The notes below the pieces were generated by a model. That model was given only the letters and a program-made list of their open reading frames with translations. It made no database searches and had not been told where the DNA came from. Source: an uncultured Gammaproteobacteria bacterium (lineage in GTDB: Bacteria > Patescibacteriota > Patescibacteriia > SG8-24 > DYFX01). From it: a stretch of 27,299 nucleotides of DNA. Each line of letters begins with the position of its first letter. The stretch's first letter is position 1. The DNA lies in assembly GCA_964553975.1 (NCBI GenBank), contig CAZKMF010000122.1, forward strand, positions 1 through 27,299. The letters run 5' to 3'. Positions 1-27,299 of this stretch are shown one piece after another. Position numbers and translations under genes: made by a program.

Positions 1-65
1 CAGGCAATCGACGCTGCAGACAGACAACCGGCAAGCATTACAGCGAGAACGGTTTCCGTGCGCAT
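1..65 (-). CDS. 5' end of a secreted or possible lipoprotein gene (partial, runs off window start)
   Basis: Minus strand from ATG at 65 reads MRTETVLAVMLAGCLSAASIA with no stop. It has a hydrophobic N-terminus with an LAGC lipobox-like motif, and GGAAAGG SD-like sequence 7 nt upstream. Only 21 codons are visible. Confidence 0.5.
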   Translation of the reverse strand, partial: MRTETVLAVMLAGCLSAASIA

Positions 66-153
66 AACCCAACCTTTCCGACCGCCACACTTTACCCTCC
101 GAAACGGTGGGGAGAAGTGTAGCGCAATGTCATCTAATGCCGAATCGTGGACG

Positions 154-181
154 TTGTCAAAAGCCCGTGGGGTGCTACTAT
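154..181 (+). promoter_or_regulatory. sigma70-type promoter TTGTCA-N16-TACTAT with extended -10 (TGc)
   Basis: Hexamers read directly from the sequence. The -10 ends 8 nt before ATG 190. Confidence 0.6.
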
Positions 182-189
182 GCACGGGT

Positions 190-672
190 ATGTTTGTTAC
201 CACGCATGCCGCTCTCGGGGCGCTTGTCGGGGCCGCGGTGCCGAACCCGTACCTCGCTTTTAGCCTCGGTTTCCTTTCGCACTTCCTTGTCGACCGTATC
301 CCGCACGGCGACGAGCACATGCTCGACGGCTACAAGTCGGGTGAAAAAGTTCGCCGCGCCATCGCCTACGTGACGATCGACGCGATCGTCGCCATGTACG
401 TTACGCTGCTCATCCTCTCGAACGCGCCAGTGCACATGCACAGCGCTATGAAGTGGGGATTGATCGGCAGCGTCCTGCCCGACCTCCTGGTCGGTGTCTA
501 CGAACTCACGAAGATCCAGCCGTTCTTCCGAAGGTTCACCGCGTATCATCACAAAAACCACCACGAGTGGATCGGCAAGTTCCGCGCCGGCAAAGACATC
601 CCGTTCAAGTGGGGCGTCGCCTACCAGGTCGTGGCCGCCATCGTCCTCGTGAAGATCGCCGTCATTGGCTAA
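190..672 (+). CDS. membrane-bound metal-dependent hydrolase-like protein (YdjM/DUF457-like)
   Basis: Start moved to ATG 190 (MFVTTHAALGAL). Motifs THxxxG, SHFLVDRIPHGD, GSVLPD and YHHKNHH lie among several hydrophobic helices. Confidence 0.65.
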   Translation: MFVTTHAALGALVGAAVPNPYLAFSLGFLSHFLVDRIPHGDEHMLDGYKSGEKVRRAIAYVTIDAIVAMYVTLLILSNAPVHMHSAMKWGLIGSVLPDLLVGVYELTKIQPFFRRFTAYHHKNHHEWIGKFRAGKDIPFKWGVAYQVVAAIVLVKIAVIG

Positions 673-674
673 GC

Positions 675-717
675 AAAAAAAGAAAAAGTCCCTCGTCGCT
701 TGCGGCGGGGGACTTTC
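675..717. terminator. intrinsic terminator between convergent genes (strong U-tract for the minus-strand gene)
   Basis: Stem AAAGTCCCTCGTCGC / GCGGCGGGGGACTTT preceded by an A-tract (675-687). Confidence 0.8.
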
Positions 718-1291
718 AGTCTGAGGCGTTGGAGGCGTCGCGCGGCAGTCGACCTCGCGTGAGAGAGCGATCGCGTTCTTGCTGCTCGCGGTAGCTCTTG
801 AGGTTCCAGATCATCCGGAGCGCCTCCGCGTCGTTCGCGATGAACATCGTGCCGATCGGACAGTCGCCCGGCTGCCGCGTGTCGTGGCGGTCTTCCGACT
901 TCTCGATCGCCAGGAGCACATCCGTCTCGTAGAGCGCTTCGACGCGCACGAGCGTGGAACCGTGCACGTAGCAGTGGTCCCCGGGCCTGAGCGGATTGAA
1001 GGTGTCTTCGGACTGCGGCGGCGGCACGGCCACGACGACGGTGTCGGCTTCCCAGGAACGGTAGCTGACGCGGTTGTAGTCGCTCCAGTGGCCGGCGCTG
1101 CGGATCATCCCGTGGGCGTTGACCGAGAGAGCATCTTCTCGCGCCAGTGCGGAAGAGACGCGCGACCAGACGGAGCTGGTGCCGAGCGCGAGCACGGCGC
1201 CGATGACGCTGAGCGCGATCAAGAGGGTGATCGGCATCCGCGGCTCGGGCTTCACGAGGGCTGGGACGAACTTCGGGCTTTCTTGGGACAC
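716..1291 (-). CDS. hypothetical single-pass membrane protein (about 191 aa)
   Basis: Likely GTG start at 1291 with AAGGAG 6 nt upstream (the track's TTG at 1315 has no SD). One TM segment (ITLLIALSVIGAVLALG) and two Cys in the soluble domain. No family recognised. Confidence 0.7.
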   Translation of the reverse strand: MSQESPKFVPALVKPEPRMPITLLIALSVIGAVLALGTSSVWSRVSSALAREDALSVNAHGMIRSAGHWSDYNRVSYRSWEADTVVVAVPPPQSEDTFNPLRPGDHCYVHGSTLVRVEALYETDVLLAIEKSEDRHDTRQPGDCPIGTMFIANDAEALRMIWNLKSYREQQERDRSLTRGRLPRDASNASD

Positions 1292-1344
1292 GGTCGACTC
1301 CTTGGTTTGGGGCAAGTCTGGTGCTATTCAATCGAAGAAAACCC

Positions 1345-1389
1345 TTAACGTCAAGAAAACCCCCGGCCTTTTGGCCGGAGGTTTTCTTG
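1345..1389 (-). terminator. terminator immediately after tRNA-Leu
   Basis: Minus strand AAGAAAACCTCCGGCC-AAAA-GGCCGGGGGTTTTCTT abuts the CCA end. Confidence 0.75.
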
Positions 1390-1473
1390 GTGCCACGGGA
1401 GGGGCTTGAACCCTCATGACCTTGCGATCGGGGGATTTTGAGTCCCCTGCGTCTGCCATTTCGCCACCGTGGC
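1388..1473 (-). tRNA. tRNA-Leu(CAA)
   Basis: GCCACGG acceptor stem, D-loop GGCAGACGC, anticodon loop CT-CAA-AA, long variable arm, GTTCAAG T-loop, encoded CCA; 86 nt. Confidence 0.97.
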
Positions 1474-1501
1474 TCGGGGTCTTCGGGAGAACGCACGCCT
1501 T

Positions 1502-1530
1502 ATGGTAAGCCGGGTAAAAGCCCTTGTCAA
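1502..1530 (-). promoter_or_regulatory. tRNA-Leu promoter TTGACA-N17-TACCAT
   Basis: Consensus -35, 17-nt spacer, TAnnnT -10. Confidence 0.8.
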
Positions 1531-1537
1531 TCGAGCC

Positions 1538-1566
1538 TTGCCGTGAGCGTGGGGCTCCTATAGACT
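1538..1566 (+). promoter_or_regulatory. parAB promoter TTGCCG-N17-TAGACT
   Basis: Hexamers read directly. The -10 ends 8 nt before ATG 1575. Confidence 0.6.
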
Positions 1567-1574
1567 GGAGACGT

Positions 1575-2360
1575 ATGGCCCTCATTCTTTCGGTCGTCAA
1601 TCAGAAGGGAGGAGTCGGCAAGACCACCACCGCCGTCAACCTCGGCGCCTACCTCGCGCGCCAGGGGAAGTTTGTGCTTTTGGTCGACCTCGATCCGCAG
1701 TGTAACGCAACGTCGAACCTCGGCCACGATCATCGTGCGCTTGAGAAAGGCGTCTACGAAGCGATCACGGGCAGCGCCGATTTCCGCGACATTATTTTGC
1801 CGACCCAGATCGAGGGCTACCGCGTCGCCCCGGCCACGCCGAACTTGGCCGGCGCCGGCGTCGAACTCGTTAATGCCGAACGGCGCGAGTTCAAATTGTC
1901 CGACGCTCTCACGAGTGTACGGCACGATTACGACTTCATTATCATCGACTCTCCGCCGTCCCTCGGCCTCCTCACGATCAACGGCCTCATCGCCGCCGAT
2001 CAAGTCTTGATCCCGGTGCAGGCGGAGTACTTCGCGCTTGAAGGCCTCGGCGCGCTCATGCAGACGATTGATCTCGTCAAACAGCACGTGAAGCCCGATC
2101 TCGGCGTGCTTGGAGCCGTCATTACGATGTTCGACAGCCGCAACAAGCTCTCGAACGAAGTCATGGCCGAACTCTACAAGTTTTTCCCCAACAAGATTTT
2201 CCGCTCCGCCGTGCCGCGCAACGTCCGCTTGGCCGAAGCGCCGTCGTACGGAAAAGTCATTGCCGATTACGACCCAGGCTCGAAAGGCGCTAAAGCCTAC
2301 GAGCGTCTCGCTGAAGAAATCATTGCCGCCGTCGAAGGCGTCGAAGCACCTGCACTATGA
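1575..2360 (+). CDS. parA: chromosome partitioning ATPase ParA/Soj
   Basis: Deviant Walker A NQKGGVGKTT, VDLDPQCN, IIIDSPPSLG, VPRNVRLAEAPS. Start at ATG 1575. Confidence 0.97.
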   Translation: MALILSVVNQKGGVGKTTTAVNLGAYLARQGKFVLLVDLDPQCNATSNLGHDHRALEKGVYEAITGSADFRDIILPTQIEGYRVAPATPNLAGAGVELVNAERREFKLSDALTSVRHDYDFIIIDSPPSLGLLTINGLIAADQVLIPVQAEYFALEGLGALMQTIDLVKQHVKPDLGVLGAVITMFDSRNKLSNEVMAELYKFFPNKIFRSAVPRNVRLAEAPSYGKVIADYDPGSKGAKAYERLAEEIIAAVEGVEAPAL

Positions 2361-3298
2361 AGGGAGGATTAGGGAGGGGTCTTTCTTCGTTGATTCCGAG
2401 CAAGCCGTCTGAAACGGTCGTGCCTGCTGGCGCGCCGGCGCCCAGTGCCGCTGTCCAGCAGCCGGTCGTCGTTGCTGCGCCGCAGGAACTTCCGAAGAAC
2501 GCCGTTGAAGTGGTTCCGCCGGGGGAGCGCATTTTGCACGTCTCCGTTTCCGACATCGTTCCGAACCCGTTTCAGCCTCGCCGCGAATTTCATCCGGAAG
2601 AGCTCGAGGAACTGATTGCGTCGATCAAAACCTACGGCATCATGCAGCCGCTCGTCGTCACCGAAAAGGCGAACGGCATGTTCGAACTGATCGCCGGCGA
2701 ACGCCGTCTGCGCTCGGCGCGCGAAGCGGGATTGAAAAAAGTCCCGGTCATCGTCCGCACCGCCACTGAGCAGGAAAAGCTCGAGCTGGCTTTGATTGAA
2801 AACATCCAGCGCGCCGACCTCTCAGCGATCGAAGAAGCGCACGCCTACGCCAAGTTGATGGAAGAATTCCATCTGACCCAGGAGCAGGTTTCGCAGCGCG
2901 TCGGCAAGAGCCGCTCGGTCGTCGCGAACACGCTGCGTCTTTTGAACTTGCCTGCCGAGATGCAAATGGCGCTTGCGGATGGACGTATTTCGATGAGCAT
3001 GGCCCGCGTGCTCTGCGGCATGGACGACGTTAAAGAGCGCAAAGCGATGTTCGACCGCATGCTGGAGGGCGATTTCAACGTCCGACAAGCCGAAGCACAT
3101 GCGCGGGACCGCAAAGGCGGGGGAGCGGCACCGAAGAGCTCGCTACGCGACGCGAACGTGTTGGCCGTCGAAGAGGAACTTCGCCGCGCGCTCGGCACCA
3201 AAGTCGCCGTCCAGAAGAAGGGCCCGAACGGCAAGATTACCATCGAATTCTACTCCGACGAGGAATACAAAGAGCTGATCAATCGGCTCCGCGCCTGA
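2357..3298 (+). CDS. parB: ParB/Spo0J partition protein (CTPase + HTH)
   Basis: N-terminal LGRGLSSLI ParA-binding peptide, PNPFQPRR, AGERRLR motif, ALIENIQRADL, HTH LTQEQVSQRVGKSRSVVANTLRLL. ATGA overlap with parA. Confidence 0.97.
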   Translation: MKGGLGRGLSSLIPSKPSETVVPAGAPAPSAAVQQPVVVAAPQELPKNAVEVVPPGERILHVSVSDIVPNPFQPRREFHPEELEELIASIKTYGIMQPLVVTEKANGMFELIAGERRLRSAREAGLKKVPVIVRTATEQEKLELALIENIQRADLSAIEEAHAYAKLMEEFHLTQEQVSQRVGKSRSVVANTLRLLNLPAEMQMALADGRISMSMARVLCGMDDVKERKAMFDRMLEGDFNVRQAEAHARDRKGGGAAPKSSLRDANVLAVEEELRRALGTKVAVQKKGPNGKITIEFYSDEEYKELINRLRA

Positions 3299-3336
3299 AG
3301 AAAAAACGCCTGCTACGTATGCAGGCGTTTTTTCTT
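3299..3336. terminator. bidirectional intrinsic terminator between parB and rel
   Basis: AAGAAAAAACGCCTGC-tacgtat-GCAGGCGTTTTTTCTT. The rel stop codon (3313-3315) lies inside the hairpin. Confidence 0.9.
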
Positions 3337-4770
3337 GGCGTAGGTGCGGATGCGTTCTTTGGCGTGGTTCGTTTTGGCGAACTTCAGCCAGTCGGGATTC
3401 GGGCCTTTGCGATTCTTGTCGACGATGATCTCGCACATGTCGCCGGAGTAGAGTTTGGCGTCGAGTGAAGACATCTCGCCGTTAATTCTCGTCGCCGTGC
3501 ACTTGTCGCCGATATCGGAGTGAATTGCGTAAGCGAAGTCGACGGGCGTCGCGTCTTCCGGCAGGTCGATGACGTCGCCACTGGGCGTGAAGACGAAGAT
3601 GCGTTTCTGAAAGACGTCGATCTTCAATTTTTCGAACGATTCCATCAGCTTGCCCGTGTCGGACAGCGACTCCTGCTGCAGTTTGATCAGGTCCTGTACC
3701 CAGGCGATTTGTACCTTGGCCGCGTCCGAGGATTCTTTTCCGGCTTCGGCGTATTGCCAGTGGGCGGCGATACCGTATTCGGATTCGCGGTGCATTTGCT
3801 CGGTGCGGATCTGGATCTCGACGATTTCGCCGCCGTCGCAGAAGACGGTCGTGTGCAGCGATTGGTAGCCGTTCGGTTTCGGTTGGGCGATGTAGTCCTT
3901 GATGCGGCCTTTGAGCGGCTTCCACATGTGGTGGATGATGCCGAGCGTCGCGTAGCAGTCGGCGACGGAGGGGACAATAACGCGCAGCGCGACCAAGTCG
4001 TAAATCTTTTCGAGGTTCCGATCGTACTTCAGTAATTTTTTGAAGAGACTGTAGAGATGTTTCGTGCGACCGTGGATATCCACGACTTCGATCTTGTTCC
4101 GTTTCAGCTCGTCAACGATTTTTTGCGCCGCTTTTTTCAGATAGCGTTCCTTGGCGCGGTAGCGTTCCTTCACGAGGCTCGAGATCCACACGTACTCTTT
4201 CGGATTCACGTATTTGAACGAAAGATCCTCAAGCTTGCCTTGGATGGAACCGACGCCGAGACGGTTGGCGATCGGCGCGTAAATTTCCAGTGATTCGAGG
4301 GCGATGCGCAGGCGCTTGCGCGGCGGCAGGGCGTCGAGTGTCGAGAGGTTATGCAGGCGGTCTGCAAATTTGATCAGGATGACGCGGATGTCGGAAGCCA
4401 TGGCCACGAACATCTTGCGGAGGTTCTCGACGTAGCGCTCCATGCCGCGGTATTTGATCTTACCGAGTTTGGTGATGCCGCCAACCATCGAGGCGACGTC
4501 TTCGCCGAAATTGTTTTCGATATCCTTCAGCGTTACCTTCGTGTCTTCCGGCACGTCGTGCAACAACCCGGCAACGATCATATTTTCCGGCAGGCGCAGC
4601 TTGGCGAGGATGATGGCGGTTTCGACCGAGTGGCTGATGTACGGCTCGCCCGACGCACGCTTTTGGCCTTCGTGGGCCTTGGCCGCGAAGTCATACGCCA
4701 ACTCGACCGTATCCAGGTCGGATTTCGGCGAGTAGTCTTTGACCGCTTCCAAAAGTCTTGCGGGGGCCAT
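3313..4770 (-). CDS. rel: bifunctional (p)ppGpp synthetase/hydrolase Rel, ending shortly after TGS (no ZFD or ACT domain)
   Basis: HD hydrolase (AHEGQKRASGEPY, LLHDVPEDT, KFADRLHNL), synthetase (GRTKHLYS, RIKDYIAQPKPNGYQSLHT, EIQIRT), TGS (VFTPSGDVIDLPEDATPVDFAYAIHS). 485 aa. Confidence 0.95.
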   Translation of the reverse strand: MAPARLLEAVKDYSPKSDLDTVELAYDFAAKAHEGQKRASGEPYISHSVETAIILAKLRLPENMIVAGLLHDVPEDTKVTLKDIENNFGEDVASMVGGITKLGKIKYRGMERYVENLRKMFVAMASDIRVILIKFADRLHNLSTLDALPPRKRLRIALESLEIYAPIANRLGVGSIQGKLEDLSFKYVNPKEYVWISSLVKERYRAKERYLKKAAQKIVDELKRNKIEVVDIHGRTKHLYSLFKKLLKYDRNLEKIYDLVALRVIVPSVADCYATLGIIHHMWKPLKGRIKDYIAQPKPNGYQSLHTTVFCDGGEIVEIQIRTEQMHRESEYGIAAHWQYAEAGKESSDAAKVQIAWVQDLIKLQQESLSDTGKLMESFEKLKIDVFQKRIFVFTPSGDVIDLPEDATPVDFAYAIHSDIGDKCTATRINGEMSSLDAKLYSGDMCEIIVDKNRKGPNPDWLKFAKTNHAKERIRTYAKKKRLHT

Positions 4771-4784
4771 AATAGGTCAGCCTA

Positions 4785-4814
4785 AACCAAAACCGCCCCT
4801 CGGGGAAGGGCGGT
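4785..4814 (-). terminator. topA terminator
   Basis: Minus strand ACCGCCC-loop-GGGCGGT followed by TTTGGTTT, 6 nt after the topA stop. Confidence 0.75.
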
Positions 4815-4820
4815 CGGTTT

Positions 4821-7067
4821 CTATTCCTTCATCGGCGCCTCTTTCGAGAAGCCGCACTCTTTGTCGGAACAGGTGATCATGTGATCTTTGGCGAAGACCA
4901 GGAGATTGCTGCATTTCGGGCAGGATTCGCCGGTCGGTTTCGACCACATGGCGAAGTCGCAGTCCGGATAGCGCGAGCAGGCGTAGAAGTTGCGGCCTTT
5001 CTTCGAGCGCTTTTCGATGACGTCGCCTTCTTTGCACTTGGGGCACTTGGCGCCCGTCAGTTTCTTGATCTGCTTCGTGAATTTGCACTCGGGGTACTTC
5101 GAGCAGGAGAGGAAGGCGCCGAAGCGTCCGCGTTTGACCATCATCGGCGCGCCGCAGGTTTCGCAGACCTGTCCGGCGGCCTGGTCCTGCGCGGCGTCCT
5201 GCGCAGCTTTGTCTTTTTCGTCGTACGGCTTCGTCGTTTTGCAGTCCGGATAGCCGGAGCAGGCGTAGAACTTTCCGAAGCGCCCGAACTTGATGATCAT
5301 CGGCTTGCCGCACTTGTCGCACTTCTCGTCTGTGGCGGTTTCCGTGATGTCTTTTTTGGAGAGTTCCTTGTCCTTGGCCACGAGATTTTCGTGGAAAGGC
5401 GCGTAGAAGTCCTTGATGACCGGCACCCACTCGCGTTCGCCTTCAGCGACTTCGTCGAGTGAATTTTCCATCTTGGCCGTGAAGTCCAGGTCGACGATCG
5501 TCGCGAAATGCTCGATGAGAAGATCGGTGACGAGGAAGGCGAGATCGGTCGGCTTGAGGCGGCGTTCGTCTTTTTCGACGTAGCCGCGGTCGATGACGGT
5601 GGAGATCGTCGGCGCGTAGGTCGACGGACGTCCGATACCGTGTTCTTCCAGCGCTTTGACAATGGCGGCTTCGGAATAGCGGGCCGGCGGCTCGGTGAAG
5701 TGCTGCTTGGGTTCGATCGATTTTTCTTCGACCGCGTCGCCTTCGGAGAGCGGTGGCAGCAGGTTCTCCTTCATGTCGGTCTGGTAGACGCCCATGAAGC
5801 CGGGTTCAACGACGATCGAACCGGTCGCGCGGAAGCGGTACGACGTGCCGGTCGCGATCGTAGCGGCCGTCGTTTCGATCTCGGCATCTTTCATCTGCGA
5901 AGCGACGGCGCGGCGCCAGATGAGCTCGTAGAGCTTGAGTTGGCGATCGTCGAGATGCGTAGCGATCGATTCCGGCGTGCGCGATGCTTCCGTCGGACGG
6001 ATGGCTTCGTGCGCTTCCTGCGCGCCTTTGGATTTCGTTTTGTAGACGCGCGGTTCTTCGGCGACCGCCTTCGGGAATTTTTCCTTGATGTACGCCGCCG
6101 CGTCGTCGCGGAATTTCTGCGCCAAGTTCACCGAGTCGGTACGCATGTAGGTGATGAGACCGACGGACCCTTCGTCGCCGAGCTCGACGCCTTCGTAGAG
6201 CTGTTGGGCGATCATCATCGTCTGCTTGGCGGAGAATCCAAGCTTGTTGTTGGCGTCTTGCTGCAGCGTCGATGTCGTGAACGGCGCCGCGGGGGAGCGG
6301 TGCGTCAGTTTCTTTTCAACCGATTCGACGGCGTACGAAGCCTTATCCAACGTTTTGAGAATCGCCTTGGCTTCGGTTTCAGAAGTGATTGCCATCTTAT
6401 CGAGAGTCTCGCCGTCTTTGCTGTGGAGTTTCGCGTCAAAAACTTCCGGCGCGCCACGCTTGGCGAACTCGGCTTCAATCGACCAGTACTCTTCGGCTTT
6501 GAAGGCCTGGATTTCGCGTTCGCGCTCGACGATCAAGCGGACGGCGACGGATTGCACGCGGCCGGCGGAGAGTCCGCGGGCGACTTTGCGCCAGAGGAAC
6601 GGCGAAAGCTCGTAACCGACCAAACGGTCGAGGACGCGGCGCGCCTGCTGGGCGTCAACCATGCGCATGTCGAGGTGGCGCGGGTGCTCGAGCGCGTGTT
6701 CGATCGCGCTCTTCGTGATTTCGTGGAAGGTGATGCGCTTCACCTTTTCCGGCTTCGTTTTGAGCAGTTCACGGAGGTGCCAAGAAATGGCTTCTCCTTC
6801 GCGGTCTTCATCAGTCGCGAAGTAGATTTCGTCGGCGTCTTTGGCGGCGGCGCGAAGTTCGGCCACGACTTTCGTGGCTTTTTTCGGGATGACGTATTTG
6901 GGCGTGAAGTTGTGCTCGATGTCGATGCCCATCGTCGAGGTGGGCAAATCGCGCACGTGTCCGAACGAGGAAAGGACTTTGTAGCCCTTGCCTAAGAACT
7001 TCGTGATCGTCTTCGCTTTGGTGGGCGACTCGACGATGATTAATTTGGTGCCGGATGTTTTGGCCAT
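4821..7067 (-). CDS. topA: DNA topoisomerase I (type IA) with C-terminal C4 zinc ribbons
   Basis: Toprim IVESPTKAK, ATDEDREGEAI, SAGRVQS, catalytic ITYMRTDS. Three full zinc ribbons plus a partial fourth. Start moved to ATG 7067 (MAKTSGTK). Confidence 0.97.
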   Translation of the reverse strand: MAKTSGTKLIIVESPTKAKTITKFLGKGYKVLSSFGHVRDLPTSTMGIDIEHNFTPKYVIPKKATKVVAELRAAAKDADEIYFATDEDREGEAISWHLRELLKTKPEKVKRITFHEITKSAIEHALEHPRHLDMRMVDAQQARRVLDRLVGYELSPFLWRKVARGLSAGRVQSVAVRLIVEREREIQAFKAEEYWSIEAEFAKRGAPEVFDAKLHSKDGETLDKMAITSETEAKAILKTLDKASYAVESVEKKLTHRSPAAPFTTSTLQQDANNKLGFSAKQTMMIAQQLYEGVELGDEGSVGLITYMRTDSVNLAQKFRDDAAAYIKEKFPKAVAEEPRVYKTKSKGAQEAHEAIRPTEASRTPESIATHLDDRQLKLYELIWRRAVASQMKDAEIETTAATIATGTSYRFRATGSIVVEPGFMGVYQTDMKENLLPPLSEGDAVEEKSIEPKQHFTEPPARYSEAAIVKALEEHGIGRPSTYAPTISTVIDRGYVEKDERRLKPTDLAFLVTDLLIEHFATIVDLDFTAKMENSLDEVAEGEREWVPVIKDFYAPFHENLVAKDKELSKKDITETATDEKCDKCGKPMIIKFGRFGKFYACSGYPDCKTTKPYDEKDKAAQDAAQDQAAGQVCETCGAPMMVKRGRFGAFLSCSKYPECKFTKQIKKLTGAKCPKCKEGDVIEKRSKKGRNFYACSRYPDCDFAMWSKPTGESCPKCSNLLVFAKDHMITCSDKECGFSKEAPMKE

Positions 7068-7078
7068 AGTCGGGGCGG

Positions 7079-7108
7079 AACGTAACAGTGAGCAGGTCGT
7101 ATTGTCAA
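7079..7108 (-). promoter_or_regulatory. topA promoter TTGACA-N18-TACGTT (extended -10 TGt); the -35 contains the dprA stop codon
   Basis: Read directly. The dprA TGA (7105-7107) is the TGA of TTGACA. Confidence 0.65.
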
Positions 7109-7965
7109 GTATAGAAGGTATAGCGTCCGCCGCCAACCGTGCGGACCACGCCCTTCAGTTCGAGGGCGGTCAACGTCGCTGAAACCGCCGGGACGCCCAT
7201 TCCGAGCGCGCGGGCTAGCGCGTCGGGCGTCTCGCATCCCGCCGCCATTTTCTCCAACAGAATCCGCTCTTCGGGCGTTAGCGCGTCCTTGAGCGGCAGC
7301 GCCGTTTGCCGTGGCGCGAGACCAAGCACCGCCGCGATATCGCCCGCGGAGGTGATCGGCGTCGCGCCGTTCTTAATGAGCTCGTTCGGACCCTCGGCGT
7401 TCGGGTGGGTGATCGGTCCGGGCACGGCCCAGACATCGCGGCCCATCTCAAGCGCGAGACGTGCCGTAATCATCGCGCCTGATTTCTTCGGCGCCTCGAT
7501 GACGAGCACGGCTTTTGAAAGCGCGGCGATCAATCTGTTGCGCTCCGGGAAGTGAAAGGGGAGCGATGGGGTGCCGGGAGCGTATTCGCTGACGACGGCG
7601 CCGCCCGAAGCGATGATGCGCTCCGCGAGCGAGGCATGCGCGCGCGGGTAGATTGAAGCGTTATCGACGCCGCTGCCGATCACAGCGACCGTCGTTCCGC
7701 CCGCGGCGAGCGCGGTTTCGTGGGCGACACCATCGATGCCGAGCGCGAGTCCGCTTACGACTGTGAGGCCGAAGCGGACGATCTCCGGCACGAGCAGCTC
7801 GACGCAGGCGCGACCGTAGGCGTCCATGCGGCGCGTTCCCACCACGGCGATGCCTTGCGCGCGCGGCAGGCAGCCGCGTACGTACAGGCGGTCGGGCGGA
7901 GGATCGGCCTGTACGAGCTCCGAAACCCAATCAGAGTCGCCGGGGCGAAGGTGGTGGATGCGCAT
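7105..7965 (-). CDS. dprA: DNA-processing protein DprA (Smf)
   Basis: IAVVGTRRMDAYG, VSGLALGIDGVAH, HFPERNRLIAALS, SGAMITA, C-terminal winged helix (LTALELKGVV). Conserved dprA-topA order. Confidence 0.96.
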   Translation of the reverse strand: MRIHHLRPGDSDWVSELVQADPPPDRLYVRGCLPRAQGIAVVGTRRMDAYGRACVELLVPEIVRFGLTVVSGLALGIDGVAHETALAAGGTTVAVIGSGVDNASIYPRAHASLAERIIASGGAVVSEYAPGTPSLPFHFPERNRLIAALSKAVLVIEAPKKSGAMITARLALEMGRDVWAVPGPITHPNAEGPNELIKNGATPITSAGDIAAVLGLAPRQTALPLKDALTPEERILLEKMAAGCETPDALARALGMGVPAVSATLTALELKGVVRTVGGGRYTFYT

Positions 7966-8015
7966 AGTCACCAGGGTCTAGCAAAAGTGACGAATTTCTG
8001 GCAAGCTCCGTGTAC

Positions 8016-9353
8016 ATGGCGACCTTCACCAAAAGCTGGATTGGCTACGATCTGCCCGTCGACGCGATCGAATCGCACTCGGCAGTGCGCACGCTACGCG
8101 CGCAGGGGATCGAAAAGCGCGGCACGCGAGAGTTCCACCTTCTCTTGGCGTATTTTGATGCGATTGAAATCGAAACGCTCGGCGCGCTCTTGGCTCAAGC
8201 CGAAGCCGAAACGTCCTTTACGTTCGGCGAAACGCCGCTCGTCTTCGACGGCTACGGTTTGATCGATTCCCCGGCGGGAAAGTACGCCTACTTTTCTCCC
8301 GCGAGCGGTGGAGCGAAAGCGGCCGGTGAATTGAAAGCGCGCCTCGTCGCGTTACCTGCGTACGACGCCGCCAAAAACTGCCGCGACCTGCACGTCACGA
8401 TCGGCGGCGTCGATCCGCTTTCCGTCGACAAACCGAAACGTGGTCCGCTTAAGCAACCCTTCGAAGCGAAAGGGCGCTTGGCGTTCGTTGGTTTCGACGG
8501 CAAAACGTACCGCGTATTTTTTTGGAACTCGGCCTCGAAGACGTTCGTCGAGGAAAAACCGGTTGTTGAAGATTTGAAAATTGTCGTTGAGAAGCCGGTT
8601 GAAGAAAAGAAAATCGTGGTTGAAGAAAAACCCGCGGTTGTTGAGGAGAAAAAAACGATTGTCGAAGAGGTGAAAACGAAGGTTGAAGAAAAGCCTCAGA
8701 TCGTTGAAGTTGAAGACGCAAGTTTCGTTGTGCAAGAACAATCGCCGGTCGTTGAAGCGCCGAAGCCGATCGTTGAAGAAAAACCGGTTGTCGTCGAAGA
8801 AAAAAAACCAGAAGTGAAACTGGAAGAACCCAAGCCGGCTGAGCCGACGCCTGTAGCGGAAACGAAGCCGGTGCAGCCGTCAGCCCTCACAAAAACGCTG
8901 ATTCTGCCGACGAAGGTCATGCCGGATGCGGCCTGCGCCGTTTATTTGTTGCGTGCGTACGGTTCCAAGATTTTCCCGGGTGCCGCCGAAGCCGCGATTG
9001 TCTTCGCGCACGAAGTGCCTGCCGGAAAATCCGCCGAAGAGCTCGTCAAAGAGGGTGCGCTGTTCATTGAACGCCGCGGAGAATGCGCCTCGATGGCGTT
9101 CGCGAAAATGCTTTCCGTGGCCGAACGACCCGAACTCAAAAAGTTGCTCGCGTTCGCCAAGCGCGACTTTGAAAAGAAGGGGACGCTTTCCACTGATCCG
9201 CTCGATCGCACCTTCGGCCTGACGGGAGTCGCGATGATGATGAACCGCGTTTATTCCGACGATCCACGTGCTGTTTTGGAATTTTTAGTGTCCGTCTTTG
9301 AAGCCCACGTCTACGACGAAATCCGCCGCCCTGCCGAACCCCGCCAGGCTTGA
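8016..9353 (+). CDS. hypothetical multidomain protein: 2H-phosphoesterase-like domain, P/E/V/K-rich linker, degenerate DHH/MYG1-like C-terminal domain
   Basis: His motifs FHLLLAYF (H41) and LHVTIGG (H126) are 85 aa apart, as in 2H enzymes. About 110 aa of VEEK-rich linker follow. The C-terminus LPTKVMPDAACAVYLLR...KGTLSTDPLDRTFGL resembles a DHH-like family I recall from Parcubacteria. Confidence 0.6.
   Translation: MATFTKSWIGYDLPVDAIESHSAVRTLRAQGIEKRGTREFHLLLAYFDAIEIETLGALLAQAEAETSFTFGETPLVFDGYGLIDSPAGKYAYFSPASGGAKAAGELKARLVALPAYDAAKNCRDLHVTIGGVDPLSVDKPKRGPLKQPFEAKGRLAFVGFDGKTYRVFFWNSASKTFVEEKPVVEDLKIVVEKPVEEKKIVVEEKPAVVEEKKTIVEEVKTKVEEKPQIVEVEDASFVVQEQSPVVEAPKPIVEEKPVVVEEKKPEVKLEEPKPAEPTPVAETKPVQPSALTKTLILPTKVMPDAACAVYLLRAYGSKIFPGAAEAAIVFAHEVPAGKSAEELVKEGALFIERRGECASMAFAKMLSVAERPELKKLLAFAKRDFEKKGTLSTDPLDRTFGLTGVAMMMNRVYSDDPRAVLEFLVSVFEAHVYDEIRRPAEPRQA
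8547..8880 (+). repeat. degenerate coding repeat (V)VEEK(P/K), titin-PEVK-like low complexity
   Basis: Recurrent GTTGAAGAAAA-like units encode VEEKPVVEDLKIVVEKPVEEKKIVVEEKPAVVEEKK... Confidence 0.85.
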
Positions 9354-9378
9354 CAAAAGCCTGTTTTTGTGCTATCTT
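9350..9378 (+). promoter_or_regulatory. strong promoter TTGACA-N17-TATCTT (extended -10 TGc); the -35 contains the stop codon of the upstream gene
   Basis: Read directly. TGA 9351-9353 lies inside TTGACA. Confidence 0.85.
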
Positions 9379-9450
9379 GTACGGTCATGCGAGCATCCCG
9401 CTCGCCGCTGACACGTCACGCACCCCCGCCCGTTTTCAAGGAGGATTTCG

Positions 9451-10515
9451 ATGGGAACTCGCAGCCTGTTCGTTGGTGATCTCGAGGCCGTGAACTTCGA
9501 CAAGGTGTCTCTCATGACCGTGCACCTCGTGCACGTGCTGAAGGCTTCGCTGAACGAGATCGAGATCGTCACCACCCCCACCGCCGAGACGTTCGACGTC
9601 GACGCCTTCTTCAACCGCGAGTGGCCGGAGCACCGGCGCTCGATGACCGAGGTCTACGCGCGCGAGCACGGGCTCGGTTCGACCGACGCTTCGGGGATCG
9701 CGCTCGTCACGAGCGAGATCCGCGGCCTGCCCTCCCTCTGCTACGCGCTGGCCAAGAACCACGGCAAGGTCAAGGGCATCAGCGGCGGCCACCTCTACCA
9801 GAAGGGGCTCGTCCCGAACGTCGCCCGCAACCTGCCGCTCCTGAAGGACGAGGCGCCGGCGCTCATCCTCAAGCTGATCAAGGCGATCGCCTCGATCCTG
9901 CGCGAGGAGGACTTCGAGGACAAGCTCTTCGCTCTCTCCACCACCAAGGAGTGGACGGCGATCTCCGATCGCCTCAGCCGCGCCGAGCAGGCCGTGTACA
10001 CCATGGCCCGCAAGATGGCGGTCGAGCTGCAGGCCAACGGCGAGTGCGAAGGCGCGCACCTCTTCAACCTGAAGAACGGGCGCGCTGGCGAGCTCGGTCT
10101 CTTCCTCGAGACCCGGGACCCGAACCTGATGAAGCACATGTGGGCGGCGCTCAACACGCTCCAGACGCCCGTCGCGGTCGCGCTCGTGTGCCACCCGGAC
10201 ACGGGCCGCGTCGCGATCCTCACCGCGAAGAACTTCGGGGTCAACCTGAAGCCGGTCGCGGACGTGTGTGCGACGAGCTGGAAGGGCGCGAAGTTCGACT
10301 TCAACGCCTCGTCCAACCGCCTGATCTGGGATCCGCGCTTCACCAAGGAGCGCGGCCCGACTCCGGCGGAGCTCAAGTCGGTCGTGACGCTCCACGTCAC
10401 GACCCGCGCCCCGCAGCACCGCGCGACGTTCCAGCAGGCCCCGACCGGCATGAGGGCGTCGATCGGCGACCTCATGAAGGCCAAGGGCCCCGTGGTCGTC
10501 ACCAAGCGCAGCTAG
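9451..10515 (+). CDS. hypothetical protein, possibly a degenerate DHH/DHHA-like paralogue
   Basis: AAGGAGG SD and extreme GC3 codon bias support coding. The C-terminal VAVALVCHPDTGRVAILTAKNFGVNLKPVA resembles a DHHA-type lobe. No DHH triad is present. Confidence 0.6.
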   Translation: MGTRSLFVGDLEAVNFDKVSLMTVHLVHVLKASLNEIEIVTTPTAETFDVDAFFNREWPEHRRSMTEVYAREHGLGSTDASGIALVTSEIRGLPSLCYALAKNHGKVKGISGGHLYQKGLVPNVARNLPLLKDEAPALILKLIKAIASILREEDFEDKLFALSTTKEWTAISDRLSRAEQAVYTMARKMAVELQANGECEGAHLFNLKNGRAGELGLFLETRDPNLMKHMWAALNTLQTPVAVALVCHPDTGRVAILTAKNFGVNLKPVADVCATSWKGAKFDFNASSNRLIWDPRFTKERGPTPAELKSVVTLHVTTRAPQHRATFQQAPTGMRASIGDLMKAKGPVVVTKRS

Positions 10516-10541
10516 AGCTGCGCGACTCAGTCGGAACACAG

Positions 10542-10578
10542 CGCCCTCCCGAAACTCTTCGGGAGGGCGTTTACTTTT
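10542..10578 (+). terminator. intrinsic terminator of the 9451 gene
   Basis: CGCCCTCCCGAA-actc-TTCGGGAGGGCG followed by TTTACTTTT. Confidence 0.85.
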
Positions 10579-11137
10579 ATCGATTATAGACGTTCATCGC
10601 TTTCTGCGGCCCGTCTTTGAGCGAGGCTTCAACTCCATCGGCGGCGCGGAAGATCATTTCATTCACCGCTTCGCGTTCGTCGGGGTTGAATGGCTGCACG
10701 ACGTAGTCTTCGATCGGAAGCGGTGTCGAGGGACGACCGATGCCGAGTCGGAAACGGATGAAGTCGGGCGTGCCGAGTCGTTCAATGATCGATCCGACGC
10801 CGTTGTGTCCGCCGGAAGAACCGCCTTCACGCAAGCGCAGTCGTCCGAGCGGCAGATCGAGGTCGTCGTGCAGTACCCAGATGCGCGACGCGGGAATTTT
10901 GTAGAAGCTCGCGCAGGCGGCCACCGAAGCGCCAGAAATATTCATGTACGTCTGCGGCTTGAGGAGCAGAATTTTTTCGCCGGACACGCTGCCTTTGACG
11001 AGCTCGCCTTGGAACGCCGTATCAAAATGATCGAGCTTCCAGCGCTCAGCCAAAAGATCGGCCACGCGGAATCCCACGTTGTGCCGCGTCTTCTCGTATT
11101 TCTTTCCGGGATTGCCGAGTCCGACGATGAGGAGCAT
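10577..11137 (-). CDS. pth: peptidyl-tRNA hydrolase
   Basis: LIVGLGNPG, TRHNVGF, KPQTYMNISG, HDDLDL, GGHNGV, RFRLGIGRP. Confidence 0.98.
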   Translation of the reverse strand: MLLIVGLGNPGKKYEKTRHNVGFRVADLLAERWKLDHFDTAFQGELVKGSVSGEKILLLKPQTYMNISGASVAACASFYKIPASRIWVLHDDLDLPLGRLRLREGGSSGGHNGVGSIIERLGTPDFIRFRLGIGRPSTPLPIEDYVVQPFNPDEREAVNEMIFRAADGVEASLKDGPQKAMNVYNR

Positions 11138-11146
11138 AGCCCTCGT

Positions 11147-11175
11147 ATTTTACCCGAAAGCGCGCTCGGTGTCTG
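11147..11175 (-). promoter_or_regulatory. pth promoter CAGACA-N17-TAAAAT
   Basis: Near-consensus -10 lies 9 nt before the ATG. The -35 is weak. Confidence 0.55.
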
Positions 11176-11187
11176 TAACGGCGCTTC

Positions 11188-11217
11188 TTGACATTGAAGC
11201 ATTTTTGCGTGTACGGT
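11188..11217 (+). promoter_or_regulatory. promoter TTGACA-N18-TACGGT for the HAD gene
   Basis: Read directly. Followed by GGAGG SD before ATG 11240. Confidence 0.6.
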
Positions 11218-11239
11218 TGCTCGGCACTTGGAGGTGCAC

Positions 11240-11800
11240 ATGCCCTTTACGTCATTGAATACGCTCAACAAAGCGGTCTTCATCGATCGCGACGGCGTCG
11301 TGAACGAGCTGGTCGATCGCGGCGACAACTTCTTCGTGGCCGGCAAACTGATCCGCTGGACGGCGCCGTGGCGCTTGGAGGAGTTGCGCGTCTACTCCGA
11401 CGCCAAGGCAGCCATCGCCCTGATGAAGGAGAAGGGCTACCTGACGATCCTCGTCACCAACCAACCCGACATTGCGACGGGCAACATGAAGTCGCAGGAC
11501 TTCGCGCTCATCACGCGCGCGATCAAGGCCTTGTCGCTCGACGCGGTCTATGCCTGCTTGCATCATCCGAAGCGCGGCTGCTTCTGTCACAAGCCTGCAC
11601 CGGGGTTGCTCTACGCCGCCGGCGTCGCCTATTCGGTCGATCCGCAGCTCTCCTACATGATCGGCGACAGGGAGACCGACGTGGAGGCTGGCAAGGCCGC
11701 CGGCGTCCGCACCATCCGGGTGACCGAATCGGACGACGTCGTGACCGCCGCCGATCACCGCGTCCGCGGCATCATGGAAGCGGCGCTGCTGCTGCCATGA
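11240..11800 (+). CDS. HAD-IIIA phosphatase, GmhB/HisB-N (heptose-bisphosphate/histidinol-phosphate phosphatase) family
   Basis: FIDRDGVVN, VTNQ, Zn site CLHHPKRGCFCHKPAPG, MIGDRETDVEAG. Substrate cannot be determined from sequence. Confidence 0.85.
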   Translation: MPFTSLNTLNKAVFIDRDGVVNELVDRGDNFFVAGKLIRWTAPWRLEELRVYSDAKAAIALMKEKGYLTILVTNQPDIATGNMKSQDFALITRAIKALSLDAVYACLHHPKRGCFCHKPAPGLLYAAGVAYSVDPQLSYMIGDRETDVEAGKAAGVRTIRVTESDDVVTAADHRVRGIMEAALLLP

Positions 11801-11806
11801 ACCACG

Positions 11807-11838
11807 AAACCGTCGGGTCCTCCGGCGGTTTTTCTTTC
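11807..11838 (+). terminator. terminator of the HAD gene
   Basis: AAACCGTCGG-gtcct-CCGGCGGTTT followed by TTCTTTC. Confidence 0.75.
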
Positions 11839-11841
11839 GTC

Positions 11842-11872
11842 AAAAACATCCGTCTCGCGACGGATGTTTTTT
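11842..11872 (-). terminator. terminator of der (second hairpin of a tandem pair)
   Basis: Minus strand AAAAACATCCGTC-GCGA-GACGGATGTTTTT (GNRA loop). Confidence 0.85.
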
Positions 11873-11880
11873 GTTCGACG

Positions 11881-13254
11881 TTACTTTTCGATTTCGCGAT
11901 AGCTGACCGTGACCGGCGTGCCGTCGAGGCCGAACTCTTCGCGCAGGCGGTTTTCGACGAAGCGCGTCAGGCTCGGGTCGGTAAAGTTTTTGTCTTTGAC
12001 GATCATCGTGAACTTCGGCGGGGCGTGTTGCGTCTGGCGGATACCGTAGACGTAGGCGTGTTTGCGCGCTTGGCCCATCGCCGTCTTGTGGTGCGAGATG
12101 CGCGAGGCGAGATAGGGTTTGACGCGTTTCTCGACGAAACGATCAAGCTCTTCTTCCGTCAAAATGCGCTCGCGGTTCTGCTTCACTTTGAGTACGAGAT
12201 CGAGCAGCGTGTGGACGCGCATGCCGGTCTTGGCCGAGACGAAGGCCATCGGCGCCCAGCGCAGGAAGGGGAGCGACATGTAGATTTCCTCGCGGGCCTC
12301 GTCGCCGGTTTTCGTCGTTTTGGCGGAGAGGGTATCCCACTTGTTGAGGACGAGGATGATGCCTTTGCCGGATTCGTTCGCGAGTCCGGCCAAGTGGCTG
12401 TCCTGCGCCAGGATGCCGTCCTGCACGTCGATGACGAGCAATACGACGTCGGCTTGCTTGATCGCCGTCAGACTCTTGCCGACGGAAGCTGCTTCGAGAC
12501 CGCGCTCAATGTTGGCACGCTTCCTGATACCGGCCGTGTCGACGACGAGAATCGGTTTGTCTTTGTAGAAGAGAAGCGTGTCTTGGGGCTCGCGCGTCGT
12601 GTGCGGCACTTCCGAAACGATGACGCGATCTTCGCCGATCATGGCGTTCAAGAGCGATGATTTGCCGACGTTCGGACGACCGATCAAGGCGACGGTCGCG
12701 TCCGGCATGATTTCGTCGAGCGGCAGGTCGATCTTCGTCAGTTCTTCGAACACGCGGTCGAGCAAGTCGCCGGTACCGGTGCCACTCACGGCCGAGACGG
12801 CGATTGGATCGCCGAAGCCCAGCTTCTTCCACTGGTTGCCGATGTCGCGGCGCGTCGCGGCGCTTTCCGCTTTGTTGACGACGAGGATGACGGGTTTGCC
12901 CGCTTTGCGCAGCTCTTTCGCGAGCACGACGTCAGTCGAAAGCGGTCCGGTCAAGGCATCGGCGACAAAAAGAATCACGTGCGACTTACGGGCCGCGCGG
13001 AGTGCTTGCTTGCGGACGTTTACTTCAATCTGATCGCGTTTGACGATGTCGAGACCGCCCGTGTCGAGCAGGGTCAGAAGCTGACCGCGCCAGCGTGCCA
13101 TGCCGATGCCGACGTCGCGCGTCGTGCCGGGGATATCGGAAACGAGCGCCTGTTCTTTTTCGATCAGGCGGTTGAAGAGCGAAGATTTGCCGACGTTCTT
13201 GCGGCCGACGAGCGCGACCGAAGGCGTGGCGTGGACTGTGGCGTTGACGGGCAT
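11881..13254 (-). CDS. der: ribosome biogenesis GTPase Der (EngA)
   Basis: Two tandem G domains (GRKNVGKSS/DTGG/NKAE and GRPNVGKSS/DTAG/NKWD) plus a KH-like C-terminus (ENRLREEFGLDGTPV). Confidence 0.97.
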   Translation of the reverse strand: MPVNATVHATPSVALVGRKNVGKSSLFNRLIEKEQALVSDIPGTTRDVGIGMARWRGQLLTLLDTGGLDIVKRDQIEVNVRKQALRAARKSHVILFVADALTGPLSTDVVLAKELRKAGKPVILVVNKAESAATRRDIGNQWKKLGFGDPIAVSAVSGTGTGDLLDRVFEELTKIDLPLDEIMPDATVALIGRPNVGKSSLLNAMIGEDRVIVSEVPHTTREPQDTLLFYKDKPILVVDTAGIRKRANIERGLEAASVGKSLTAIKQADVVLLVIDVQDGILAQDSHLAGLANESGKGIILVLNKWDTLSAKTTKTGDEAREEIYMSLPFLRWAPMAFVSAKTGMRVHTLLDLVLKVKQNRERILTEEELDRFVEKRVKPYLASRISHHKTAMGQARKHAYVYGIRQTQHAPPKFTMIVKDKNFTDPSLTRFVENRLREEFGLDGTPVTVSYREIEK

Positions 13255-13255
13255 A

Positions 13256-14716
13256 TTAGTTTGCGGCGTTTTGACCGAGGACGACGAGGAAATCGGCTCC
13301 GCCCTGGACTTGCGGTTGCTGGCTGTTGGACAGCGCGATATTCGACGGCGTGAGTCCTGAGGAGAGGTAACCGGGCAGCGTCACCGCCACTTCGGCACCG
13401 AGCAGATTTTTGATCGTCTGCAGTTCCTCGGGATACCCTCCGTTGGTTAAATCATACACGATCGTGCGTTCGCGGTTCGTTTCTTTGGCGTTGCCGATCG
13501 AAACGACTTGGTAGCCGACTTTCGAAAGGAGGTCCTGTGTTTTCTTGGCGAGACCGGGGAGTTTTGTGCTGTTACGAATCTCGACGCGCACGGCGCGCGC
13601 TTCGGCTGGTGTCGGTGCGGCTCCGTCCGTAGGCGCTTCGAGCACGCGTTCGGCGAGGCGTTTGATGTCGCTCCAGTCGCCTTTGCGCGGAAGCAAGACA
13701 TACGCGTCGCCGTTCGATACGGTCACGGTCGTCGCGTAGAGCGGACCTTCCGGATTGTCGTCGAGAACGTGATGCGTGATTTTCGTGTGATCGATGTGCC
13801 GCAGTTCTTTGGCGAGCTTCACGATCTCCCAAAGTTCCATGTCGGTGATGACGTGCGTCTGCAGCGTCTCGAGCACGCTCGCGACGCGCGAAGGATTGAG
13901 CAGCGTGTCGAACGACACGAGTTTGTCCTTGAGCGCCATGATGACTTTCTGCTGGCGGCGGCTGCGCGCGAAGTCGGAACCTTCGAGGTTGTTGCCGTGG
14001 CGCGAACGCACGTATTCAAGCGCCGTGTCGCCGTTCATCGTCTGCCAACCCTTTTCAAAATGGACCTTTTTGTAGAGGTTATTATCCGTGGGGTAGGCAA
14101 AGTCCGTGAAGGTGCGCTCGACGTCGACGGTCACGCCACCAACATCGTCAATCAACGTCTTGAACGCCGAAAAATCGACGCGGACGTAATAATCGATCGG
14201 CTGGCTGAGGAGCGAAGAGATGGCGGTTGCCGCCGCGACGCCGCCGTTGCCCGGTTTCTTTTCTTCGGCGTAGGCGTTGATCGCGTTGATTTTTCCTTGT
14301 CCACCCTCCGGCAGCGGAATCCACAAGTCGCGGGGGAGTGAAAGGATGCCGACTTCGGAGGTTGACGGTTTGATGCTCACGAACAAAATCGTGTCGGTGA
14401 GATGCGGACCGTCGTGTCCTTCGCCGCCTTCGCCGAGCACGAGGATGTTGATACGATCGCGCTCTTCGCCGTGGAGTTGTTTTTCTGACGTGCCGACCAA
14501 ACGGCGCACTTGATCGAGGATGGAAACTTTCCGATCCTCCGGCGCGTTCGGATTCAGGGCCGACGCGGCGCTGATCAAGCGTCCGGCCGCGAGCGAAAAG
14601 AGGACGGGAACGAGCACAACGACCGTCGCGAGCCCGATCAACGCACCCTTCCAAAACGAAAAACGCCGACGCGGAGCGGCGCCCGGATCCAGCAAGTTGA
14701 TCTTGGGGGGCTTCAT
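13256..14716 (-). CDS. LCP (LytR-CpsA-Psr) family glycopolymer transferase with C-terminal LytR_C domain
   Basis: N-terminal TM, INILVLG, TDTILFVSI, SLPRDLW, KINA, ALEYVRSRH, DFARSRRQQKV, C-terminal VEIRNSTKLPGLA. Start moved to ATG 14716. Stop is 1 nt from the der ATG. Confidence 0.93.
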   Translation of the reverse strand: MKPPKINLLDPGAAPRRRFSFWKGALIGLATVVVLVPVLFSLAAGRLISAASALNPNAPEDRKVSILDQVRRLVGTSEKQLHGEERDRINILVLGEGGEGHDGPHLTDTILFVSIKPSTSEVGILSLPRDLWIPLPEGGQGKINAINAYAEEKKPGNGGVAAATAISSLLSQPIDYYVRVDFSAFKTLIDDVGGVTVDVERTFTDFAYPTDNNLYKKVHFEKGWQTMNGDTALEYVRSRHGNNLEGSDFARSRRQQKVIMALKDKLVSFDTLLNPSRVASVLETLQTHVITDMELWEIVKLAKELRHIDHTKITHHVLDDNPEGPLYATTVTVSNGDAYVLLPRKGDWSDIKRLAERVLEAPTDGAAPTPAEARAVRVEIRNSTKLPGLAKKTQDLLSKVGYQVVSIGNAKETNRERTIVYDLTNGGYPEELQTIKNLLGAEVAVTLPGYLSSGLTPSNIALSNSQQPQVQGGADFLVVLGQNAAN

Positions 14717-14722
14717 GGGGAC

Positions 14723-14751
14723 TTGCTCAGGGGCGAAAAGCCTGCTAAACT
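14723..14751 (+). promoter_or_regulatory. candidate promoter TTGCTC-N17-TAAACT for tRNA-Val-lepB-hisS
   Basis: Extended -10 (TGc). A second candidate -10, TATACT, is at 14766-14771. Confidence 0.5.
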
Positions 14752-14766
14752 GGCCACTACCCGTGT

Positions 14767-14795
14767 ATACTAGAGGAAAAGGGGCGGTTTGTCCA
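14767..14795 (-). promoter_or_regulatory. candidate LCP-der promoter TGGACA-N17-TAGTAT
   Basis: Read directly. It faces and overlaps the plus-strand promoter region. Confidence 0.5.
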
Positions 14796-14819
14796 GGCGG
14801 CACATTCCTCGTTTTTTAA

Positions 14820-14896
14820 GGACGTTTGGCTCAGTTGGTTAGAGCGCTGTCTTCACACGACAGAGGTCGGTGGTTCGAATCCACCAACGTCCACCA
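14820..14896 (+). tRNA. tRNA-Val(CAC)
   Basis: GGACGTT/AACGTCC acceptor, anticodon arm CTGTC-TT-CAC-AC-GACAG, GTTCGAAT T-loop, encoded CCA; 77 nt. Confidence 0.97.
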
Positions 14897-14905
14897 TCCT
14901 CAACA

Positions 14906-15535
14906 ATGAATATCCCGTCCCAGAGCCCGTTGCCGGAAGAGACGAAGATCGCGGCCGAAGACCTGACCCCCGGCGACTCCCCGTCGTTTTTCGGCGCCGT
15001 TGCCCGCTTCGCGCTCGAGTTGGTTGAAATCATCGTCATTTCCCTGGCGATCATTTTGCCCATCCGCTACTTCCTGATCCAGCCGTTTTACGTCAAAGGC
15101 GCGTCGATGGAGCCGACGTTCGACGATCATGAATACCTGATCATCGACGAGCTCAGCTATCGCATGCGCGCGCCGGCGCGTCAGGAAGTCGTCGTCTTCC
15201 GCTACCCGCTCGACCCGCGCCAGTATTTCATCAAGCGCATCATCGGCTTGCCGGGGGAGACGGTCAGAATTTCCGGCGATCGCATCACGATCATGAATGC
15301 CGATCATCCCGACGGCATCCAGATCGACGAGAGCGCCTACCTTTCGCCCGATGTCCCGACGCGCGGCGACCGCACCGTGACCCTCGCCGCCGACGAATAC
15401 TTCGTCATGGGGGACAATCGCACCGCCAGTCTCGACTCCCGCACGTTCGGTCCTCTGCCCGCCAAACAAATCGTTGGACGCGTCTGGATCCGCGGTTGGC
15501 CTCTCGACCGCGCCACGGTGTTCCGAGCCCCATAA
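14906..15535 (+). CDS. lepB: signal peptidase I (S26)
   Basis: TM segment, then VKGASMEPT (catalytic Ser), YFIKRIIGLPGE (catalytic Lys), GDNRTASLDSR. Start ATG 14906. Confidence 0.95.
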   Translation: MNIPSQSPLPEETKIAAEDLTPGDSPSFFGAVARFALELVEIIVISLAIILPIRYFLIQPFYVKGASMEPTFDDHEYLIIDELSYRMRAPARQEVVVFRYPLDPRQYFIKRIIGLPGETVRISGDRITIMNADHPDGIQIDESAYLSPDVPTRGDRTVTLAADEYFVMGDNRTASLDSRTFGPLPAKQIVGRVWIRGWPLDRATVFRAP

Positions 15536-15553
15536 ATTGCCTTAATCGCCCGC

Positions 15554-17074
15554 ATGCCTAAGACTAAAAAGCCCGCAGCGCCTCCGAAAGCTCCTGCCGC
15601 CAAGCCTGTCGTCAAACCGGCGGCTGTTGCGACGCCCGAGGGCGAGGCTCCGAAACCGAAGCGTACGTCTCCGCCGCCGCAACTTTTGCGCGGCATGAAA
15701 GACGTGCTGCCGGCCGAACAGAAATACTGGACGCTTTTGCGCAACGCCGCTGAATCCATCGCGCGCGGTTTTGGCTTTGATCGCATCGACACCCCGACGC
15801 TCGAAGAGACTGCACTCTTCGTGCGCGGCGTCGGCAAGCAAACCGACATCGTTGAAAAAGAATTGTACTCGTTCGTCGACCAAGGCGGCGAGTCGATGAC
15901 GCTCCGTCCGGAGCTCACGGCTTCGCTCGCGCGCGCCTACGTCAACCACGGCATGTGGAACCAGCCCCAACCGATCAAATGGTTCACCTGGGGCCGCGTC
16001 TTCCGCCACGAGCGTCCGCAGTCCGGCCGCTATCGCCAGTTCACGCAAGCGGGTCTCGACGTCTTTGGTGACAAGCACCCGGTCATCGACGCCAACTTGA
16101 TTTTCGCCGCCCACACGCTGTTCAAAGAAACGGGCATCGACGCGCTCGTCATGGTCAACTCGATCGGCGATATGCCGTCGCGCGAAAGCTACAAGAACGA
16201 ACTCGTCAACTACTACCGCAGCAAGCGCTCGCAGATTTGCGAAAACTGCAAAAAGCGCCTGCAGCGCAATCCGCTCCGCGTCCTCGACTGCAAAGAAGAA
16301 GGCTGCGTCGCGGTCAAAGCCGAAGCGCCGCAGATCGTTGATTTCTTGAACGAAGAATCGAAGAATCACTTCATTCGCGTCCTCGAATATCTCGACGAGC
16401 TCGAAGTGCCGTACCAGCTTCAGCCGCACCTCGTGCGCGGTCTTGATTACTACAGCCACACCGTCTTCGAAATCGTCGCCGCTTCCGACGCCGAAAAACA
16501 GGCGTCGCAGTCGGCGCTCGCCGCAGGCGGTCGCTACGACGGTCTCGTCGAAACGCTCGGCGGCACCCCGACGCCCGCCGTCGGTTTCTCTTGGGGCATC
16601 GAACGCATCATTCTCGCGCTCAAAGAGCAGAACGTCCCCGTACCGGAAATCAACGCGCCCGAAGTCTTCGTCGCGCAGCTCGGAGAACCCGCGCGCCGCA
16701 AGACGCTCGCGCTCTTCAACGCGCTTCGCAAGGACGGCGTCGTTGTCGCCGAAAGTTTTTCGCGCGACGCGCTCAAGCAGCAGCTTGAAATCGCCAACCG
16801 CCTCGGCGTCCGCTTCACCGTGATCCTCGGTCAGAAAGAAGTGCTCGATGGCACCGCGTTGATCCGCGACATGGATTCCGGCATTCAGGAAATCGTCGAC
16901 TTCAAGAAGTGCGCGATCGAACTGAAGCGCAAGCTGGCACAACCCGCCCCGCCGAAAATCACCCCGCCCCCGCCGCCGGAACCGGAAGACCCGCTCCTTG
17001 CGGAAGAACCGTTGAAACCGGAAGAGGACGAGGAGGAAGAAGAAGGGGACAAGAAGAAGAAAGACGAAGAATAA
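15554..17074 (+). CDS. hisS: histidine-tRNA ligase with low-complexity N- and C-terminal extensions
   Basis: LRGMKDVLP, LRPELTA, FRHERPQSGRYRQFTQ, LVRGLDYY, GGRYDGL, anticodon-binding domain. Confidence 0.97.
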   Translation: MPKTKKPAAPPKAPAAKPVVKPAAVATPEGEAPKPKRTSPPPQLLRGMKDVLPAEQKYWTLLRNAAESIARGFGFDRIDTPTLEETALFVRGVGKQTDIVEKELYSFVDQGGESMTLRPELTASLARAYVNHGMWNQPQPIKWFTWGRVFRHERPQSGRYRQFTQAGLDVFGDKHPVIDANLIFAAHTLFKETGIDALVMVNSIGDMPSRESYKNELVNYYRSKRSQICENCKKRLQRNPLRVLDCKEEGCVAVKAEAPQIVDFLNEESKNHFIRVLEYLDELEVPYQLQPHLVRGLDYYSHTVFEIVAASDAEKQASQSALAAGGRYDGLVETLGGTPTPAVGFSWGIERIILALKEQNVPVPEINAPEVFVAQLGEPARRKTLALFNALRKDGVVVAESFSRDALKQQLEIANRLGVRFTVILGQKEVLDGTALIRDMDSGIQEIVDFKKCAIELKRKLAQPAPPKITPPPPPEPEDPLLAEEPLKPEEDEEEEEGDKKKKDEE

Positions 17075-17078
17075 GGCT

Positions 17079-17112
17079 AAAAAGCGGCGTTTGACCTTAA
17101 ACGCCGCTTTTG
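17079..17112 (+). terminator. hisS terminator with the rpsU -35 box in its loop
   Basis: AAAAGCGGCGTTT-gacct-TAAACGCCGCTTTT. Confidence 0.85.
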
Positions 17113-17119
17113 TTATCTT
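17091..17119 (+). promoter_or_regulatory. rpsU promoter TTGACC-N17-TATCTT (extended -10 TGt)
   Basis: Read directly. It overlaps the terminator hairpin. Confidence 0.75.
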
Positions 17120-17171
17120 ATACCTGAGACCCAGTCTCTCTATTTTTAAGTAGAAAGGAAGGTGTATTGTT

Positions 17172-17417
17172 GTGGTTGAAGTCAAACGCAAAAAGGGAGA
17201 GAGCTTTGAAGCTCTGCTTCGTCGTTTCAGCCGCCGCATTCAGCAGAGTGGCAGCGTTCTGCAAGCCAAAAAGACCCGTTTCCGTACGGACGAAAAGAAC
17301 AAAAACGCTCAGCGCGATGCGGCGCTCCGCCGCCAGTTCCTGTCCGCGCGTCGCGAGTATCTGCTCAAAAGCGGTAAACTGAAAGAAGAAGACCTGAAGC
17401 AGAAGCGCCGCCGTTAA
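17172..17417 (+). CDS. rpsU: 30S ribosomal protein bS21
   Basis: VEVKRKKGESFEALLRRFSRR..., highly basic, 81 aa. AAAGGAAGG upstream. Conserved rpsU-yqeY order. Confidence 0.9.
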   Translation: MVEVKRKKGESFEALLRRFSRRIQQSGSVLQAKKTRFRTDEKNKNAQRDAALRRQFLSARREYLLKSGKLKEEDLKQKRRR

Positions 17418-17461
17418 ACCTGTCCGGTCCCTCGACCTTGTCGAAGGATAACCAAGTCGGT

Positions 17462-17914
17462 ATGTCACTCCGCAGCGACATCGAAAAGCGGTTCATGGAA
17501 GCGATGAAGGCTAAGGACGCCTCGGCGGTCTCGACCTTCCGCATGCTCCGCGCGGCGATGAAAAACGCCGAAATCGACAAACAAATAAAAGAGTTGAGCG
17601 ACGAAGAAGCGATCGAAATCGTAGGACGCGAGGTTAAAAAACTGAAGGACGCGCTCTCGGATTTCGAGAAAGCCGGCCGTCAGGATCTCGCGGAAACGAC
17701 GAACGCTGAAATCGCGCTGCTCACCGGTTTCCTTCCCGCGCAGATGTCAGAAGGCGAAGTCGAAGCGATCGTGGCCAAAAAAGCCGCCGAGCTCGGCCTC
17801 TCTGGAGAAGCTGCTTACGGACGTCTCATGGGCGAGGCGATGAAGGAAATGAAAGGGAAAGCCGACGGCGCCCTGGTCGGCAAAAAAGTCAAAGAGTTCT
17901 TGCAAAAAGCGTAG
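17462..17914 (+). CDS. yqeY: GatB/YqeY domain protein
   Basis: EAMKAKD...RMLRAAMKNAEI, AGRQDLAE, EIALLTGFLPAQMSEGE, GRLMGEAMKEMKGKADG. Start ATG 17462. Confidence 0.93.
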   Translation: MSLRSDIEKRFMEAMKAKDASAVSTFRMLRAAMKNAEIDKQIKELSDEEAIEIVGREVKKLKDALSDFEKAGRQDLAETTNAEIALLTGFLPAQMSEGEVEAIVAKKAAELGLSGEAAYGRLMGEAMKEMKGKADGALVGKKVKEFLQKA

Positions 17915-17941
17915 TTCCGGGAATCCCTACCCTCCTGTCCC

Positions 17942-19720
17942 ATGCTCTCAGGAAGGAAGTCACGCTCCCAAACGCTCGTACAAGCCGCCCTCACGGTTAC
18001 AGGTTTCGTGTTGGCGGTTTTTGCGTGTCTCGCTTTTGCACATGGTGTCCACGCGCAAGGCGTGACGGCCAACGAGGTACTGCCGACCGAACTCGGTAAC
18101 GTCATCGGAACCGGCACGCAGGACATTCGTATTACAATCGCGCGCATCGTCCGCACGGGGCTTGGTCTCCTCGGGACGGTTGCTCTTCTCCTTATCTTGT
18201 ACGCCGGCTTCATTTGGATGACGGCTGCCGGCGACATGGAGAAAATCGACCGTGCCAAGAAGACGCTCACCGCGGCGGTGATCGGTCTCGTGATTATCAT
18301 GTCCGCCTTCGCGATCACGTCGTTCATCATCAGCCGCTTGCTCGGTGAGAGTGGTGGTGCGGGTGGCGGCGGTCTCGGCGGAGGTTCGGGCGCGCCGGAT
18401 GATCGTGCCTGTATCGGTTTGTCGGCAACTTGCGCTGCTGGCGCGCTCGGCAACGGCATCATTGAAAGCCATTACCCGAATCGCAACGCCACAGGCATCG
18501 CGCGCAACACGCGTATCGTCGTCACCTTCAAACAGAAAATCGATCCGGCTTCCATTGTTGTCGGTGGCGCGAATGGCACGGTCGCGATTCTGAAGTCGAC
18601 GCAAGTCACGGCAACGTCGAATCAGTTCGCGCAAAAATTCTCGCAGAGTTTGACAGCCGCCGATATCGACGTCACGGCTTCGGCGGACGGCAAGAGTTTC
18701 ACGTTCCTTCAGAAAAATTGCCCCGCGAACTGTTTCGGTAGCCCGAGCGAAAACGTTTTCTATACCGTTGCCTTGCGCGGCGGCACCGACGGCATCAAGA
18801 AGGCGGGGGGAGCGGCTGCGTTTACGGGCACGTTCAACTCCGGCTACCTCTGGGAATTCCAGGTTTCAACCGTGCTCGACCTGACGCCGCCGAAAGTTTC
18901 GTACGTCGTGCCTCCGAACGGCGCGAACGGCGTCCCGCGCAACTCGCTCGTACAAGTTGCCTTTGACGAACCGGTCGATCCGGTCAGTGTCACGTCCGGC
19001 CTCTCGATCACGCGCGCCGGCAACGTCATCGCTGGCGTGCAGCAGGTCGGTAACGCCTATCGCACCGTCGAATTCCACACCAACGAAAGCTGCGGCACGA
19101 ACTCGTGCGGCGAGCAGGTCTTCTGCTTGCCGGGGAATCAACAAATCACCGTGCGCGTGAAAACGGACGCGCTCACGGCGACGCCGCCACTCGGCATCTA
19201 TCCTCCGAGCGGTATCACCGACATGGCCGGCAACGCGCTCGACGGCAACGGCAATGGCACGGCGCAGGGCGGACCGGTCGACGACTACACGGCGTCGTTC
19301 CAAACGAACAACACGATCGATCTCGTGCCGCCGAAAGTCGTGTCGCAAGAGCCGGACGTGCTCCAAGGCAACATCGCGCGCGATCTGCGTTTGTCCGTCA
19401 CTTTCTCGAAGTTGATGAGTTCGACGAGTTTCACGAGCGACAACGCCAAGCTCGTGCCCGGACCGAACGGAGCGCCGACGAACTACTCGCTCGAAACGGA
19501 AGCGATCTCTTCGGTCGCGGGTGGCGAACCTGATCAAACCAAAGGCGTGATCGATCACGACCTGCTCTCCGTCAACCAACCGTACGCCGTTGATCTCACT
19601 TCAGGCCTCCGCGATCTTCATCAGAACTGTTTCTACCCGGGCGGCGGCCAAACGGTCTGCACGGGTTCCGAACCGTATTGCTGCAACGGCCGGCCTTCGA
19701 TGGCCGCCTGCGGCTACTAA
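17942..19720 (+). CDS. surface protein: signal peptide, VirB2/TrbC-like (T4SS) pilin module, Gly linker, three Big_5-like Ig domains
   Basis: Signal ends VHA|Q. Pilin module 18053-18340 (LYAGFIWMTAAGD...AKKTLTAAVIGLVII). Repeated P(K/T)V..P..G...V.RN...V.F Ig-like units. LDGNGNG Ca-binding-like motif. Confidence 0.8.
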   Translation: MLSGRKSRSQTLVQAALTVTGFVLAVFACLAFAHGVHAQGVTANEVLPTELGNVIGTGTQDIRITIARIVRTGLGLLGTVALLLILYAGFIWMTAAGDMEKIDRAKKTLTAAVIGLVIIMSAFAITSFIISRLLGESGGAGGGGLGGGSGAPDDRACIGLSATCAAGALGNGIIESHYPNRNATGIARNTRIVVTFKQKIDPASIVVGGANGTVAILKSTQVTATSNQFAQKFSQSLTAADIDVTASADGKSFTFLQKNCPANCFGSPSENVFYTVALRGGTDGIKKAGGAAAFTGTFNSGYLWEFQVSTVLDLTPPKVSYVVPPNGANGVPRNSLVQVAFDEPVDPVSVTSGLSITRAGNVIAGVQQVGNAYRTVEFHTNESCGTNSCGEQVFCLPGNQQITVRVKTDALTATPPLGIYPPSGITDMAGNALDGNGNGTAQGGPVDDYTASFQTNNTIDLVPPKVVSQEPDVLQGNIARDLRLSVTFSKLMSSTSFTSDNAKLVPGPNGAPTNYSLETEAISSVAGGEPDQTKGVIDHDLLSVNQPYAVDLTSGLRDLHQNCFYPGGGQTVCTGSEPYCCNGRPSMAACGY

Positions 19721-20110
19721 CCAGAGCTTATGCGCGCGTTCTTCCGACGGCACCGCATCTTGATCCTCGCGCTGGCGCTTCTCGCGCCATGCCTCTGGTT
19801 CGCGTCGCATCACGCGGCGCTGGCGCAAGGCGTGACGTCGAACGAATTGCTTCCGGGACAGATCGGTACGACGCTCGGGACGAGTACGCAGGACCTGCGC
19901 GTGACGATCGCGCGTATCGTGCGCGTCGCTCTTGGTTTGCTTGGTACGGTCGCACTCCTGCTCGTGCTCTACGCCGGCTTCACCTGGATGACGGCGGCGG
20001 GGGATGAAACGAAAATTGAACGCGCGAAGAAAACGCTTTCAGCCGCGGTGATTGGCCTCGTGATCATCATGTCGGCCTTCGCGATTGTTTCGTATATTTT
20101 GAGTGCGCTC
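18053..20110 (+). repeat. duplicated 96-codon pilin module (18053-18340 and 19823-20110)
   Basis: Hand alignment without gaps: 73/96 identical residues (76%). Confidence 0.9.
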
Positions 20111-23100
20111 GTCAACGCGACGGGCGGCAACGTCGGTCCTGGTGGAAGCGGTGGTCCGGGTGGGGGAGGCGGTTTCGGCGGCGGCGCGGGTGGTTCGTTC
20201 CGTCCGACAGCGATTCAGCCGAGAGGTTCTCTTGCCAAGTACGACGTGACGGCGGCCGTAACCTTCAGCGCGGCGCCGACCGACGACGCGACCAACATCA
20301 AAGCCAATATTTTGCTCGAGAAAGTCTCGGGCAATTCGCGTACCAACGTCGATTACGAGCCTGTCGTAGAAAACAATACGATCCGTTTGCGTCCGCTCAT
20401 CCCGTGCCCGGCGCCGAACGACACGCGCCGCTGTCTCGAGAAAAATTCCGACTACCAAATCACGGTACGCGCCGGTTTGAAGAACGCTTCGGCGGCTGAT
20501 CCGCGCAACGTCAGCTGTGGACTCGGCGCGACGTGCTCGCAGAGTTTTAAAACAGGCGACGCGGTCATGACGCAGCCGCCGACCGTGACGATTTCGAGCC
20601 CCGTCGACGGCCAGTCCGTTCCGGCAGGGGATCTGATCGCGGTGCAATCGGTTTCGACGGATCAAAACGGCATTGCCAGCGTCGATTATTTGGCCGACGG
20701 AGCGTTCTTTGCGGCCGACGGCAACGCGCAGCAGATCGCGCCGTCCACCTATTCCAGCCAAGCCGTGTGGGATACGACGGCGATCGTGCCGGTTAAAACC
20801 GTCTCGCTCGGCGCGCGCGCGGTGAACATTGATGGCGACGCGGCGAGTTCTGCGGCGGTGCGCGTGACGGTGCGTCCGCAGTTTTGTTTCAACCACATTA
20901 AAGACGGAGACGAAGCCGCGATCGATTGCGGCGGTTCTTGCGGCGCGTGCACGGGCGGTACCTGCACCCAGAACGCGCAATGCGCTTCTGGTTTGTGCCA
21001 GAACGGCCAGTGCGTCGAGAATCCGGAAATTACCGACGTACAACTTCGCGACGGCAAGCCCGGCAACCTCGTGACGATCACGGGTCTGCATTTCGGCGCG
21101 GCGACCGGCAAAGTAACCTTCCTCGGCACGGCTGCTTCCGGCGATGAGAAAGACGCGGCGTTGGCATCGTGCGGCGGTGCGTGGAGCGATGCGCGTATCG
21201 TGATCGTCGTGCCGGAAGGCGCGAAGACCGGCCCGATCCTGGTTACGGCCGCGGGCGGCAAGAAGGACGCAACGAACGACACCTTCGGTCCGATCATCGC
21301 CGATTTCCAAATCAACGACGTTGCGCGTCCGGGTATTTGCTCTGTCTCTCCGGTGTCGGTAAAAACCGGCAGTACGGTTACGGTCGGCGGCAGCGCCTTC
21401 GGTGCCGCGCAAGGCGCGTCGCGCGTACAGCTCGTCCGCGCCGCCGGCGATTGCTCACAAATTCAAGACTGGGCGACGGCCGTAGAAGCGGCACAGGTCT
21501 CGCCATGGTCCGATACGTCTTTCCAGCCGACGATTCCGAACATTGCGACGGACGTCGACGGTTCCAATTATTTGTTGCGCGTGACGGTCGGAGGCCAGCC
21601 GTCCAACACTGCGTGTGTGCGCGTGGAACCTCCCGAAGCGGGAACGGATCCGCACATCGCCTTCGTCACGCCGGAAAACGGTTCGGTCGGCACGTATCTT
21701 TCCGTGTTCGGCACCAACTTCGGTTCCGGCGGCACAGTACGTTTCAAGAACGCCGCCGGCGAGGCGGTGGGGGACATCAGTTTCCCGGCGCAGTGCGCGG
21801 CAGGTTATTGGACGAGTTCGAGTGTGACGGTCAAAGTGCCTCCGCAATTTACGACGCCCGCCAACACCGCGATCCAGCTCGGACAATATAACGTGACGGT
21901 CGTGCGCTCCGATGGCCGCGCGTCGAACGCCAGTACATTCACGATCAACACCAACCCGCTGACGCCGGGGCTTTGCCGTATCGAACCGAATAATGGTCCG
22001 GTGGGTACGTCCGTTATGCTGTACGGCGACGGTTTCGGCGCGATCAACGCCGCTGATCTTCCCGCCTACGTCGCGCTGCATCCTGACACGGTGCGTTTCA
22101 ATGACAACAAGAACGCGGCTTCGATCGGTCAGTGGCAAGCGAGCTCAATCGCGGCTTCCGTGCCGGTTGGCGCCACGACCGGACCCGTACGCGTCCGCAC
22201 GTTCTCCGGTGCCGCTTCCAACGAATCCAACGGCGTGAATTTTGAAGTGCGCGACTGCCGCCAGAGCGGCGGCGACTCTGCGTGCGGTGCCGGACGTTCG
22301 TGCTGCGAAGACGGTGCCTGCCGCGCTGCTTGCGGCGGTGGAGTCGCGGCTGGCGGATTTGCTTGGCAGTTTTCGACCGGACCGATTCCGGTCTTCCCGA
22401 TCGTGATCGAAAACGCGACGTGTCAAGCGGCGGCACCTTCAACGATGCCGAGTCCGAACCCATTCAAGGGCATGACGGACGTGTGTACCGACATGGGCGC
22501 GATGACGGTGCGTTTCAGCTTGCCGATGGATCCGGCGACGATCAACGGTTCCAACGTGTTGTTTGAATCCTGCGGCGCGGGTGCCACAATTTCCTCGACA
22601 TGCGCGTCTGTCGCCGGCGTCGGCGCGCCTAGCACGCTCGACTACGACGCTGAAGGCCGCACGCAGCTCGTGCTGCCGGTCGGAGGCTTGCGCCCGAACA
22701 CGTGGTATCGCTTGACGGTGCGCGATCAAGTGAAGAGCTTGGGTACGCCCGTACGCGGCGCGCAGATTCTGGACGGCAACTTCGACGGCAAAGCCGGCGG
22801 CGCCTATGTCACGACGTTCAAGACGGGCACGGGACCGTGCACGCTCTCTGGCGTCGATGTCCAGCCGACAGACGCGCTGATCTCCGCATCGGACGAGACG
22901 AAGGATTACCAGGCGTTCCCGCTTTCGAGCCGCTGCATCATCTTGTCGTGCGCGGGTCGCGTCGTGAATTGGAATTCGAGCAATCCCGGCAAAGCCACGA
23001 TCGCTCCGTTGCTCGGCGCGCGCCAGTGCGAAGCGAAAGCGACGCCCGTATCCGAAACCGATCCGGGTCCGGCGATTCAAATTCGTTCGACGATCGATGG

Positions 23101-26100
23101 CGTGACCGATTCCGGAAAACTGACGATCGATTACGCCAATCCGCGCGTCGTCGACTACGGACCGCATGACTGCAACGAGGCTTGCGTCAACACGGTCGGC
23201 TTCGCGTACTTCAACACGCCTATGGCCGAAGACGGGCCAGGGAGCGTGCTTTCAAACGTAAAATTGTATCGTTGCCGCAACGAGTCGTGTCTGACGTTCC
23301 AGGGCGAAGTGCCGCTCGCGCCGCAATATAACGCGGGCGCGAAGTTGCTGACGTTCGGTAACGTTCCTCTTGCCGCGAACACATGGTACCGGGCCGTCGT
23401 GCTTGGCACCGCGCGCAGCACGAGCCAAGCCGCGCTCACGGGCTTGAACTACGAAGGCAACGCCTTCAGCTGGATTTTCCGCACGCGGCTCGCCGCCGAT
23501 CCTTGCGGTCCTCAGAAGGTGACGCTTGAACCTTCGCAGACGACGTTGCGGTATATCGGCCAAGTATCGCCGGTCACGGCCATGCCGCACAGTTCTCCGG
23601 ACAAGTGTTCCGCGAACGGTCAGTTGTTGAACGCCTCATCGTATAACTGGTCGTGGAGCAAAGCGCAGAATCCAGCGGCTCCTCAGGCGTTCCGTTTCTT
23701 GCCCGACGTTCCTCCAGGCGCGCTTCTCAACACGAATCCCGTTTTGCCGGCCGGTTGCTCTTCAAACTGTCTCATGACTGGCAGCAAGGCTCCGGGCACG
23801 CCATCTTGTGGCAACGGAGTTCTTGAAAGGGGAGAAGAATGCGATACGCCCGGTTTGAACGGCTGCAACGCCAACTGTTTGTTGACCGGTAATATCGTAC
23901 CGAACGGTTGCGGCGACGGCGCGCTTCAAGCTGATCGTGGCGAAGAGTGTGACGCCGGTGCTCAAAACGGCACCGCGGCGTCGGGCTGCACAACCTCGTG
24001 CTTGCTCGTCGGTTCCTCGCCGGGGCTTTCCGCCTGCGGTAATGGCTCGGTCGGCGTTGGTGAAGCCTGTGATGACGGCAATACGCAAGATGGCGATGGT
24101 TGCAGTCCGCGCTGCTTGCTCGAAGGTTCCGCGCAGAACGTGTACGTCTGCGGCAACGGCGCGCTCGAACCTGGAGAAGAATGCGATTACCTGCTCGGCG
24201 CGGGCGGTCTTGCTACGCAGCTATTCGTCGCTGGACGTCCTCCTGTGGCGCTTGGAGCCGGCGATGAACGCAATCCCACGCGCCCGAACTTTGCGTGCGG
24301 ACAAAGCTGCTTATTGCGCGGCGACTTCACGGCCTGCACCGCTGGCGCCAATTGCTGCGGTAACGGTGTGATCGAACCTGCGAAAGGCGAGAACTGCGAC
24401 GCGGGCGTGAATAACGGCAAAGCTTCTTCCGGCTGTTCGTCCTCCTGCGTCAAAACCGGTTCTGATCCGGCTCTCCGCGCCTACTGCGGCGACACGGTCG
24501 TCACGGTGCAACCCGCGAATATTTTGACGGGCGCGCAGAACGGCGGCGGCGAAGAATGCGAAGCGCCGGCACTCGACGCGAATATCGATCCTGTCCAGGT
24601 TGTTGAAGCCCGCAATCAGTGCGATGCCAAAAATAGCTGCTCGGCTTCGGTCACGGCCGCAATCGGCGCTGTTTCCGGTCAGGGTGCGGTCAGTGTCGAA
24701 TGTTCGTGCCGTGCCGACAGCGACTGCGCGACGTTCGGCCCCAACCTCTCTTGCGGCGCCGGCGCTTGCTGCTTCCCGCGTCCCGCCGCGCCCGACATTA
24801 CGCCTAAGGGCGGCAACGAATGCCGTAACGCGCAGATTACGATTCTCTTCGGCGAGGAAATGAACGTCGGTTCGCTGCAGGGCGGCTTGATCGTGCAGTC
24901 GTGCACGCCGGTCGCGTACGAACAGCACGGCGTCGGTTCGTGGATCGCGCGCGCCGCGTCGGCTGTTGGAAATTTCTTCCGCTCGTTGATCGGCATGAAT
25001 GCTTCAGCCGCGGACGTCTGCGCGCCGATCGAGGGCACGTTCACGCATGTCGCGAAAACGGCTCCGGATGCCAGCGTACACACCGTTTCGACGTTCGCTC
25101 CGAAACAGATGCTCAGCCCGAATCGCAAATACCGCGTGCTCGTGAAGGGTGGCGCGAATGGCGTGAAGACGGCGAAGGGTGTGGGCTATCCGGAAGGGGG
25201 AGACACGATTCAGGATTTCACGACGGGTTCCGACGTCTGCCGTTTCGACGTCGCGCAAACGTCACCGGCGAAGGAACTTATCCAAAACTCTTCGACTCCG
25301 CTGACGATTACGGCGACGGCCATGTCCGACCGCGGCGGCGTGTTGGAAGCGATTTCACCCGTCGTCGGCGTCTACGATTGGACGTGGAGCTGGGCGAACG
25401 TGCCGGAAAACGCCACGGTCGGAGCGTTGCTCGAATTGAACGCGGCTCCGGGCGCTTCGTCAGCCGTGGTGCAAGCCAAAAAAGGCATCAACGGTCATGA
25501 ACAGGTGGTCGCGACGGCGCGCATTACGACGGATACGGCACTGACGCCCTCGACGGTCGGTCAAGAGAAGATCGGCAAATCATCGATCACGGTGCTCTTG
25601 TGCGAGAACCCCTGGCCGCGCCGCGACGTCGCGACGGGCGCTTGGGCTCCGTACGTCGATCCGCAGACGCACTTCGAATTCTATTATTGCCGCGATAACG
25701 CCGGCACGCCGCTGCCGGAACTCATGGCACAGCCGGTGCAAGGCCAGTCAGCCGGCGGTTCCGGTCTTCTCCGCTTCTGCGCGGCGACGCAGGACGGTTC
25801 GCAATCTCGCGCCTGCGTGTCGAACGCCGATTGCAACGCTGGCGACACTTGTCGGTCGAAAGACGTCCTCTTCCGCTTCCAGCCGGAATGGAAACTGACG
25901 GACGCGATCGGTATGCGCGTCTACGAGAATCCTGAACGCCTCACGCCGCAAGAGTGGTATCTCGCGCAGCATTTCTCCGGCAATACCCAGGTAGCGACGG
26001 TCGACGGCTATCAGGCGATAAAAGACGAACGCACGGTGTACGTCGGCGCCGCCGATAAATACGGCGATCCCGATTTGCGCTCGTATGTGTACGTCTACGC

Positions 26101-27299: not shown

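What the first reader, a model, noticed from the sequence alone, without database searches (positions are those of the whole stretch)
8016..9353. Unusual architecture: 2H-phosphoesterase-like domain, PEVK-like spacer, and a DHH-like domain lacking its DHH motif
Seen: H41 in FHLLLAYF and H126 in LHVTIGG, 85 residues apart, with an intervening LVFDGYG strand. Established: 2H enzymes (LigT/ThpR, phage Acb1, CPDases) use two Hx(T/S) motifs at this spacing to cleave 2',3'-cyclic phosphates, 2'-5' links or cyclic oligonucleotides. Here motif 1 is HLL (Thr lost), so it may be half-degenerate. After about 110 aa of P/E/V/K linker comes LPTKVMPDAACAVYLLR...KGTLSTDPLDRTFGL. From memory this resembles a DHH/MYG1-like family common in Parcubacteria, but where DxGGG..DHH is expected the sequence reads FIERRGECAS. 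Inference: two nucleotide-phosphoester folds on a long flexible tether, possibly a nucleotide or RNA-end sensor, scaffold or sponge rather than an enzyme. I do not recognise this fusion.
Basis: partly seen in the sequence, partly recalled or inferred. Interest (0 to 1): 0.7.

Follow-up and report, generated by a model that had tools for sequence, protein, structure and literature searches.

The report
Degenerate 2H–MYG1-like tethered pseudo-phosphoesterase
This gene of an ultra-small (Patescibacteria) bacterium encodes a well-conserved but probably catalytically crippled copy of a two-enzyme RNA/nucleotide-end-processing fusion: a 2H phosphoesterase fold missing one key threonine, a 112-residue floppy spacer, and half of a MYG1-type DHH nuclease that has lost its DHH loop and substrate lobe and now looks like a dimerisation module.

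Summary
Window 8016-9353 (+) is a real 445-aa gene. Its closest homologues have no Pfam, NCBIfam or PDB sequence match.

- **N-domain:** residues 1-180 model as a 2H phosphoesterase, closest to E. coli ThpR/LigT (Z 10.6). H41 and H126 sit at the ThpR H43/H125 positions. Motif 1 reads HLL, not HxT.
- **Linker:** residues 180-291 are 75% P/E/V/K.
- **C-domain:** residues 292-445 are the N-lobe of an unnamed DHH-superfamily family whose nearest fold is MYG1. A 16-residue deletion removes the DHH loop, the motif II Asp is Glu, and the whole DHHA1-like lobe is missing.

Intact "long" paralogues (HVT, HLS, DHH, both lobes) exist in the same genus. One genome carries both forms on one contig. This genome has only the short form. 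The short forms are one clade nested among long forms.

Both domains are under strong purifying selection (dN/dS 0.04-0.08). The C-domain is predicted to homodimerise (0.85 against 0.12 for the best control). 2H and MYG1-like modules are fused repeatedly, in both orders.

Best reading: a dimeric pseudo-enzyme that reads or scaffolds RNA or nucleotide ends, comparable to archaeal RecJ4. Function is inferred, not shown. The scan had already noted this MYG1-like family and a PEVK-linker homologue on other DNA.

The parts
8016..9353 (+). Whole gene, 445 aa plus stop (P0001): the 'short form' 2H / PEVK linker / half MYG1-like protein
   Evidence: ORF and translation. 16 homologues. The ATG start matches homologue N-termini.
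8016..8555 (+). N-domain, residues 1-180: 2H phosphoesterase fold
   Evidence: AF2 pLDDT 89.6. Foldseek top 50 are all 2H enzymes, LigT at E 1.8e-5. VIA Z 10.6, rmsd 4.0, 151 aligned to 4qak/5ldm. dN/dS 0.04-0.08.
8136..8144 (+). Motif 1, H41-L42-L43: His kept, Thr/Ser lost (HVT in long paralogues)
   Evidence: Alignment A1. hhalign places H41 on ThpR H43 and on the HITL motif of Pfam-verified 2H domains. ThpR T45A is inert.
8391..8399 (+). Motif 2, H126-V127-T128: intact Hx(T/S)
   Evidence: Invariant His, with T or S in all 16 homologues.
8553..8888 (+). Linker, residues 180-291: 112 aa, 75% P/E/V/K, net charge -10, no DNA tandem repeat
   Evidence: Composition. TRF finds nothing. Short forms have 103-130 aa linkers, long forms 17-54 aa. 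dN/dS 0.14-0.21.
8889..9350 (+). C-domain, residues 292-445: N-lobe only of an unnamed MYG1-like DHH-superfamily module, matching profile positions 5-166 of 324
   Evidence: Profile hit at E 7e-43 covering 5-166 of 324. 136 cluster representatives. Intact paralogue model against MYG1 and DHH enzymes. Atlas model of this domain: TM 0.70 to a cluster in which 17% of members carry MYG1_exonuc, 0.53 to an archaeal RecJ cluster. dN/dS 0.04-0.06.
9069..9074 (+). E352-R353: site of the 16-column deletion that removes the LGxxRFDHH loop. E352 replaces the motif II Asp.
   Evidence: Alignments A1 and A5. MYG1 with DHH mutated to ALL is inactive (PMC6582341).
9141..9326 (+). Residues 376-437: predicted homodimer interface, including the invariant KGTLSTDPLDRTFGL block (G401-G401 and D397-D397 contacts)
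   Evidence: complex prediction on two copies: score 0.85, best control 0.12. The mark was reached by 20 of 30 proteins solved as pairs and 1 of 23 solved as single chains. Runs agree in at least 97% of contacts; pLDDT 90. 11 of 31 conserved columns lie in the interface, odds ratio 3.0, p 0.014.
9345..9373 (+). Terminator-like hairpin plus T-run overlapping the stop codon. The gene looks monocistronic.
   Evidence: Consensus scan only.

Best explanation
The gene encodes a conserved, probably non-catalytic (pseudo-enzyme) paralogue of a bifunctional 2H / MYG1-like phosphoesterase.

**Ancestral long form.** It joins a ThpR-like 2H domain, which opens 2',3'-cyclic phosphate ends, to an intact two-lobed MYG1-like DHH enzyme, which trims or dephosphorylates 3' ends. 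It most likely processes RNA or nucleotide 3' ends in two steps.

**Derived short form.** After duplication, one copy changed in four ways:
- it lost the proximal Thr of the 2H active site;
- it lost the DHH loop;
- it lost the whole substrate-binding DHHA1-like lobe;
- it gained a ~110-residue P/E/V/K spacer.

**What remains.**
- A 2H pocket with both histidines. This is inferred to still bind a cyclic or terminal phosphate on a nucleotide or RNA end, but to turn it over poorly or not at all.
- A half DHH domain whose most conserved surface is predicted to form a symmetric homodimer.

**How I think it works.** A dimer presents two end-binding 2H heads on long flexible tethers. It would act as a reader, protector or scaffold for RNA ends or RNA-decay partners rather than as an enzyme, much as non-catalytic RecJ4 scaffolds RecJ3 and aRNase J in Haloferax.

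**Shown:** folds, residue losses, paralogy, selection.
**Predicted:** dimerisation.
**Inferred:** ligand, loss of activity, scaffold role.
For: **2H fold.**
- AF2 model pLDDT 89.6.
- Foldseek top 50 are all 2H enzymes.
- VIA gives Z 10.6 to ThpR/LigT over model residues 2-172, aligned to chain residues 3-173.
- H41 aligns to the motif-1 His.

**Motif 1.** It reads H-L-[L/V/H/Q] in all short forms and HVT in long forms. In ThpR, H43A and T45A are inert while T127A is benign (PMC4201822).

**C-domain.**
- It covers profile positions 5-166 of 324 only.
- A 16-column deletion removes the DHH loop, the motif II Asp is Glu, and one Asp of RDD is lost.
- The intact module (pLDDT 93.9) has MYG1 as top AFDB hits (E 5e-6, TM 0.45-0.56). 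All top 50 PDB hits are DHH enzymes.
- The MYG1 DHH mutant is inactive (PMC6582341).

**Paralogy and single origin.**
- G005 has the long form, a beta-CASP RNase and the short form on one 8.5-kb contig.
- This genome has only the short form.
- The short forms form one clade (100/99) nested among long forms.

**Still functional.** dN/dS is 0.04-0.08 in both domains.

**Dimer.** Score 0.85 against a best control of 0.12. The mark was reached by 20 of 30 proteins solved as pairs and 1 of 23 solved as single chains. Runs agree in at least 97% of contacts and pLDDT is 90. Conserved columns are enriched in the interface.

**Functional link of 2H and MYG1-like.** Pfam-significant 2H domains are fused N-terminal (P0026 at 7e-15, P0036) and C-terminal (P0051, P0057, P0061, P0064, P0052) to the module.

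**Precedent.** RecJ4 lacks active-site residues, has a large disordered region and bridges RecJ3 to aRNase J (PMC10470531). Sister short forms are followed by a beta-CASP RNase gene.
Against: - No biochemical data exist for any member.
- Both catalytic histidines and 56 other N-domain positions are invariant between short and long forms. The 2H domain may therefore still be an enzyme.
- The effect of losing the Thr is extrapolated from ThpR. Other 2H enzymes tolerate loss of a motif hydroxyl (Cpd1 distal Ser, ThpR T127A).
- The short C-domain keeps D304, E352, D384, D394 and D397, so some metal or ligand binding cannot be excluded.
- The dimer is a prediction made with my own alignment. The tool's calibration counts hold only roughly, and DHH-family dimers exist in the PDB.
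- The beta-CASP neighbour is absent from this window's clade. Here the neighbour is the orphan at 9451-10515, and the only beta-CASP gene in the genome is a 28%-identical one on another contig.
- I could not measure the H41-H126 distance in the model, because coordinates are not exposed. Juxtaposition is inferred from the full-length superposition on ThpR.
Confidence: 0.55

Rival explanations
1. It is still an active 2H phosphodiesterase, for example a 2',3'-cyclic phosphodiesterase with a variant HxL/HxT site. Only the DHH half has become a passive dimerisation and tether module, giving a homodimeric single-activity enzyme.
For: H41 and H126 are invariant and the distal HVT is intact. 56 N-domain positions are invariant across short and long forms, including K6, K34, K107, R109, K120, R123, K139 and K141. 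dN/dS is 0.04-0.08. Some 2H enzymes tolerate loss of a motif hydroxyl.
Against: The lost residue is the proximal Thr, and ThpR T45A is inert. Position 43 is unconstrained among short forms (L, V, H, Q). The stacking aromatic at H+5 (Y46) is T or S in the sister short-form clade. That pattern fits relaxed catalytic constraint on this strand.
Confidence: 0.3
2. It works as one subunit of a hetero-complex with the neighbouring orphan (9451-10515). That orphan would be a full-length, DHH-less, fast-evolving MYG1-like relative, matching the 'active plus DHH-less partner' gene pairs seen elsewhere in Patescibacteria.
For: The neighbour is conserved next to the gene in the three closest genomes. Language-model features place it with ChrB_C / MYG1-like clusters (0.92-0.94). 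A weak collinear match covers the DHHA1-like lobe: hhalign E 0.005 at probability 7%, hmmsearch 8 bits for P0156. Earlier scan notes describe such pairs.
Against: The homology is not established at any accepted threshold. The other seven short forms lack this neighbour. The two genes have separate promoter-like and terminator-like signals. No interaction was tested.
Confidence: 0.15
3. It is a sponge or decoy for signalling nucleotides (cyclic oligonucleotides, 2'-5' oligoadenylate-like), acting as counter-defence in the manner of Acb1-type 2H proteins without the hydrolysis.
For: The 2H fold also matches phage Acb1 and viral 2'-5' PDEs (Z 8.1-8.5). The catalytic motif is degenerate while the pocket is kept.
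Against: There are no PADLOC or PHROGs hits. The gene sits at a stable chromosomal locus between dprA/topA and pth in all relatives and shows slow, purifying evolution. ThpR/LigT-type cellular enzymes score higher than the viral ones.
Confidence: 0.07
4. It is a decaying gene remnant with no function.
For: Catalytic residues are lost in both domains and the C-terminal lobe is truncated.
Against: dN/dS is 0.04-0.08 in both domains. The same truncated architecture is kept in 10 proteins at 58-88% identity, forming one clade. The frame is intact.
Confidence: 0.03

Closest known systems
E. coli ThpR/LigT (RNA 2',3'-cyclic phosphodiesterase) and the wider 2H phosphoesterase superfamily
   Same: Same fold over the whole N-domain (Z 10.6, 151 residues). 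The two histidines sit at matching positions (H41/H126 against H43/H125). The distal HxT is present, and there is an aromatic at H+5 (Y46 against F48).
   Different: The proximal Thr is replaced by Leu. There is no Arg at the ThpR R130 position (Gly131). This protein has no Pfam 2H hit, and its paralogues score only below threshold. It is fused to a linker and a DHH-type remnant.
MYG1 / UPF0160 (Pfam PF03690), a 3'-5' RNA exonuclease of the DHH superfamily
   Same: The intact paralogous module gives MYG1 proteins as best full-length structural matches (E 5e-6, TM 0.45-0.56). It has the same two-lobe design with a DHH motif.
   Different: Even intact relatives have no PF03690 sequence match, so this is a separate unnamed family. 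The window's copy has no DHH, Glu for the motif II Asp, and no C-terminal lobe.
Haloferax volcanii RecJ4 in the RecJ3/RecJ4/aRNase J complex (PMC10470531)
   Same: It is a DHH-superfamily paralogue lacking active-site residues, with a large disordered region, that acts as a scaffold with a beta-CASP RNase. Sister short forms are encoded next to a beta-CASP RNase.
   Different: This is an analogy only. The DHH subfamily differs, RecJ4 has no 2H domain, no interaction is shown here, and this window's clade lacks the adjacent beta-CASP gene.
Non-catalytic 2H domains (AKAP18 central domain; 2H-like subunits of kinetoplastid mitoribosomes)
   Same: The 2H fold is used for nucleotide binding or as a structural part. 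They appear among the structural hits.
   Different: AKAP18 keeps both HxT motifs. There is no sequence relationship beyond the fold.

Membership tests
2H phosphoesterase superfamily | Bilobed 2H alpha+beta fold | tested here: met
   AF2 pLDDT 89.6. All top 50 Foldseek hits are 2H proteins. VIA gives Z 10.6, rmsd 4.0 and 151 of 174 residues aligned to LigT.
2H phosphoesterase superfamily | Two Hx(T/S) motifs | tested here: not met
   Motif 2 (H126-V-T) is present. Motif 1 is H41-L-L, so the hydroxyl residue is absent. Long paralogues have HVT and HLS.
2H phosphoesterase superfamily | Match to a curated sequence model (PF13563, PF02834) | tested here: not met
   No hit for P0001 at E up to 10. 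Paralogues score E 0.02 to 9e-5, below the gathering score. hhalign against Pfam-verified fused 2H domains gives 45% probability, E 2e-4.
2H phosphoesterase superfamily | Cyclic phosphodiesterase or 2'-5' phosphodiesterase activity | not testable with these tools
   This needs an enzyme assay.
DHH phosphoesterase superfamily | DHH-type N-lobe fold | tested here: met
   The intact paralogue module hits only DHH enzymes in the PDB (NrnA at 4.5e-5, PggH, GdpP, PPase II, RecJ). The Atlas model of this very domain gives TM 0.70 to a cluster in which 17% of members carry MYG1_exonuc, and 0.53 to a RecJ cluster. Sequence homology of the window's domain to the intact module is E 7e-43.
DHH phosphoesterase superfamily | Motif III (Asp-His-His) | tested here: not met
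   Removed by a 16-column deletion between E352 and R353.
DHH phosphoesterase superfamily | Motif II Asp and the full acidic metal cluster | tested here: not met
   The motif II Asp is Glu352 and one Asp of RDD is deleted. D304, D384, D394 and D397 are kept.
DHH phosphoesterase superfamily | C-terminal DHHA1/DHHA2-type substrate lobe | tested here: not met
   The protein ends at profile position 166 of 324. That lobe in the paralogue matches DHHA1 lobes at Z 7-8 and rmsd about 3 A.
MYG1 / UPF0160 (PF03690) | Match to the family model | tested here: not met
   No PF03690 hit for the window's protein, long paralogues or stand-alone relatives. The resemblance is structural only.
RecJ4-like non-catalytic DHH scaffold | Physical bridging of an active DHH paralogue and a beta-CASP RNase | not testable with these tools
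   Only gene adjacency in sister genomes is seen. No interaction was tested.

The most novel reading that the evidence does not exclude
Patescibacteria evolved a dimeric, catalytically dead 'RNA-end reader' from a previously undescribed bifunctional 2H / MYG1-like 3'-end healing-and-trimming enzyme. Two cyclic-phosphate-binding 2H heads on entropic-spring tethers would capture or shield 2',3'-cyclic-phosphate or phosphate-ended RNAs and recruit or restrain RNases, working like RecJ4. More broadly, the recurrent 2H plus MYG1-like fusions would imply that MYG1-type exonucleases work downstream of cyclic-phosphate opening.
Probability: 0.3. Interest if true: 0.7.

Novelty: new variant of a known kind. 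Interest (0 to 1): 0.55.

Why it matters
**Link between two enzyme families.** MYG1 is conserved from bacteria to humans, yet its substrates and partners are poorly defined. Here a MYG1-like module is fused again and again, in both orders, to 2H cyclic phosphodiesterases. That points to a shared pathway on 2',3'-cyclic-phosphate or phosphate-ended RNA or nucleotides. My searches of the open literature found no paper linking the two.

**A dated enzyme-to-pseudo-enzyme case.** The window's gene shows one duplication, loss of defined catalytic elements in both domains, gain of a long disordered tether, and continued strong purifying selection. It can be tested directly against its intact paralogue.

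**Relevance to the organism.** Reduced, host-dependent bacteria rely on nucleotide salvage and RNA turnover. Such proteins may be part of how they handle RNA ends.

Tried and rejected
- **Direct family searches on P0001.** Pfam, NCBIfam and PDB sequence searches on the whole protein (Pfam and NCBIfam also on each half) gave nothing meaningful, only low-complexity linker hits.
- **Profile searches against PDB.** A2 and A3 profiles gave only chance hits.
- **PADLOC and PHROGs.** No hits, so no support for a defence or phage origin.
- **Tandem repeats.** TRF on the linker DNA found none, so the linker is compositional and not a recent DNA repeat.
- **Split-gene idea.** I asked whether the missing DHHA1 lobe is encoded by the next ORF. 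BLASTP found nothing. hhalign gave 7% probability and hmmsearch gave at most 8 bits. This is inconclusive, and all short forms end at the same place, so truncation is ancestral to the clade.
- **Orthology idea.** I first read the long and short forms as orthologues because of shared synteny. I rejected this when G005 showed both on one contig.
- **ThpR against A2 by hhalign.** Only a short low-probability alignment around motif 1, used as a consistency check only.
- **Expression.** No RNA holder is listed among public runs.
- **Beta-CASP partner in this genome.** Only a 28%-identical gene on another contig.
Full report
**1. Observation.**

Window 8016-9353 (+) is an open frame of 445 codons.
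- An in-frame GTG lies at 8010. All homologues start M(A)TFTKSW, so ATG 8016 is the start.
H41 (FHLLLAYF) and H126 (LHVTIGG) are 85 residues apart.
- Residues 180-291 are 112 aa, 75% P/E/V/K, with net charge -10.
- The linker DNA has no tandem repeat.

The protein has no hit in Pfam, NCBIfam or PDB sequences, yet it is not an orphan.
- Sixteen homologues score E 1e-86 to 1e-250. The two that a source names come from Patescibacteria assemblies.
- Its closest relatives show dN/dS 0.04-0.08 in the N-domain, 0.04-0.06 in the C-domain and 0.14-0.21 in the linker.

It is therefore a real, constrained gene.

**2. Two forms of the protein.**

Alignment A1 separates ten "short" proteins of 436-457 aa, including the window's, from six "long" ones of 511-545 aa.

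| Feature | Long forms | Short forms |
|---|---|---|
| Motif 1 | H-V-T | H-L-[L/V/H/Q] |
| Motif 2 | H-L-S | H-[V/L]-T |
| Linker | 17-54 aa | 103-130 aa |
| DHH loop | LLIDLGKSRFDHH present | 16-column deletion between E352 and R353 |
| Motif II acid | Asp | Glu |
| RDD | intact | one Asp lost |
| C-terminal ~155 residues | present | absent; protein ends about ten residues after AH(V/A)(Y/F)DE |

**3. N-domain.**

The AF2 model of residues 1-182 has pLDDT 89.6.
- Every one of the top 50 Foldseek PDB hits is a 2H phosphoesterase: E. coli LigT/ThpR at E 1.8e-5, then Deinococcus CPDase, ASCC1, AKAP18, phage Acb1, CNPase and Usb1.
- VIA-align gives Z 10.6, rmsd 4.0 A and 151 aligned residues to LigT. 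Model residues 2-172 map on chain residues 3-173.
- That mapping puts H41 and H126 at the positions of ThpR H43 and H125.
- hhalign places H41-L-L on ThpR H43-L-T and on the HITL motif of Pfam-verified 2H domains (45% probability, E 2e-4).
- N-domains of paralogues score just under the Pfam threshold for PF13563 (E 0.02 to 9e-5).

In ThpR the extended motifs are 43-HxTxxF-48 and 125-HxTxxR-130. H43A and T45A are inert, while T127A is benign (PMC4201822).
- The window's protein has lost exactly the proximal hydroxyl.
- That position varies among short forms.
- The H+5 aromatic (Y46 here) is T or S in the sister short clade.

So the fold and both histidines are kept, but the proximal catalytic strand looks relaxed. 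I could not read model coordinates, so H41-H126 juxtaposition rests on the superposition and not on a measured distance.

**4. C-domain.**

A full scan of 1.84 billion representatives with residues 285-445 found 136 clusters. Most contain DHH, at about residue 70 of a ~320-aa stand-alone protein or about residue 200-300 of a fusion.

The family's intact module (alignment A3) has these invariant positions:
- motif I Asp;
- motif II Asp;
- DHH;
- RDD;
- GxGxxSxDxxD;
- a C-terminal W...NGG.

It has no Pfam or PDB sequence match.

Its AF2 model (pLDDT 93.9) gives three lines of structural evidence:
- Only DHH enzymes appear in the PDB hits: NrnA 4.5e-5, PggH, GdpP, family II pyrophosphatase, RecJ and NrN.
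- MYG1 proteins are the best full-length AFDB/Swiss-Prot matches (E 5e-6 to 1e-4, TM 0.42-0.56).
- Its C-lobe superposes on DHHA1 lobes (Z 7-8, rmsd about 3 A).

The window's domain matches only profile positions 5-166 of 324 (E 7e-43). The Atlas model of this very domain aligns at TM 0.70 to a cluster in which 17% of members carry MYG1_exonuc, and at 0.53 to an archaeal RecJ cluster. Human MYG1 with DHH changed to ALL is inactive (PMC6582341).

The C-domain is therefore the N-lobe of an unnamed MYG1-like DHH-superfamily family. It lacks the DHH loop and the substrate lobe, so phosphoesterase activity is very unlikely.

**5. Evolution.**

Both forms lie between dprA/topA and pth, which first suggested orthology. 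A profile search across the order shows otherwise.
- Within the same genus, 4 genomes have only the long form and 5, including this one, have only the short form.
- Four genomes have neither.
- G005 has both on one 8.5-kb contig: pth, long form, a 173-aa gene, a beta-CASP RNase, then the short form.

The two forms are paralogues. This genome has one copy of each module, both in this gene.

A tree of the shared N-domain puts all short forms in one clade (100/99), nested beside long forms P0013 and P0014 (94/97). That means one duplication followed by one degeneration. Independent DHH losses also occur elsewhere in the family, in P0023 and P0030.

At E 1e-10 or better the module occurs in 20 of 301 sampled genomes of the phylum.

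**6. The fusion is recurrent.**

- N-terminal extensions of other members are Pfam-significant 2H domains: P0026 LigT_PEase at 7e-15 and P0036 at 1e-12.
- C-terminal extensions of others are too: P0051, P0057, P0061 and P0064 at 1e-7 to 3e-12, and P0052 as tRNA_lig_CPD.

Different 2H subfamilies fused in both orders argue for a functional coupling of 2H and MYG1-like activities. The searches pairing MYG1, or DHH plus fusion, with '2H phosphoesterase' found no paper linking the two.

**7. What the remnant may do.**

Two copies of residues 285-445 are predicted to form a symmetric dimer.
- The score is 0.85 in three runs, against 0.12 for the best control.
- The mark was reached by 20 of 30 proteins solved as pairs and 1 of 23 solved as single chains.
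- The runs agree in at least 97% of contacts, and pLDDT is 90.
- My own alignment was used, so these counts hold only roughly.

The interface (residues 376-437) contains the family's most conserved block, KGTLSTDPLDRTFGL, with G401-G401 and D397-D397 contacts. Conserved columns are enriched in it: 11 of 31, odds ratio 3.0, p 0.014. This would explain why the block survives after the catalytic loop was lost. The model supports dimerisation but does not show it.

**8. Mechanism proposed.**

- *Long form (inferred):* the 2H domain opens a 2',3'-cyclic phosphate and the MYG1-like domain trims or dephosphorylates the 3' end.
- *Window's short form (inferred):* a dimer of two 2H heads that bind but hardly turn over such ends. 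They are held on ~110-residue flexible tethers from a dimeric half-DHH core, which acts as a reader, protector or scaffold.

A precedent is Haloferax RecJ4. It is a DHH paralogue without active-site residues, has a large disordered region, and bridges RecJ3 and the beta-CASP aRNase J (PMC10470531). In the sister short-form clade the next gene is a beta-CASP RNase carrying Lactamase_B, Beta-Casp and RMMBL domains.

In this window's clade the next gene is instead the orphan at 9451-10515. Its link to the MYG1-like family is only a lead.

The main rival is that the 2H domain is still an enzyme. Both histidines and many basic residues are invariant. An activity assay would decide between the two.

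**9. Verdict.**

- Function remains inferred.
- I rate it a new variant of known kinds: the 2H and DHH/MYG1 superfamilies, in pseudo-enzyme form.
- Earlier notes of this scan already recorded the unnamed MYG1-like family, DHH-less partners and a PEVK-linker homologue on other genomes.
- What this window adds is the 2H fusion and the doubly degenerate, truncated paralogue.

Noticed in passing
window 9451-10515 (+): The neighbouring 354-aa orphan (P0002) has only four homologues. It evolves fast (dN/dS 0.53-0.67), yet its dS (about 0.2) is far below the 0.5-0.65 of the adjacent gene. It has its own promoter-like site (9350-9378) and a strong terminator-like hairpin (10540-10571). Language-model features and a weak collinear match suggest a DHH-less MYG1-like relative, but no accepted threshold is reached.
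   Followed up: partly
L007 (G005 contig C39) 3755-8543: One genome of the same genus carries pth, the intact long form, a 173-aa unknown gene, a beta-CASP RNase and the short form in a row. This looks like the undivided ancestral arrangement of the locus.
   Followed up: partly
L001 7457-8884 and L007 6544-8022: A beta-CASP metallo-beta-lactamase RNase (Lactamase_B, Beta-Casp, RMMBL) directly follows the short form on the same strand in the sister clade. The window's genome has only a 28%-identical beta-CASP gene on another contig (L010).
   Followed up: partly
proteins P0023 and P0030 (representative library): Catalytic motifs have degenerated independently in other members of the MYG1-like family. 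In P0030, DHH is DRQ, the motif II Asp is Asn and RDD is KDV. In P0023, DHH is DL plus a deletion.
   Followed up: no
genomes G013-G033 (sister family, same order), e.g. G019:C46:34548-35036: Many genomes of the sister family have 270-350-aa ORFs that match only the first ~110-175 positions of the MYG1-like profile (E 1e-6 to 1e-11). They may be half-domain or ChrB_C-like relatives. ChrB_C (PF09828) also appears as a weak Pfam and feature match to the N-lobe.
   Followed up: no
window 9345-9378 (+): A terminator-like hairpin overlaps the stop codon of the gene, and a -35/-10-like pair for the next gene overlaps the hairpin. The two units are packed very tightly.
   Followed up: no
L008 4131-5162 and L009 4175-5162: In the closest relatives a HAD hydrolase gene and a NADAR-domain gene follow pth. 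NADAR points to ADP-ribose-related chemistry. I did not check whether the window has the NADAR gene.
   Followed up: no
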